Below are positions 1 to 64,000 of a stretch of DNA of 64,000 bases, piece after piece. This stretch comes from Candidatus Latescibacterota bacterium. GTDB taxonomy: Bacteria > Latescibacterota > UBA2968 > GCA-2709665. The translations under genes and the position numbers were made by a program. The notes under the pieces are model-generated. The model did not search any database, was not told the origin of the DNA, and saw nothing but the letters and a program-made list of their open reading frames with translations. Positions within the stretch are counted from its first letter, which is position 1, and every line of letters begins with the position of its first letter. Where the stretch lies: the NCBI GenBank assembly GCA_963667175.2, contig CAXXXF010000003.1, positions 64,001 through 128,000 of the forward strand. Reading direction: 5' to 3'.

Positions 1-372
1 CAGCACGATCAGCGCCTCTCCGAGTCTTTTTCGGCTTCCCGACAACTTCCACAGGTAGAAGCCTGCGATCTCGCAGGCGAGCAGCGTTCCGACAAGAAGC
101 GTCATTCTCCCTGGCACAGGGATCTCGTCCCACCTCGAAGCCACGAAGCTGATGGCGCCGCCGCCGATCAATACCGCGCCGATCAGATAGAGCGCCTGCA
201 CGAGCAGGCCGCCCGATCTTTCGGCAACGTCGTCCAACCCGTAGCGTTTGGATATCGCGGCGGACTGATCCGTATCGACAACCCCGTCGTCCACCCAATC
301 GTTCAGCTCCCGTCGAAGCATCGACCGGAAGGCCGGGGACACCCGCCTGCCGCCTGAATCGCTTTCGCTCAT
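1..372 (-). CDS. DUF2157-like membrane protein (partial, runs off window start)
   Basis: Hand translation from ATG 372: MSESDSGGRRVSPAFRSMLRRELNDWVDDGVVDTDQSAAISKRY...LYLIGAVLIGGGAISFVASRWDEIP; matches the DUF2157 N-terminal pattern; absent from the ORF track because it is incomplete. Confidence 0.75.
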   Translation of the reverse strand, partial: MSESDSGGRRVSPAFRSMLRRELNDWVDDGVVDTDQSAAISKRYGLDDVAERSGGLLVQALYLIGAVLIGGGAISFVASRWDEIPVPGRMTLLVGTLLACEIAGFYLWKLSGSRKRLGEALIVL

Positions 373-464
373 TGCAGTCCTTCCCGTTTCGCGTCTAGAA
401 TCCGGTTATCATGAATCTTATCGCATCCTCGCTCAGGTGATTCCGAGCTGACACGATCTGACGA

Positions 465-498
465 ATAAACAAAACGGCGGTGTTGAGTCAAACCGCCG
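465..498 (-). terminator. Probable intrinsic terminator
   Basis: Stem CGGCGGT/ACCGCCG followed on the - strand by TTTTGTTT, downstream of the DUF2442 gene. Confidence 0.6.
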
Positions 499-553
499 AA
501 ATGGTGTACTACGTTCTTTTCTTTTCGTGCTACAAAACACAGATACATTCCAC

Positions 554-802
554 TCAGGCTGTAACCTTCACGATATCATACAGAAATTCAGGCGCAAAAT
601 CCGCTTCATTCTCCCACGTTATCGTATGCAAGTCAGGGTGAATTCGAAATTTCCTGAAATACGCTTTGTTCTTCAACGGCAAGAAAACCGGGCCCCATAT
701 TTCATCCTTCAGATCTACTTCTCCTTCCACACCGTCATTGAACCTGAGCCAGATCACATAGTCGCCTGCGTACCGGGCGTCAACTACACGGGGTATCATC
801 AC
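554..802 (-). CDS. DUF2442 family protein (putative antitoxin)
   Basis: V..ARY..DY.IWLRFNDG.EGEVDL...GPVF.PL...TITWENEADFAPEFLY pattern; adjacent to DUF4160. Confidence 0.85.
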   Translation of the reverse strand: MMIPRVVDARYAGDYVIWLRFNDGVEGEVDLKDEIWGPVFLPLKNKAYFRKFRIHPDLHTITWENEADFAPEFLYDIVKVTA

Positions 803-803
803 A

Positions 804-1061
804 TTACTCCAGGGGTGGGATCTTGTTCAATGGACGACGCTGTTCTGCCAGTTCCCAATTCTCCATCAGTTCTCGTTGGTGAAGTTCATGCCATTCCAAA
901 ACGTGGCTCAATGCCCTTCTAGGGAATTGTCCGGATACAGCGCCTGTTCTAATATCGACGGTGACTTGGTATTCCCCGTAAGTTGCGTGGAAATGGGGTG
1001 GTCCGTGCTCACGATGGAACATACCAATTACAATTCCAAGAAACCGACTGATCTCCGGCAT
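804..1061 (-). CDS. DUF4160 family protein (HicA-like putative toxin)
   Basis: MPEISRFLGIVIGMFHREHGPPHFHATYGE...WHELHQRELMENW...IPPLE signature. Confidence 0.88.
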   Translation of the reverse strand: MPEISRFLGIVIGMFHREHGPPHFHATYGEYQVTVDIRTGAVSGQFPRRALSHVLEWHELHQRELMENWELAEQRRPLNKIPPLE

Positions 1062-1111
1062 GGTAATATTTCACGAAAAGTTATAGAAAACGCAACTGTA
1101 TAATCACTCCC

Positions 1112-1522
1112 TTAATGATCATCGCCGGAGTAGATCCACATAGGCTCCGTCCTGCCGGCCCGAGTGAACCCGCATTTCGCATAAAATTCGATTGCCCTTC
1201 CATCCGCAATCAGCACGTGCTGGTGGAAGCCTTCATAGTTCGCCATCAGCCTCTTCATCAACTCCGTTCCGATACCCTGCCGCTGATAGTCTGGATCCAC
1301 CAGCAGGTGCGGATAATATACGACGAGATGACCGTCCGAGATGGCATTGCCCAGCCCGACAAGCCGGCCGTCATCCCAGGCCGTGAGGAGGGAATGCGAG
1401 TTGATCAACGCATCGCGCAGTTCGGCCGGTTTGCCTGCGGAAGACCATTCATTCGCGGAATAGAGTCTCAATACAGCATCGAGCGGGAACTTCCGGTTGT
1501 CGCTATATTTGATGGATGCCAT
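1112..1522 (-). CDS. GNAT family N-acetyltransferase
   Basis: LLVDPDYQRQGIG acetyl-CoA motif A and FYAKCGF. Confidence 0.88.
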   Translation of the reverse strand: MASIKYSDNRKFPLDAVLRLYSANEWSSAGKPAELRDALINSHSLLTAWDDGRLVGLGNAISDGHLVVYYPHLLVDPDYQRQGIGTELMKRLMANYEGFHQHVLIADGRAIEFYAKCGFTRAGRTEPMWIYSGDDH

Positions 1523-2537
1523 CGGATCCCCACCCCATCATATTTCTCATCTGGTCGACGCGGTCCCGAACGAATCCCGCCGCGCCGTCACGCAGACCCG
1601 GGTTGTCCGACCGGCCGGCCATCCAGACGGCGATTTTCATTCGATCGGCAATCAGAAACGCGGTCAGCAGACGCTCGTGGCCGGCATCCAGGGCTCGGAC
1701 GCTCCTGTAGCCGCGAAGAAAGGCAGCGCGCAGCGACGGGAAATCGCTCCGGCTGACCAGCGGGCCGAGCGTAGAAGCCATATCGCACAGATAGTAGCCC
1801 CATCCGCAATCGTCAAAGTCGAGGGCGCGCGCCTCTCCCTTCAGGAACACGTAATTGGCCTGATGCAGGTCCGAGTGGATAAGGCCGAAAACGGACGCCG
1901 TCTCTCCCAGTTGCGCCATCACGCCGCGCGTTATCGCTTCGGACCGGTCGACGATGGCCCCCCGTTCAGGGTCCAGCAAGGCCTTTGTGCGTTCCGGCGT
2001 GCTGCAGGTAACCCCGCCGAGCAGACCCTCTGCGTCCCAGACGATGCGCGTGAAACCGGATGAGGGGACGAAATCCTCGGCGTGGTCGTGCAGCCTGCCC
2101 ATGAGGCGGCCGACCATTTCCAGGTGGCGCCCGGTCAGGTCGTGCTGGCTGACAAAGCGACCCTTCACCCACCGGAACAGCGCGCAGACTCGTGGTTCCG
2201 GTATTCCCGGCGTCGAGGCGACCGTCAGCAGCTGACCCTCCCGATTGACGACCGGTGCGCGAACGACGAGGTCCGTATCTCGCGCAATGGCATCCATCCA
2301 CTCCAGCTCAGAGCGGATGGCGGCATGCGTCTTGCAGCTGTGACGGCCGACGCGCAAGACGTACCTGCGGCCACTGGCCCTCAACAGGAACGTGGCGTTT
2401 TCCCGGTGTTGTATCGGCCGAAGCGTGAAATCCCCCAGGTCGTAGGACGCAAGCGCCTTGAGCGCGAGCTGTCGAAGGCGGCGAAGCTGGCCCCTGTATG
2501 TAAGGTCATCGAATGGTGTCAGTTTTTCGGGCTCCAG
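1503..2537 (-). CDS. APH/homoserine kinase type II-like phosphotransferase
   Basis: IHSDLHQAN and LDFDD kinase motifs; frame stays open upstream of the track start (LEPEKLTPFDDLTYRGQLRRLRQLALKAL...HRENATF) to a CTG at 2537. Confidence 0.82.
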   Translation of the reverse strand: MEPEKLTPFDDLTYRGQLRRLRQLALKALASYDLGDFTLRPIQHRENATFLLRASGRRYVLRVGRHSCKTHAAIRSELEWMDAIARDTDLVVRAPVVNREGQLLTVASTPGIPEPRVCALFRWVKGRFVSQHDLTGRHLEMVGRLMGRLHDHAEDFVPSSGFTRIVWDAEGLLGGVTCSTPERTKALLDPERGAIVDRSEAITRGVMAQLGETASVFGLIHSDLHQANYVFLKGEARALDFDDCGWGYYLCDMASTLGPLVSRSDFPSLRAAFLRGYRSVRALDAGHERLLTAFLIADRMKIAVWMAGRSDNPGLRDGAAGFVRDRVDQMRNMMGWGSDGIHQI

Positions 2538-2597
2538 ATCGTCTCTTCCTCATTTCTGTATCGACGGCTCGACTACCGCTTATAGAGTCCTCCGGCG

Positions 2598-3236
2598 TCA
2601 CTCTCCGAGGCGTTCCAGAATCGCGCTGGCGACCTGATCTGCCAGACGCTCGGACCCCTCTTGTGTGAAGTGCACGTCTTGCGGTCGCTGAATTTCCTGC
2701 AGTCGCGGCAGGGCGAATGCGTGCAGGTCGTTGACCGTTATGCCAGGCTGGTTCACGATCTCCTTTGCGGCGGCGTTATATTTCGCTGCGTCTCCCTGCT
2801 TCCGACCGTTGGCCCCCGCCGGCACGGGTGTCGTCGTCGCCCAGATCAGCTTCGCACCCGTCGCCTTCAGCCTCTCCACCAGCGTTCCCAGATTTTCCCT
2901 GTACTGTTCGATGGACGCCTGCGGTCCGCCGCCGTTCGGGTCGGCGAGTCTGCCCTTGGCATCGACATACTTCATGTCATGCAAGCCCCAGTTGAAGTGG
3001 ATGAGGTCCCAGGTCCGGTTGCCCAGCCATTTGTCCATTTGCGCCAGCCCATGGCTCGTCGGTCCGCAATTGTCTGGCGGCCGGTGGACGTTCCCTCTGC
3101 CTTTGAGACGTTCTCGAGTCGGAATCGTATACCCCATCGAGATCGAGTCCCCAATCAGAAGCACGTTGGGCAGGCTCGGGTCTCCGGTTATCTCGACAAA
3201 TGAAGGATGGCGTTCGGCGGCGTTCGTATTCGGCAT
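2598..3236 (-). CDS. SGNH/GDSL hydrolase
   Basis: GDSIS block I, FNWGLHD block III, DVHF block V; ATG 3236 chosen as start. Confidence 0.88.
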   Translation of the reverse strand: MPNTNAAERHPSFVEITGDPSLPNVLLIGDSISMGYTIPTRERLKGRGNVHRPPDNCGPTSHGLAQMDKWLGNRTWDLIHFNWGLHDMKYVDAKGRLADPNGGGPQASIEQYRENLGTLVERLKATGAKLIWATTTPVPAGANGRKQGDAAKYNAAAKEIVNQPGITVNDLHAFALPRLQEIQRPQDVHFTQEGSERLADQVASAILERLGE

Positions 3237-3462
3237 CTGGAGCCCCCTGGCCCGAATTCGACCGAAGAGAAAATACACAAGCTAACATGGATGGGCAAGA
3301 TGGACAGGATAAAGGCCAACTGCATTAAACCCCGTGAATCGCGTCGGTTGTAAACGATATTCCAATTCCAGGTCGGATCGCGTCAGTTATAATGCCGGAT
3401 TTTCGGATCCCTGAATCGGGCAACCGCGCGGCGCCCCCAGGCGCCCGGGGATGTTTCCTTTT

Positions 3463-4500
3463 TCAGAGGTCCTCCATCCATTCGAGGACGAACGGTTCGC
3501 CTTCAAGATATCTCCGGCAGGCGCCTTCGACGAAACGAGGAAGGTTCGGGAATTTCTCGCCAGGATCCACCGTACGCCAGGACAGGAGTCGAATACAGGA
3601 CTCGATAAAGAAACTCTCGATAAATTGCATATGGTTATCGGGCAACGGGAATTGTTGTTCGTACCCGTCGAGAAAAGCCCGGCACAGCGTCGGACTCATC
3701 GGATTTACGGCGAAGCACCATCCCACGTCGGCCGGAAAGTACCCGAATCGACACCAGTCAAAGTCAATGGGACGGATCTCGCCCCGATGTACGACGCAGT
3801 TGCCACACGAAAAATCTCCGTGAAGCAATCCCCGGAATTCCGGCGACCCGTCCATTTCAGCCGTACGGTCGATCGTGTGGGATACTGCCCGTTCCAAAAT
3901 CGAGAAATCACTCGCGCCGATGCGACCGTCGTCTGCAGCGGGACGTAAGCGATTCAGATCGAGGCGGAGGCGATCGGGATCGACCCGGGGACGAGAGAAT
4001 CCTTCGGGAGGGGTCCACTGGCTGCTGTGCCGCTGGAGTTTGCCGAGGACCGTTCCCGCGTTGTGAAGTACTCCCGATGGCAGGTCAACGAACACCTCAT
4101 CCCCGTAATTGTCCCAGAGCAGATCGCCCTCGACCCAGCGGAGAAGGGTGACGAGAAAGGGGCGATCGCCATCGGACTCGACGTCGGTGATGAAGTCGCC
4201 TGACAGATTGAGGACCGGTCTCTGTACGATCAGATCGGTGTCGCGGTCCAGCGCTTCAAGCCAGAGACCGTGCGACCGGATGGCTGCTCGATAATCCTGG
4301 ATGTCCCCGTCACCCGTGGCATAGTAAACGGTGATCAGGAGACTGCCCGATCCGGTATCTGCACGAAACTTGACCATACTGTAGCCTGAAAATCCAATAT
4401 GGCCCACCGGTTTGCGCGCGTCGATGCGGGCTTCCCCTGTATCGTAGTTTTCCAGGGCTCGATCGGCGGCGTGCAGGTAATGCTGACGATGTTCGCTCAT
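3463..4500 (-). CDS. APH-like phosphotransferase
   Basis: LHGDFSCGN and IDFDW motifs; ATG 4500 preferred because the GTG at 4536 lies inside a repeat element. Confidence 0.82.
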   Translation of the reverse strand: MSEHRQHYLHAADRALENYDTGEARIDARKPVGHIGFSGYSMVKFRADTGSGSLLITVYYATGDGDIQDYRAAIRSHGLWLEALDRDTDLIVQRPVLNLSGDFITDVESDGDRPFLVTLLRWVEGDLLWDNYGDEVFVDLPSGVLHNAGTVLGKLQRHSSQWTPPEGFSRPRVDPDRLRLDLNRLRPAADDGRIGASDFSILERAVSHTIDRTAEMDGSPEFRGLLHGDFSCGNCVVHRGEIRPIDFDWCRFGYFPADVGWCFAVNPMSPTLCRAFLDGYEQQFPLPDNHMQFIESFFIESCIRLLSWRTVDPGEKFPNLPRFVEGACRRYLEGEPFVLEWMEDL

Positions 4501-4530
4501 AAGCTCGGGAACTCGATTGACGCTCGAATT

Positions 4531-4666
4531 ACTCACCCCTTGAGGGGGAGTCGCCTGCCTGCGTCCGCAGGACAGGCAGGCAGAATACGAGCCGATCCCT
4601 GAGGCGCTGCCCTGAGCTTGCCGAAGGGTCGAAGGGCCGGCGACGGCTGATGCGGTGGGGGGATTT
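4531..4666. repeat. Composite REP-like palindromic element, copy 1
   Basis: ACTCACCCCTTGAGGGGGAGTCGC...GAGCCG...CCGGCGACGGCTGATGCGGTGGGGGGATTT, shared with 9709-9833; contains nested palindromes. Confidence 0.8.
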
Positions 4667-4742
4667 CAACGCAATTCGATAGCTGGAATCATGAAGAACA
4701 TGAACGCATCTTACGCAGACGTCCGACTATAGGACCGTAACC

Positions 4743-5417
4743 CTATTGCTTGCGCCCGACCAGGAGCGTGTTTGGCGGGTCCCGCCAGACGAATTGGGCG
4801 TCAAATCCGGCTTCGCGCATAGCGTCGAGTTCGTCGTCGAGCGGGAAGTAGGTGTCTTCGGAGGACCACTGATCGAAGTGCTTGTGGGCGCGCTGTTCGT
4901 CAATGCCGCGGGAAACCAGGTGGGCCGCCCAGATGCGGTAGGTCTGCTCGCGTTCCCCCGGATCGGCGCTCATCGTCACGTCCCCGTTCACGAAAAGACC
5001 GCCGGGGCGGAGCGCCCGGTAGATGTGCTCGTACAGGGCGCGCTTGCGTTCCATCAGGGGAATGTGATGCAGGGCCAGAGAAGCGGCCACGGCATCGCAC
5101 GGGGGGAGCGGCGCGTCGAACGAACATTCGCGGAAACGCGCACGGGACCCGAACCGTTTGAGCCGGGCGCGGGCCCGGTCCAGCATCTCCGGATCCACGT
5201 CGATGGCTTCAACGGTTTCCACGCCGTCGTGTTCGAGCAGCACCTCGGCCAGCGCGCCCGTCCCCGCGCCCAGGTCCAGCACCAGGGCGGGGCGGATGGC
5301 AGCGACCTCACGGGCGATCCGGTCCAATCCCTCTTCGTATCCCGGGATGAACCTCCGGATGGTCTCGTCGTAGGCATCGATCTCGAGTCGAAGATGGCTT
5401 CGGACGGAGTGATTCAT
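4743..5417 (-). CDS. Class I SAM-dependent methyltransferase
   Basis: VLDLGAGTG motif I, SLALHH, LRPGGLFVNGD. Confidence 0.88.
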   Translation of the reverse strand: MNHSVRSHLRLEIDAYDETIRRFIPGYEEGLDRIAREVAAIRPALVLDLGAGTGALAEVLLEHDGVETVEAIDVDPEMLDRARARLKRFGSRARFRECSFDAPLPPCDAVAASLALHHIPLMERKRALYEHIYRALRPGGLFVNGDVTMSADPGEREQTYRIWAAHLVSRGIDEQRAHKHFDQWSSEDTYFPLDDELDAMREAGFDAQFVWRDPPNTLLVGRKQ

Positions 5418-5526
5418 TCGTTATCCCTGATTCGGACTCCCGCGTCAGCATATTGGAATCGGGGTAGAATCCTGCCTCCCGAAATTGAGTTTCAGTCCAG
5501 CTCGCCCATTCGGATATTGATCCGTA

Positions 5527-6717
5527 TCAGTCCTTGTACGGATCGAACACGTCAGCACCGGCCATAGCCACTCCCAACGGCGTCAATGTGTGCATCACGT
5601 CAATACAACCCTCGTGGTTTTCGATCACATCGTCAATGCGGCGATAGCAGTGCGGGCTTTCGTCCGTTCCGCCACCCCTCAACTGAACGCCCATAGGACG
5701 TATCCACTCGTGCATCATATCCATCGAAATCTCACCTGGCTTTTTCAAAATACGGCGCCCGCGCTTACGCCGCCACTTTCCAGCCGCCCGCGTGCGGCTC
5801 ATCACACGCCCCGCACCGTGGATCGTCGAATACAACGCCTGCTTGTTCTCGTCCGTATCCTTGCCGCGAATGATGTAGCTCTTGTCTCCCATCGAACCTC
5901 CAACGAAAGACCACTGACCGGGGAAGGAAGGCGTGGAACCCTTACGGACGACGTGATACGTCTGGCCGTTGTGTTCCTCTTCCCACGAAAAGTTGTGGTG
6001 ATTATTAACAACGTCTTCCACCACGCCGCCGATAATGTGGGCCGCCTTGCCACAAACCCACTTGCGACCCTTCTCCGCCAGAAGACCGGCCAGTTCCATG
6101 CACGCCCTGTACTCCTGGCCCAGGTCCGAGTCAACATCCAACAACGCGGGCGCCACGTGCATACCGTCCTCACCGCCTGCTGCCTTGATGTAATGCGTGG
6201 CGATCTTGTGGCCGAAGCCCCGCGAACCGAAGTGAACGCCTACCCACACGCGCCCTTCCTCATCTTCAAAAACGTCCACGTAATGATTGCCGGAACCTAC
6301 TGTGCCAAGCTGGCCCTCCGCCAGTCGCTTCAGGGTCTTCGCCGGCTCGATGTCCCACGCCGGATGGCCGCCCTGCTCGAAGATTGGATCGTCGACCGTC
6401 TCTTTGTTCTTCATACCAATCCCGAACGAGATTTCGTCAAATATCGCATCCATGATCGCGGCAATGTTCGCCTTCACGTGGCCGAGCGGAGAATCGAGGC
6501 GTACGGCGGTGTTGCCGCAACCTATGTCGAAACCCACACCCGATGGAGAAACCTTGTCAGGATACGCTACAACGCCACCTATGGGCATCGAATATCCCAC
6601 GTGATGATCTGCCATAAGGGCAGCGACGGAACCCGTCGTACGACAGCGGATGATCTGCTTTACAGCCTCCGGCGTGGGAGGCCCGAACACCAGAACATCA
6701 TCGACAATCTGTGCCAT
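5527..6717 (-). CDS. rtcB: RtcB family RNA ligase
   Basis: GFDIGCG, GSGNHY, HFGSRGFG, NHHN, HGAGR and DESPHCYR metal-binding/guanylylation motifs. Confidence 0.92.
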   Translation of the reverse strand: MAQIVDDVLVFGPPTPEAVKQIIRCRTTGSVAALMADHHVGYSMPIGGVVAYPDKVSPSGVGFDIGCGNTAVRLDSPLGHVKANIAAIMDAIFDEISFGIGMKNKETVDDPIFEQGGHPAWDIEPAKTLKRLAEGQLGTVGSGNHYVDVFEDEEGRVWVGVHFGSRGFGHKIATHYIKAAGGEDGMHVAPALLDVDSDLGQEYRACMELAGLLAEKGRKWVCGKAAHIIGGVVEDVVNNHHNFSWEEEHNGQTYHVVRKGSTPSFPGQWSFVGGSMGDKSYIIRGKDTDENKQALYSTIHGAGRVMSRTRAAGKWRRKRGRRILKKPGEISMDMMHEWIRPMGVQLRGGGTDESPHCYRRIDDVIENHEGCIDVMHTLTPLGVAMAGADVFDPYKD

Positions 6718-6948
6718 CACGATTCCTCGTATTCTTCATGAAATTTGTCATCATCCAACACTTCGGCTTTGTGGCCATCTGCTGCAAGCCAACTTCCTTC
6801 CGGGAGTTCACAACGCAGAGTTACGCGGTGATATGAATTGATGGTACCAAGAATCAGAACCCCTTTGAATTCCGCCTGATTTATTACACATTGAGTTTGG
6901 AGCCGCCGCCCGGCAGGTTATCTTGAGTGCAAGCACTGGACTCTTTCG

Positions 6949-7668
6949 TTAGGGATCAACCCGATGGTAATACCAGATATTGGGCTCGTTGTAGGCGCCT
7001 CGATTACTCTTGAGATCGATATTGATCGGAACCAAGCCCTGGGGAATACAGTAGGATCCTGTCTCCCGGAATTGCATTTCGGTCCAGCTCTCCCATTCGG
7101 ATATTGACCCGTTGACCGAAACGGCTGCGTTGGTAAAACCGAGCCTCTCGCCGCCAAGCTCTTCGTGGACTCGAAGCCAGGGATCCCACAGGCGCCCCGT
7201 CTCGTCCCTTCGATCCGCGTAGGATTCGATGGACTCCTCCGGTTCCTCGTGCTTCAAACTTGGCCTGACTGGCGCCAGGACACCGTGCAATCCATATTTC
7301 TGTGACAGGTTGCGCATTTCGAGCAAGATCGTTCGGCTAAGTCCCTGGCGTCGATATTTCGGTCTCACAAGAACACCAAGCGCGCAGAGTACACCAGTGG
7401 ACATCAGAGGCCAACGGGCTGAGTAAACAACTTCATCTATGGTTGACGGCGGTGGCAGGCCTGCATTCCATTCAAACGGGACCGAAAGTCCTGCGGCCAC
7501 CAGATTGCATCCATCAAGGACAAGCAGCTGAAATCTCTGAAACACGGTATAGATCGAAGACCAGTTTCGCACATCGGCATTAAGGAGAAACCTTGGCCAG
7601 GTGGAATCGTTCAACTCCTTTAATGCAGCCCACACCTGTGGCGATCTGTTCAACGTTATCAGTTTCAT
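6949..7668 (-). CDS. GNAT-like acyltransferase
   Basis: VRPKYRRQGLS motif A plus APVRPSLKH...DPWLRVHEELGG...WESWT...Y.EPN.W family motifs. Confidence 0.8.
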   Translation of the reverse strand: MKLITLNRSPQVWAALKELNDSTWPRFLLNADVRNWSSIYTVFQRFQLLVLDGCNLVAAGLSVPFEWNAGLPPPSTIDEVVYSARWPLMSTGVLCALGVLVRPKYRRQGLSRTILLEMRNLSQKYGLHGVLAPVRPSLKHEEPEESIESYADRRDETGRLWDPWLRVHEELGGERLGFTNAAVSVNGSISEWESWTEMQFRETGSYCIPQGLVPINIDLKSNRGAYNEPNIWYYHRVDP

Positions 7669-7718
7669 CTGCGTTTTTCCGCCGAGCCCTCCGGCAATCG
7701 TGTCCAGGAACTGCGCTC

Positions 7719-8612
7719 TCACAGAAATTCTATCGCTCTCTCGAGCCTCCTGTGAATTTCCTCTGTCTCCACGATTTCGAGACTTTCCTCCGCCCAGGAA
7801 GGAAATCGGGACCGTCGGAAGGCCTCAATGAGAGCACAAAGTGGCGCCATCACGTCGTCCAGGACCTTTTCTACGGGATCGGTCTCGCCGTATACAGACC
7901 TGAAAGCATCTGCAGCATCTGGACCGAGAGAACCCGTTACGTTTCTGTAGTCCGAATACCGCAATCCAAGCCCCAGGAGGTGATAGTCAAACACGACAGC
8001 CCTGATCGGGTACCCGTTTCTGGACAATGCCAGATTGGTCCAATGAAAATCGCTATGTGTCAGGATTTCGCCACAACCGATCGCGGCGTTTTTGATTCTG
8101 TCGATATTGTCGGCAAGAAACATCCACCTGGACCGGTCCGGACCCCTGACCTTCGTGGCCAACTCCAGGATCGACTCGGCCGTCAATACGTCGCTCTCGC
8201 GCCGCAAGAATGAAGACGAAGGCCTACCCTTCCACAAGCCCGAGTCTCCGTCGTGACGTGCTCGATACCATTCCGCTAAAGCAACGCCAACTTCACCCCT
8301 TCCTACATCCTCCCTACACGCCAGCCTGTGACCTCTGCTGACTTCAAGGTCCTCCAGAAGAAGGGCATGATTCGTCGAGGCAATAACGCACAGGGTAGGT
8401 ACTCCAAGTTCTTTGAGGAGAGCATAGATTCGGACTTCCCGTGAAGCGTCCGGATCTCCGAACATCTTCAGTATGTACGTGGAACCCTCGATCGCGATCC
8501 GGAAGACGTGGTTGTCGTGTTTGCGCTGGATGGGTTCGACCGTTTCCAATTGACGGGTATCGAACCCCATCTCAGCCAGGGTATTGCGCAAACTTCCGGT
8601 TGGTTGGATCAC
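7719..8612 (-). CDS. APH-like phosphotransferase
   Basis: ILKMF, THSDFHWTN, VFDY motifs. Confidence 0.78.
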   Translation of the reverse strand: MIQPTGSLRNTLAEMGFDTRQLETVEPIQRKHDNHVFRIAIEGSTYILKMFGDPDASREVRIYALLKELGVPTLCVIASTNHALLLEDLEVSRGHRLACREDVGRGEVGVALAEWYRARHDGDSGLWKGRPSSSFLRRESDVLTAESILELATKVRGPDRSRWMFLADNIDRIKNAAIGCGEILTHSDFHWTNLALSRNGYPIRAVVFDYHLLGLGLRYSDYRNVTGSLGPDAADAFRSVYGETDPVEKVLDDVMAPLCALIEAFRRSRFPSWAEESLEIVETEEIHRRLERAIEFL

Positions 8613-8797
8613 ATCGTTTCTCGCAGGGTTGAACGCTCTCTCCTATATTGACTCAGCATGTGAGGCACCGGCATTGTGGGTGACCTGTGCACTGCGTACG
8701 ACCCAATAGAAGCAAAGCGAGCACAGTTCTGTTCGCAGGGGCATCGGGCGAAGACCTGTCGCGATGCTGGACCAACGGGGTCCCGCCACCCGATAGG

Positions 8798-9580
8798 TCA
8801 GAGATTGCCAAATACGTCTTCAAGTGGCTTTTCTTGCTCCCACCAATGCTTCGCCGAGGTCAGGCACGCAACCCCTTTCTCGATCAGGTCCAGGGCGGTG
8901 TCAGGACCGGGTCGCTCTTCGCGATAATGTGTCAGGACGGACTCATGGAATTCACGCATACGTCGTCCAAGTCCGAGATCCTCCGGAAGCGCATCGCATG
9001 CCCGGTCCTTTGGAAGTTGCCAGGCCGATATCGGATCGTTCGAATGAATCGTCAGCACGTGAAACAGGACCGGCCAGACTTTCGTGCACAGCAGTCTCAC
9101 GTCCCTCTCGAGCCGACCGTCTCCGTGGTCGAGAAGCCCCTTGCGCACGAATTCCGGTGACGGTTCCAGAGCGGCCAATGCTTGTCTGGCGGACGCGACA
9201 AGCTGTTCCGCGGTCGCTTCGGCCACCGGCAGGCCGCCGCGGACAACCCGATAGGTCCCTGGGACCGGGCCGTGATTGTCGTTTACAGTCTGTTGTACCG
9301 GGGTCGGCGTGCACTGGATATATTGGAACGGACGGTGATCGATCTTTGCAAGATCGCGGTGGATTTCCAGAGCCAGAGTCAGCGGCAGGCATCCATCCGC
9401 ATCGAAAGCGGCGGCGTCCAGGAAGAGTTGAAAGTCGATGTCGCTGCATCCCGGGATGAAGCCTCCCTTGACGGCGGAACCGAAGACGATCAGTCCGGCG
9501 AACCATTCCTTCGTATGGGAATGGGTGACGTCGCCCACCGATTCCACGATATCTCCGGCTTCCTGGACCGCGAACTTCAT
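8798..9580 (-). CDS. Pol-beta superfamily nucleotidyltransferase
   Basis: FGSAVKGGFIPGCSDIDF (GS..DxD) motif followed by a helical C-terminal domain. Confidence 0.72.
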   Translation of the reverse strand: MKFAVQEAGDIVESVGDVTHSHTKEWFAGLIVFGSAVKGGFIPGCSDIDFQLFLDAAAFDADGCLPLTLALEIHRDLAKIDHRPFQYIQCTPTPVQQTVNDNHGPVPGTYRVVRGGLPVAEATAEQLVASARQALAALEPSPEFVRKGLLDHGDGRLERDVRLLCTKVWPVLFHVLTIHSNDPISAWQLPKDRACDALPEDLGLGRRMREFHESVLTHYREERPGPDTALDLIEKGVACLTSAKHWWEQEKPLEDVFGNL

Positions 9581-9708
9581 TTCAGGTCTCAGTTCCTGTC
9601 AATAAGCCATCACTTCTCGTCGAAGGCTCAACTTTTCGGGTTGTCGCCATGCTTAGCCGCTGCCAAGTAGGTGGAAATTAACGTGGGCGCCCGTCAAACG
9701 GTCTAATC

Positions 9709-9833
9709 ACTCCCCCCTTGGGGGGGAGTCGCAGAAGCCGAGCCGGTCCATGTGCTTGTGTTCCCGGAGCCGCCGTCTTAAGCCTGTCGTAGAGTCGATG
9801 GACCGGCGACGGCGGATGCGGAGGGGGGATTTT
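9709..9833. repeat. Composite REP-like palindromic element, copy 2
   Basis: ACTCCCCCCTTGGGGGGGAGTCGCAGAAGCCGAGCCG...CCGGCGACGGCGGATGCGGAGGGGGGATTT; same ends as 4531-4666. Confidence 0.8.
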
Positions 9834-9948
9834 ATCGCCTTTCGTTAGCTAGGAGCATTAAAAATTATGGCCTCGTGGCCATTTCAACACCTGGTATTGT
9901 GAGCCGCCGCGAAAAACAACGGCGCACACGAATGAATGTCTGGCTGAT

Positions 9949-10227
9949 TTATATCAACGCGATGCGCAGTTGCCGGCCGAGAGCCCGTGCAGCGCGGTCC
10001 AGTGTCCGCAGGGTTACCGAAGCATTGGAGGCGTCAAGCAAGCGGTCCAGCGCTGACCGGCTGGTTTGCATACGCCTCGCCATCTCGGACTTGGACAGCT
10101 TGTGTTCCTTCATGAACTGGCTCAACTGAAACGCAATCACGCGTTTGGCTGCCGTCGCTTCTGATTCACTGAGGAGACCCTCTTCCTCGAGGAACTCATC
10201 GAAATTGCTGCCGAAGTGTTTTCTCAT
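9949..10227 (-). CDS. XRE-family HTH antitoxin (HigA-like)
   Basis: H.GSNFDEFLEEEG...LSKSEMARRMQTSRSALDRLLD..NASVTLRTL..AA.ALG; ATGA overlap with the upstream toxin remnant. Confidence 0.88.
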   Translation of the reverse strand: MRKHFGSNFDEFLEEEGLLSESEATAAKRVIAFQLSQFMKEHKLSKSEMARRMQTSRSALDRLLDASNASVTLRTLDRAARALGRQLRIALI

Positions 10228-10741
10228 CTCGCCTCTCGCAATGTCTTGAGCCTGGAGCGTGCCAGATTGAGATCTCTGGCGGATGTTTTCTGAGTCTTTT
10301 TGATAAAGCCGTGTAACAGCACGATCGTGCCGCCGTAAAGCGTAAAGACGATTCGGGCAATGGATCGGGCAGTCTGCTGCGGACCTGCCAAAGAAGCTGT
10401 TTGAACATTCACGGTGTGTTCCCGAGCGCGAGCGAAAGGGCGCCGGTCAAGGCGGGCGAATTCGCCCATATCTAAAGATACGGGTGGATTTGACCAACGC
10501 AGACCGACGCACTTGCAGCCGCGCGAAGACCGCTGGGAATTTTCAAACAGCTTCAAAGATCGCCCTCGAGTTTTCGGACCACCGGCATTCCAAGAGGCCA
10601 CCCGAATTGAACGGTCTTGATGTCGGCGCCAATGATCTTTCTGGATTCGCGGTCCAGACTGTGCAGCCAGACTCTGACCGGTTCACGTCCTGTCGTCGTA
10701 CGGAAAAAGCGAACGGGCAGTGGGCTGTATCGGTTCAGCAT
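10224..10741 (-). pseudogene. RelE/HigB-like (phage Gp49/DUF891) toxin disrupted by a MITE and a 1-bp deletion
   Basis: N-half ...GREPVRVWL...IGADIKTVQFGWPLGMPVVRKLEGDL; after the insertion WQVRSRLPD; frameshift near 10362; C-half IARIVFTLYGGTIVLLHGFIKKTQKT. Confidence 0.9.
10393..10554. mobile_element. 162-bp MITE
   Basis: Terminal inverted repeats GAAGCTGTTTGAACATTC / GAATTTTCAAACAGCTTC; AAA duplicated on both sides (CAAAG if each end is trimmed by 1 bp); removal restores the codons DLWQVR. Confidence 0.9.
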
Positions 10742-10744
10742 GCC

Positions 10745-10774
10745 CAAATGTACCAATTCTGGTACATTTGTCAA
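10745..10774 (-). promoter_or_regulatory. TA promoter with operator palindrome
   Basis: CAAATGTACCA-N4-TGGTACATTTG perfect inverted repeat overlapping TTGACA-N16-TACATT, with the -10 ending 5 nt before the ATG. Confidence 0.72.
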
Positions 10775-10965
10775 GTGGAAACGTGCGTTCAGCGACTCAA
10801 AAGATAAAAGTAACCGGTGGCGACAGCGCTTGACGTCCCGACGTAGGGTCAACTTGGCGAAGCCCGAAGGAGGCCATCAACCATTCAACAGGCTCATGTA
10901 CCACCGACTCAAGCCAAGCACAGAGACGCAGCCTAATCGCGCCTGCCTCACGCGACCGGCGGCTA

Positions 10966-11748
10966 TCACAGGAAGTCGCGCAATTCGAGCAGGTTTTCGA
11001 TTTCCGCGAATGGCTGGATGTCGCCGGGTTTCCTGCCTTTCCGATTGACCCAGATTCCCCTGATTCCGGCTTGTTGCGCTCCGGCGACGTCTTTATTGAG
11101 GTTGTCTCCGACCATCAATGTCTGGTCGGGGCCGGCATCCGCAAGCTGGAGCGCCTGCTCGAAAAATTGGGGATGCGGTTTGGCGAATCCGACGTCACCC
11201 GAAACAAGGACCTCGTCGAAATAACCCGCGAGACCACTTGTTTCCAGCTTCTGTCTCTGCAGATCGGACGCGCCGTTGGTGGCCAGAACCAATCTAACCT
11301 CCCCTTTGAGTTCGTTCAGAATCTCGATTGTCTCCGGAAAGTGCTCGAACAGACCTCTTCGGATTCCGACGAAATCGTCGGCAAGGCCTTGCGCCAGCCG
11401 TTCGTCGTCAACACCCATATCCTCGAGAGCCCGCGACCAGGCCTCAAACCGGTACGTCGGCGACCATCCACGCAGCCAGACCTGATTCTCGTTCTTCCCG
11501 GCGAACTCGCACCACAACCCCTCCCAGGAACTGATCCCCACGCGACGGCAATAGTCAATTGCCGGAGTTGAGCGCCAGAGTTCGCCGGCCCGTTCCAGGA
11601 CCCTGTCCCTGAGTTCAGCCGGGTGCACGCCGGCTTCCGCGTTCGCGCGTTGACCGGTCTGCTCAAGAGCTCTGAGCGCGACAGGTTTTTCCAGAATGAG
11701 GGTCTCGTCAAGGTCGAACAGAGTCGTTTTCACTGCGCCCCGGCTCAT
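10966..11748 (-). CDS. HAD family hydrolase
   Basis: FDLDETL motif I, TNG, KP, VGDNLNKD. Confidence 0.9.
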   Translation of the reverse strand: MSRGAVKTTLFDLDETLILEKPVALRALEQTGQRANAEAGVHPAELRDRVLERAGELWRSTPAIDYCRRVGISSWEGLWCEFAGKNENQVWLRGWSPTYRFEAWSRALEDMGVDDERLAQGLADDFVGIRRGLFEHFPETIEILNELKGEVRLVLATNGASDLQRQKLETSGLAGYFDEVLVSGDVGFAKPHPQFFEQALQLADAGPDQTLMVGDNLNKDVAGAQQAGIRGIWVNRKGRKPGDIQPFAEIENLLELRDFL

Positions 11749-11788
11749 CGGTTCACTCGTTTTCCCGCACTCTCTATGACGCTTCCTC

Positions 11789-12187
11789 TCAACCCCCCGA
11801 CGCGGCGCCTGCCGCGGCCCGATTCCGCGCGGCGAATCGGAACAGCAGCGCGGATGCGATCCATAGCGTGATGAAGAGTCCGTTGAATCCCAGGATTTCG
11901 CGTACGGACATATACGGCGCGTGGTGCAACCCGGCGATCAGTGCGATTGCGGCAACCAGCGCCTAGGCGAGCGCGGTTGCGAAGAGTGCGCGCGCCATTC
12001 CGGCCGGCCGAAAGCGCGCGGCGACGGCGCAGATGATTCCCACCGCGAATACGCCGATATACATCCAGTCGGCAGGATCACCCTCGCGCCCGAGAACGCC
12101 GACGGCGCCGATCATCCAGACGAGGAGTAACGGCGTCGCAAGCGCAAGGCCCACGGCGAGCTTGTACATGGAATTGCCCATCTTCAT
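11789..12187 (-). pseudogene. Small membrane protein with an internal TAG
   Basis: Hydrophobic frame continues past TAG at 11963-11965 (ALFATALA*ALVAAIALIAG...NGLFITLWIASALLFR) to TGA at 11789. Confidence 0.7.
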
Positions 12188-12244
12188 TCCTTTCACCCGG
12201 CGTTCGCTCGTTTCTCCCGTCGATGTTTCTTTGCTCACGGACAG

Positions 12245-13054
12245 CTACTTCTCGACGACAAAGACGACATGGTCGGTTGTATCCCTGAACTGAGGCAACT
12301 CCGACGTCTTAGGTGCGAATTCCAGGACATTTTCGTATGCTTCGGGTTCGTTCTCTCTCAGCGACTCGAGAAATGGCGCCATGCCTCCGATAAAACCCTC
12401 AGCGCCTGCGTATGTGACAATTCGCAGTCCTGTGTCCCGGAGTTCATTGCCGGCGATCTCAGGGTTGGACCAGTGACACTCGGTGAAACCGGACAGTTCG
12501 TGATCTTCAAAGGCCTGTTCGCCCAGCATGCTCCGCAGAAAAGCGGGATTTCGGAAACGCTTCGGGAAATCGACGATACCGCTTCTGAGCAAACCCCACG
12601 AATTCAGGAAGGCGACAATTGCCCTGCCGCCCGGTTTCAAAATGCGAATCATCTCCCTCAAAGCTTGTGCTCGATCATCCCTCTCGATCAGGTGATAGAG
12701 CGGACCGAGAAGGAGGGCCGCGTCGAACGACTCGTCGGCAAAAACGCCCAGATCGCGTGCGTCTCCTTGTATAAATCCGGTTGCGCCAACTCCTTCCAAT
12801 GCAAAGGCACGCTCCGCTCGCTCCAGCAGTTTTCCGGAGAGGTCGAATAACGTCATCCTGTACCCGCGCCTGGCGAGCTCGATGGAATAGCGACCCGGTC
12901 CGCTCCCGATGTCGCACACTTCGCCGCCGCCTGGGAAGTACTTCTCGATGAGGCGCAACGTGGACGCGAATTCGATTCGCGAAAGCCCCGTATCCAGCCG
13001 CTCCCACTCGCGATCAGGCGCTGAATCGTAGTAGTCCCGGACGTGCGTGCGCAT
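12245..13054 (-). CDS. Class I SAM-dependent methyltransferase (paralog A)
   Basis: DIGSGPGRYS, LLLGPLYHL, LKPGG. Confidence 0.88.
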   Translation of the reverse strand: MRTHVRDYYDSAPDREWERLDTGLSRIEFASTLRLIEKYFPGGGEVCDIGSGPGRYSIELARRGYRMTLFDLSGKLLERAERAFALEGVGATGFIQGDARDLGVFADESFDAALLLGPLYHLIERDDRAQALREMIRILKPGGRAIVAFLNSWGLLRSGIVDFPKRFRNPAFLRSMLGEQAFEDHELSGFTECHWSNPEIAGNELRDTGLRIVTYAGAEGFIGGMAPFLESLRENEPEAYENVLEFAPKTSELPQFRDTTDHVVFVVEK

Positions 13055-13219
13055 TCAATCAGAAATCTCTTCAACGACCGAAAGATATTCCCGAATTGCG
13101 GCTTTGATGTTCGCAACCGCCTCTTGTTCCGTCTCTCCCTGGGACCAGCAACCTGGGAGACCAGGTACCGAAACGCTAAAGCCTTCGTCGGATTTTTGAA
13201 GCGCAATTTTGTACTTCAC
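13055..13219 (-). CDS. HicB-like antitoxin, short/orphan
   Basis: KYKIALQKSDEGFSVSVPGLPGCWSQGETEQEAVANIKAAIREYL; GTG 13219; no adjacent hicA. Confidence 0.78.
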   Translation of the reverse strand: MKYKIALQKSDEGFSVSVPGLPGCWSQGETEQEAVANIKAAIREYLSVVEEISD

Positions 13220-13346
13220 CTGGTACCCCTCTCTCCAATTCATCCTTCTTGTTGTCAAACAAGCCGATTAACCGATACTTTAGTCGTTGCCGTGACTTCG
13301 GTGACTTCAAGATCTCCCTCAACGTCTCCAGGTCTTCGACTCTCGA

Positions 13347-14150
13347 TCACGCCGAAGGTTCACGAAGCGCCGCTTCCCATAGCGCGGACACATCCCGAGC
13401 GCATCCGACCTCGGGAAAATATCGGGCCATGTTGTCTGCGCAGATCGACCGGACCATATCGTCGATGTAGTACGGGTCTACGAGAGACTCGAGCCGGTCC
13501 TGCCAGGTGCTGCGGTTCCGGTGCCCGTCGTCCACGTCGAGCGAATCCACCGAAATTTCCAGGAAATCCGCCAACCGCCCGTGTGAACGAGCCAGTTCGT
13601 GGGTCCTGATCACAAGCCGGCGATTTTTCGGAATCGGCCCGGCGCACCTGTTGACATGATCGTTCCACGCATGCAGGTACGCCGGAATCGAATAGAGCCC
13701 TCGCTCCGCAAGCGCGCGATCGTGACGCGAGTGGGGATGGCGTTCCGGCTTGATCCACCAGGGAAGAAAGTCCAGGATTTCCGATGGCGTCTCGCGGCTG
13801 ATCAGGTGCCCGATAGCCGATTGGAGCCACGTATAGCTGTCACGTATGAGAACGATGAACCTGGCGGCAGGAAAGAGATGCAACAGATGGCCGATGACGA
13901 ACTGGTTCACCCACGAGACGTCGTATTCCAGATCCAGCCGGGAATCGCGCTCACGGAGGAACTTTCGGAAGGCGGAGGCGGAGAGTTCACCCCGGGATTC
14001 TCGGAGTATCATATCGAGCAACTCAGGCCGCTCGGGTTCATGCGCCGCCCGGTAGTTGGTTGAAAGCAACCCGACCAGAGAGGCCGTACCGGACTTTGCC
14101 TGCCCGACGCAGAAGCCTTTGACCCGGGTCGGCGTGTGATTCTCAGTCAT
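13347..14150 (-). CDS. Sulfotransferase-family protein
   Basis: 5'-PSB-like GQAKSGTASL, HEP, and 3'-PB-like LIRDSYTWLQS. Confidence 0.72.
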   Translation of the reverse strand: MTENHTPTRVKGFCVGQAKSGTASLVGLLSTNYRAAHEPERPELLDMILRESRGELSASAFRKFLRERDSRLDLEYDVSWVNQFVIGHLLHLFPAARFIVLIRDSYTWLQSAIGHLISRETPSEILDFLPWWIKPERHPHSRHDRALAERGLYSIPAYLHAWNDHVNRCAGPIPKNRRLVIRTHELARSHGRLADFLEISVDSLDVDDGHRNRSTWQDRLESLVDPYYIDDMVRSICADNMARYFPEVGCARDVSALWEAALREPSA

Positions 14151-14180
14151 GGTGTTGTTGCCTGGGGCGGCATGAATGGA

Positions 14181-15023
14181 TCAAGCATCCTTAATCGCCT
14201 GCGACGAAGTGCCTGACTTCTCGACGACAAAGTGAACATGGCTTGTTGCATCTCTGAACCCAGGCAATTCCGACGTTTCCGCAGCGAATGCTTCGATATT
14301 TTCGTATGCCGCCGGTTCATTCTCCCTGAGCGTCTCGAGCAGCGGCGCCATGCCTCCGACAAAGCCCTCCGCGCCCGCATAGCTGACAATCCGGAGGCCC
14401 ACCCCTCGGAGTTCCTTGCAGGCGATCTCAGGATTGGACCAGTGACACTCCGTGAAACGCGGGCGTTCACGGTCTTCAAAGGTCGTTTCGCCGAGCAAGC
14501 TCCGCAGAAAGGAGGGATTGCGGTAAAGGTGAGGGAAACCGGCCACTCCCGTTCGGAGCAAACCCCACGCATTGAGGAAGGCGACAATTGCCCTGCCGCC
14601 CGGTTTCAGAATACGAACCATCTCACTCAACGCCTGAGATCGATCAGGCCTCTCGGTCATGTGATATAGAGGACCGAGTAGCAAGGCGGCGTCGAACGAT
14701 TCGTCCTTGAAGACGCTCAGATCACGCGCATTTCCATGAATGTACGCCGTTGCGTTGATGCCTTCCGATGCAAAGGCACGCTCTGCCCGCTCCAGCAGTT
14801 TCCCTGACAGGTCGAACAACGTCACCCGGTACCCGCGTCTGGCGAGCTCGATGGAATAGCGGCCCGGTCCGCTCCCGACGTCGCACACGTCTCCGTTCGC
14901 GGAGAAGTATTTCTCGATGAGGCGCAACGTGGACGCGAATTCGATTCGTGAAAGCCCCGTATCCAGCCGCTCCCACTCGCGTTCCGGGGCCGAGTCGTAG
15001 AAGTCTCTGACGTGCGTGCTCAT
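14181..15023 (-). CDS. Class I SAM-dependent methyltransferase (paralog B)
   Basis: Colinear and highly similar to 12245-13054 (EWERLDTGLSRIEFASTLRLIEKYF is identical). Confidence 0.88.
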   Translation of the reverse strand: MSTHVRDFYDSAPEREWERLDTGLSRIEFASTLRLIEKYFSANGDVCDVGSGPGRYSIELARRGYRVTLFDLSGKLLERAERAFASEGINATAYIHGNARDLSVFKDESFDAALLLGPLYHMTERPDRSQALSEMVRILKPGGRAIVAFLNAWGLLRTGVAGFPHLYRNPSFLRSLLGETTFEDRERPRFTECHWSNPEIACKELRGVGLRIVSYAGAEGFVGGMAPLLETLRENEPAAYENIEAFAAETSELPGFRDATSHVHFVVEKSGTSSQAIKDA

Positions 15024-15065
15024 TCAAACATCAACCGCCTCTTACATCTCGCCCGGACTCAATTC

Positions 15066-15659
15066 TTAAATAAGGACGGCTCCAACGGCGTCGAGTCGAT
15101 ATTGGCTGCCGTCGTATGCAATGGTCGTAACGGAGCATTCCCGTACTGCTTCACTGCTATACGGGTCATCGCAGAATCCCGGACTGATCCGATTCAATTC
15201 ATCAGCCGAAAACACGTTGAGAAGGAAGTCCGCCAGGACACCGCCATGGGTTACCCCGATCACGGTCTTTCCGGATGACCGACGATGGCAATCGGAAACA
15301 AAAGCCTCGATGCGTCTGCCGGCCCCGATGCTGGAATCGCCAACATCGGGTTCGTAGTTCCGTTCCCTGGAACAGCGCTCCCACTGGGCAACGAATTCGT
15401 CGAAGGTCTGGCCTTCGACGTCTCCCCAGTTCAATCGCTCACGGAGGCGTGAATCATCCGTCAATTCGAGATTCAGAACGGCGGCGATGATTTCTGCTGT
15501 CTCTCTCGTCCGAGCCAGCGGACTGCAGAAGATCCGCGCGACGCCTTCCGATACCAGCTTCCCGGCCAGTCTTTCCGCCTCTTCCCGACCGTCGGACGTC
15601 AGTGACGGATTCCCGATCCTTCGTTCTCTCTTCCCGTGTCGAATAAAGTGACAACGCAT
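15066..15659 (-). CDS. Histidine phosphatase family protein
   Basis: IRHG, SPLARTRETA, LRE, VTHGG; start at ATG 15659 (MRCHFIRHG). Confidence 0.88.
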   Translation of the reverse strand: MRCHFIRHGKRERRIGNPSLTSDGREEAERLAGKLVSEGVARIFCSPLARTRETAEIIAAVLNLELTDDSRLRERLNWGDVEGQTFDEFVAQWERCSRERNYEPDVGDSSIGAGRRIEAFVSDCHRRSSGKTVIGVTHGGVLADFLLNVFSADELNRISPGFCDDPYSSEAVRECSVTTIAYDGSQYRLDAVGAVLI

Positions 15660-15721
15660 AGCGTCTGCCCGATCGTATTCCCCGATCCCCCGAATAGCCC
15701 GGTATCGCGTGGTGCAAGTAC

Positions 15722-16168
15722 CTATGCTGCGTCCCCTCTGACGTCGCCCATCGCTCGTTTCTTCGCCATCTTGGCGATCTGCGCAGATACGACCGCTGAG
15801 GCGGAACTGAGCAGCGTCACGGGAGCGATCGTTGCAACACTCCACAGCCACAACGGATAGGCGGTATTCACGGTGCCGACAACAAAGGGGAACACGCCCA
15901 CGAGCAAACCGCTCAGCGCACCCCAGACGCCGGCTCGTGATAGCGCCAACCCATCGATGCCGCGACGGCCCTCTGCAATCCCGGCCACCGTGTAGAAAAC
16001 GGCGCCGCAGAGGAAGCCCGGATACGCCCCGATCGCCAGCCACATTTCATCCATGGCGCCGCTCGGATCCACGATGACCCCTGTCAGTACACCAAGCGGC
16101 GCCCATACGACGGCCCAGATAAAGGCCATCAGCACCGCACCGCCAATACGTCTCAGCCGTTCATTCAT
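15722..16168 (-). CDS. Hypothetical membrane protein (about 4 TM)
   Basis: Four hydrophobic segments; GGAGA upstream of ATG 16168. Confidence 0.7.
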   Translation of the reverse strand: MNERLRRIGGAVLMAFIWAVVWAPLGVLTGVIVDPSGAMDEMWLAIGAYPGFLCGAVFYTVAGIAEGRRGIDGLALSRAGVWGALSGLLVGVFPFVVGTVNTAYPLWLWSVATIAPVTLLSSASAVVSAQIAKMAKKRAMGDVRGDAA

Positions 16169-16295
16169 CTGACATCTCTCCTTGCGAACAGGTTTCGGAT
16201 CATCCGTGAAAGGCAATCCGTCTTCGTCGCACCAACGCCCGAACTTTCAGGAAGACGATGTGAACGTGGGGCCTGCCGGCCTCGCTGCCCGTATG

Positions 16296-16877
16296 TCACG
16301 ACTCGATCGGAGGAAGATCAATCGGCGTCAGGACGCCGAAGAAGCCATATTTGATTCCGGAGGGATCTCCCCGGCCGGGCGGAAAGTACTCCTCGATCAG
16401 CTCCAGGAGCCGGCGGTTGAATTCGGCCGCCTGTTCTTCCGAGAGCCGCGCGCGGTTATGGTTGACGGAACTTTGAAATCTCGGGCCGAATATGCCGTCC
16501 GCGCTTTCGCGAAACGCCTGGTTGAATTGGCAAACGACCTCGCGATGCATTGGCTCGGTGGTTTCAGTTGCCTCATCGCTCGGGTCCGGAAATCGGATCT
16601 TGCCTACCGCGGGTACGCATTGCCACGACCTCGGGTCACTACCGGTTTTGTCAAGATATACGACATCTGAGTCGGCGAGCCGTTCCAGGTGACGGAGAAC
16701 CCGGGCGTCGGTAACGCCCATCATCGACGAAATCTCCGCCACGGATTTCCCCTCGCCCATCGTCTCCAGGATGCGCAACCGGAGGGGGTCCGCGAGCACA
16801 TTGACTCTTTCGTCATCGATAACAAGGACCGAAGCGGTTTTCGCGTCGGGAAATGCCAATTCGCGCCAACCCGCCAT
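16296..16877 (-). CDS. ArsR-like winged-helix regulator
   Basis: LADPLRLRILE...SVAEISSMMGVTDARVLRHLERLAD. Confidence 0.8.
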   Translation of the reverse strand: MAGWRELAFPDAKTASVLVIDDERVNVLADPLRLRILETMGEGKSVAEISSMMGVTDARVLRHLERLADSDVVYLDKTGSDPRSWQCVPAVGKIRFPDPSDEATETTEPMHREVVCQFNQAFRESADGIFGPRFQSSVNHNRARLSEEQAAEFNRRLLELIEEYFPPGRGDPSGIKYGFFGVLTPIDLPPIES

Positions 16878-16961
16878 TTTAAGCCTCCGTTGGAATATTG
16901 CTGCGCCTTTCCCACTTTTCGTGACGAAGGGGAGCTGCGTGTGCCACTTTCCAGGTCCGCA

Positions 16962-17432
16962 CTATCCCAGCCTGGCGCCTAGCCAGGCTCGCAGCTTTTC
17001 CGCATAGGGTCTGCGCAGTTCCGGGCTCGTCCAGTGACGACGTTCGAAATACAGTTTGTCGTTTTTCCACCGCGGAAAGACGTGCAGGTGATAGTGCCAG
17101 ACATCCTGGTTGCCGGCGGGTTCGTTGTGCTGGCGAGATGAGACGCCGTCGCAGCCATAGGTCTCCTTGAACCCGATGGAGATCTCTCTCGCGACCTCCT
17201 GAATTCGCGCCAGCAGATGCGTTGGCATGTTGTAGACGTTCTCGATGTGCGCGTTCGGAATCACAAGCGCGTGACCGGGATTCGCCGGCCACCACGCGGC
17301 AGAGATAAACGCGGTAACTTCGCCGTCCCGAAACACAACGTCATCCTGCTTCGTCCGCACGTGCTCGTTTTCGACGCCCTGTACCACAAGACAGAATGGG
17401 CAGATGTAGTCCGCCGGGACGTGTGTTTTCAT
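16962..17432 (-). CDS. HIT family hydrolase
   Basis: CPFC, GHALVIP, QDVWHYHLHVFPR histidine triad. Confidence 0.92.
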   Translation of the reverse strand: MKTHVPADYICPFCLVVQGVENEHVRTKQDDVVFRDGEVTAFISAAWWPANPGHALVIPNAHIENVYNMPTHLLARIQEVAREISIGFKETYGCDGVSSRQHNEPAGNQDVWHYHLHVFPRWKNDKLYFERRHWTSPELRRPYAEKLRAWLGARLG

Positions 17433-17538
17433 TAGCGCGGTAATCTGATTTGTGGGCGAAGGACTGAATGGCCACCGTAGCCAGGCACTGTCGTGTTGTG
17501 TGGCGTATGCCAGGCGGCGGCCCGACAGGATGGCAGGG

Positions 17539-18231
17539 TCAGGTGCGCACCTTCACGAATTCGAGGACCATGAGGAATGGAACCGTATTCCAGCGCTCTC
17601 GATTCAGCCCATCGCGGTCGTGGCTTACATCTTTAAGGGTTCTCAGAAGAAAACCGTGTTTGCCGAACGCATCGATGTATTCCTCCATGGTTCGGTGATA
17701 ATAATACACCTCGACTCCCGCTCTCGCCATTCCGTGATAGATCACCGACTCTCCCGTGGCGAAGTAGCCTGACGCCTTTTCTCTCAGGACAGCCGAGTAC
17801 GGATTGTTGAGCGAAAGAACCACCCTCCCCCCGACGCGGCACGAACTCGCCAGCGTCCGGATGAATCCTGCGTAGTCGGGAACATCATTCAATACCAGGT
17901 GTGAGGCGATAAGGTCAAAGGATGCCTCCAAATCCGGCAGCGGTGTGCAAAGATCATGAACTCGATAGTCGATTGCATTTTCCGGATCTTTCGTTTTTCC
18001 CAATTCTACAAGGGGCGCACAGACGTCGATGGCGCAAACTTCCGCCCCCCGATTTTCCAGGAGTCTTGCGACCAGGCCGTCACCACAGCCCGCATCCAGG
18101 ACACGCAGACCCTTGACATCACCCACGAGGTCCAGGAAGCCAGACAGAACAGGATCGGGGTCAACCTCCAGGTCAGACACTATGGCTGCATACTGCTCCG
18201 CGAAGTCATCATAGGTGTTTCGATCAGCCAT
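17539..18231 (-). CDS. Class I SAM-dependent methyltransferase
   Basis: VLDAGCGDG; YYHRTMEEY..AF..HGF. Confidence 0.88.
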   Translation of the reverse strand: MADRNTYDDFAEQYAAIVSDLEVDPDPVLSGFLDLVGDVKGLRVLDAGCGDGLVARLLENRGAEVCAIDVCAPLVELGKTKDPENAIDYRVHDLCTPLPDLEASFDLIASHLVLNDVPDYAGFIRTLASSCRVGGRVVLSLNNPYSAVLREKASGYFATGESVIYHGMARAGVEVYYYHRTMEEYIDAFGKHGFLLRTLKDVSHDRDGLNRERWNTVPFLMVLEFVKVRT

Positions 18232-18369
18232 TTCTCACAAGCCTCTCCGACCCGTGACCGGCGACTGTGGTGTCACTGAACTCGCGACGCAATAGGTACA
18301 GAATCCGAGGATCCACGAACTGCTACGTATCACCTTGAAATGTCCACATACCCGAAACACGCATAATCT

Positions 18370-18534
18370 CTATGTCTTCGCTTTCCTCTCGACCTCCTGC
18401 TGCGAAAGCCTCAATTGAGCGCGCATACTGTGAATCTTCAATGACAGTTCGGTATGCCGCCGTTCCTCCTCGTACAGTCTTCTGAATCTCTCATCATCGA
18501 GCCTTTGGTTCAGATGACGTCTAAAGCTCCTCAT
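18370..18534 (-). pseudogene. Truncated XRE/HigA-like antitoxin
   Basis: Hand translation MRSFRRHLNQRLDDERFRRLYEEERRHTELSLKIHSMRAQLRLSQQEVERKAKT*; stops just before the recognition helix; GGAGG upstream; below the ORF-track cutoff. Confidence 0.65.
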
Positions 18535-18633
18535 CCCGTTCCTCCGTTAGCCGGCTCTCGTAATATCGAGACCCGAGGGTCCACGACTTTACCGAAATGC
18601 ATCAACCTGAGATGTCCGCATTCCCAATATACC

Positions 18634-18656
18634 AAAAAATGCCCCCAAAGGGGGCA
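18634..18656 (-). terminator. Hairpin plus T-run (terminator or TA operator)
   Basis: TGCCCCC-TTT-GGGGGCA followed by TTTTTT on the - strand; abuts an extended -10-like TGGTATATT. Confidence 0.5.
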
Positions 18657-18806
18657 CCATCTCCAGTCGCAATCGGCCTTTGTCGCATCCATCAATTTTT
18701 CCGGTGGACTCCGCCGTGTTTGTTTTGGCCTGACATGCTCACCGTACAGCGGTAACCTTCATGTTATAGGGTTTTGAGCGAACCTGGATCCGGTGCAGCG
18801 AATCAG

Positions 18807-19064
18807 TCAGGATATCGCGGGCGATACATCCCTGACATGCAATATCTCGCCTGCCATAGGTGCACGCACGGCGGAATCTTCCAGGGTCAGAACCGCGATC
18901 GTGGTACCGCGGGTATCCACAAACTCTATCTCCGAGGCTTTTTCATCGTCGTATCTATGAACCACCGTCCCCACGTCGCCTGTCACCAAACCGTGTTCCA
19001 AAATAGACTCCTTGAGAACGACCAGATCCAATTCAGTCATATTGAGTCGATCCTCCTTGATCAT
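18807..19064 (-). CDS. DUF4926 family protein
   Basis: ELDLVVL...GL..GDVGTVVH.Y....EIEFV...G.TIAVLTL. Confidence 0.85.
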   Translation of the reverse strand: MIKEDRLNMTELDLVVLKESILEHGLVTGDVGTVVHRYDDEKASEIEFVDTRGTTIAVLTLEDSAVRAPMAGEILHVRDVSPAIS

Positions 19065-19393
19065 GCTGGATACGCTGTAACCAAACGCGGCTTATCCGAA
19101 CTCGGCTCAACAATCCAAACTGTGCGAATCCGAACGTCACGACCCGACGGGGTAATTACGTTGCCATCCACAACATACTTGGCGCCGTGATGTGTATGCG
19201 CAAATTCGGAGACCTGCTCGTTACCTGCAATGGATGCCAAATCAGCAGCAAGGACCGAAGGTTCCTCTGGCTGATATCCGACACCCCGGAAGAATCGTGA
19301 CTTAGTACGACCCACGGTGTGCACGTCAGAAAGCAAGTATTGCCTGACTTTTCGCATCGGTATGAGGGCATTATCGCCATTCGGCAATTTCAT
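19061..19393 (-). CDS. DUF6883-like putative nuclease toxin
   Basis: MKLPNGDNALIP.RKV..YLLS..H.VGR.K.RFF..VGY...TVWIV......PRLVTAYP; ATGA overlap with DUF4926. Confidence 0.8.
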   Translation of the reverse strand: MKLPNGDNALIPMRKVRQYLLSDVHTVGRTKSRFFRGVGYQPEEPSVLAADLASIAGNEQVSEFAHTHHGAKYVVDGNVITPSGRDVRIRTVWIVEPSSDKPRLVTAYPA

Positions 19394-19424
19394 CGAAAAC
19401 GAACTTCCATTTCATGTGAGATGA

Positions 19425-19658
19425 TTATTCCGCGGCTGAAATCTTCTCGTTGTTGGATGTCTGCAATCCTTCGGGCAAAGGATCGGCGTGTTCTCTGTAG
19501 GATTCAATCAGCTTTCGCGCCACGTCCTGTGCGATTTCAGTGATTTCGGCCACCGTTCTTCCCTGTGCGACCAGGCCCGGAAAGTTATCCGAAGTCGCCA
19601 GAAATTGGCCGTTCTCAACTCTCTCCACCTGAAGGTTCAATCTATATTCTGCTGACAC
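19425..19658 (-). CDS. HicB-like antitoxin, orphan
   Basis: FLATSDNFPGLVAQGRTVAEITEIAQDVARKLIES. Confidence 0.78.
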   Translation of the reverse strand: MSAEYRLNLQVERVENGQFLATSDNFPGLVAQGRTVAEITEIAQDVARKLIESYREHADPLPEGLQTSNNEKISAAE

Positions 19659-19728
19659 GGAAATACTCCTGTCTGGTCAAGTAGTCAGCTACCTTACGTC
19701 AACGTACCCCGCCTGCTCGTTCCACTCC

Positions 19729-22700
19729 CTACGCAACAACCGCGGCGGCTTTTCGTTTCAGCGCGGGCAGCAGTTCGTCGGCCGCTCGTTCGAGGGCCGC
19801 CATCGCCTCATCCACGTTCTCGAGGTCCCCTTCGCGCGCCATGGTTTCCAGCCGCAACGCCGCCTCCACCGTCGAATCGGCAAGGAAGACGGCCGCCGAA
19901 CCCTTCAGCGTATGGGCCGCGCGCCGCAGCAGCGTGGCATCGCGGTGATTGATCGCCCGTTTCATTTCCTTCAGGCGCCTGGCGTATTCGCTGACAAACA
20001 GCCCCGCCAGTTCGCCCAGGATCGCCTCGTTTCCGCCAACCTGTTGCACGGCCCCCTGCCAATCCAGTGCGCCGCCGTCAACGTCGGGGTCCTCCGGCGG
20101 TGCACCGTCCGAAGAAACGTCGTTCTCCACAATATCGTAGAGGTCTCCCGCCCGGACGGGCTTGGGGAGATAATCGTCCATCCCCTCTTCCAGGCACCGT
20201 TCCCTGTCTCCCTGCATCACGTGGGCCGTCATCGCCGCAATTCGAACGTGTTCCCCGGTCGACCGTTCCCGCTCCCTGATCATCCGGGTTGCCTCCAGCC
20301 CGTCCATCTCCGGCATCTGGACGTCCATCAGGATGAGATCGAACGTCTCGTTCTCCAGCGCATTGAGCACTTCCCTGCCGTTATTGACGGACGTAACCCG
20401 GTGGCCGCGGGGTTCGAGCAGGTCCACGATCACTTTCTGATTGACCGCGCCGTCTTCTGCCAGCAGAACCCGGCGTCTGGCGGCGGGCGCTAACGGTTCG
20501 GCCACTGTCGGGACATCCACGGCCTCTACGACGCTTACGTCGAGCGCCGATAGCGTGGCATCGAGCAGGTCGGACTGCTTGACCGGTTTTGTCAGGCATC
20601 GGGCAAGTCCCAGCGCGTCGCATCGCACGACGTCGTGCGTTCTCCCCGCGGACGAAAGAATCAGTATCGGCACATCCTTCGTCGCGGGATCCTGCCTGAG
20701 GCGCTCGGCCAGCGCGAACCCGTCCATATCCGGCATCACCGCGTCCAGCAGAAACAGACTGTACGGCAGACCCGCCTCGCCGGCCTCCCGAACCGTGTCC
20801 AGCGCCGCCGGCGCCGAATCCGCCACGGCGATTTTCATACCCCAGGTCCCGAGCATCTCCTCGAATATGAACCGGTTTGTGCGGTTGTTGTCCACCACCA
20901 GCGCACGGAGACCCACCAGGGTCTGGAGGTCGGCCGCGGACCGCTTCACGGACTGAGGCTGGGCCTCGAAGTGCGCCGTGAAGTAAAACGTACTCCCTTT
21001 GTCCCGTTCGCTCTCCACCCACATTCGTCCGCCCATCATCGACGCCAGTTGAGACGAGATTGCCAGGCCCAGACCGGTTCCGCCAAACCGCCTGGAAGTG
21101 GAAGAGTCCACCTGGCTGAAAGAGTCGAAAATGAGCTGCTGGTCTTCCGGCGAGATGCCGATGCCCGTATCCCGGACAAAAAACCTCAGACTGACCTTTT
21201 CTTCATCACGGGAGTCCACCTTGACGTCAACCAGCACATCGCCCGTGGTCGTGAACTTGATGGCGTTGTCCACCAGGTTGATGACGATTTGCCGCAAACG
21301 GCCCGGGTCGCCAACCAGCCTGTCGGGAACGTCCGGCGCGACGTGGCAGGCCAGTTCCAGCCCCTTCTGCGTTGCTTTGACCGCGAGAGTCTGCACGGTG
21401 TCTCCCAGCGTATCCCGAAGGTCGAAGCCGATCGATTCCAGCTCCAGCCTGTCCACCTCAAGCTTGGAAAAGTCGAGAATATCGTTCAGGAGCGCGAGCA
21501 ATGCCTCGGAAGACTGCCGGCTCAGCTTGAGGTATTCCCGCTGCTGGGGCGTCAACTCAGTGTTGCCCAAAAGCTCCGTCATGCCCATGATGCCGTTCAT
21601 CGGCGTCCGGATTTCATGGCTCATGTTGGCAAGAAACTCGCTCTTCGCCCGGTTCGCCTGCTCCGCGACTTCCTTTGCCGTCTGCAACTCCGCACCCGAA
21701 CGCTCCAGGGCCACGGTGCTCTTCTTCAGCGCTTCGTTCGCTTCACGCTCGGCGGAAGCTGTATTCTCGAGCTGCCGGTTCTTTTCCTGAAGCTGTATTT
21801 CGGCGTGCTTGCGCAGTGTGATATCCCTCACCGTGCCGATCATATGCACGGACTGCCCCGCGCTGTCGCCGAAGACGCGCCCCTTGTTTCCCAACCATCG
21901 GATCGTCCCGTCGGGCCATACAACGCGGTGCTCGACTTCAAAACCCATCCCTTCCTTTATCGTGCGCCGCACGGCGCTGCGGACCATTTCCCGGTCTTCC
22001 GGATGCACGAATCCATAAAACGCCTCGCGCGTACCTTCGAATTCCTCCGGCTTGAGACCGAACAACGGCGCCACCAGGTCCGACCAGACCAGTTCTCCGG
22101 TCAGCAGATTCGAATCCCAACTCCCCATGTGGGCGGCTTCCATCGCCAGCTTGAGCCGGGCTTCGCTTTCCCGCAAGGCCTGTTCCGAGCGCTTCCGTTC
22201 GTAGTCCAGATTGGCGAGCGACCGGGCGTACCACCAGATCAGGATATTCAGTGCGACGATCACCCCCAGAGAGAACAGCGACATACCCGACGCGAACCCC
22301 AGTATCACTTCGCCGTGAGGCCAGAGCCAACCCAGCGCCAGCGGAATCAGGAAGGCGGCCGGCAGCAGCCGGCGCGCCATCGAACCGCCTGCCGTCGAAC
22401 TGACAATGGTGGTGGTTGGTTCGAGGTCGGGCCGGGCCAGAAACACGCCAATGCACAACAGGCCGAAGGCAAGCGTTGTGACGGCGCTCATCTGGAGGTC
22501 CCACGTCACTTCTCTGGGGGAGAGCGTCAGATAGAAATGCCCGACCGCATAACCGCACGATACGATCGAGGCGGCAGACAGACACGTCTGTGCGGGCCAG
22601 GCATTCCCTCTGAACCGGATATGCCAGAGAAGCAAGGCCAGCCCGATCAGGGCGAAGTTACACGCTTCATTGCGCAACATATGCCCCGCGCCGGCGCCGA

Positions 22701-23001
22701 AACCGATAAATACAGGTCCCGCGCCGACGAGTTCCAGGGCCGCGAAGACGACGACAACCGCGCTGATTGCCTTGCCCAGGAATTGCCTCCGTGCTGAGGA
22801 ACTACCGCTCCGCAGCAGCCACAGCGCCACGCTTGTGAGCACGAACATGCCGGCTGTCAACAAAGACATCCATTCGGCCACGGGTGCGCTGACGAGCCAT
22901 CCTGAAAAGACCAGGATGGACAGCATCACAACGATCAGATTCGCCGTCTGCGCGGATACCGCGGCCAGCCGCAACAATCGAGGGTCCGCATAATCGTCCA
23001 T
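19729..23001 (-). CDS. Membrane hybrid sensor histidine kinase (multi-TM, PAS, HisKA, HATPase, 2 REC, HPt)
   Basis: FLANMSHEIRTPMNG H-box, NLVDNAIKFT, DTGIGI, GGTGLGL, two receiver domains (LLDAVMP, LMDVQMP), AAHTLKGS HPt. Confidence 0.95.
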   Translation of the reverse strand: MDDYADPRLLRLAAVSAQTANLIVVMLSILVFSGWLVSAPVAEWMSLLTAGMFVLTSVALWLLRSGSSSARRQFLGKAISAVVVVFAALELVGAGPVFIGFGAGAGHMLRNEACNFALIGLALLLWHIRFRGNAWPAQTCLSAASIVSCGYAVGHFYLTLSPREVTWDLQMSAVTTLAFGLLCIGVFLARPDLEPTTTIVSSTAGGSMARRLLPAAFLIPLALGWLWPHGEVILGFASGMSLFSLGVIVALNILIWWYARSLANLDYERKRSEQALRESEARLKLAMEAAHMGSWDSNLLTGELVWSDLVAPLFGLKPEEFEGTREAFYGFVHPEDREMVRSAVRRTIKEGMGFEVEHRVVWPDGTIRWLGNKGRVFGDSAGQSVHMIGTVRDITLRKHAEIQLQEKNRQLENTASAEREANEALKKSTVALERSGAELQTAKEVAEQANRAKSEFLANMSHEIRTPMNGIMGMTELLGNTELTPQQREYLKLSRQSSEALLALLNDILDFSKLEVDRLELESIGFDLRDTLGDTVQTLAVKATQKGLELACHVAPDVPDRLVGDPGRLRQIVINLVDNAIKFTTTGDVLVDVKVDSRDEEKVSLRFFVRDTGIGISPEDQQLIFDSFSQVDSSTSRRFGGTGLGLAISSQLASMMGGRMWVESERDKGSTFYFTAHFEAQPQSVKRSAADLQTLVGLRALVVDNNRTNRFIFEEMLGTWGMKIAVADSAPAALDTVREAGEAGLPYSLFLLDAVMPDMDGFALAERLRQDPATKDVPILILSSAGRTHDVVRCDALGLARCLTKPVKQSDLLDATLSALDVSVVEAVDVPTVAEPLAPAARRRVLLAEDGAVNQKVIVDLLEPRGHRVTSVNNGREVLNALENETFDLILMDVQMPEMDGLEATRMIRERERSTGEHVRIAAMTAHVMQGDRERCLEEGMDDYLPKPVRAGDLYDIVENDVSSDGAPPEDPDVDGGALDWQGAVQQVGGNEAILGELAGLFVSEYARRLKEMKRAINHRDATLLRRAAHTLKGSAAVFLADSTVEAALRLETMAREGDLENVDEAMAALERAADELLPALKRKAAAVVA

Positions 23002-23017
23002 TTCAGACCGTCCTATG

Positions 23018-24667
23018 CTATGGGAAGACGCCTCTCAGGAGCTTCGCCTGAGTCACGCGATGGATGCCTTCTATCAGCGCCGCTGTACGCATATCCAGCC
23101 CGTCGCGTTCGGACCGCTGCATTGTCCGCCGGAACGCGTGGAGCAATATCTGCCTGAGCCGCTCGTTGATCTCGTCGAGGGTCCACATATAATTCTGGGT
23201 GTCCTGCACCCACTCGAAATAGGAAACCGTAACCCCTCCGGCGTTTCCGAGCACGTCCGGAAGAATAAACACGTCCTTGTCTTTCAGGATTTCGTCGGCC
23301 TCCAGTGTGGTGGGGCCGTTGGCGCCTTCGGCCAGAATCCTGCATGAGACGTTGTCGGCATTGTCCACGGTGATCTGATTCTGCAGGGCCGCGGGTACAA
23401 GAATGTCGCACGGGATCTCGAGCAATTCCCGATTGCTCACGGCATCTCCGCCGGTGTAACCTTCCAGAACCTGGTTTTCATCCGTATGTTGCAGCAGCGA
23501 ATCCACGGACAGACCATCTGGGTTGTAAATGCCGGTGGTCACGTCGCTCACGCCCACGAGCCTGACTCCGCAGGCGTTCAGAAACCGCGCGGCATTGCTC
23601 CCCACGTTCCCGAACCCCTGGACGACGGCGGTCGCGTTGTTCAGTTCCATCCCGATATGCCTGGCCGCTTCCTCCACGAGATACACCAGCCCCCGTCCCG
23701 TCGCCTCGCGGCGGCCTTCCGAGCCTCCCAGCACCACAGGCTTGCCGGTTACGACCGCGGGTACCGTATGTCCCGTCTGGTGGCTGTAGGTGTCCATCAT
23801 CCACGCCATGACGTGTTCGTCCGTGCCCATGTCGGGCGCTGGGATGTCCTTTTGCGGTCCGATCACGTCGATGATCTCCGACGTATACCGTCGCGTCAGG
23901 CGCTGCAGTTCGGGACGTGAGAGTACGGTGGGGTCGATACGTACCCCTCCCTTGGCGCCGCCAAACGGCAGGTCCATCAGGGCGCATTTCCAGGTCATCC
24001 ACATGGCCAGCGCGGTTACTTCGCCCAGGTTCACGTCGTGATGGTATCGGACGCCGCCCTTTGTGGGACCCATCGTCAAGAGGTGTTGAATCCGGTATCC
24101 GGCGACCGTTTCCACGTATCCGTGTTCGTCCCGCCGGAACGGAAAGGTAACGACGTGGGTGCGCTGGGGAAACAACAGCCGCTGCCGGATGTTGTCATCC
24201 AGCTCCATCAGGTGGGCTGCCTTGAGAAACTGCTGCTGCGCCAGCCGGAACATGGGCGATTCCCATTCGGCGTGCTGCGCCCGGCTGCGCTCCACGGCGT
24301 ATCGGATGGACCTCACCAGCAAAGCGCCGTTCATATTCGACTTGACGAGATAATCTTGCGCGCCCGCTTCGACGGCCCGCGCCGCGAGTTTGATATCCTT
24401 CACGCCGGACAGGATCACAACCGGCAGGTCCGAATGTGCCGCGCGGACCCGGAAATACGTATCCAGGTCCTCGCTGTCCGGCAGCACGAGGTCCAGCAGC
24501 AGCAGTTCGTACGCGTCCGCCGCAAGCCGCTTCAGCCCTTCCGTGAGCGTATCCGCCGAATCCACCTCGAACTCCGGGCCCTCGGATTTGGCGAGCAATT
24601 CCCGAATCAGGCGGGTGTGAAGCGGATTGTCCTCAATCAGCAGCGTCTTCAGGATTTTCCTTTGCAT
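23018..24667 (-). CDS. gdhA: Receiver (REC) domain-glutamate dehydrogenase fusion
   Basis: REC: LIEDN, LLDLVLP, LSG, DYLVK. GDH: GPTKGGVRY, MTWKCA, PFGGAKGG, DIPAPD, VTGKP, ATGRG, GFGNVG, EGANGP, NAGGVTVSYFEWVQ. Confidence 0.92.
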   Translation of the reverse strand: MQRKILKTLLIEDNPLHTRLIRELLAKSEGPEFEVDSADTLTEGLKRLAADAYELLLLDLVLPDSEDLDTYFRVRAAHSDLPVVILSGVKDIKLAARAVEAGAQDYLVKSNMNGALLVRSIRYAVERSRAQHAEWESPMFRLAQQQFLKAAHLMELDDNIRQRLLFPQRTHVVTFPFRRDEHGYVETVAGYRIQHLLTMGPTKGGVRYHHDVNLGEVTALAMWMTWKCALMDLPFGGAKGGVRIDPTVLSRPELQRLTRRYTSEIIDVIGPQKDIPAPDMGTDEHVMAWMMDTYSHQTGHTVPAVVTGKPVVLGGSEGRREATGRGLVYLVEEAARHIGMELNNATAVVQGFGNVGSNAARFLNACGVRLVGVSDVTTGIYNPDGLSVDSLLQHTDENQVLEGYTGGDAVSNRELLEIPCDILVPAALQNQITVDNADNVSCRILAEGANGPTTLEADEILKDKDVFILPDVLGNAGGVTVSYFEWVQDTQNYMWTLDEINERLRQILLHAFRRTMQRSERDGLDMRTAALIEGIHRVTQAKLLRGVFP

Positions 24668-24719
24668 GGTTTCGACGTCCGTGCGGTTTCATCAGTACTG
24701 TTTGAAGGAAGTATTCGAA

Positions 24720-24748
24720 TATTTAGTCCTATTGCCGATTCGTGTCAA
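24720..24748 (-). promoter_or_regulatory. Candidate sigma70 promoter for the REC-GDH/kinase operon
   Basis: TTGACA-N17-TAAATA on the - strand, about 50 nt upstream of the ATG; the -10 match is weak. Confidence 0.45.
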
Positions 24749-24802
24749 GTCCAAAGCGTTGAATGACACGCTTTTGTGCGATTTGCCTCTCAACGTGTAC
24801 GG

Positions 24803-24833
24803 AAAAAAGGCAGGGTATCTCCGATGCCCCGCC
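24803..24833 (-). terminator. Intrinsic terminator after the aldo/keto reductase
   Basis: GGCGGGGCATC-GGA-GATACCCTGCC followed by TTTTTT on the - strand. Confidence 0.72.
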
Positions 24834-24902
24834 CGTCTTTCGCACCCAAGACGGTCCCATTGAGTAAGACGAATGGATCCGCTTCGGGTTGCGCGTTGTC
24901 GG

Positions 24903-25886
24903 TCACCGGCGTTCGCGCCGAAGGTCCAACCAGTTCAGTTCCTCCGGCGTCAATTGGATTCCCATCGCTTCCTGATTCTGGCGGCATTCCTCGGCCGATC
25001 TGCATCCCGACACCGTGAAGACGTTCAGAGGCTGGTTGAACAGATACGCGAGCGCGACCTGCGCCACGGTCTTTCCGCGCTCGCCGGCAAGTTCGGTCGC
25101 ACGTTGCAGTCGCGTGAAATTTTCTTCGTACCCGTAGACTTGGGCGCAACCCTCCGTCGTTTGTTTCGCCATCTCAGCGATGTTCTCTCGGCTCAGGAGA
25201 CCGGAGAAAAAACCCTGCGCCAGGCTGGACCAGGAAAACACGGGCATCTGCGACTTTCGGTACCACGCCCGTTCCTCGGCCCCGCGCGGACCGGAGATAC
25301 TCAGACAGCCCTCCCAGATCTCATGCAGGCGCACGGCCAGACTGAAATTCGGGCTGCTGGCCACAAAGGGCCTCAGGCCTTGATTCCGCGCATACGAATT
25401 CGCCTCGCGAATCCGGCTCACCGACCAGTTGGACCCGCCGAAGGCGCGGATTCGCCCCTCCGACACGTGTTCGTTCAACGCCTCCACCAGCGGTCCGACC
25501 GGCGCCTCCGGATCGTCCCGGTGAAGCAGATAGAGGTCGATATAATCTGTCCGGAGCCGTGCCAGGGAATCGAACAGGTCGGACGCGACGTCGAACACCG
25601 TCACCCTGCGGCGGCGGTCGGGGTTGGGGTGGCCGCCCTTGCTGAGGATAAATACATCGCTTCGATTGCCGCGCCGGTCCATCCAGGCCCCCAGCGCCCG
25701 CTCCGCCTTTCCGTTTCCATAGACGGGCGCGGTATCGAAACTGTTGCAGCCCTCCGCCCGGATCCCGTCAAGAAGATCGATGCTCCACTCGAGATCGTCC
25801 GTCGACACCATCAGCGTGCCCTGTACAAGACGGGAAACCGGTTTGTCGATTCCCTCGATACGGCCGTATTTCATCGCGGGTTCCAT
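24903..25886 (-). CDS. Aldo/keto reductase
   Basis: FDTAPVYG, SKGGH, SLARLRTDYIDLYLLHRD, GGSNW; start may be 25874. Confidence 0.92.
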   Translation of the reverse strand: MEPAMKYGRIEGIDKPVSRLVQGTLMVSTDDLEWSIDLLDGIRAEGCNSFDTAPVYGNGKAERALGAWMDRRGNRSDVFILSKGGHPNPDRRRRVTVFDVASDLFDSLARLRTDYIDLYLLHRDDPEAPVGPLVEALNEHVSEGRIRAFGGSNWSVSRIREANSYARNQGLRPFVASSPNFSLAVRLHEIWEGCLSISGPRGAEERAWYRKSQMPVFSWSSLAQGFFSGLLSRENIAEMAKQTTEGCAQVYGYEENFTRLQRATELAGERGKTVAQVALAYLFNQPLNVFTVSGCRSAEECRQNQEAMGIQLTPEELNWLDLRRERR

Positions 25887-25994
25887 ATCAAATATGATAT
25901 AGAGGATATACCATAATCACTATGTTACGCAATATTGAAAAGCAGCAATCAGTGAAAGGCGGTGAGACCCTCACCCCCCAGCCCTTCTCCCCTG

Positions 25995-26113
25995 GTGAGA
26001 CGCAAGACGTGAGACGTGAGAGGATATCAGTGCCTGTTCGGTTTTATCTCTTGCCGGAGGCATAAAGGAGCAACCAATCGGGCAAGGATGTCATCTACCG
26101 TCTCCCGTCTTAC
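25995..26113. repeat. Heptamer tandem repeat tract with an inverted partner
   Basis: GTGAGAC GCAAGAC GTGAGAC GTGAGAG at 25995-26022 and complementary-type GTCTCCC GTCTTAC near 26100-26113. Confidence 0.5.
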
Positions 26114-26124
26114 CGGTTTCCGGT

Positions 26125-27111
26125 CTATTCCATCGGAAATTTCAGGCCTATCTGATCGCGGATCGTGTCCATCGTTCCCATGATCGCGACGGATTCGTCC
26201 AGTGGAATTTCGTCGCTTTCGAGTTTCCCTTCCCGCAGATAGCGTCCCACCGCTTCCGCCTGGCAATTGTACCCATTCCCGTCGAAGGGGCGTTCAACCG
26301 TCGTCTCCTCGCCGCCTCTCACGAGCGTCGCGGTCGTACCGCGCCAGAACGGCGGATGGATGCGAATCATCCCTTCGGTACCCATGACGTGAGCCCAGTG
26401 GGACGTGCCGCACTGGATCGACGTATACAGAATGGCCATTTCTCCCCCGTCGTATCCGAGCATCATCCCCGCCTGCTCGTCCACCTTCAGATCGCCGACG
26501 TGGGCCATGCCCGCCACGCGCGACGGCCCGCGCCGGAACACCATGGACGCGAACGACAGCGAATAGATGCCTACGTCCATCAGCGCCCCGCCGCCAAGAG
26601 CCGGGTCATAGAGGCGTGACTTCGTGCTGCCGGGACGCGACCCGAACCCGAAGTCCGCCGCAACCATCCGGACGTCACCGATCGCGCCGTCCCGCAGCCA
26701 TTGCCGAACCTTGTACATGATCGGCAGGAAGCGGGTCCACATGGCCTCCATCAGAAAGACGCCTTCCTCGCGCGCAACGGCAACGAGATCCGCGGCTTCC
26801 GGTCGATTGATGGTGAAGGGCTTCTCGCACAAGACCGCCTTCCCCGCCTTGAGACAAAGGACGCTGTTCTCCTTGTGGAACGTATGCGGTGTGGCAACGT
26901 AAATGACGTCCACGTCCGGGTCGTTCGCCAGGGCCTCGTAGCTCGGGCGCCTCCGCGAAATGCCGAATTCGTCACCGAACGCATCCGCCGCCGCCTGAGT
27001 CCGCGAACCCACGGCGACCGGTTCCGCGTCGGGAACCGCCTCCAGGCCCTTCACGAACGACCTCGCAATGGCCCCCGTGCTCAGGATACCCCATCGGATC
27101 CTATCGCCCAT
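26125..27111 (-). CDS. Gfo/Idh/MocA oxidoreductase
   Basis: RWGILSTGAIA, VLCEKP, EAMWTRFLP, GGGALMDVGIY. Confidence 0.92.
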   Translation of the reverse strand: MGDRIRWGILSTGAIARSFVKGLEAVPDAEPVAVGSRTQAAADAFGDEFGISRRRPSYEALANDPDVDVIYVATPHTFHKENSVLCLKAGKAVLCEKPFTINRPEAADLVAVAREEGVFLMEAMWTRFLPIMYKVRQWLRDGAIGDVRMVAADFGFGSRPGSTKSRLYDPALGGGALMDVGIYSLSFASMVFRRGPSRVAGMAHVGDLKVDEQAGMMLGYDGGEMAILYTSIQCGTSHWAHVMGTEGMIRIHPPFWRGTTATLVRGGEETTVERPFDGNGYNCQAEAVGRYLREGKLESDEIPLDESVAIMGTMDTIRDQIGLKFPME

Positions 27112-27170
27112 CTCCTTTTCCTCTCTGTGACTTCCGCGCTCAACGGGCGCGGACGTTTCGACGCGACCGA

Positions 27171-29027
27171 TTACGCGCCGGCGTTGCGGGAAGTTCCGCC
27201 TTCGCCCGCGCAGAGCACGCTTGGCGACAGCGCCTCCAGTTGCGCCAGCGGCTCTTCCAGGCTGCGGATCGCCTGCACCCAGAAGTCCGGCTGTTCGAGG
27301 TCGCTGCCGATGCTGCGTCTGGCCACGTTCTCGGCATTGTCGCTCCCCGTTAACCGAAGGAACCTCTCGTACCGGGGCAGGAAGTCCGGACCCTCCTTCT
27401 TGAACATGGCAAAGAGTCCGCGGCTCAGCAGATAGCCGAACGTATACGGGAAATTGTAAAACGTGACTCCCGTGATATAGAAATGGAGCTTGGAAGCCCA
27501 GAACCAGGGGTCCTCTTCCCCCTCCTGAAGCACGTCGCCGAACACACCGCGCTGCTTCTCGGTCATCAGCGCCTTCAACCGGGATACGCTCAGTTCGCCG
27601 CTGCCGCGCTCTTCGTAGAGCGCCTCTTCGAACTGGAACCGCACCGGGATGTCAATCAGATAGGCGCCCGCGTGTCCCACCTCCGAGTCGAGAACCACGG
27701 CTTTCCGGAGGTCGTCCGCATCCGGGTCCGAAAGGACGCCGTCGGCCAGAATCATCTCCGCGAACGTCGAGGCCGACTCAGCCAGCGTCATCGGATAATG
27801 CCGTGCGAAGGGCCGTAAATCGCGCATCACGTGGCTGTGAAACGCGTGCCCGGCCTCGTGCGCGAGCGTCAGGGCGTCGCCCATGGTGTTGTTATACGTC
27901 ATGAATATCCGCGACTCGGAGATCATCGTCGATCCCGTGCAGAAACCCCCGGGCCGTTTGCCGGCGCGCGGCTCGTAGTCGATCCACCGCCTGTCGTACA
28001 TGTCCTGCGTGAACCTTCCCAGGGCCGGATACGCCCTGGCGAAGGCGCCCTGCACCAGGGCTGTCCCGCCATCCCAATCCATCGGCGACACATCGGAAAA
28101 GGGCAACGGCGCGCCGAGGTCATACCAGGCCACCTTGTCCACGCCCATCGCCTTCGCCCGGAAACGCTGGATCCGTCGCCCCACCTCGATTTCGGAAAAT
28201 ATCGCTTCGAACATCGCATCCAGCGTCTTCCGCGTGATGGCGGACTGGAACAGGGCGACCTCCAGAAAATGCGGCACCTCGCGATAGCGGTTCATAGTCA
28301 GCCGCGTTCCCGAGATCGCGTTCAATGCCGCAGCCGTGACGTCTTCCACGCTTTCCCACGCGGCATTGCCCCTCTCGAACGCGGCCCGCCTGACCCGACG
28401 GTCCGGATTCTCCATCAGCGACCGCCGCTGCGAAATGGGTACCATGTCTTCGCGACCATCGGGGAACCGCATCCGGAACTCCAGCTTTCCGGACAGGGTA
28501 TCGTAAAGCCGGCCCCACGCCGAGATACCGTCCACTCTCAGGTCCGCCGCAAGCGCCTCGCGCGCCGAATCCATCGTGTACCGCGCCTCGCGCCGCATCC
28601 GTCCCAGATAATATCCGGCGTCCGCCAGCGACTCCCGGCCCGCGAGCGCTTCGAAGCCTTCGTCGGACGCCGTCTTCAATCCCCTCAGCAACTCCGTCTG
28701 AAGCTTGGACGCCTCGGCGTACTTCAGCGTCAACGCGGCTTCCTCCTTCAGATACGCCTCGTTTCGCGCGTCGGCGGCCGTCAGACATCCCACGTAGGAG
28801 GCCAGATGACGCAGCCTGGCGAACAGGTCCTCGCTGCGGACGAAGACGTCCTCCCAGATTTCTACGTTGCCCTCGTCCAACGGCTCGAGCGCCCTCGCCG
28901 TATCCAGCAGGTCCTGCGTATCCGAATCCATGTCTTTCTTGAACCGGACCATCCCGGCCCCGTTGAACGCCGGGAAATAGCTTGTCAGATCCCAGTTCAT
29001 CCCCGCTTCCACAGCCGTCTCCGCCAT
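27171..29027 (-). CDS. M3 family oligoendopeptidase (PepF-like)
   Basis: TLAHEAGHAFH zinc motif, LAESASTFAE, GKRPGGFC, FYNFPYTFG. Confidence 0.92.
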   Translation of the reverse strand: MAETAVEAGMNWDLTSYFPAFNGAGMVRFKKDMDSDTQDLLDTARALEPLDEGNVEIWEDVFVRSEDLFARLRHLASYVGCLTAADARNEAYLKEEAALTLKYAEASKLQTELLRGLKTASDEGFEALAGRESLADAGYYLGRMRREARYTMDSAREALAADLRVDGISAWGRLYDTLSGKLEFRMRFPDGREDMVPISQRRSLMENPDRRVRRAAFERGNAAWESVEDVTAAALNAISGTRLTMNRYREVPHFLEVALFQSAITRKTLDAMFEAIFSEIEVGRRIQRFRAKAMGVDKVAWYDLGAPLPFSDVSPMDWDGGTALVQGAFARAYPALGRFTQDMYDRRWIDYEPRAGKRPGGFCTGSTMISESRIFMTYNNTMGDALTLAHEAGHAFHSHVMRDLRPFARHYPMTLAESASTFAEMILADGVLSDPDADDLRKAVVLDSEVGHAGAYLIDIPVRFQFEEALYEERGSGELSVSRLKALMTEKQRGVFGDVLQEGEEDPWFWASKLHFYITGVTFYNFPYTFGYLLSRGLFAMFKKEGPDFLPRYERFLRLTGSDNAENVARRSIGSDLEQPDFWVQAIRSLEEPLAQLEALSPSVLCAGEGGTSRNAGA

Positions 29028-29038
29028 ACCTTCCTTCC

Positions 29039-30175
29039 TCAAGTGTTGAGTTCCACGCCCAGAATCCTTGCTGCGGTCCCCCCCATGATCATCTTCAGGT
29101 CGTCCTCGCCCAGAAACGCGCAGTACTTCTCAATCCACCGCCTGGACTGCCGGTACGTACAGAACCGGTTCTGAAACGGCATGTCCGTGCCCCAATTCAG
29201 GTGATCGGCGCCCACGTGCTCAACCATTGACTCCAACACCGGCCAGACCTCGCGGTAGGGAAAGTCGAACCAGTCACCGATGCGGACCGGAAAGCAGACT
29301 TCCAGATTACAGTTGGGGTTTTCGAACGGCAACCAGACGTCGGGCGGCATGGGCATGAAAGCGTCGTCCGCGACGAACGCGCGCCATGGAAATCCGTGGG
29401 TCAGGTTGACCACCACGTCCGGGTACCGTTCCATCCAGCGGATCAACGTCTTCTGTTCGTCCAGGTAGCCCTGGCGGGCGCCGTCCGGCGTCATCCGCCG
29501 CGTCACGTCGCCCGGCCCGGATCCCAGCGTAACGAAGATCGGCACGTTCAACGACGTCGCCGCGTCCCAGAACGGGTGACAGGACGGCGCGTCCCACGGC
29601 TCGGTGCCGCCGAAATAAGCCGGCCGGGCATTGAACTTGATCGCGTGGAGGCCATGCACCTCAATGGCCGTCCGGAGCTCCTCGATGACCGCATCCGTTT
29701 CGGTTCGGATGCGCCACTCGTCCACCGGCGCCATGGACCGGAGCCGGTCCGGGTACTGACGCACGCAGTCGGCAAGGAATTCGCTGTTGCGGGTCAACAT
29801 CGGGTTCGTGTGGATGAGCGCCATGTCCACGTCCGCGTAGTCCATCTCCGCGATCAGGCTGTGCGGCGTGTACTCCAGGTTCCGCAAATTGGGCGGATAG
29901 AATTGTTTCGTATAATCCTCTCCGTCTTTGGTCCAGACCACGCGCCCCTTCTGTCGGTCCACGCGGAAGTCCACGTCGGGCAGGTCTCGCCAGGACTCGT
30001 AATCCTGCGGGATCAGTCCGTCCGAAGTCGCCGGCGCCCGGTCCCGCACGCGCCAGGCCGGCTGGTGGTGCAGTCCCTGGGCCTCCTGGACCCATTTCAG
30101 GTGCGCCGCGCTGTTTTCGAACCCGGCCGGATCGTCCCCCGGCTCGAAACAATACGCGTGGGAATCGAATATCAT
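29039..30175 (-). CDS. Amidohydrolase family 2 protein
   Basis: IFDSHAY, THG, WGTDMP, GGTAARI. Confidence 0.8.
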   Translation of the reverse strand: MIFDSHAYCFEPGDDPAGFENSAAHLKWVQEAQGLHHQPAWRVRDRAPATSDGLIPQDYESWRDLPDVDFRVDRQKGRVVWTKDGEDYTKQFYPPNLRNLEYTPHSLIAEMDYADVDMALIHTNPMLTRNSEFLADCVRQYPDRLRSMAPVDEWRIRTETDAVIEELRTAIEVHGLHAIKFNARPAYFGGTEPWDAPSCHPFWDAATSLNVPIFVTLGSGPGDVTRRMTPDGARQGYLDEQKTLIRWMERYPDVVVNLTHGFPWRAFVADDAFMPMPPDVWLPFENPNCNLEVCFPVRIGDWFDFPYREVWPVLESMVEHVGADHLNWGTDMPFQNRFCTYRQSRRWIEKYCAFLGEDDLKMIMGGTAARILGVELNT

Positions 30176-30188
30176 CTTGCAATCCTTG

Positions 30189-30989
30189 TTACGCCGCGAC
30201 CTGTTCGGGCATCATTGCGCCTTCACCGAAGATCATCGAGAACGACGACTTTCGACTGGACCGGGTCCGCGCGTCGATATAACAGGCGCTGAAGGCCCGC
30301 CGGGGAACGTCCATCCGGTTCACCCCGGACCTGTGCAGCAGCCAGTTGTGAAGAATCACCACGTCCCCCGCGTCCATCGTCAGGTCCACGATCGTGTCTT
30401 CAGGACACCATTTCTGCTCATGTTCGTCCGAGATCGTGTGTCCCTGCTCGCTGAGAATGCCCAACTGGTGGGACCCAGGCGCCACCTGCACACATCCGTT
30501 CTCCGGTGTGGCCGAGTCCAGCGCCGTCCAGACCGTGACCAGCGGATCCCGGTCCACGCACCACGAACTCCCGCCGTCCTGATGCCAGGGCAGGTCGGAG
30601 CCCTGCTGCGCGGGCTTGTTCATGAACATCGCCCTGAAACAGGCGATCGACGCGTGCGCTCCGTAAATATACGCGCAGATTTCCTTGAAAACCGGCTTCT
30701 GCATATACGCCAGAAACAGGGGATCGAACTCCAGTCCCTGAATTTTTCGGTAATTCAGACTCGCCCCCTGGTGACCGATTCCGCCGCCCCGTACCTCTTC
30801 GTACCGGTTTGTGTTCGCATCGATCTGCATGGTCAACCGGCCGTAGTCCAGCAACGCCTGTCCAAGCATAATCTCATCGATTCGCCGCTGCAGTCCGGCC
30901 AGTTCCTCTTCGCCGCACTGGCTGCCGATTTTCACGAAACCGTCCCGGTGGTAATCGCTCCACTGGTCCTGCGAAATGATCCGCTGCAT
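30189..30989 (-). CDS. Phytanoyl-CoA dioxygenase (PhyH) family protein
   Basis: WHQD, ENGC...PGSH, LLHRSG.N facial triad; ATG 30989. Confidence 0.9.
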   Translation of the reverse strand: MQRIISQDQWSDYHRDGFVKIGSQCGEEELAGLQRRIDEIMLGQALLDYGRLTMQIDANTNRYEEVRGGGIGHQGASLNYRKIQGLEFDPLFLAYMQKPVFKEICAYIYGAHASIACFRAMFMNKPAQQGSDLPWHQDGGSSWCVDRDPLVTVWTALDSATPENGCVQVAPGSHQLGILSEQGHTISDEHEQKWCPEDTIVDLTMDAGDVVILHNWLLHRSGVNRMDVPRRAFSACYIDARTRSSRKSSFSMIFGEGAMMPEQVAA

Positions 30990-31062
30990 AGGGTAATCTC
31001 CCGTTTTCGATGGAATTGACGGCGTGTGCTCCTGCAGTTGGTCCGGTTCGGGACGTCCATTG

Positions 31063-32637
31063 TCACAACGAGGATGCCAGCCGGTCGCGTACGACCCGCT
31101 TCCGGATTTTGCCGACCGACGTCCTCGGCAGCGCATCCACGAACGCGATCCGGTCCGGGACCTTGAACGCCGCGAGCCGCTTGGCGCAATACGACTGTAT
31201 GGTTCCCTCGCTCTCATTCGCGCCAGGTTTCAACACGACGGCCGCGACGACGCGTTCGTCGAGAATCTCGTCAGGAACGCCCACCACACAGACGTCCGCC
31301 ACGCCCTCGCACTCCTGAATCACACCCTCCACTTCGATGCTGGAGATATTCTCTCCGGATCGCCTGATCAGATCCTTTTCCCGGTCCAAAAAATACAGAA
31401 ACCCGTCTTCATCCGCACGTACCGTATCTCCTGAATACAGCCAGGCGCCGTCAGGGTGGCAACGCAGGGTCTCCGCGGTCGCTTCCGGACTCTTCAGGTA
31501 ACCCAGCATGACCGTTCGTCCCGGAATCCCCTGTACGATCAACTCACCCGGCGTGCCCGCCTCCACGTCCTCACCCTGTCCGTCCACCACTTTCACACGG
31601 TAACCGGGCGCCGGCTTTCCCATTGCCGTAAGGTTTCGTCTCCCCGTCAACGGACTCATCACCGGGAGCCCGCACGTCTCCGTCATCCCCCACAACTGCT
31701 GCAGCGGCGCCCTGAACCGCCGATGCCAGGCTTTGTACTGACTCGATGTGAGATTCTGGGCGAACGTGACGTTCCGGATCCCGTGCGCCGCGTCGGTCTT
31801 CCGCTCCGGCTGGTTCAGCAGCATCCGCAGCAAGGCGCCGAACAGGGCGGCCATGGTGCAGCCGTATTCGATCGCCTGTTCGAAGAAACGGCCTGCGCTG
31901 AACCGGGGCATTACCGCCACGCTCGCGCCGGTCACCAGGGAAGGCCACAGCGCGTGGCATTGCGCGCCGGCATGAAAGAGCGGAAGCACTACCAGGTGAC
32001 GGTCCTCCCGCCGCAGCCCCGAACCCTCGGCGAACACCTCCGCGCCGTAGACGAAGCAGGCATTGGTCAGCATCACCCCTTTGGGCCGCGAGGTGGTTCC
32101 GGAAGTATAGAGGAGTTGCACCACGCGCTCGGCCGCGCCGTGTCCGTCCGGCGGTTCCGCGCGCTGCACGGAGAGCGCGTCTTCGTAAACCGGAGTTCCG
32201 TCTGGGACTTCGTCGCCCGTATGGCATACCACAACGGGAATTTTCGAATGCGCCGCGACGCGGCTGGCTACGTCCAGGCAACCGGGATCGGAAAACGTCA
32301 ACTTGCTCCCGGAATGCCCGACCAGGTACGCCAGTTCATCCTCCGTGGAAGCCGGGTTCGTGGGCATGGCCGTCGCCCCGAGGCACGACGCGGCGAGGAC
32401 CAGTTGCACATAGGCCGGGTGGTTGGACAGGTGAAGATTGAAGACGTCCCCGGCGCGGATCCCGAGTTCAACCAGGAGGTTGGTCGCTTGATGCACACTG
32501 TGGAGGAACGCGGCGTACGTCCAGCGGAAAACCCGCCCGTCCGCCCGTTCGAAAACCATCCATTCCCGGTCCGGCTGCCTGCCCGCGCAGCCCGCGAAGT
32601 CCAGGTACAGCGTCCGGTCCGCCCCAACGTCGATCAT
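31063..32637 (-). CDS. Acyl-CoA ligase (CaiC-like AMP-binding enzyme)
   Basis: YTSGTTSRPKG, WGMTET, SGD, RSGENIS, LPRTSVGK. Confidence 0.9.
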   Translation of the reverse strand: MIDVGADRTLYLDFAGCAGRQPDREWMVFERADGRVFRWTYAAFLHSVHQATNLLVELGIRAGDVFNLHLSNHPAYVQLVLAASCLGATAMPTNPASTEDELAYLVGHSGSKLTFSDPGCLDVASRVAAHSKIPVVVCHTGDEVPDGTPVYEDALSVQRAEPPDGHGAAERVVQLLYTSGTTSRPKGVMLTNACFVYGAEVFAEGSGLRREDRHLVVLPLFHAGAQCHALWPSLVTGASVAVMPRFSAGRFFEQAIEYGCTMAALFGALLRMLLNQPERKTDAAHGIRNVTFAQNLTSSQYKAWHRRFRAPLQQLWGMTETCGLPVMSPLTGRRNLTAMGKPAPGYRVKVVDGQGEDVEAGTPGELIVQGIPGRTVMLGYLKSPEATAETLRCHPDGAWLYSGDTVRADEDGFLYFLDREKDLIRRSGENISSIEVEGVIQECEGVADVCVVGVPDEILDERVVAAVVLKPGANESEGTIQSYCAKRLAAFKVPDRIAFVDALPRTSVGKIRKRVVRDRLASSL

Positions 32638-33386
32638 CGGTCTTTCTTTCGCGCGATGAACGCCGCCAGGTTCGCCCGCGCGTCGTCCGTGCCGAAACAG
32701 GACTCGAAGGCCGACGAGGCGGCTTCATCCCACCTGGCGTCTCGCGCGGAGGAGATCCGGTTCAGCAGGGCCCTGGTCTCCCGCAGCGCCGCCGGAGGAA
32801 AGGTCGTCAGACGCAGCGCGAACGCCCTGACGCGATCCTTCAACGCATCGTCCGCGACGCAATCGTGCACCAGGCCGAACTCCTTCGCCTCGTCGCCGGT
32901 GACCGTTTCGCACCCCATCGCGATCCATTTGGCTGCCGATCCGCCGACAACCTCGACCAGCCGGCCCAACCCCCAGGGCGGCGTCCATCCCAGTTCCACC
33001 TCCGGCATGCTCAGACTCGCCGACGTCGCCGCGATCCGAAAGTCGTGGTACATCGCCATCACCACACCGCCGCCGAGCACGTGGCCATGCAGCATCGCGA
33101 CGGTGGGCTGGGGAATCGCCTCGAGCATGGCGAAGGCGTCGGCGTGTTCTTTTTCTGCTTCCGCGGCTTCCCGTGCTGAGAGCGGCGCCAGGTCTTTCAG
33201 GTCGCTACCCGCGCAAAACGCCCGGCCCGCGCCGCTGGTGACCACAACCCGCACGTCGTCCCGATCGCGTATCCCTTCGAGGTGCGCCCCGAACGCGCGC
33301 ACGCTTTCGAGATCCATCGCATTCAACACCTCGGGCCGGTTCAACGTCAGCCAGGCGATTCCGTTGTCAACCGTCAGATCGATCAT
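32634..33386 (-). CDS. Enoyl-CoA hydratase/isomerase family protein
   Basis: LNRPEVLNA, AFCAGSDL, VLGGG, MPEVELG. Confidence 0.9.
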   Translation of the reverse strand: MIDLTVDNGIAWLTLNRPEVLNAMDLESVRAFGAHLEGIRDRDDVRVVVTSGAGRAFCAGSDLKDLAPLSAREAAEAEKEHADAFAMLEAIPQPTVAMLHGHVLGGGVVMAMYHDFRIAATSASLSMPEVELGWTPPWGLGRLVEVVGGSAAKWIAMGCETVTGDEAKEFGLVHDCVADDALKDRVRAFALRLTTFPPAALRETRALLNRISSARDARWDEAASSAFESCFGTDDARANLAAFIARKKDR

Positions 33387-33392
33387 AGAGGT

Positions 33393-33887
33393 CTATGCGG
33401 GTTTTTTCGGATAGTCGTACGACACCATCCGTCCGATGCCGCCCGATACGTCGGCCCAGGATTCGATCTCCAGATCGACGCAGCAGACGGCGCACGTTGG
33501 CATATAAATCGACGAGTCCGAAGCGAGATATCCGGCCAGGTCGGAGAAACCCGGATTATGCCCGACCAGGATTACTTCGCCGCAGTCGTCCGGGAGTTCC
33601 CGCACGACGGCAACCAGGTTGTGAAGGCTCGCCTCGTATATGGTCATTTCCTCAATGATTTCCTTCGCCGGGAACCCCAGTGCCTTCGCGATCGCCCGGG
33701 CCGTTTTTGCCGCTCGCCGCGCGGGACTGGAAACGATCATATCGGGCTTCGCCCCGCCTTTCTTCAGACGCGCGCCCATAGACGGCGCGTCCCGTTTGCC
33801 GCGTTTGTTCAACGGGCGCTCGAAATCGCCAAGCGACGGATCGCTCCAGCTCGACTTTGCATGTCGAATCACATAAAGCCGTTTCAT
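33393..33887 (-). CDS. sixA: SixA-like phosphohistidine phosphatase
   Basis: IRHAKSSW...DFERPLNKRG, SSPARRA..TA, VGHNPG. Confidence 0.85.
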   Translation of the reverse strand: MKRLYVIRHAKSSWSDPSLGDFERPLNKRGKRDAPSMGARLKKGGAKPDMIVSSPARRAAKTARAIAKALGFPAKEIIEEMTIYEASLHNLVAVVRELPDDCGEVILVGHNPGFSDLAGYLASDSSIYMPTCAVCCVDLEIESWADVSGGIGRMVSYDYPKKPA

Positions 33888-33955
33888 ACAGCGAAGCCCC
33901 CCACCCTGTGTAGATGACGGCCCCGGCGGACCTGATCCGGCCGGCGGAGCGGCGA

Positions 33956-34843
33956 CTACGGATCGCCCACGGGTCCGCGACCGTCCCAGATCAGCCTGGG
34001 TCCGCCGTCAAGCCCATAGATGTGTCCGGCCTCCCTTTCCCGCGGGTATCCCAGGCAATGGGAGACGTAGGTCACGCCTTCGATCTCGCGAAAGCGGTTT
34101 CGATGCTGATGTCCGTATACGTGCATCGACGCGCCGACTCGCCGCACCTGCGCATCCAGCCCACGGCATCCGGCTACCCGGCTGAAGTTGAACGCCGGGT
34201 GAGGATCCGCCGGCCATTTCCCGGGCGGCCGCCTGTCGGGGAGTCCGTAAATCAGTTCCTCCCTCGGCAGAACATGGCTGAACGAGATAACCGGCGCGTC
34301 GTATTCCCGCACGACGCGGCTCTCATTCACGCGAAGGAAATATTCCGCGGCCGGCGGTGCCGCCTCCGGCCACCTGACGAAATGATCGTCGCTCCACATG
34401 GACAACGTCGCGTCTTCGCCGGCCTTCGGCGAGTACAAGCTGTCCGGCCCCTCTTCCGGTTTCAGATACCACGAAAAGAGAGGAACGATCCACACGCCCG
34501 TCCCGTTGCCGGCCCGGCCGGGCCGCGTGTTGACGTCGAGCCGGTCGCAAAGGTCCAGTACCTGATCGAACTTGCCCAGAGACCCGCGGGGCGGCGTCGC
34601 TCGGCGCACCCACAATTCGTGGTTTCCCGGGACGAAAAACAAACTCGAGAACCGGGACCGCAGTTCCGACAGCGTCCCCTCCAGCCGGTCCATGCGGTCG
34701 GTGACGTCGCCGGCGAGAATCAACGTGTCCCGCCGATAACCGGATCGGGACAGCGCCCGGACCCAGGCCAGATTCAGCGCGGAATCCACGTGGATATCAG
34801 ACAGCGCGAATATGCGCGGCGTATCAATCTCGGTCTCGCCCAT
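33956..34843 (-). CDS. Calcineurin-like metallophosphoesterase
   Basis: SDIH, AGD, PGNHE, FSH, GHQH motifs. Confidence 0.88.
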   Translation of the reverse strand: MGETEIDTPRIFALSDIHVDSALNLAWVRALSRSGYRRDTLILAGDVTDRMDRLEGTLSELRSRFSSLFFVPGNHELWVRRATPPRGSLGKFDQVLDLCDRLDVNTRPGRAGNGTGVWIVPLFSWYLKPEEGPDSLYSPKAGEDATLSMWSDDHFVRWPEAAPPAAEYFLRVNESRVVREYDAPVISFSHVLPREELIYGLPDRRPPGKWPADPHPAFNFSRVAGCRGLDAQVRRVGASMHVYGHQHRNRFREIEGVTYVSHCLGYPREREAGHIYGLDGGPRLIWDGRGPVGDP

Positions 34844-34912
34844 GGCTGTCAACCGGTCCGCGCAGAGCATACGGATATGGCCGCCTCCACGATTCGCGAA
34901 AGGAAACCGGCG

Positions 34913-35545
34913 TTATTCCCTCCTTACCCTGCAAACCGCCCCGGAACCGGCGTCACAATACCAGAAATCCCCTTCCCACGTCGTCATGCCGTGAGGCTCC
35001 GGATACCCTTCGGGAATCTCGATCTTCTCGCGGACCACTCCATCCGCCGCGTTCAGACGGTAGATTGCACGGTGATTGGTTTCGACGCACCAGAGGTCCC
35101 CGCCTTCCCAGGCAATGCCGTGCGGCCGTTCCCCGGGAGCGGGAATCGAATGGACGACATCGAAGCCGTTCTCTACGTCCACCTCGTAGATCGTGGCCGA
35201 CGGCGGAACGGCCATCCAGAGGCAGCCGTCGCGCATTTCCAGGCCGTGGGCGCCCGTTTCCACCGCGCCGGGCGTATCGAAGCGTTGCAGTGTTTCCCCG
35301 GTCTGCCGGTCGACGTGGAGAATCTCCCGGCTGTACGTGGACGCCAGCCACAGCGCGGCGCCCGTGTCCGTAACCCCGCTTCCCTTGTCCGACGACGTCT
35401 CCAGCGTCTCAATCGATTCGCCCGAGAAGGAGACCAGAGCGACCTGATTCGTTTCCTGGTCCAGAATCCAGATGCCTTCGGACGTTGCCTGCATCCCGTT
35501 CGGATGCGGCCCCGGGGCGTCAAACTCGTGTGTGATTTCGACCAT
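34913..35545 (-). CDS. Small beta-propeller repeat protein (glutaminyl-cyclase/SMP-30-like)
   Basis: Five repeats of about 40 aa: APGPHPNG, SDKGSG, GAHG, APGERPHG, PEPHG, each followed by ..LW. Confidence 0.65.
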   Translation of the reverse strand: MVEITHEFDAPGPHPNGMQATSEGIWILDQETNQVALVSFSGESIETLETSSDKGSGVTDTGAALWLASTYSREILHVDRQTGETLQRFDTPGAVETGAHGLEMRDGCLWMAVPPSATIYEVDVENGFDVVHSIPAPGERPHGIAWEGGDLWCVETNHRAIYRLNAADGVVREKIEIPEGYPEPHGMTTWEGDFWYCDAGSGAVCRVRRE

Positions 35546-35597
35546 GCGCGCACTCCCCGTTTTCCGTGAATACGAACCAGCGATCCAAAACAGCCCG

Positions 35598-36422
35598 TCA
35601 CGCCACCCGCGTCGGCCTCGTGTTCATCAATCCGATGATGCTGTCGGGGTGCTCGTCGCGGGTGCTGAAACCCGGCGTGTCGCCGCGCCGTCTGTAGCGT
35701 GCGGTGCGCACGTACGGCGGGCTCATTTCCGGATAGCTGAAAGACGAAGGATCAGCCTTCAGCTTCTCGATCGCAGTCAATGCCCCTTCCCGGATGAGCG
35801 CGCGCGACCGCGCCGGCGCCAGGTTGACCGCGCTCAGCTTGGCGCGGCTGTATGCGTCCGCATCCAGGTCTTCCAGCCCGTCGGGAAGCAGGCCGCGTTT
35901 CACGCCGACCGTGACCACGCCGGGCGTGAGCGACTCGGCCTCGTCAGCGAACGCTTCCTCGCCGGCGGCGAAAATCGCGGGAACGCCGAGTTCCATCGCG
36001 CACAACACCAGCTGCCCGTATTCTCCAATGGAAATCCCGTTGATCGCATAGTCCACGCAGGCGAAACTGCCCGTATGGGTCAGGTGCGAATAGGGGGTGC
36101 CCGCCTTCGCGTGTTGCCCCACGTATGCCAGACCGTGGAACGATTCATCCAGGCTCCAGGGCCAGATCGGATCGGCATGGCCCCGCATCAATTGTGCGCG
36201 TTCGTCGAGAAGTTCCGGGTCCATCGCGCCGTGCCCGTGTCCGTCGACAACGAGAATCTCTTCCGCGCCGCCTTCGCAGAAGCCGTCCACGGCGGCGTTG
36301 ACCTCCAGCGTCAGGAGTCGCTTCGCTTTGTCGTAATACCTCGCCTCCGGCACGCACCAGTCCTCGAAGTTCAGAATGCCCGCGACGCCTTCCAGGTCCG
36401 TCATCATCATCAGCTTCATCAC
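35598..36422 (-). CDS. M55 family D-aminopeptidase (DppA-like)
   Basis: DLEGVAG, EVNAAV.G...GA, VDGHG, VGQHA, HT, GE. Confidence 0.88.
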   Translation of the reverse strand: MMKLMMMTDLEGVAGILNFEDWCVPEARYYDKAKRLLTLEVNAAVDGFCEGGAEEILVVDGHGHGAMDPELLDERAQLMRGHADPIWPWSLDESFHGLAYVGQHAKAGTPYSHLTHTGSFACVDYAINGISIGEYGQLVLCAMELGVPAIFAAGEEAFADEAESLTPGVVTVGVKRGLLPDGLEDLDADAYSRAKLSAVNLAPARSRALIREGALTAIEKLKADPSSFSYPEMSPPYVRTARYRRRGDTPGFSTRDEHPDSIIGLMNTRPTRVA

Positions 36423-36459
36423 CGATCTCCCGTCTGAATGCGACCATCGCCTTACACGT

Positions 36460-37653
36460 CTACGCTTCGCGCCCGACCCAGAAGTCGTTAAAGCCCGTCA
36501 CGGGCCCGTCGTCGTTCGGTCCGCTCGCCAGGTCCAATCCGCCGAACAGGTACATCGATTCACCCAGGGACACCATTCCGGGTACGCGCCGGACCCCCGG
36601 AACCGTCGCGGATGCCGAATAGTCTTTCGACCCGTCGTGCGCATGAAGACAGGTCCAGTCGCCAATACCCAGATTCAAGCGCCAGAGGTCGTTCAGTTGC
36701 GGCCCATTCACTTCCTCAGGCATGAACGTGCCCTGCGGTCCGAAACCGCCGAAAACGTACCATCGATCGCCAATCCGGGCCGACCCGTGGCCGTAGCGTG
36801 CGGAGGGCCGGTTCGCCGCCCCGAAGTCGTTTTCCGCGAGGCAGGTCCACGCGGCCGTGGCCGGATCGAAGCACCAGAGGTCGTTGTAGAACTGCGGATC
36901 GCGGTCCTGCGTATCCCGCCCGCCCCAGACGTAGATCCGGTCCTGCCACGCCGTCATCGACGTCACGTACCGTTTTGGAGGCCACACCCCGCGCCCCATC
37001 GCGTCGATCCGCTCCCAGGTTCCCGCGGCGGTATCGTACGTCCAGAGTTGCCTGCTCAGCACCGCGGTTTCCACCGTCGGGGGAAGCGGCGCCCGATGGC
37101 CCCATCCGCCAAAGAGATAGATCCTGCTCCCGATAACGGCCGTTCCGAACCCGCCCATGGTCGTCGGCCGGCCCAAGCCGGCGCAGTCGGGATGTTCCAG
37201 CAGGACGCCGTCGTCGGGCTCCAGCAGGGTCCAGCCCGCTTCCGACGGGTCGTACATCCACAGATCGTTCAGCAGGGTGAACTTCCACCCTTCGCTCAGG
37301 ATCGACAGCCCGCCGAACAGGTAGAACCTTCCGTCGATCTCGACCCACGCAGGCAGCATGCGGGCGCAGGGCCGGTCCGCCGAGACGTCAAAACCCGTCG
37401 CGCCGTCGTTCTCCTCCAGCTGGTCCCATCTCCCAGCCGCCGGATCGTATGCCCAGACGTCGTTCAACCCGCCGAGCGTGGACTTGTTTCCCTGACCCGA
37501 GGAAGCGCCGTATCTGAGCGTGCCCCCGCCGAACATATAGACGCGTCCACGGTAGGACAGCATCGCGCCCGGCGCTTCTCTGGCGCAGGGTACGCGACCG
37601 TCCGTCGACGCAACGTCGGGATGCAACAGGCGCCATTGGAACGTGGAACCCAT
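36460..37653 (-). CDS. Kelch repeat beta-propeller protein
   Basis: Six Y.FGG...NDLW.YDP...W blades; ATG 37653; no obvious signal peptide. Confidence 0.88.
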   Translation of the reverse strand: MGSTFQWRLLHPDVASTDGRVPCAREAPGAMLSYRGRVYMFGGGTLRYGASSGQGNKSTLGGLNDVWAYDPAAGRWDQLEENDGATGFDVSADRPCARMLPAWVEIDGRFYLFGGLSILSEGWKFTLLNDLWMYDPSEAGWTLLEPDDGVLLEHPDCAGLGRPTTMGGFGTAVIGSRIYLFGGWGHRAPLPPTVETAVLSRQLWTYDTAAGTWERIDAMGRGVWPPKRYVTSMTAWQDRIYVWGGRDTQDRDPQFYNDLWCFDPATAAWTCLAENDFGAANRPSARYGHGSARIGDRWYVFGGFGPQGTFMPEEVNGPQLNDLWRLNLGIGDWTCLHAHDGSKDYSASATVPGVRRVPGMVSLGESMYLFGGLDLASGPNDDGPVTGFNDFWVGREA

Positions 37654-37829
37654 ATGACTTGCGCGCCTTTCCCTGTTTCCGCGGGTAACCGCCTCGCCGG
37701 ACGCCGGCTCAGCGAACGGCCTGCATAACCAGATGCGAGGGGTATTCCTCCGAGTGATGAACTTCCCGGGTTGCCGCAATGAGTTCCGTTTCCGCCAGGC
37801 TGTAATGATTCCTAACCGCTATCCGCGAT

Positions 37830-39388
37830 TCAGATCCGCTCCATAATCTCCCGAAAACCGTTTACGGCATCCAGGAATCCCGAAGGACCGGGCATCGGCC
37901 GGAGGCAGAAGATCCCGTCGAAACTCCGGCACCGGAGATTGGAGAGAATCTCAACGAACTCCGCGTTGCCCCTGCCGGGGACCGCCGGATCCCCGCTGGC
38001 CGCGACCAGGTCCCTGAAGTCGACGTGTCTGACAAACCGGCGGATCGGCCCCTTGTAAAGCCCCATGATAGAAAGGGCTTCCACCCGACACCGCCACGGC
38101 GGCCGGATCGTATGCCATGTGTACACCGGCCTCCCCGATCTCTCTCAAACCTTTTGCGATATCCGCCGGGTTCACACCCGCGGGATTCCCCACCAGCACG
38201 TCCATCGCATTGTCATCGGCGACCCGGGAGAGCCGTTCGAGAGCTCCGCTCAGATCCGCCCGATCGAGGTCCTCGGGCAGCCGGACATGCAGGTATTCCG
38301 CATCGAAACCGGATGCAATTTCACAAGCCTCCGCCAGCGCCTCCGCAGATGCGAACGGCGTGCGCAATACCGCGACGTCGAGGATCCGTTCTCCCAGCCC
38401 TTCGCCGGGTAGGTCGATATCGACCAGGTGATTCGTATGCATTTCGACGTGTGAAATCCCCGCCTTTGCGACCGAATCAAGTGTCTTATCGGCATTGGCG
38501 TTCACCGCCCACAGCGGCACGCTCAATCTGAAATCCTCACCCTGCAGCAGGGCTTTCAGGGATTCCCCGCCAGTGGCTGCCGTTTGACGCAACTCCCTCG
38601 GCCGGTTTCCCGAAGATCTCGCGATCTTCTCCCGGAATCCAACGCAGTCGGCGCAGTGCGGATTCTCGTCCAGCGCAAACCCGGGGTCGCGCGACATTTC
38701 ACGGCGCATGACGGCCGCGGCGCGGGGTGCGTCGATCAGCCGGCAGACTGCCGGCCCAACCGTACCCACGGCCATGGCCCCTTCGGCCCTGAACAGCCGG
38801 TCGAACTTCAACACGCCCCCGCGGTGTCCGCCCGGACACCGGCGAATCGACATGGTGCGGACCTCGCCGGAGGCGTCCACGTACTGCATTTCCAACTCGC
38901 GGAGGTACGGCAGGTCCAGCTCCGCCTCCACCGTGTGAAGCAGCGTCATCGTATCCAGGTCGCACCCGACGTGCAGCACCTTGCCGCCGAGGGTGATCAG
39001 TCGGCCATAGGGCGTTTCCGGGCCGTCGGGCACGGCGCTTTTCTCATGATCGGACAGGATTTCCGCCGCCCTGGCGCCGTACCCGGCCACCGGATGATAG
39101 GGGTGCCGGCTGCGCAGCACGCCGGGACGCAGCCGGAACGTCTCGCTGATGGTTCCCATGTCCGAGGGGATGGTGTCCGGATCGAACGTGCGTCCGTCGC
39201 GGGCCGGATGGGTGGGCATCATCAGGGTCCCGCCGGAGCCCACGACGTCGAGAAGGGCGTCGATCACCCCGTCCGCGCCGCCCGAAACGCGGCCCAGTGC
39301 GCTCAGGGACGAATGCGCCACCACGATCGCGCCCGGGCTGCAATCCGAGCGCCGACAACCCGTCTGCGATTTCACGTTGCGTCAGCAT
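37830..39388 (-). CDS. AAC(3)-family domain fused to a TIM-barrel-like domain (two apparent +1 frameshifts)
   Basis: MLTQREIADGLSALGLQPG | AIVVAHSSLS...GTLMMPT...RSRHP...TLLHTVE...PHCADC...FYHG | LYKG...PGRGNAEF; an extra base in the G-runs (- strand) at 39332-39334 and 38061-38064. Confidence 0.75.
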
Positions 39389-39438
39389 CGTTGCCGCGAA
39401 TCCTCCCTGACACGGCGGCCGCTCCGGGCGGCACGCCA

Positions 39439-40314
39439 CTAAATATCCGAAACGCTCGTGTATCCGGGGCGGATCAGCCCCCTCTGGTGGTCCCGGCAGT
39501 GCGCCAGAAAGCTGCGGTCGCTCAACAGAAAGCCGGGATCTTCGATAATACATCGGGTGCCCTCGTCAATCAGCTCCCGTGCGTTCATGACGGTCACTTT
39601 CGCATCGCCGATCTTCCCGTACTGAACCAGACCCATCCTTTGCATCTCGGGCTCCATCAGGAAGTAGTCCCTGGGCACGTTCGGCGTATGCACCTTCTGG
39701 ACGTGGACGTGGATCCGGCCATTCTCGTCCGCCACCTCCAGGCGGGAGGGTTCGTCCGCCAGCGCATAGGGCGCATGGCCGTATTCTTCGCAGGCGTGCA
39801 TCAGCGTGCAGCTGGTCCATCCCGTGCCGAGGAACATGTAATGCGCTTCCAGTTCCCCCAGCTTTCCCCAGGCCGTATCCCGCCCGCATGGCGTAAAGCA
39901 GCGAACCGCGCCCTCGGCGAGGTACTCCGCCTGGCGCCCGATCGCGCACATGGGATTGCTGGAGTCCAGGCACCGCACGGCGCCCGGATGACGTCGAAAC
40001 ACCTCGGTGATCCTGCCCATCCTGGACGGGGAGCGGCGTACGTCGAAGGCCGGGGACCCGGCGGTACGGGCGTATTCCCAGTGCCACCCGTTGAAATGAC
40101 ACGTATGCACCGCAATGGTCCCCCGGGGTCCGACGGCCTCCAGAAACGCCTCGATTACCGTTTCGGCGCCGCCTTCCACGTATCCCATGCTGCTGAGGGA
40201 ATTGTGAAAGAACACCGCATCGCCCGGATTCACCCCCAGATTCCGAAGGCCTTCGACGACGTCACGCCCCCGAACGACCGTTTTCCCTTCCGGTGACCAG
40301 GGTTTCTTTGCCAT
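39439..40314 (-). CDS. AAC(3)-family (aminoglycoside 3-N-acetyltransferase-like) protein
   Basis: LGVNPGD.VFFHNSLSSMG.V.GGAETVI, MGRITEVFR, AIG, LG, TLMHACEE. Confidence 0.82.
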   Translation of the reverse strand: MAKKPWSPEGKTVVRGRDVVEGLRNLGVNPGDAVFFHNSLSSMGYVEGGAETVIEAFLEAVGPRGTIAVHTCHFNGWHWEYARTAGSPAFDVRRSPSRMGRITEVFRRHPGAVRCLDSSNPMCAIGRQAEYLAEGAVRCFTPCGRDTAWGKLGELEAHYMFLGTGWTSCTLMHACEEYGHAPYALADEPSRLEVADENGRIHVHVQKVHTPNVPRDYFLMEPEMQRMGLVQYGKIGDAKVTVMNARELIDEGTRCIIEDPGFLLSDRSFLAHCRDHQRGLIRPGYTSVSDI

Positions 40315-40389
40315 CAATGGAGTCTCCTTGCACAAGAACGACGTCCGTTACGATAACAATCGACGGATGCGGTCGCGTCCCTCCACCGT

Positions 40390-40980
40390 TCATCCGCGGT
40401 ATGCGGCGAGAGACGGATGGTCGAGGACGGAGGCGAGCCACGTCCAGCCCTCGGCGCACCTGCCATAGGTTTCGATGGGGACGAATCCGAAGTCCAGGTA
40501 CAGGTTGATCGCCCTCGCGGTGTTGGTCTGCGTGGTCAGGTAAGCGCGGTCGTGGAAGTCCGCGATCCGGCGTAGGGACGCCGCCAGGAGCGGTTTGGCG
40601 AGACCGCGGCCCTGATACTCGGGACGGATGGCGACCCAGTGGACGCGGCCGTAGTCCCTGCCGTTGAACGCGTCGTTGTACCAGGCCGTGCACGTACCGA
40701 TTGCCTGACCGTCCGGGTCCTCCAGGTACAGACACCGGGCCTCCATTTGGTCGCGGCCCGGTCCGAACTCGCTCTCGAAGTACTCCAGCGCCTTATCCAC
40801 GGAATCGAACGACGCCACGGCGATTTCGATTTCCGCCCAGAGGCGGTCTTCGCCGGCCCTGTAGTAGCGCAGCCGGTATCCTTCGGGAAGCGGAAATGAC
40901 GGGAGGTCCGTCAGGTCATCCCTGACCATGACCACCGGAACGTGCTTCTGCTTCCTTTCCCAGTGCCTGTCGATTCTCAC
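40390..40980 (-). CDS. GNAT family N-acetyltransferase
   Basis: VHWVAIRPEYQGRGLAK, AINLYLDFGF. Confidence 0.88.
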   Translation of the reverse strand: MRIDRHWERKQKHVPVVMVRDDLTDLPSFPLPEGYRLRYYRAGEDRLWAEIEIAVASFDSVDKALEYFESEFGPGRDQMEARCLYLEDPDGQAIGTCTAWYNDAFNGRDYGRVHWVAIRPEYQGRGLAKPLLAASLRRIADFHDRAYLTTQTNTARAINLYLDFGFVPIETYGRCAEGWTWLASVLDHPSLAAYRG

Positions 40981-43136
40981 TGCGCCTGCCTCCTTTCCAC
41001 GTTCGTCGCGACACGCCCGCTACGGGTGTGGATGCGCTGGATAACGGCAGTCCCGGCTTCCGTTAGGGCGTGGGACCGGCCCTCGCCAAGCACCGTACTC
41101 CATCGTTCTCCATCGTGTTGTTCGAAGGCGAGTTTAATCCGGCCTCCGGACGGCGCGCCCAGTACGAATACCGTCTCCGGTCGCTGCGGAAGCACCGGTC
41201 CCCGGACAGGCAGGGTGACGTCCCCGCCTGCCGGCGTCAGAACCATCCGCGGCAACCCTCCCGGGTCTGTAAACCAGAAGGTGATCATCGAATCGCCGGC
41301 GCACTGTTGCACGACGCAACCGTCACCGCCAGGCAGAATCGCCCACAGGACGTCGAGTGACGATTCGCCATCCATCACGAATTGGTACCTGAGGTCCGCC
41401 TGGTCCATCGCGTCGAGGTCTTCCGGCGGAACGTCGTAGCCGGACAGGTACGTCCTCCAATAGGGGTCGACCGGCTGCGGTACCCGCTCGAATGCCGCTG
41501 CCAGGGAAGACGCCTGGCAGAGCCGGCAGGTCTGCCCCGACGGCGTCCGCAGCAGGAGTGAACCTTCCGGGCCGATTTCGGCGTCAACCTCATGGTCCGT
41601 GTGAAAATGGGCTTCCACGTGGCGCGGGGCAGGGCCGGAGAACCGGACGCGATCCAGAATGAACGCGGCGTGGCAATCCCGCGCGTGCAATACGGTCCGT
41701 TCGAACGAGGTCAGCCCCGGCACGTCCGGATACGCGCCGGCCGCCTCGCACCGCGCGGCCGAATAAACGTCGTCCTCACCGCAATACACCCCCGCCATCC
41801 CGCCGCCCGAGTCGGGTCCGTCCGACTGTCCTGCGCCGTCGAACGTGAGGGTATTCTTCAGCGCTGTGTCGAATCGAAAGTAGCCCGACGGCCTGAAGAA
41901 ATAATGCCCGTTGGCAAAATACGTAAAGCTCGCGCGGTCTTCATAGTGTGCGTGTTTATTCTGCGTAATGGTCTGTATCGGCAGCCACGTATCGCGCCGG
42001 GCCTGCGCCAGCGGACCCCCGGGGACGGTACACTCGAAGCTCAGGACGGACGCGTTCCCGTCGAACCCCGTGCGCGAGAAAAACTGACCCAATGACGGGA
42101 ACGCGGCGGCTGCCGGCAAACTGTCCGGAGGTTCCGCCTCAACGCCCGGATTGTACCAGAGAAAGCTCCAGCCGTAGTCGTGGTAGTCTTTCAGAAACGT
42201 GCGCGACGTCTCCTGCTCCGCCTGCCACTGCGCCAGCCCGTCATTGAACTCGGTCGCGAGTTTGCGCAGCTGAAATGCCACGACCCCGCCGGTCTCCCCG
42301 TGGTACCGGCCGCTGGGCGTCGAATCGTCCAGAAACACGTACGATCCGTCGGGCAGAAGGTGGTACGCACGCCAGCGGGCCAGCGACTTCAGCCATTCGA
42401 TATCGAACGCGTCTTCACCGAACACCCGCTTCCGGCCCTCCAGGTAGAAAAGCATCGGCCCCAGCGCGTAGTTCAGCGGGGCCACGCCCTCGTTCCATGC
42501 GCCGTCCTCACCCTGGATGGAGACGATCCGTTCGACCTCTCTTTCAACCGTGGATAACCACGCTTCCGCGTCTGTCGCGTACGGCATCAGCGCCAGGCAG
42601 CCGACGCCCGCGCCGAAGACCGGCGCCCAGCAGTCGTGGTAGTGGTATCGCCGGCTCCAACCCGCCTCGCCAGTATCCATGTGCCGGACCATACGCGCGG
42701 TTTCGACGCGCAACACCGCAACCAGACGGCGTACGAGCGCATCCGGCAGAACACACCCGAACAGGTCCAGGCCGTATGCCAGCGCCATCACGTGAAAGGC
42801 GACCAGGTACGAACCTTTCACCTGATCGTCGTCCGCGGCGCCGACCTCGACCCATCGCGCCAGCCAGCGTTCCGCCAGCCCGCGCCACCGTCCGTCGCCG
42901 GTGACCTGCCAGGCGATGCCGCAGTTCACCACCAGCGAAAAACAGATCTCGAGAATATCGCTGTATTCCGGTTCCTCCAGGTCCCAGAGCGAACCGGGCG
43001 GTTCGTCGGCCAACCGGCGGTCCAGGTCGTCGATCATCGCGCGAAAGAACCGGGCGTGCGACGTCGCGCTGCGGTTGCGCAGGTCGTTCAGTTCGCAGTC
43101 GGACAGAATCAACCGCGGCCCTGCGGGATCGGCCAT
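40977..43136 (-). CDS. Heparinase II/III-like (alpha/alpha-barrel plus beta-sandwich) protein
   Basis: DGAWNEG, FPSLG.F.SRTGF, HAH.D..SF, NTLTFDG.GQ, F.R.V....F.ILDR. Confidence 0.65.
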   Translation of the reverse strand: MADPAGPRLILSDCELNDLRNRSATSHARFFRAMIDDLDRRLADEPPGSLWDLEEPEYSDILEICFSLVVNCGIAWQVTGDGRWRGLAERWLARWVEVGAADDDQVKGSYLVAFHVMALAYGLDLFGCVLPDALVRRLVAVLRVETARMVRHMDTGEAGWSRRYHYHDCWAPVFGAGVGCLALMPYATDAEAWLSTVEREVERIVSIQGEDGAWNEGVAPLNYALGPMLFYLEGRKRVFGEDAFDIEWLKSLARWRAYHLLPDGSYVFLDDSTPSGRYHGETGGVVAFQLRKLATEFNDGLAQWQAEQETSRTFLKDYHDYGWSFLWYNPGVEAEPPDSLPAAAAFPSLGQFFSRTGFDGNASVLSFECTVPGGPLAQARRDTWLPIQTITQNKHAHYEDRASFTYFANGHYFFRPSGYFRFDTALKNTLTFDGAGQSDGPDSGGGMAGVYCGEDDVYSAARCEAAGAYPDVPGLTSFERTVLHARDCHAAFILDRVRFSGPAPRHVEAHFHTDHEVDAEIGPEGSLLLRTPSGQTCRLCQASSLAAAFERVPQPVDPYWRTYLSGYDVPPEDLDAMDQADLRYQFVMDGESSLDVLWAILPGGDGCVVQQCAGDSMITFWFTDPGGLPRMVLTPAGGDVTLPVRGPVLPQRPETVFVLGAPSGGRIKLAFEQHDGERWSTVLGEGRSHALTEAGTAVIQRIHTRSGRVATNVERRQAQ

Positions 43137-43660
43137 CGGGGAACGCTCTCGTTTATCCGGCTACGAAGTCAAATGACCCGAACTCCGACATATCCGGGAT
43201 TGCAGGGATGTTCCGGCAAGGCGCATGTGCGAAGTTTCGCCGTCCGAACAAGGATCTTGCGTTCGAATCCCAAAGAGCGCCGGCCTCGCAAGCCCCCTCA
43301 ACCCAAGTCTAAACCATCCCGGGATTGATCGCAAGTCCCATCGGCCGGGGGGCGCAGGGCCGTGACGATGTGTCCGCCCGATTTGACCGGCGACCGACTC
43401 TTCCGCACCTGCAGTCGAACAGACGAGAGATTCTTCACTGCGCTCAGTAATGACATGCCTTGCTATAGCCAACGGTGAAATGTGTCCATCACGTAAGGCG
43501 GCACGCGGTGCGGTCCATCCCTCCCGCGCCGGGGAGCGGTCACCTTCCACCGGCCGCTGCAAAGCGGTCCGATTTCGTTCTTTCTTCTCTCTGATGGGCC
43601 CCCCTTGCTCCCGGTCAGACTCATTCGTTTCTGAATGGAAAAGAACGCCTCTTTTTTCAC

Positions 43661-43690
43661 TTGACAAAATACACCGACCGGTTTTATCAT
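43661..43690 (+). promoter_or_regulatory. Candidate sigma70 promoter for the envelope cluster
   Basis: TTGACA-N18-TATCAT in an AT-rich patch of the divergent intergenic region. Confidence 0.5.
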
Positions 43691-43988
43691 GGGACATAAT
43701 ATAAGTTAGTAGAGTATCCGTTTCATTAAATAGGGTACCGAAACGGCATCGCAAGGGCTTTCTCTGTGGGAGGGGCACCGTCTTGCCGTATCCGTATTGA
43801 TCGGTCCACCCTTTGCATCCGTGGAAGCCCGTTTTCGTTGTCGCCGAACGGGCAATTCTGGAAGAAACACAGGTTGGATTGCAGGGGAGTCGGTGAGAGG
43901 TTGAGCCAAAGTTCCGAAAACGGACCCGGTCCCGCGGGAAATCAGGCGGCATCCGCGCGGCTTTGTCCATCTTTAAGGAGGGCAGTCT

Positions 43989-44735
43989 ATGGGCACATGG
44001 AGGGTTACGGCTGTTGCCGGGCTTCTGGTGGCTCTTCTGGCGCCGGATTCCGGCGCACGGGAGTTCGACCGGATCGGCGGGCGGATGCTGTTGGGCTACA
44101 ACCTGCCCGTGATGGGGCTTCGGACGAACTGGTACACACAGGCCGTACGTTGGGGCGGCAGCATTGTTTACAACCGGAATATCAACAACGCGATCGAGTT
44201 CGAGTATCACCGGCTCGAATACAACGACGGCAAGATCGAGAATCAGACGTTCACCTGGAACGAAGACTCGAAAGATTATTCGAGTCCCGAGTCGGACGCC
44301 AGTATGCGGATCAACAGCGTGTTGTGCAACATGGTTTTCCGGCTCGGTGACAAGTCGCGCCTGTTCTATAACCAGGCGACGTCCCCCTACGTGGTCGCCG
44401 GCGGCGGGTTTCACAGCTACAGCAATCGTGTGAGCGGCCTGATTTATCCGGGGCAGAAGGGCATCGCCGTCGAGGGTTCCGAGCAGAACATGCTGGACCC
44501 AAGCGTGGTCCTCGAACCCGTGGTGGAGAGCCGGTGGGCGCTTGGGGCCCATTTCGGGTTCGGCGTCGAGCGGTTTATGTCCAACAACTTTTCACTGGAT
44601 TTCCGGGTTCAGCACAATTTCCTGGTGGGGACGCTCGGTCCGCGGGAAGCCTGGGGCATCAAGGGCGTGATGCCGTTGCTGCAGATGCTGGATCTGGAAG
44701 TCGCCGTCAAATTCTACGAATCGGGAAAGAAGTAG
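43989..44735 (+). CDS. Outer membrane beta-barrel protein
   Basis: AAGGAGG RBS, signal peptide, amphipathic strands (SPYVVAGGG, LGAHFGFGVE, FSLDFRVQH, LEVAVKFY). Confidence 0.75.
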   Translation: MGTWRVTAVAGLLVALLAPDSGAREFDRIGGRMLLGYNLPVMGLRTNWYTQAVRWGGSIVYNRNINNAIEFEYHRLEYNDGKIENQTFTWNEDSKDYSSPESDASMRINSVLCNMVFRLGDKSRLFYNQATSPYVVAGGGFHSYSNRVSGLIYPGQKGIAVEGSEQNMLDPSVVLEPVVESRWALGAHFGFGVERFMSNNFSLDFRVQHNFLVGTLGPREAWGIKGVMPLLQMLDLEVAVKFYESGKK

Positions 44736-44831
44736 CGTGCCTCCCGTGCCCGGGAAAGGAGGAGGGGTGATCCGAATCGGGCTCGAGAGGCCGAAGACAA
44801 CCCGTCAGACAATACAAACGGAGGTTCGGTA

Positions 44832-47800
44832 ATGAAGAAGTGTGTTCTGTTTCTCGGATTTCTTTCCCTCTGCACGGCACTGGCGTTGAGTGGCAGCGCA
44901 TGGGCCGGCACGACCGGAAAGATCGTTGGAAAGGTCCTGGATCAGAATGGCGAAGCGTTGCCTGGCGCCAACGTGGTCATCGAGGGATTGAATCTCGGTT
45001 CCACCGCCGACGTGGAAGGGTTCTACGTGATTCTGCGCGCCGATCCGGGGCTGTATACGCTCAAGGCCTCGCTGATCGGATATCAGACAGAGTCACAGAC
45101 CGACGTGCGGGTGCAGGCCGACGTGACCACGGAGGTCGATTTCACGCTCCAGGAGGCGACGCTGGAACTGGGTGAGATGGTGGTCAAGGCGGAGCGTCCT
45201 CCGGTCGAAGTCGACAAGACCTTCAGCAAGTACATCGTGGGCGCCGATGAGATCGAGCAACTTCCCATCGTGCGTACCACCAGCGAAATGATCACGCTGC
45301 AGCCGGGCGTGCACCTCGACGGTTCCGACCGCATGCGGGGAAGCAACCGGCCCGGTGAATGGCGAAGCCGCACGGGCGGAGACGTGGCCTATTACGTGGA
45401 CGGCGTGAAAATCGTGAACAGCGACGGCGCCGGGTCCCACAACTGGAAGGCCATCAACCGGTCGACCGTCCAGGAAATCTCCGTGGTTACGGGCGGGATG
45501 AACGCCGAGTACGGCAACGCCCAGGCCGGCGTCGTAAGCATTATCACGAAAGACGGGAGCCAGAACTTCCACGGATGGGCGGAGTACCGGCGGACGCCGC
45601 CCGGGCAGAAGCACTGGGGCGCGAACATCTACGAAAGCCCCATGCACCTCGACAAGATGAAATGGGGCGAGGGCGAGTGGCAGAACGAGCGGGACCCGGA
45701 AACGGGTCGACTCGTTCACCAGCGCGCGGACTACGATGAAATTACCGGCCACGAAGTGGAAGGGAATGTCTCGGGGCCGCTTTCCAAGAGCGCTTCGTTC
45801 ATCGTTTCGGGCAAGACGGCCAGGAAAGCGCCAATCTATCCCTCTGGGACGGAGAGGGGCTACTATGACGACATCGGGCGGTTTGTTCCCTCCTTGAACA
45901 ATTACCAGGGATCATACAGCGTCACCGTCCGCGCATCCGAAAACGTCAAGATGAAGATCGGCGGTCTGTTCGAGCACAACAAGAAGTTTATCGGAACGGA
46001 CCGGGATTCCTGGCGGAACGAACGGTCCGCGGGGACCTCCAGCGGCGTCATCCGTGGTCTGTACGACAGCGGAAAGAACATCTTCCTGCCGGAGGACTGG
46101 AGCGCGGCGGGCAAGATGAGCACGAACCACAACATGCAATACCTGGCCGTCACCCATTCTCTCTCGCCCAGGACGTTCTACGACCTCCGGATTTCGCGCT
46201 ATTCCACCGTCGACGACACCAGCGAGATCGCGGCGAGAACGTCGGACGTGCGAACGGATGCGGACGGATGGTTCGCCGTGGACCGGGAGGTCCGCCATTA
46301 CCAAGTTGCGGACCGGAAGCGGTACCAGGTGAAGCTGGATCTGGCCAGCCAGATCACGAAGGGACATTTCGTGAAGGCCGGTTTCGAATTCATCAAGTAC
46401 AGCATGTTTCTTACCCGCTACACCGGAGAGAGCGCACAGGCCAGACGGCTGGAGTTCGCAGGCGCGCAGGGCGTGATCGGAGACCCTGTCAAGCCCCAGC
46501 ACCTTGCCATCTACGCTCAGGACAAGATGGAGTTCGAAGGTATGGTCATCAACGCCGGCCTTCGCCTGGACCTGTTCGATCCGGTCTCCAAATTCCCGGC
46601 TTCGGGCGCTTACGCGTTCTCGCCCATGTACAACTCGCCGCTGCGGTTCCAGAATGCGCCCCATCGCGAACCGGTCGTGTTCAAGAACCTGAGCCCGCGG
46701 GTGGGGGTGTCGCATCCGATCACGGCGCGGTCGTCCATGCACTATTTCGCGGGTCTGTTCCTGGCCTATCCCGACATCTATTACCTGTTCAACGGGGACT
46801 GGCGGACGTCGGGCCCCGACCAGGACTGGAACGGGAACGGCGCCATCGACCCGGGTGAGCGCTACAACGCCATGCGGCCGTCCTACCCCATTCGCAGCGG
46901 ACAGGGCACCACCGAAATCCGACCCGAGAAGACCGTGTCGATGGAGGTGGGGGCCGACTGGAACTTCGTGCAGGACTACACCGGCGCGATCGCGTTGTAT
47001 TACAAGAGCGCGAAGGACCAGTACCATTACCATTCGGACGTCCGCTTCTTCGCGCCGCACAAACCGGGCTGGGTGCATCCCTACGCGCGTATCCTGCACA
47101 ACAACGGGTTCGAAGAACAGCGGGGTCTGGAATTCTCCCTGCGGAAGCCGCTCAGCCACAACTTCGCCATCAACGTGGCCTACAACATGACCTGGGCGCA
47201 GGCCGGATGGGGCAACTTCGACGCCTGGTTCAACTTCCTGTATCCTGATTCCATGTACATTGCCAGCGGGCGGTACTGGTACGAATACAGGGTGGAGAAC
47301 GGCGTTGAGGTGCCGGTGCCCCTCACGCAGGAACAGATTCGGACGATCGGCGCCACCGCCAACAGGTATATCCGGAGCATCGCCCGGCGGGACGGCAATC
47401 CTGGAGGCCGGGGATACGAGCAGACCCGGATGACGGCCCGGGAGTACGGGCTCATCGGTCTGGACGACTTCGAACTGGACCACATCCACGTGTGGGCCAG
47501 GGGATATCAGACCGGCCTGAACGCCGACGGCGGCAACATCCGAAACCAGGGCAGCGTGCAGTTCCTCTTCCTCACGCCCGGAGACTACGGACCCGATTTC
47601 AAGGTGTTCGGGAGCAAGTTCCTTGCCAACTGGCGGGTCAACGTTCTGTGGCGTATGCAGAATACGGGTTCGTTCTGGTACACGCCGCCGAATTCCGGCC
47701 GCGAACGGCGGCTGCGTCCGATCCGCACCTGGACGGACTTCGCCATCGAGAAGCGTTTTCCGTTCGGTCAGGGGCGCGGCGACGTCAGCCTCTTCCTGGA

Positions 47801-47981
47801 GGTGCGGAACCTGTTCAACCAGAAGGACGACAGTTCCTACAACACCACCGACTGGACCAACTGGGGCCTGCTTACGGCCCGTCCGGACAACTCTCACTTC
47901 CTCCTGTACGGGGATACGGCCGACCGGAGTTTCTACAACCATCCCCGGCGCGCGGAAATGGGTCTGAGAATGCAGTTCTGA
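44832..47981 (+). CDS. TonB-dependent receptor with N-terminal carboxypeptidase-regulatory-like domain
   Basis: GKIVGKV.D..GEALPGANV, LQPGV, YYVDG, TGGMNAEYGNAQAGVV.I.TK plug, C-terminal PRR..MGLRMQF. Confidence 0.92.
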   Translation: MKKCVLFLGFLSLCTALALSGSAWAGTTGKIVGKVLDQNGEALPGANVVIEGLNLGSTADVEGFYVILRADPGLYTLKASLIGYQTESQTDVRVQADVTTEVDFTLQEATLELGEMVVKAERPPVEVDKTFSKYIVGADEIEQLPIVRTTSEMITLQPGVHLDGSDRMRGSNRPGEWRSRTGGDVAYYVDGVKIVNSDGAGSHNWKAINRSTVQEISVVTGGMNAEYGNAQAGVVSIITKDGSQNFHGWAEYRRTPPGQKHWGANIYESPMHLDKMKWGEGEWQNERDPETGRLVHQRADYDEITGHEVEGNVSGPLSKSASFIVSGKTARKAPIYPSGTERGYYDDIGRFVPSLNNYQGSYSVTVRASENVKMKIGGLFEHNKKFIGTDRDSWRNERSAGTSSGVIRGLYDSGKNIFLPEDWSAAGKMSTNHNMQYLAVTHSLSPRTFYDLRISRYSTVDDTSEIAARTSDVRTDADGWFAVDREVRHYQVADRKRYQVKLDLASQITKGHFVKAGFEFIKYSMFLTRYTGESAQARRLEFAGAQGVIGDPVKPQHLAIYAQDKMEFEGMVINAGLRLDLFDPVSKFPASGAYAFSPMYNSPLRFQNAPHREPVVFKNLSPRVGVSHPITARSSMHYFAGLFLAYPDIYYLFNGDWRTSGPDQDWNGNGAIDPGERYNAMRPSYPIRSGQGTTEIRPEKTVSMEVGADWNFVQDYTGAIALYYKSAKDQYHYHSDVRFFAPHKPGWVHPYARILHNNGFEEQRGLEFSLRKPLSHNFAINVAYNMTWAQAGWGNFDAWFNFLYPDSMYIASGRYWYEYRVENGVEVPVPLTQEQIRTIGATANRYIRSIARRDGNPGGRGYEQTRMTAREYGLIGLDDFELDHIHVWARGYQTGLNADGGNIRNQGSVQFLFLTPGDYGPDFKVFGSKFLANWRVNVLWRMQNTGSFWYTPPNSGRERRLRPIRTWTDFAIEKRFPFGQGRGDVSLFLEVRNLFNQKDDSSYNTTDWTNWGLLTARPDNSHFLLYGDTADRSFYNHPRRAEMGLRMQF

Positions 47982-48094
47982 TCCTTTCCGGCAACCCACA
48001 CGTGCATGAATATACGCGGGGGCCCCGGGGTTGCCCGGGCTCCCGTTGCTATGCGAATCTTCATTGAGGTTCTATCAACGCTAAGGAGGATACG

Positions 48095-50528
48095 ATGCGT
48101 TCGAACCGTTTGAACACCGTCCTGAAAAGGCGCGGTGGGTGGGCGTTCGCAGCAGTCCTGGCGATCTGCTGGTCCGGAGAGGTCCGGGGCCAGGCGAATC
48201 ACCCTGGGTCCGCCGGCAGGGGCGCCCTGGAACGGGGAATGCTGTATACGTCCGTGACCAATCTGGGTACGCAGGGCGGCTCCATCGGCGCGGCGCTCTC
48301 GCGGTCGTCCAGCATGGTCTACCCCGCCACGGTGGGCGGGGACATCATAACGGGCCAGGGTTGGGCGAGCCAGTTGCCCTTCTTCCGCGTAGACTGCAAC
48401 AGCGAAGGGCGAATCGAGGCCACGTCGCACGGGGAGGGCATCGGCCTCGCTGTGCGGCTGCCGTCCAGTTTCCAGGGCTCCAGGGGCTACGACAATTTCT
48501 CCAAAAACGGGTTCTACGTGGTATTGACCGGTCCGCGGTCGGACATGCTGGACGAGATCATACCCATGGTTGGAGACCCTGCCATGGATGAGGACCTGCA
48601 GTACTTGGGCGGGGAAATCAGGGCGCAGCCCTCTTCCGCCGAGGATCCGGGCGCGGAGTGGCGTAAAGGCGCGCCGTGGTACTACGCGCCCACGTGGAGC
48701 GAGAACCTGGCGCAGATTCTGGAGGACGCGCCGCTGAACAGGGCGCCCGTCAGGATCAGCAACTGGGCATGGGGGGAATACGCAACGCCGGGGCCGCCCG
48801 CCGCGCCGTCTTCCCGTTCCGACGAATGGCCCGAAGAGATCATCGTGACCAAGTGGACCACGCTGGCGGGAGTCACCTTTACACGGCGAACGATGGCCTG
48901 GAGCTACCCGGCGTGGGACGACTTCATCATTACGGAGATCGAGATCGAAAACACGGGTGACAGCGACGGCGACGGAGAAAGGGACCTGCCCGCGGTCAGG
49001 CTGGAGGACGTCTACGTTCCCATCATCGGCGCCTGGATGATCTCGGACTCGGGGCTGTCCCACTACAACCGGTCGGACAGCTGGCACTGGTACAACGTGG
49101 GCGGTCTCGACGACTGGATCGTGTATACGGAGAACGCCGGCTATTCGGGTCCCGCAAAGGGTCTGAAGATGATTGTGGACTGGGACGGCGACAGTCCGGA
49201 GTTCCCCTGGGACGATACCGGCGATCCCGTCAACAAGCTGATTATTTCGCCCTCTTGCGATACGGGCCGCAAGGACGGCGAATTCACCTCGTATCAGTAT
49301 ATGGGCTTCGGTCCGCTGGCGTACGAGGACGGCGGCGACTGGGGATTCAATACCCGGGACGCCGGCAAGTACGTGCAGCCGCAGGGCGACCAGCCTCACG
49401 CCGTGCGCTTCTGGCGGATCGAAAGCACCACCGTGTCCGAAGATCCCCGGCCCGGCGCGCACGACCGCGAGACCATGTTCAATATGATCGCGGACGCCGG
49501 CTATCAGTCGAATCCCGGCGAGATCGGCGTGCATTACAGCGCCCAGACTTTCGGCCCGTATTCGCTTGCCCCTGGCGATAAGGCCAAGCTGGTGGTGGCC
49601 TGGGTGGGCGGATCGGGCGCCGGAGAGAGCGACCTCTACACCTGGACGCGGTCGCACCTGTACGACTTCGACGGCCTGAAGAAGGGCGAGGAGTGGATGG
49701 TCGAGTTCTTCAATCGCGCGAAGTGGGCCTACGATAACGAATACGACGTCCCCGATTCGCCGCCGGACGTGTACGTGGCGGTTTCGAACAGCCCGGACGC
49801 GCAGAACCTGCTCACCTGGAACTCGGCCGACGGCGCGATGAACCCGGATTACGTGGGCGCCGAAGCGCAGGACGTGGCGGGTTACCGCGTCTACCGGTCC
49901 GAATGGAACCCGGACGGACCCTGGACGAGGATCGGCGAGGTTCCGGCCGGGACGCATACGTATACGGACGTCGAGTCGGTCGCCGGCTTCAACTACTGGT
50001 ATTCGGTAAGGCCGTTCGCCAGGGGCCACGAAGACTGGATGGGACGCGTGGGCACCATGGCCACCCTTCCCGCCCTGGTGCAGGCGCAGGTAAAGGCCGG
50101 CCTGGAAGGCGGCCAATGGGCCAGGTCCCAGCGCAAGCCGCCGTTTTTCAGCCCGAAGCAGCCGGCCGTTGGCGAGACCGAGGCGTTGGGCAGAGAGGTC
50201 TTCGTGGTGCCCAATCCGTTCCGGGTTGGCGACGCCAACCTGCAATACCCGGGCAAACCGCAGATCCGGTTCGTGAACGTGCCGAGCAAGGCCTGGATCT
50301 ACGTGTTCAACAGCGCGGGCGACATGGTCGGAAAGATCCTGCACGACGACCGCACGGACGCGCCCGACGATCCCAACGTCTGGCTGGGCGAAGCGCAGTG
50401 GGACCAGCTGGCGATGTCGCTGGGCACGGGGGTCGATATCGGCGGGCGTCTACTTCTTCGTGGTGGAATCTCTCGTCTCCGAAAGCATGGGGAAAAAGCG
50501 GATAGGGAAATTCATGGTCATCCGATAG
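48095..50528 (+). CDS. Secreted protein with FN3-like domain and T9SS type A-like C-terminal domain (one apparent frameshift)
   Basis: Signal peptide; GYRVYRS...YTD..S.AGF.YWYSV; VVPNPF...IRFVNVP..A.I.VFNSAGD.V; removing one G from 50428-50432 gives SISAGVYFFVVES...GKFMVIR* (TAG 50526-50528). Confidence 0.8.
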
Positions 50529-50566
50529 CCGGGCGTGCGACAATTCCGGGAAGGAGCGATAAGCTT

Positions 50567-51547
50567 ATGAAGCGGATACTATGCATGACACTGATGACCG
50601 TTCTCGCGGCCGGCGCACTCTGGGATACGCCCGCGGAAGCGCGGGACGTCCCCGAGATCCTGAAGTCCGAGGATTTCCGAAAACTGGGACTGGCGTCGTT
50701 TCCGTGGATGAAAGTGACCCAGTCTGCGCGCGCGGCGGGCATGGGAGATGCGTTTACAGCCGTGTCGAACGACATCAACGCGATTTTTGCCAACCCGGCC
50801 GGTCTGGTTCACCTGAAGCGGTTCGGGTACCAGCTTTCCCACACCAGGTGGCTGGTCGACACCGGATTCTACACCGGCGCGTTTGCCTACAGGACGGGTT
50901 GGGGCGTGCTGGGCGTCAGTGTCGTGAACTACGACGTGGGCGATATGCCGGTGCGGACCATATTCAACCCGGAGGGCACGGGGGAAATGGTCAAGGGCGG
51001 GGGAACGTCCGTCGGCGTGGCGTACGCGTTTCACGCAACCGACAAGCTGGGCCTGGGCATCCGGGGGGTGTATATTTCGGAAACCCTGCACACCGACAAT
51101 ATGACCTCCGTCGTTCTTGACGCCGGGACCCACTTTTATACCGGTTTTCGCAGTTCACGCATCGCCCTGGCCATGCGGAATTTCGGGCCGGATACCAAGG
51201 TACTGGCGGAAGACCAGAAATTTCTGATGCCGATGAATTTCGATATCGGCGTGGCCATGGAGCTTGTTGGCGAGATGGACGAGCCGAATTACCTGACGGT
51301 CTCGTTCGGCAGTTCCTACCAGGTCGACTACGAACAGCGATGGCAGGTCGGCGCCGAACTCTGGCTGTCAGGCGCCGTAGCCCTCCGGACCGGGTACAAG
51401 TTCAACCACGACCTGGAAACGTACAGCTTCGGCGCGGGCTTCAAGGGCAACTGGGGCGACCGGACGGTGCTGGTTGACGTCGCCTATACCAACGTCGGCG
51501 AATTGCTGGACGCGCCCATCCGGTTCAGCATCGGCGGCGCGTTCTAG
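50567..51547 (+). CDS. PorV/PorQ-like (UPF0164) outer membrane barrel
   Basis: Own RBS (AAGGAG) and signal peptide; SARAAGMGDAFTAVSNDINAIFANPAGL, SHTRWL.D, ALRTGY, DVAY, RFSIGGAF. Confidence 0.85.
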   Translation: MKRILCMTLMTVLAAGALWDTPAEARDVPEILKSEDFRKLGLASFPWMKVTQSARAAGMGDAFTAVSNDINAIFANPAGLVHLKRFGYQLSHTRWLVDTGFYTGAFAYRTGWGVLGVSVVNYDVGDMPVRTIFNPEGTGEMVKGGGTSVGVAYAFHATDKLGLGIRGVYISETLHTDNMTSVVLDAGTHFYTGFRSSRIALAMRNFGPDTKVLAEDQKFLMPMNFDIGVAMELVGEMDEPNYLTVSFGSSYQVDYEQRWQVGAELWLSGAVALRTGYKFNHDLETYSFGAGFKGNWGDRTVLVDVAYTNVGELLDAPIRFSIGGAF

Positions 51548-51744
51548 TTTCGAGCGCCGGGGCGGCCCTTGTTGGGGCCACTCGACGTAAACAGCGCTAA
51601 CGGCGGCGCAGTGTGTCTCCGGCCGGGTCGGCGGGAAGGGGCATTGGCCGCCGTTTTGTTATCGACACAGGGGCCGGTAGAGAGAGGTGGGGGCGGTATG
51701 GGATCGACCGGGGGGCCATGGCATCAATCCGGCGCGAGGTGGGC

Positions 51745-52632
51745 ATGCGTGCCATCGGATTTTTTCGTTTCTGTCTGATTTGGGGGTGTGTTGCGGCTTG
51801 CGGCGGGGCGGATGAGCCGCCCACCAGCGCCGTCGAGCAAGTCGACCCGGGTGCGGACCGCCCCCTTCCCGTGGGCCTTGTGCGGCTTTTCGGCGGCGTT
51901 GAAATGGTTCGGGTGCCCGCCGGCGACTTCACCATGGGCATGGAAAGGGGGCCTGCGGACCAGCAGCCGGCCCGGCAGGTCTACCTGAGCGCCTTTTACA
52001 TTGACCGGTATGAAGCGACCAACGCCCGGTATTTCAGGTTCTGGTCGGCGCCCGAGGGCGGCAATCGGCAGCGGCATACGCCGGCCAGCCACGGGTCCAC
52101 GAACGGCATCGGAGACTGGCCCGAACGGGCGGAAACCCGGCCGAACTTTCCTGTCGTGGGGATCAACTGGTTCGACGCGGCCGCGTACTGCGCCTGGCGC
52201 GGGGCCAGGTTGCCGACCGAAGCGGAATGGGAGAAGACCGCGCGCGGCGACGAGGCGAGAGAGCCGTATCCCTGGAACAAAGGACTGAACGGGTCACGGG
52301 CGAATTACCGGGACGGCGACGACGGGTACGACAATACCCTCGCGCCGGTGGGAAACTATCCCGAGGGTGTCAGCTTTTACGGGGCGATGGACCTGGTGGG
52401 GAACGTTTGGGAGTGGTGCGCGGACTATTACGATTCGGAAACCTACAAAGTGAGCGCCGCCATCGGTCCCACGGGACCGGAGCAGGGCGAGTTCCGTGTA
52501 CTTCGGGGCGGATCCTGGCGCACCGCCGCGGGACAGGATCCGAACAAACTCAGCATTACCTACCGGAGCTGGTCGGATCCCAGGGGCGCCACGGACGGAT
52601 GGGGCGTACGGTGCGCGAGGGACGTAAACTGA
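51745..52632 (+). CDS. FGE-sulfatase (SUMF1) domain lipoprotein
   Basis: Lipobox-like VAAC; F.MG, YEATN, RLPTEAEWEK, GNVWEW, RGGSW, G.RC; no CxxxxC catalytic pair. Confidence 0.85.
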   Translation: MRAIGFFRFCLIWGCVAACGGADEPPTSAVEQVDPGADRPLPVGLVRLFGGVEMVRVPAGDFTMGMERGPADQQPARQVYLSAFYIDRYEATNARYFRFWSAPEGGNRQRHTPASHGSTNGIGDWPERAETRPNFPVVGINWFDAAAYCAWRGARLPTEAEWEKTARGDEAREPYPWNKGLNGSRANYRDGDDGYDNTLAPVGNYPEGVSFYGAMDLVGNVWEWCADYYDSETYKVSAAIGPTGPEQGEFRVLRGGSWRTAAGQDPNKLSITYRSWSDPRGATDGWGVRCARDVN

Positions 52633-53492
52633 CCAGGCGCGGCTGGCGGTGGCGTCGGGCTGCCTGGGTTTTCTTCCTGTCGTGTTGCGGGTGCGAGGGC
52701 GGGTCCCTTCTGGACGACCTCCCCGACGGGGTGTTCCTCGACCGCACGCCGGCGGGGACCGTGGACACGATGCTGGCGGTAAACGCAGGCGACTTTCTGA
52801 TGGGAACGAACCGGGGATTCGACCCCGAGGGCCCCGCGCACGTCGTCTACCTCAGTGCGTTTTACATTGACAAATACGAGGTGACCAACGCTCAATTCCG
52901 TGCGTACGCGCGCGCTGCCGGGGTGTCATTGCCGCCGGAAAATCTGAATCCGCTATTTTCGGATGACCGCCAGCCGGTTGTGGGCGTGACGTGGACGGAA
53001 GCGGGGGCCTACTGCAGGTGGCGCGGCGGACGCCTGCCCACGGAGGCGCAGTGGGAAAAGGCGGCCCGGGGGACCGACGGACGCACGTACCCGTGGGGTG
53101 AAGAAGCGCCCGGTGGGGTCTACGCAATCATGGACCTGGGCGGAACGTGCGGGCGCACCAACTGGGCCAATCCTTCGGCGGGTCCGGTGTCCGGGGAGTT
53201 CTGTCATACCATGCCGGTGGGTTCCAGGCCCCGGGGCGCGAGCCCGTACGGGTTGCTGGACATGGCGGGGAACGCCTGGGAGTGGTGCAGCGACTGGTAC
53301 GACGATACTTACTACGGTCGAAGTCCCAGGGAGGATCCATCCGGACCGGCGTCCGGGACGTTCCGCGTGGTCAGGGGCAGTTCCTGGCACCACCTGCCCC
53401 ATTATCTGAAGACGTCGGCACGGTTCCGTTTTTATCCCGACCAGAGGGGCAATTTCATTGGTTTTCGCTGTGTTCGGGACGTACATCAATAG
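52611..53492 (+). CDS. FGE-sulfatase (SUMF1) domain protein, probable lipoprotein
   Basis: YEVTNAQF, RLPTEAQWEKAARG, DMAGNAWEW, RGSSW, GFRC; start uncertain (GTG 52611 or CTG 52629). Confidence 0.82.
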   Translation: MREGRKLTRRGWRWRRAAWVFFLSCCGCEGGSLLDDLPDGVFLDRTPAGTVDTMLAVNAGDFLMGTNRGFDPEGPAHVVYLSAFYIDKYEVTNAQFRAYARAAGVSLPPENLNPLFSDDRQPVVGVTWTEAGAYCRWRGGRLPTEAQWEKAARGTDGRTYPWGEEAPGGVYAIMDLGGTCGRTNWANPSAGPVSGEFCHTMPVGSRPRGASPYGLLDMAGNAWEWCSDWYDDTYYGRSPREDPSGPASGTFRVVRGSSWHHLPHYLKTSARFRFYPDQRGNFIGFRCVRDVHQ

Positions 53493-54633
53493 CCTGTGCA
53501 GGGGCGTTGGCGGCCGGGGGTTGTGCGTGCTCGCGGTCTTTGTGTCGACGGCGCAGCCGCTGTGCGCGAGCACCGAAAAGGCCGCCCTGGACGATAGCGT
53601 CGCGAGCAGGTTGGCCCGCGCGATCGGCGTGGCGCAGCCGGCGTTGACGGGATCGGGGGCAGGCGCGACGTGGGGCGCGTATCCCTCATTTGCCGGAGCG
53701 GCCGGGCTTATCGCCGAAAGCCGGGTTGAGAGTGAAGCGGGATGGAATCTGACCGGGCGGACGATCGACCTCTCCGTCGCGCGCCTGCGGGAGGCCCTGG
53801 CGGAAGCGCCGGATTTCGCCGCCGCACACTACCTGCTGGGCCTGATGGAGGCGCGGCGGCGCAGGTACGGGGCGGCGGTGGCCGCCTGGCGGCTGGCCGC
53901 GCGGGTGGGACCCCCCTTTTCCGTCGATTCTGTGCGGGTGCTGTTCCAGCGAGCGGTGTCCCGATCCCAGACCGCCGCGGGGCGGGTTGCCAGGGGCACG
54001 CAGTATCTGGATCGGGGGAAAGTTCGGGAGGCGCGCGCGGCCTACCGGGACGCTGTCGCAATGTTGCCGGACTACGCCGAGGCCCATGCGAACCTGGGCC
54101 TTGTCCTTATGCTCAACGGGGACCTCGACGGCGCCGTTTCCCGCCAGCTCGAAGCCATTCGGCTGAACCCCGGTCTGGCTGAGGCGTTTTATAACCTGGG
54201 GAATGCGTATTCGCGGCAGGGACGGTACGCGGAGGCGGTGCAGGCGTTCCTGGAGGCCATCCGGCTGAAGCCGGAGAGTGCGCCGCCGGATTCGGTCGTG
54301 TCGAATGTCGACGCGCATCAGGGGGCCTATACCCGCTCGGTGGCCGGGTACCAGCACGCCCGGCGCTACGCCGGGCTGGCGAACGCGCATTTCAATCTCG
54401 GCGACCACGAAGCGGCGATCGAAGCATACCGCCTCTCGGTCGTCCTCGCGCCGGACTTTGCCGACGGGCATTACAATCTGGGCATCGTCTACGAACGGAC
54501 CGGCGACGTGGCGAGCGCGATCCGCCACTGGCGGGAGTATATGAGGCTCGCCCAAAACGATCCGGCGCAGCAGGCCTGGGTTGCGGACGCCGGGACGAGG
54601 CTGAAAAGGCTGGAGAATTCGCAAAAAAAGTGA
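53458..54633 (+). CDS. Tetratricopeptide repeat protein
   Basis: Repeated P..AEA..NLG..Y...G....A motifs; start uncertain. Confidence 0.82.
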   Translation: MVFAVFGTYINSLCRGVGGRGLCVLAVFVSTAQPLCASTEKAALDDSVASRLARAIGVAQPALTGSGAGATWGAYPSFAGAAGLIAESRVESEAGWNLTGRTIDLSVARLREALAEAPDFAAAHYLLGLMEARRRRYGAAVAAWRLAARVGPPFSVDSVRVLFQRAVSRSQTAAGRVARGTQYLDRGKVREARAAYRDAVAMLPDYAEAHANLGLVLMLNGDLDGAVSRQLEAIRLNPGLAEAFYNLGNAYSRQGRYAEAVQAFLEAIRLKPESAPPDSVVSNVDAHQGAYTRSVAGYQHARRYAGLANAHFNLGDHEAAIEAYRLSVVLAPDFADGHYNLGIVYERTGDVASAIRHWREYMRLAQNDPAQQAWVADAGTRLKRLENSQKK

Positions 54634-56360
54634 TACGTTCCGGTACTATATGGGTTGTTTTCGCGTTCCTGACGTGCATGAAGGGAGAGTGCCTCGCCCA
54701 GGGTGTGATCTTCAAGGACGTGACCCGGTCCGCCGGGATCCGGTTCAGGCACGACAACGGCGGTTCCGGCACGGAGTATATGCCCGAAACCATGGGGTCC
54801 GGCTGCGCGTTCTGGGACTATGACGGCGATGGGGACGCGGACATTCTCCTGATCAACTCCGCCCCGTTGGGCGGTCGCGGACCGGAACCGCCATCCACAA
54901 TGGCGCTCTACCGGAACGAGGGTGACGGGAGCTTTTCGGACGTGACGGCCCGGGCGGGACTCGAGCAGTCCATGTACGGGATGGGTTGCGCGGCAGGAGA
55001 CTACGATAACGACGGAGACAGCGACCTGTACGTGACCTGCCTGGGCGCCAACCGCCTGTTCCGGAATCAGGGAGGCGGAAGGTTCGAGGACGTCACGGCC
55101 CGGATGGGGGTGGGTGATTCGACGTGGAGCGTGTGCGCGGTCTGGCTGGACTACGATCGGGATGCCGACCTGGACCTGTTCGTGGGAAACTACCTGCAGT
55201 GGACCCCCGAAAGGGACGATTGGCTTTCGGAGCGTTCCAATGCGCGGTCTTACGCCCCGCAGCTGTACGATCCCGAGTTCTCCCGGCTCTACCGCAACGA
55301 CGGAGACCGTTTTGAGGACGTCACGAAGGCGTCCGGAATCGGCGAAAAACCGGGAAAGGGCATGTCCGCCGTCGCCCTGGATTACAACGGGGATGGATGG
55401 CCCGACGTCCTGATGTCCAACGACACGATGCCGGACTATCTGTTCCGAAACAACGGGGACGGCACGTTTACGGAGGACGGGCTTCTGGCAGGCGTGGCGT
55501 ACAGCGCCGCCGGAGAGGCGAAGTCGGGGATGGGGGTCGCCGCCGGAGACCTGCGTAATACCGGCCGGGAGGACGTGGCCATCGGCAATTTCGCCTTCGA
55601 GATGATCTCGCTGTTCCGGAACCAGGACGGGGCGTATTTCACGGACAGCACTCTGCCTTCCGGCGTAGGACACCCGAGCGCGCCGTTCGTCACCTTCGGG
55701 GTCTTCTTCTTCGACTACGATCTGGACGGCCACCTGGATCTCTTCGCGGCAAACGGGCACGTGGACAGCCGGATCCACGACGTCAAATCGCATCTCAGCC
55801 ATGCCCAGCGCCCGTTGCTCTACAGGAACACAGGCGGCGGCAGTTTCGTGGAAGTGGGGGGGACAAGCGGCGATCTGGACGATCCGATGGTGGGGCGCGG
55901 CGCCGCGTTTGCCGACTACGACGGCGACGGCGATCCGGACGTGCTCGTGTCCGCCAACAACGGCCGTCCCGCGCTCCTGCGCAACGAAGGCGGTGATGGC
56001 AACCGCAGCTTGAGGATCAGGCTGGTCGGCGGCGCGCCCGCGAGCACCCGGATCCGGAAGCCGGTCCGGGAACCGGCCTGGTCCAACCGGGACGGGATCG
56101 GCGCGACCGTGCGCGTAAGGTCGACGGGCTCCGTGCAGACACGGTACCTGAGGGCGGGGTCCAGCTATTGTTCGCAAAGTGAGCGGATATTGACGTTCGG
56201 GCTGGCGGTCGCGGGATCCGCCGAGGAAGTCGAGGTGGTCTGGCCTTCCGGTCGCAGGGATCGAATCAACAACGTTTCAGCCGGGCAGACGGTGACCGTT
56301 CGGGAGGGGCGGGGAATCGTTGCCAGAACGCCGCTGAAAGCCGTACCAGCGGCGGATTGA
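54630..56360 (+). CDS. CRTAC1-like FG-GAP repeat protein with ASPIC/UnbV domain
   Basis: Multiple DYD.DG..D Ca-binding repeats; NRDGIGA.V, GSSY.SQ....L.FGL, V.WPSG. Confidence 0.9.
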   Translation: MIRSGTIWVVFAFLTCMKGECLAQGVIFKDVTRSAGIRFRHDNGGSGTEYMPETMGSGCAFWDYDGDGDADILLINSAPLGGRGPEPPSTMALYRNEGDGSFSDVTARAGLEQSMYGMGCAAGDYDNDGDSDLYVTCLGANRLFRNQGGGRFEDVTARMGVGDSTWSVCAVWLDYDRDADLDLFVGNYLQWTPERDDWLSERSNARSYAPQLYDPEFSRLYRNDGDRFEDVTKASGIGEKPGKGMSAVALDYNGDGWPDVLMSNDTMPDYLFRNNGDGTFTEDGLLAGVAYSAAGEAKSGMGVAAGDLRNTGREDVAIGNFAFEMISLFRNQDGAYFTDSTLPSGVGHPSAPFVTFGVFFFDYDLDGHLDLFAANGHVDSRIHDVKSHLSHAQRPLLYRNTGGGSFVEVGGTSGDLDDPMVGRGAAFADYDGDGDPDVLVSANNGRPALLRNEGGDGNRSLRIRLVGGAPASTRIRKPVREPAWSNRDGIGATVRVRSTGSVQTRYLRAGSSYCSQSERILTFGLAVAGSAEEVEVVWPSGRRDRINNVSAGQTVTVREGRGIVARTPLKAVPAAD

Positions 56361-56376
56361 GAAAAAGGGGCACACC

Positions 56377-58848
56377 ATGGACACCGGCCATCGCATTTCG
56401 CAGGCTGCGTTTCGGCGACTGTTTTTCCCGGTGCTGCTGACTGGATTGAGTGTATCGCCGGCGGCGGGCGCGCTATCGGCGCGAGACTCGCTGTTCGCCG
56501 TCGCGGATCGCCAGACGGAAGACCGCCAACACGGCGAGGCCGTGGGCACGTTGTCCCGGCTTGCCAAATCCTTCCCTGATGATGGGCATATCCTCACGCG
56601 CCTGGGGTACGCGCAACTCAGGATTCAGGAATTCGAGGCGGCCAAAGGTTCATTTCAGTCGGCCCTGAAGCTGGATGAGGACCATGCGGCAGCCCACGCG
56701 GGACTCGCGCTTGCCTACGCGGAGATTCCCGCCAGGGGGATCAGCGCCCTCCATAACTTCCGCCGGGCGGTCGGCGCCGCAAAGAAGGCCATCGAACTGG
56801 ATCCCGACCATGCGGCGGCTTACAGGGCGTTGGGAGAGGCGCATGCCCGTTTCAAAGAGGACCACGAGAAGGCGCTCGGGTATTTCGAGACCTACCTGGA
56901 AAAGGAGCCGGACGATCCGGACGGCCTGTATTATTTCGGCCTGGTATGCATAGAGGCCGAAGCCTACGACAAGATCTCCGCCTACGTCATACCCCACGTT
57001 GAGGCGCTGGACGAGGAGACCCGTCTGCTGCCGATTGTCGCGCAGGGATACTTCTTCGAGGAAAAGTACGAAGAAGCACAGAAGTACTTCGGACGTTTTC
57101 TCGAGCGTTTGAGCGAGGAAGAACGAGCTCTATACGCGGATATCGCGTATGCCGCTTCTTCCGAGGAACTTCGGGAATACGCGGCGTTGACTGGAGAATC
57201 GGACCGACAGGCCTACGTCGAGCGGTTCTGGCTCCGGCGCGACCCCGATATGATGACCCGCGTCAATGAACGCGTCGTGGAACATTACCGGAGAGTCTGG
57301 TACGCGCGCGCCTTCTTCGCGGAAAAAGTCTCTCCCTGGGACAAGCGGGGCGAGGTCTACATCCGATACGGGAAGCCGGACTACCGGTCGCGTTCCTATC
57401 AGCGCGATCTGACGCAGACGCCGGACGTGGAGGCGGTCCGCATGCGCATGGCGGCCAGTCTCTACGGCGCCGAGGCTTCCTTTATGACGTTTACCGGTCC
57501 GGTGTTTCCGATCCGGGCGTTTCGCCATCCCATCACCCGGCGAACGCTCGACGAGATGCACGGGTTCGGTTTCGCCGATCAGCGCGACGCCACTTTTCAG
57601 GAGGACGACTTCAGGACAAATACGGATGCCGCGGATGAAGAGGAGTTTCAGGAACGCGACCTGGAAGGAACCCCGTTGACCGCGCCGCTTACCCGGAGTG
57701 ACTACGACGACCAGGACGGTGCAAGGTTCGACGAGTTCGGAAACCAGATCGCCCGGATCAAATTCGGCGACTACATTCCCGTGACGATTCACACCGATAT
57801 GGCCACTGTACCATGGGAAACCTGGATCTATACCCAGGTCCAGGGGGGTATCGAGATTGTGTTTACGGACGAGAATAAGAGCGGCGTGTTCAATTTCGCC
57901 CCGATTCCCCCCGTGACCGCCCTGGAAAGACAGCTCGTCAACGTAACCCGCCTGGTCAAATACGCGCCGGAGATCATCTACCAGAATGCCAGGAACGAAA
58001 CGCCCGACTATTACCGGCCGGGCGTCCATGGACCCGCGCTGAACTTCTATTACGATCTCGCCAACTTCCAGGGGTCCGACGGGGAGACAAACGTCGAAGT
58101 CTACTATGGCATTCCACCCGAACAGGTGCAGATTGCCCAGCAGGCGGATTCCGCGCAGGTCCGGGTCCAGTGCGCGATGGCCCTGGCCGACGCCGCGCAC
58201 ACGACGATCTATCGGGACACACGGGAATTCAACTATGAAGGACGGGCGGACTTCGACAGGGTCAGAGGCGCGTTTCTACCCGAAATGCTCAAGACCGGCG
58301 TGCCGCCCGGAAAATACGAACTCCAGGTGCAGATCAAGGACCTGGCATCGGGACACACCGGGCTCTACAAGCAGGCTGTCGAGGTGCCCGACTATCACGT
58401 CGAGAAGCTCAAGATCAGCGATATCCTGCTGGCTTCGGATATCCGCGAAACGGATTCGGCGGGCAGGTTCAAGAAGGGCGATATCCGGGTCGTCCCGATG
58501 CCCACGAGGAATTACAGGGAAGCGCAGAAGGTATACGCCTACTACGAAATCTACAACCTCAAGAAAAATCGTTTCGGGCAAACCGATTACGAGGTGAAAT
58601 ACGTCGTCCGAAACGTGGTCGGGCGGTCGGAAGGCGTCGTTGGCGCCATAACGTCGCTTTTCAAGCGCAGGAAGACGCAGGTGTCGGTTGCTTACGACCA
58701 CGCGGGTACCGCAACCACCGAACAGCAGTACTTTGAAATCGACCTGGACAAAGCCAAACCCGGCGTGCAGGTCCTGGAGGTGAAGATCGAGGACAGGGTC
58801 AGCGGCAAGAGCGACTCCCGCGAGATTCAGTTCCGCTACGGAATCTGA
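56377..58848 (+). CDS. TPR plus GWxTD-domain protein
   Basis: N-terminal TPRs; FWLRRDP...NE...EHYRRV.YA...F....WDKRGEVYIRYGKPD; WETW.Y; C-terminal Ig-like SD..L, Y.EIYNL. Confidence 0.82.
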   Translation: MDTGHRISQAAFRRLFFPVLLTGLSVSPAAGALSARDSLFAVADRQTEDRQHGEAVGTLSRLAKSFPDDGHILTRLGYAQLRIQEFEAAKGSFQSALKLDEDHAAAHAGLALAYAEIPARGISALHNFRRAVGAAKKAIELDPDHAAAYRALGEAHARFKEDHEKALGYFETYLEKEPDDPDGLYYFGLVCIEAEAYDKISAYVIPHVEALDEETRLLPIVAQGYFFEEKYEEAQKYFGRFLERLSEEERALYADIAYAASSEELREYAALTGESDRQAYVERFWLRRDPDMMTRVNERVVEHYRRVWYARAFFAEKVSPWDKRGEVYIRYGKPDYRSRSYQRDLTQTPDVEAVRMRMAASLYGAEASFMTFTGPVFPIRAFRHPITRRTLDEMHGFGFADQRDATFQEDDFRTNTDAADEEEFQERDLEGTPLTAPLTRSDYDDQDGARFDEFGNQIARIKFGDYIPVTIHTDMATVPWETWIYTQVQGGIEIVFTDENKSGVFNFAPIPPVTALERQLVNVTRLVKYAPEIIYQNARNETPDYYRPGVHGPALNFYYDLANFQGSDGETNVEVYYGIPPEQVQIAQQADSAQVRVQCAMALADAAHTTIYRDTREFNYEGRADFDRVRGAFLPEMLKTGVPPGKYELQVQIKDLASGHTGLYKQAVEVPDYHVEKLKISDILLASDIRETDSAGRFKKGDIRVVPMPTRNYREAQKVYAYYEIYNLKKNRFGQTDYEVKYVVRNVVGRSEGVVGAITSLFKRRKTQVSVAYDHAGTATTEQQYFEIDLDKAKPGVQVLEVKIEDRVSGKSDSREIQFRYGI

Positions 58849-58873
58849 GTCGACGGTCTGTTTAAGAGGAACC

Positions 58874-58905
58874 CAAGTAGGGCGCGGTACACTGCGCCCT
58901 ACTTG
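58874..58905. repeat. GTAG-type REP-like palindrome / possible terminator
   Basis: CAAGTAGGGCGCGGT-AC-ACTGCGCCCTACTTG, 14 of 15 pairs. Confidence 0.65.
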
Positions 58906-59010
58906 CGTCTGCGCACCCTTCCGGGGTTACAGAAGGGTACCCGGCACCACGGCTTTTGCAATTGTCTCTCAGGCACCCGGGCATCATCGACAACAGGGAG
59001 GAAACGCGAA

Positions 59011-59991
59011 ATGTCGGAACTTCGCGCGGGACTGATCGGTTGCGGAGCGATCGGCGGCGTACATAGTGAGGCGGTTTCCGGTCTGGACGGCATACGCATG
59101 GCCGCGTTTTGCGACGTGTTCGAAGAGAAGGCGTGTACCCTGTGCGCGCGCTACGGCGGGGACTACGCCACCGACGACGCCGGCCGCATCCTGTCGGACG
59201 ACGCGCTGGATACCGTCTATATATGCACCCACCACGACACCCATGCAGACTACTGTATCCGGGCGGCGGAAGCAGGAAAGAACGTACTGGTGGAGAAGCC
59301 CCTCGCGCTGACGGTCGAGGACTGCCGGAGGATCGGCGATGCGGTCGTGCGGGAGGGGATTCGGCTCTTTACTGCCTTCAAGATGCGGTACTATCCGATG
59401 ATACAGAAGGCACGGGAACTGATTCCGGAGCCGCTGATGGTGGTGATGCAGATGATGGACAACCGATGGGGAGATACGTGGGCCAACGATCCCGTTCTCG
59501 GGGGCGGCAACGTGTACAGCCAGGGATGTCATTCCTGCGACCTCCTCAGGTACGTGGCCGGTTCGGACCCGGAGGAAGTCTATGCGGCGGGCGGGAACTA
59601 CTACCAGCCGAACGGCAGGCTGGACAATCTGACCGCCACGTTCCGGTTCGAAAACGGGGCGGCCGGATGCTGGATCCAGGGAGACGCCAATCGACCGGAG
59701 ATGACCAGCAAGCTTTTCATGGAGATTTTCGCCGAAAACCGTTCCGTGCTGCTGACGGACCGGTTCTGCACGCTGACGTATTCGGAGACCGGGAAGGCCC
59801 CGGTAGTCTTCCACGGCGAAGAGGGCGGATTCGTCGAGGAGAACCGGCTGTTCGTGGAGGCGCTGCGAACCGGCGCGCCCATGGCCGCGGACCACGTGGA
59901 CGGGCTGATGGCCACGCTGATGATGATCCAGGCCGGACGCAGCGTCGAGAGCAGGCGGCCTGAGCCCGTCGCGTCGCTCGCAAGGGGTTGA
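59011..59991 (+). CDS. Gfo/Idh/MocA oxidoreductase
   Basis: GLIGCGAIG, VLVEKPLA, GG...QGCHSCD; GGGAGG RBS. Confidence 0.9.
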   Translation: MSELRAGLIGCGAIGGVHSEAVSGLDGIRMAAFCDVFEEKACTLCARYGGDYATDDAGRILSDDALDTVYICTHHDTHADYCIRAAEAGKNVLVEKPLALTVEDCRRIGDAVVREGIRLFTAFKMRYYPMIQKARELIPEPLMVVMQMMDNRWGDTWANDPVLGGGNVYSQGCHSCDLLRYVAGSDPEEVYAAGGNYYQPNGRLDNLTATFRFENGAAGCWIQGDANRPEMTSKLFMEIFAENRSVLLTDRFCTLTYSETGKAPVVFHGEEGGFVEENRLFVEALRTGAPMAADHVDGLMATLMMIQAGRSVESRRPEPVASLARG

Positions 59992-60053
59992 GGCGGCCGC
60001 ACGGTACACGGGCTTTCTCGCCATCATCACTGAAATCATCGGGAGGGAACGCC

Positions 60054-62396
60054 ATGAAGGAACACAGACATCCGCATCCGCACAAAGACCCCCGGCAGCC
60101 CGGAGACGGCGCCAGGCCCGGTACGAATCCGCCGGTTTTTGCGTGGCTTCCCGTGGACGCGGCGTCGGGCTATCGCTTGCAGGTCGCCCGGGATTCGGAC
60201 TTTGCAAACGTCTGCCTGGACAGAGGCAATTTACAGGAACCCATGTATCTTCCTGAAACGGCATTCGAGCCCGGGAGGTATTACTGGCGGTGGTCCGCGG
60301 GGCCCGCGGCGACCTCGGAGGTCTTCGCGTTTGAGATCGCGCCGGGGGCCGTTGTGGTGGAGGCGCCTCCGGCAAGCGATTGGCTGAAACAATTCCCGGC
60401 GGAACACCCGCGGATCTATGTGCGGCCCGAGGAAGTGCCGACGCTCAGGGCAGCGGCTGCCGGCGATGCGGCTCGGGAATGGGCGGGTCTGCGCGAGAGC
60501 GCCGAGGCGGTGTTGGCCGAACCGCACGAGATCGAAGAGCCGCCCTTTCTCCCTGACCGTAGCGAAAACTATCAGAAATATCACGAGACCTGGGCGCCGG
60601 TGATGTGGGAATCCAGGCGTTTCGTCAAAGGCGCCGAGACCCTGGCGCTGGCCTATCTGGTCAGTGGCGAGGACGCCTTTGCCCGCGCCGCGTGCGGGAG
60701 GATGGCGTCCATTTCCCGCTGGGACCCGGAGGGGTCCAGCCATCTCCCCCACAACGACGAAGCCCACATGTCGGTGATCTGGAACGGCTCGAATGCCTGC
60801 GACTGGGTATGGGACCGGTTTACGGAACAGGAACGCGAGGCCGTCGTGGCGCAATTCCGGCGGCGCGGGCAGATCACGTTCGACCATATGCACAACAGGG
60901 GGTCCTACGGGGTGACGCGCTTCGACTCGCACGCGGGTCGCGAGATCGTGTTTCTGGCCCACGTCGCCCTCGTGTTTCACGAGCATATTCCCGAAGCGCA
61001 GACGTGGCTGGAGTGGCTCAGGCCGGTGCTGTGCGGCATCTGGCCGATCTGGGCGGGCGACGACGGGGCGTGGGCGGAAGGTCCCTCCTACGGACTGGCC
61101 TACGTGACGATCATGACCATGTTCGCCACCGCGCTGAAGCGCGGAGTCGGGGTGGATCTCTACAGGAAACCGTTCTGGAAAAACCACGCCCGGTGGCGCC
61201 AGTACTGTCTGCCGCCCTACGCGGAGTGGATGGGGTTCGGCGACCATACCGAGCGGTGGGCCGGCTCGTGGCGGTCGAACGCGGACCTGGTGGACCTGAT
61301 CGGACGCGAGACGGGCACGGGCGAGTTCACGGAATACGTGAAGGCGTTCCGGGCGGAGGCGGAGGAGATGCAGACGCCGGCGGAACGGCGAAGTTCGGGC
61401 GTCATGTCGCAGCTCTATCTGGCCGGTCCCGAAGCGCCGCGGCCGCCGTCGGACGCGGACCGAACGATCCTGCGTGTGTTTCCGGCCGCGGGCTGGGCCG
61501 CGGTCCGGACGCATCTGAACGATCCCGCGCAGGATATCGCGATGATCTTCCGGTCTTCCCCGCTGGGCGCCATCAGCCATTCCCACGCGAACAACAACGA
61601 CTTCATCCTGCACGCGGGCGGCAAGGTGATGGCGATGCCCAGCGGGTATTACATCGGGTACGGTTCGGACCATCACACGCACTGGGTATGGCACACCAAA
61701 TCTCACAACTGCGTGACCCTCTCGGACGCGTCGCAGATCATGCGGTCCCACGATTCACTGGGAAGCATCGAGAACGCCTTCGAGGACGAACGGCTCGTCT
61801 ACTTTGCGGGCATCGCGGACGCCAGCTACAGCGACCGCGCAAAACGCTGCCGGCGGCACGTGTTTTTCCTGAAGACGCAGAGCTGTTTTGTGATGATCGA
61901 CGAGTTCGTCGCGGTACCGGGCATCGATTCGGCGCTCCAGTGGAATATCCACTCCTGGAACCGTTTCTCGGTGGATGAGGAGGCGAGGACGTTCCTGCTG
62001 GCGCGTGACGGGAGTTTCCTCGAAGGGCATTTCATGTACCACAACAACGCGTTCTTCTCTCTGAGCGAGGGATGGGACCCGCCGCCGATGCGGACCGGCA
62101 AGGATGAATCGCAGTGGGGCCAGCAGTACCACCTTCGCTTCACGCCCTCCGGCCTGGTAAACCGCCGCAACCTGGGGGTCGTGTTGTGCCCGGGGCACGG
62201 ATCGCTTGACAGGGCGGAAGTACAGACCGAGCGATCGGGTGAAACAGAAGCGGCCCGGATCGGCGACGACCTGGCGCTGGTGGGCGGTCGGGACGGCGTT
62301 TCCTACGGCGAGCATCGCTCGTCCGGTCTGGCGCTGATGGTCGTCCAGGGTCACACGTATGAACTTGGAGACGGCGGCGTGGCGGCAGGACGGTAG
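60054..62396 (+). CDS. DUF4962/heparinase II/III family oligosaccharide lyase-like protein
   Basis: NPPVFAW, Y.LQVA.D..F, EHPR, DGAWAEGPSY, FGD, SHSHANNNDF, HTKSHNCV; no signal peptide. Confidence 0.8.
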   Translation: MKEHRHPHPHKDPRQPGDGARPGTNPPVFAWLPVDAASGYRLQVARDSDFANVCLDRGNLQEPMYLPETAFEPGRYYWRWSAGPAATSEVFAFEIAPGAVVVEAPPASDWLKQFPAEHPRIYVRPEEVPTLRAAAAGDAAREWAGLRESAEAVLAEPHEIEEPPFLPDRSENYQKYHETWAPVMWESRRFVKGAETLALAYLVSGEDAFARAACGRMASISRWDPEGSSHLPHNDEAHMSVIWNGSNACDWVWDRFTEQEREAVVAQFRRRGQITFDHMHNRGSYGVTRFDSHAGREIVFLAHVALVFHEHIPEAQTWLEWLRPVLCGIWPIWAGDDGAWAEGPSYGLAYVTIMTMFATALKRGVGVDLYRKPFWKNHARWRQYCLPPYAEWMGFGDHTERWAGSWRSNADLVDLIGRETGTGEFTEYVKAFRAEAEEMQTPAERRSSGVMSQLYLAGPEAPRPPSDADRTILRVFPAAGWAAVRTHLNDPAQDIAMIFRSSPLGAISHSHANNNDFILHAGGKVMAMPSGYYIGYGSDHHTHWVWHTKSHNCVTLSDASQIMRSHDSLGSIENAFEDERLVYFAGIADASYSDRAKRCRRHVFFLKTQSCFVMIDEFVAVPGIDSALQWNIHSWNRFSVDEEARTFLLARDGSFLEGHFMYHNNAFFSLSEGWDPPPMRTGKDESQWGQQYHLRFTPSGLVNRRNLGVVLCPGHGSLDRAEVQTERSGETEAARIGDDLALVGGRDGVSYGEHRSSGLALMVVQGHTYELGDGGVAAGR

Positions 62397-62449
62397 ATGC
62401 AGGAAATCGTCAGGCGACGCTTGACACAAATGCAATCAAATCCGTTTAA

Positions 62450-62628
62450 CAGTCCGTTGAAAAAGTCGCTCTGCAGGCGAGGCCGAGTCATTGTGGCCGA
62501 AGACAAGGCGCGCGACCGACGTGAATCCCTGGATTCGGGGAGGGAGCGCCTGCCTGCTGCAGGCAGGCAACGCCGTATTTCGGTCACAAGGGCCGGACGT
62601 AGCCCGGATGGTCTTTTTCAACGGGCTG
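62450..62628. mobile_element. 179-bp MITE with TTAA flanks
   Basis: TIRs CAGTCCGTTGAAAAAGTC / GTCTTTTTCAACGGGCTG (16 of 18 match); TTAA at 62446-62449 and 62629-62632. Confidence 0.85.
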
Positions 62629-62656
62629 TTAAGGTTGTTGTATCGAGGAGAGTCCC

Positions 62657-64000
62657 GTGAAGAACGGATCGGTGGGCCTGAAGGTGGACGTGCTGAAAGA
62701 CATGCGCCTGGAGACGGCGCTGGTTGTCAACGGCGAGCCGCAGGCGACCATTGTCATCGGCGGGGATGGGGCGCACGCGCGGCATGCAGACAGAATCGTC
62801 GAGCGGGTGGCGGCGGCGACCGGCGCGCGCCTGAAGGTGGTCACGGCGTTGGACGCGGAGGCCGGGATGCTGCGGGAGGGGCACGTGGTGGCGCTGGGAA
62901 ATATGGCCGACAATGCCTTTATCCGGTGGCTGTATTACCAGTGGTGGGCGGTGGAAGACCGTTGCTATCCGGGACAGGGCGGTTACGCGTTGCGGACGCT
63001 GCACAATCCACTGGGCAACGGGAACAACGTGGCGCTGTTGGGGGCCAGCGACGAGACCGGACTGGAGCGCGTGGTGTCGCGTTTTGCGACCCTTGTGTCC
63101 GACGAGAAGACCGGCCGCCTGGGGCGGTTGATGGAGGTCCGGCCCGGTCCCGAATTCCACGCATTCGGCCGTCCGCCGGAGGGATGGCTGCAGGAGCGGC
63201 AGGAGGACTTCACCGCGCGGGCCACCGCGCCGCACGCCTCCGAATCGGGCGCGGGCTTCCAGTTCATTTCCGAGGCGGGCGCGTACGGTCTGATGTATCA
63301 CCGGACCGGATACGAGGCGTACGCGGCGGCCGTTCGGGAAATCGCGGAAGCGCATCTGAAGATGGGCGAGCACGGGGTGATGGCGCACTTTCACGTCTGG
63401 TGGCTGGCCGCGGTGTGGGACCTGATCGAGGAGAGCCCCGTGTTTTCCGACGAGGACCGGTTGAAGATCACGCAATACCTGCTGTGGATCATGGATTCCA
63501 CCGAGGGGGCGTACACCCGGTTTTTCCGCGAGGGCGTGGGGCACCGGATGGTCCGGCAGAACCACCAGACGCTGGTGGCGCTGGCGGCGTGGTTCGGCGG
63601 GCGGTATTTCTCGACGCACTACGGCTTCGAGGAGGCGAAGGAGTGGATGAGCGCGTCCGCGGAGGTGTTCAGGGGGCAGGCCGTGTCGTTCAAACCGATC
63701 GAGGATGCCAACGCCTACCAGTGGATGACGCTGGACCACATATTAACCTATACGCTGGCGAGCGGGGATACCACGTATATCGACAACGGGAACTGCAGGC
63801 GGTCTCTGGACCAGGCGGTGCTTTACTGCGACAACCGGGGCGGCCTTCCCGCGTTTGGTGATACGGGGGCGCCGATGGAAGGATACCCGACGAATTTCCT
63901 GGTCAAGGCGGGGCATGTGCTTCAGGACGGGCGCGCGGCGTTTCTGCTGGGCAAACGGTTCGACGGACCGTCCGACTATTTTCGGCCCCAGCCGCCGGGA
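62657..64000 (+). CDS. Large hypothetical protein, possibly alpha/alpha-barrel lyase-like (partial)
   Basis: GAGGAG RBS, GTG start, frame appears open to the window end: ...LGNMADN...YPGQGGYALRTLHNPLGNG...WDLIEESPVFSDEDR...QNHQT...EDANAYQW...PAFGD. Confidence 0.75.
   Translation, partial: MKNGSVGLKVDVLKDMRLETALVVNGEPQATIVIGGDGAHARHADRIVERVAAATGARLKVVTALDAEAGMLREGHVVALGNMADNAFIRWLYYQWWAVEDRCYPGQGGYALRTLHNPLGNGNNVALLGASDETGLERVVSRFATLVSDEKTGRLGRLMEVRPGPEFHAFGRPPEGWLQERQEDFTARATAPHASESGAGFQFISEAGAYGLMYHRTGYEAYAAAVREIAEAHLKMGEHGVMAHFHVWWLAAVWDLIEESPVFSDEDRLKITQYLLWIMDSTEGAYTRFFREGVGHRMVRQNHQTLVALAAWFGGRYFSTHYGFEEAKEWMSASAEVFRGQAVSFKPIEDANAYQWMTLDHILTYTLASGDTTYIDNGNCRRSLDQAVLYCDNRGGLPAFGDTGAPMEGYPTNFLVKAGHVLQDGRAAFLLGKRFDGPSDYFRPQPPG

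Follow-up and report, generated by a model that had tools for sequence, protein, structure and literature searches.

The window analysed here, a stretch of 64,000 nt, encodes on its minus strand a fusion of a receiver domain (REC) with a glutamate dehydrogenase (GDH), and directly downstream of it a hybrid histidine kinase. We consider these to be a two-gene signalling unit in which a His-Asp-His-Asp relay ends on the GDH and alters its function, a reading to which we assign a probability of roughly 0.65. The same relay had been proposed in the initial annotation, and it is supported by the architecture, by the adjacency of the kinase and by the conserved relay and receiver residues. Phosphotransfer to D59 of the fused receiver, any effect on GDH activity with its sign, and the nature of the signal are inferred. 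Through such a unit, an environmental signal would probably switch a central nitrogen/carbon enzyme directly.

The fusion protein

The fusion gene (23018..24667, minus strand; all positions are those of the window) was identified from the open reading frame list and Pfam, and encodes a protein of 549 aa. Residues 9-116 match Response_reg (PF00072) with 64 bits against a cut-off of 30.2, and together with the secondary structure of the AF2 model this places the REC domain at residues 5-133 (24269..24655, minus strand), which run from beta1 through the whole of alpha5 (20 residues). The translation contains the acid pair E12-D13, the phospho-acceptor D59 in LLDLVLP (codon 24491-24493), S87, Y106 and K109, so that the profile match is accompanied by all of the receiver residues looked for (acid pair, Asp, S/T, aromatic switch residue and Lys). 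Among 121 sequences (the window's and its homologues), E12, D13, D59 and K109 are invariant, position 106 is always Y or F, and position 87 is S or T in all but one (120/121).

Only four residues, E134-W135-E-S (24257..24268, minus strand), separate alpha5 of the receiver from the first GDH helix, and the first two of these are invariant in an alignment of 44 sequences. In the AF2 model (pLDDT 88.2, pTM 0.77), the two parts are joined via the alpha5 helix with hardly any flexible linker. A complex prediction of REC (residues 1-132) against the GDH part (136-549), both taken from one alignment, scored 0.00 and favours neither docking of the receiver on the enzyme nor its absence.

The GDH part (residues 138-549; 23021..24256, minus strand) was delimited by end-to-end alignment with the GDH of Thermotoga maritima, which aligns to query residues 136-549. 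Both Pfam domains are full length: ELFV_dehydrog_N at 167-296 (177 bits, profile positions 1-129) and ELFV_dehydrog at 314-546 (261 bits, profile positions 1-241). The motifs GPTKGG, MTWK, GGAKGG, DIPAPD, GFGNVG and GGVTVS are found in the translation. We take K203, K227 and K239 (GPxKGG, MTWK and GGAKGG), D279 (PAPD), S482 (GGVxVS) and GxGxxG to be the substrate, catalytic and nucleotide residues of a Glu-specific ELFV dehydrogenase, and all of these are present in the window's GDH part, the last as GFGNVG. The GDH part of the model also superposes on hexameric GDHs with TM values of 0.84-0.95 (TMt 0.92 for 1b26; 0.95 for 3k8z). Full-length domains, substrate and catalytic residues and a GDH-like fold are thus those of a Glu-specific ELFV dehydrogenase. 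The intact N-terminal receiver joined to a full GDH, as initially annotated, is therefore borne out by Pfam and the translation, in which every one of the REC and GDH motifs named at that stage can be read. The protein falls below the NCBIfam equivalog cut-offs for GdhB_Halo (NF041398; 502.1 vs 620) and GdhA_Arch (NF040817; 475.5 vs 750), and no NCBIfam model for a REC-GDH fusion was matched.

The five residues K203, K227, K239, D279 and S482 are intact in 33/35 sequences of one set and in 9/12 of a second, window included. The main clade, to which the window's protein belongs, keeps every checked catalytic and nucleotide-binding residue, at 64-77% identity outside the window's genus.

Genes for stand-alone receivers of this type and for unfused GDHs both exist, and an error of assembly or gene calling might have merged a GDH gene with a small gene for a response regulator; this origin is, however, ruled out by the continuous frame, the invariant linker residues, the recurrence of a 547-552-aa product across dozens of genomes that are complete or nearly so, and DNA contigs that cross the join, and we give it practically no weight. 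The contigs come from two studies (X1 record 8 and X2 record 16, 23982/23986-24900), and they bridge the REC/GDH junction at which the initial annotation had advised a check of the reads.

The hybrid kinase

The second gene (19729..23001, minus strand; open reading frame list and Pfam) encodes a hybrid (unorthodox) sensor histidine kinase of 1090 aa. Its N-terminal membrane region (approximately residues 1-265; 22207..23001) belongs to no Pfam family; even at E<=1, nothing in Pfam matches residues 1-280, which contain at least five strongly hydrophobic segments, and the region is 33-45% identical to its counterpart in neighbour kinases of another phylum-level group. There follow, all on the minus strand, a PAS domain (residues 282-394; 21820..22158; Pfam PAS_3 at 304-391), HisKA (452-515, with H462) and HATPase_c (564-678; the two together 20968..21648, Pfam), a first PF00072 receiver with D753 (20557..20901), a second with E849-D850, D893, T925 and K947 (20128..20469), and an HPt domain with H1030 (Pfam Hpt 997-1077; 19771..20013). 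This agrees with the multi-TM PAS-HisKA-HATPase-REC-REC-HPt kinase, 16 bp downstream, of the initial annotation.

In the first receiver of the kinase, the acid pair is D-N and the S/T position is variable among orthologues; the listed residues of the second are kept in 15/15 orthologues. The relay residues H462, D893 and H1030 are likewise retained in 15/15 neighbour kinases, so that HisKA, HATPase_c, receiver and HPt occur in one chain with conserved His, Asp and His, as is characteristic of an unorthodox hybrid kinase. The closest NCBIfam models are BarA and TorS, and the protein lies far below all of the named equivalog cut-offs (BarA, TorS, ArcB; for BarA, 488.9 vs 890).

Organization of the locus

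The spacer between the fusion gene and the kinase ATG is 16 nt long (23002..23017, minus strand) and contains an AGGA Shine-Dalgarno-like motif, and a consensus scan found no terminator-like site between the two genes. DNA contigs extend across this gap (X1 record 5, 21472-23674; X4 record 31, 22777-23477). The RNA library X20 holds contigs from a relative (90-99% alike) that match stretches of both genes, among them the REC/GDH join (24166-24658); none of them bridges the gap between the genes, and DNA carry-over into the library is possible, so that they do not establish co-transcription.

Upstream lies an aldo/keto reductase gene (24903-25886; Pfam Aldo_ket_red), and 3' of it a hairpin with a U-run (24803..24834, minus strand), a likely intrinsic terminator. 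The hairpin has a folding energy of -25 kcal/mol (z -3.16; none of 200 shuffles did as well), which upholds the terminator annotated at 24803-24833; the consensus scan omitted it because its loop is long. It likely sets the reductase gene apart from the REC-GDH unit. The candidate promoter that had also been annotated (24720..24748, minus strand) fared less uniformly: it has a perfect -35-like TTGACA (24748-24743), but the -10-like hexamer 17 nt downstream is weak, and a consensus promoter scan found no sigma-70-like site upstream of the fusion gene on the minus strand. Downstream of the kinase is a 77-aa open reading frame (19425-19658) with no Pfam match.

Genome-wide, PF00072 gives 17 matches, of which the three in the window are the two of the kinase and the one of the fusion; the window holds no other response regulator, as the initial annotation had stated. 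The HPt domain of the kinase is the sole PF01627 match in the whole genome.

Distribution and conserved neighbourhood

The architecture search that had been suggested shows that the fusion is not unique to this assembly and occurs in genomes of several phyla. REC, ELFV_N and ELFV are combined in 120/120 homologues among the matches listed, and in 7 of 17 representatives scanned, which were drawn from the best 150 clusters at 50% identity. The fusion is near-universal in the window's genus (14/14 genomes) and in another phylum-level group (32/33), and sporadic elsewhere: it is present in 12/251 Halomonadaceae and is otherwise rare. Given this distribution, the unit is a candidate adaptive cassette. 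Cultured carriers, by record title, are Halomonas stenophila CECT 7744, Lujinxingia vulgaris TMQ2 and Pontibacterium granulatum.

An orthologous HisKA-HATPase-REC-REC-HPt kinase is the immediate same-strand neighbour in 49/58 distinct loci, and a REC-HPt remnant gene adjoins the fusion in one more. The fused receiver thus generally has a cognate phosphodonor, a hybrid kinase with an HPt domain, encoded alongside it, and the kinase proves to be a conserved neighbour, a point on which the initial annotation had made its reading depend. The kinase cores are 84-90% identical to the window's within its genus and at locus L095, and 41-57% identical in other lineages; over the kinase part, the best paralogue encoded by the window's genome itself reaches only 30% identity. 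In a kinase tree, the kinase of the window falls together with those of the G173 group (support 81), matching the GDH tree, although the backbone is poorly supported (9/20 inner branches starred); the grouping is compatible with joint transfer of kinase and fusion, but is not proof of it.

The six loci that lack a neighbouring kinase include three whose receiver is degenerate (D13G/S, T87I) and two whose GDH is (K239M, alone or together with K203L). The Planctomycetota clade L009-L011, which lost D13 and T87, has no adjacent kinase and retained the fusion, would fit a receiver that is a structural or oligomerization appendage and is never phosphorylated, the kinase signalling to other regulators, and the kinase family does have other partners elsewhere; yet this account sits poorly with the invariance of E12, D13, D59 and K109, with the prevalence of kinase adjacency, and with a genome whose only HPt is in the adjacent kinase and a window without another regulator. 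We regard such an appendage as improbable.

Copies with a degenerate GDH

In three Halomonadaceae genomes, the fusion has L, Q, G and A in place of K203, K227, D279 and S482, and the kinase is kept adjacent, downstream. Similar GDH losses, with the receiver and linker intact, are seen in the divergent cluster representatives P0122, P0133, P0137 and P0242. Because the degenerate copies keep the kinase, catalysis may not be the sole output, and in these copies it cannot be the whole selected output. Each of the three Halomonadaceae genomes also has a separate enzyme of the NADP-GdhA type (729.5 bits, cut-off 536), which is absent from the two intact-fusion genomes examined. The separate enzyme is only 30% identical to the fusion's GDH, which weakens the idea that the degenerate fusion enters mixed hexamers with it.

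These copies bear on a second reading, namely that the domain with the GDH fold serves chiefly as a sensor or scaffold (for glutamate, 2-oxoglutarate, NAD(P)H state or a partner protein) and not the regulated catalyst. Phosphorylation of the receiver would then control an interaction or drain phosphate from the kinase, and catalysis would be ancestral and retained in some lineages. The four divergent representatives, the kinase orthologue still directly downstream of the degenerate copy, and the separate GdhA of the same genomes all agree with this; so does the action of B. subtilis RocG and GudB on GltC or GltAB, PDB 7mfm being among the fold matches of the AF2 model. All checked catalytic and nucleotide-binding residues are kept in the main clade, window included, however, and the fusion is the only ELFV dehydrogenase both in the window's genome and in G173, and therefore must supply any GDH activity there; the low identity of the separate GdhA further argues against mixed hexamers. 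That a GDH subunit can be non-catalytic has a precedent in T. thermophilus GdhA (PMC9570180). On balance, we consider a sensor or scaffold role unlikely.

Proposed mechanism

In the preferred reading, that of a relay ending on a catalytic GDH, the membrane/PAS hybrid kinase would autophosphorylate at H462, and the phosphoryl group would pass to D893 in the second kinase receiver, then to H1030 of the HPt domain, and finally to D59 of the GDH-fused receiver. The alpha4-beta5-alpha5 face of receivers generally changes upon phosphorylation, and alpha5 of the fused REC (114-133), a part of this face, is nearly continuous with the first GDH helix. Because alpha5 runs into that helix with only a four-residue break, we propose that phosphorylation may re-position the receivers of the GDH oligomer or bring them together in pairs, and thereby change GDH activity by altered cleft closure or subunit packing. 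The window's genome also encodes glutamine synthetase and glutamate synthase, and the regulated GDH step is therefore unlikely to be the sole source of glutamate; more likely, it turns glutamate breakdown, or assimilation at high ammonium, on and off.

Relation to known systems

Known enzyme-output response regulators include CheB (REC-methylesterase), PleD and WspR (REC-GGDEF), RpfG (REC-HD-GYP) and the REC-PP2C/SpoIIE proteins. REC-GDH appears from its sequence to be a variant of this type, with a canonical N-terminal receiver on a catalytic domain, a kinase encoded adjacent and a post-translational output. It differs in that these proteins act on signalling substrates, whereas its output is an oxidoreductase of primary metabolism from a normally hexameric family. 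The window's kinase shares the HisKA-HATPase-REC-HPt order and the His-Asp-His-Asp relay with BarA, ArcB, TorS and EvgS; unlike them, it has two receivers and a multi-TM N-terminus without a Pfam family, and its relay is proposed to end on an enzyme instead of a transcription factor.

GDH stands where carbon metabolism meets that of nitrogen, and the controls known in bacteria work by way of allosteric ligands, partner proteins and transcription. The fusion's GDH aligns over its whole length with the hexameric ~50-kDa GDHs of T. maritima (1b26), T. thermophilus (GdhA/GdhB, 3aoe) and B. subtilis (RocG/GudB, 3k92 and 3k8z), with E values of 1e-137 to 1e-119 and TM values of 0.85-0.95. The solved chains have no N-terminal receiver (all matches begin at query residue 132 or later), and the controls known for hexameric GDHs are allosteric ligands, a regulatory paralogue and partner proteins. 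GarA/OdhI, an FHA protein phosphorylated by Ser/Thr kinases, controls GDH as a separate protein. The two systems are alike in bringing a kinase signal to the glutamate/2-oxoglutarate node post-translationally, but GarA/OdhI is a diffusible inhibitor that undergoes Ser/Thr phosphorylation, and REC-GDH would carry Asp phosphorylation on the enzyme polypeptide itself.

The initial annotation knew of no characterised response regulator with a GDH output. No characterised REC-GDH was found in the literature searched, and a description in subscription journals or bioRxiv supplements is possible; the architecture itself had already been catalogued, since Table 1 of the 2009 P2CS paper (PMC2716373) lists GDH, marked 'probable', among the enzymes of two-component proteins. 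If the relay operates as proposed, it would be the first two-component system with a central-metabolism dehydrogenase as its terminal output. The outputs of response regulators would then reach beyond signalling enzymes into core metabolism, and a signal from outside or from the membrane would have a much shorter way to flux at the glutamate/2-oxoglutarate node. The natural series of intact, receiver-degenerate, GDH-degenerate, split and unfused forms provides ready controls for the mechanism, and the cultured carrier strains make the module easy to test.

The kinase family outside the fusion

The kinase family is not exclusive to REC-GDH. Kinase cores 50-56% identical to the window's occur in genera without the fusion (21/21 genomes of g6 and 30/31 of g25), and 103/168 genomes of the phylum pass E<=1e-100 for the kinase; kinase occurrence accordingly failed as a specific co-occurrence marker of the fusion, similar kinases being common without it. 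The partners in such genomes are a stand-alone REC, a REC-HATPase_c_2 or a 209-aa REC protein. In a related genus, the same kinase is preceded in 4/4 loci, at a distance of 2-3 nt, by a stand-alone REC of 123-129 aa, the end of which falls just short of the linker. This REC shares 43-50% identity with the fused one, no higher than the 46% of a REC-SpoIIE protein from another genome, and the argument for its orthology is therefore one of position.

Rosetta-stone logic would have this REC act on an unfused GDH in trans. We see about even odds for a broader picture that would include this, in which a horizontally spread cassette puts GDH (the only one in some genomes) under aspartyl-phosphate control, the stand-alone REC controls an unfused GDH in trans, and the degenerate copies are phospho-switched pseudo-enzymes with a new regulatory role.

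The fusion is also found in runs labelled sponge metagenome, and it is speculation on our part that ammonium and amino-acid supply fluctuate in sponge-type habitats. A metagenome scan with the N-terminal 170 residues yielded one useful locus, L095 (92%), and two other matches that are unrelated receivers of ~30% identity.

The gene pair and its surroundings

Comparative evidence supports the initial interpretation of this gene pair as a phosphorelay leading to a glutamate dehydrogenase. The REC-GDH fusion is translated as a 549-aa ORF at 23018-24667 of the minus strand, and is followed on the same strand by the 1090-aa hybrid kinase ORF at 19729-23001. The 16-nt spacer between them includes AGGA, and a scan of it found no terminator-like site. 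In the fusion, Pfam identifies a receiver (residues 9-116), ELFV_dehydrog_N (167-296) and ELFV_dehydrog (314-546), the latter two over the full profile length, and every motif previously listed for the protein was found in the translation. The kinase consists of PAS (282-394), HisKA, HATPase_c, two receivers and HPt by Pfam, while its residues 1-280, without any Pfam hit at a cut-off of E ≤ 1, contain at least five strongly hydrophobic segments.

The terminator proposed ahead of the pair was recovered as a hairpin and U-run (24803-24834; -25 kcal/mol, z -3.16) that closes the preceding aldo/keto reductase gene. The candidate promoter fared less well: its -35-like hexamer is perfect, but the -10 is weak, and the site was missed by a consensus scan. 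Since the genes around the pair (HIT, histidine phosphatase, methyltransferases, GFO/IDH oxidoreductase and M3 peptidase) are unrelated to it, the fusion and kinase stand alone. Downstream of the kinase lie a 77-aa ORF lacking a Pfam match (19425-19658) and two small overlapping genes (18807-19393, minus strand; DUF6883, 110 aa, and DUF4926, 85 aa), reminiscent of a small mobile element or toxin-antitoxin pair. Further away, two methyltransferase ORFs (12245-13054 and 14181-15023, minus strand) on either side of a sulfotransferase-like ORF have near-identical Pfam profiles (Methyltransf_25/11, same residues), and are probably a local duplication.

Conservation of the fusion

The join between receiver and GDH is spanned by DNA contigs of two studies (23982/23986-24900), one of which possibly supplied the assembly, and contigs of these studies also cross the gap between GDH and kinase (21472-23674; 22777-23477). 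Five sequencing runs contain at least half of the sampled words of 19729-24900; four of these are sponge metagenome runs from one study, two of which (X2 and X4) have contigs that agree with the window at ≥99% in places. Contigs from a relative are present in a coral metatranscriptome library.

Nor is the fusion unique to this assembly. The best 120 of 8000 scored homologues all have the three domains, with lengths of 539-570 aa and identities of 68-90%, under generic record names ("response regulator" or [quoted passage not shown]). Among 17 of the best 150 representatives of 50%-identity clusters, scanned with Pfam, seven have the three-domain architecture (P0121, P0122, P0123, P0133, P0137, P0241 and P0242), and the receiver is absent from the other ten. 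The REC-GDH observation is confirmed. Across the query and the best 120 of 8000 homologues, no substitution occurs at E12, D13, the phospho-acceptor D59 or K109; S/T87 is retained in 120 of 121 sequences and Y/F106 in all 121. Conservation extends into the linker, with E134 and W135 unchanged throughout an alignment of 44 sequences.

The kinase as a conserved neighbor

One proposed check was whether a hybrid kinase regularly neighbors the fusion. A full kinase is adjacent in 49 of 58 distinct loci, which are non-independent (one group contributes twenty, the window's genus eight and a single family twelve; L113, on the same contig as L001, was counted once). The remaining loci comprise one with a REC-HPt gene, six with no kinase and two that are not assessable. 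Among the 12 loci with the fusion in the genome collection, the kinase is adjacent in six, either downstream (L001, L002, L006, L013) or upstream (L004, L008); four have none (L005, L009, L010, L011), and the contigs of two are too short (L003, L007). An HPt-like stretch lies after the L008 kinase, in a frame of its own. In 34 loci from two phylum-level groups, 31 have the kinase immediately downstream on the same strand, and L127 and L128 have none. A full kinase is adjacent in all 11 further Halomonadaceae loci, in the metagenome locus L095 and in the window itself. In L124, the gene after REC-GDH (6678-7487) encodes a 269-aa REC-HPt protein without the kinase part; this 8.1-Mb genome, of the window's family, also contains an unfused GDH.

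Over the core (residues 430-1090), neighbor kinases of other lineages are 41-57% identical to the window's, and those of the window's genus and L095 are 84-90% identical. For the L002 group, the membrane region is similar too (33-45%). Within the window's genome, no paralog exceeds 30% identity over the kinase part. The proposed relay residues H462, D893 and H1030 are kept in all 15 aligned kinases. Receiver 1 of the kinase (20557-20901, minus strand) is less canonical, with D-N as its acid pair and V or A at the S/T position in 5 of the 15, and so may be modulatory rather than a relay receiver. The sensor modules vary by lineage: the window's kinase has a membrane region and PAS, those of Halomonas have GAF and PAS, CHASE is found in Lujinxingia and Microbulbifer, and a Pirellulales MAG has additional receivers.

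A split form of the receiver

Similar kinases, 50-56% identical across the full core, also occur widely where the fusion is absent (103 of the phylum's 168 genomes pass E ≤ 1e-100). In one fusion-less genus, each of the four loci examined has a stand-alone receiver of 123-129 aa separated by 2-3 nt from an orthologous-looking hybrid kinase downstream (L140, 7944-8315, minus strand; L141, 5165-5554; L142, 5152-5523; L144, 4645-5028). These receivers are 43-50% identical to fusion residues 1 to ~126, with characteristic motifs common to both, and stop just short of the conserved linker. The stand-alone and fused receivers form a classic split/fused pair, which supports the fused receiver as the kinase's partner and suggests that in the split form the receiver may control GDH in trans. 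The argument rests on gene position and not on similarity alone, because the fused receiver also shares 46% identity with a REC-SpoIIE protein from a different genome. An unfused GDH is found elsewhere in three of the four genomes examined; the fourth (G126) has no unfused GDH. The kinase's neighbors in other genera are an Hpt protein, a REC-HATPase_c_2 protein and a 209-aa REC protein.

Degenerate copies

Five of the six kinase-less loci are degenerate in one domain. In L009-L011, a Planctomycetota clade, D13 is replaced by G or S and T87 by I. L127 has K239 to M, and L128 has K203 to L, K239 to M and W135 to S. The sixth, L005, is intact, and its known downstream flank is only 670 nt. Two of the kinase-less loci, which belong to different phyla (L010, 3489-7831; L127, 7610-9619), share a CMAS gene similar to cyclopropane-fatty-acid synthases, located on the REC-GDH strand and upstream of the fusion; in L010, DUF1295 is also present.

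A different combination occurs in three Halomonadaceae genomes (L160-L162). Here the kinase lies downstream of a fusion in which receiver and E-W linker are both intact but the GDH part is degenerate, with K203, K227, D279 and S482 reading L, Q, G and A. Similar GDH losses, again with receiver and E-W linker intact, are seen in the divergent representatives P0122, P0133, P0137 and P0242; overall, the degenerate relatives have K203 to L/M/F/V, K227 to Q/R, and others. Each of the three genomes has a separate NADP-GdhA-type GDH (NF006929, 729.5 bits), only 30% identical to the fusion's GDH, and this type is absent from both intact-fusion genomes examined. These cases, small in number, suggest that the GDH-fold domain can adopt a non-catalytic role while remaining kinase-controlled. 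GdhA of T. thermophilus is described as a non-catalytic regulatory GDH subunit (PMC9570180).

Predicted structure and proposed signal path

Thermotoga maritima GDH aligns with fusion residues 136 to 549 (E 2e-137), and no solved chain covers the receiver. The AlphaFold2 model (mean pLDDT 88.2, pTM 0.77) has a canonical (beta-alpha)5 receiver with a 20-residue alpha5 (114-133), a four-residue break, and then the first GDH helix (138-154), with moderate local confidence (69-71). Foldseek retrieved hexameric GDHs, aligned over ~405-420 columns (TMt 0.84-0.95), with no match spanning both REC and GDH. The most likely path would be a His-Asp-His-Asp relay (H462 to D893 to H1030) terminating on D59, from which the signal would reach the GDH oligomer by way of alpha5 and the E-W junction.

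Genome context and distribution

In the window's genome (5.52 Mb, 95% complete), the single PF00208 match is the REC-GDH gene and the single PF01627 match is the kinase; there are 17 PF00072 matches, three of them inside the window. Glutamate synthase and glutamine synthetase are present. The fusion is likewise the sole ELFV dehydrogenase of genome G173. No NCBIfam model specific to the fusion matched it, and a full-text literature search found no characterized REC-GDH. Table 1 of the P2CS database paper places EC 1.4.1.3 among the enzymes "probably" in two-component proteins (PMC2716373); beyond that table, the full-text search found no mention of REC-GDH. Judged from its sequence, REC-GDH is a new variant of the enzyme-output response regulators.

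The fusion is present in all 14 other species genomes of the window's genus (90-95% identical) and in two more genera of its family (75-77%). The fusion is missing from a further two genera within the family and from the sister family, where only unfused GDHs (44-54%) occur. Across the whole phylum, it occurs in 23 of 168 genomes and 6 of 49 genera. Elsewhere, it is found in 32 of 33 genomes of the phylum-level group of L002 (NCBI title: Gemmatimonadota), in 12 of 251 Halomonadaceae, and in 1 of 301 Planctomycetota and 1 of 400 Gammaproteobacteria sampled, in both cases the genome on which the search was centered. Among the named carriers are Halomonas stenophila, Lujinxingia vulgaris, Pontibacterium, Amphritea and Microbulbifer, as well as MAGs of Myxococcota and Pirellulales. 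REC-GDH is widespread enough, in enough cultured strains, for direct testing. From the 64-73% identity between phyla and the patchy occurrence, we infer that the fusion probably spread horizontally.

When the GDH parts are placed on a tree (81 rows, quick search), a branch with 99% support sets 48 unfused GDHs apart from all fused ones. Three rows labeled unfused fall on the fused side. One, P0162, is a fragment that begins inside the receiver. The others, L012 (7959-9257) and L014 (7947-9305), encode GDHs of 432 and 452 aa without a receiver, 73% and 66% identical, respectively, to the fusion's GDH part, and are best read as secondary receiver losses, as this placement suggests. The L014 GDH adjoins a 2-oxoacid dehydrogenase E2 gene.
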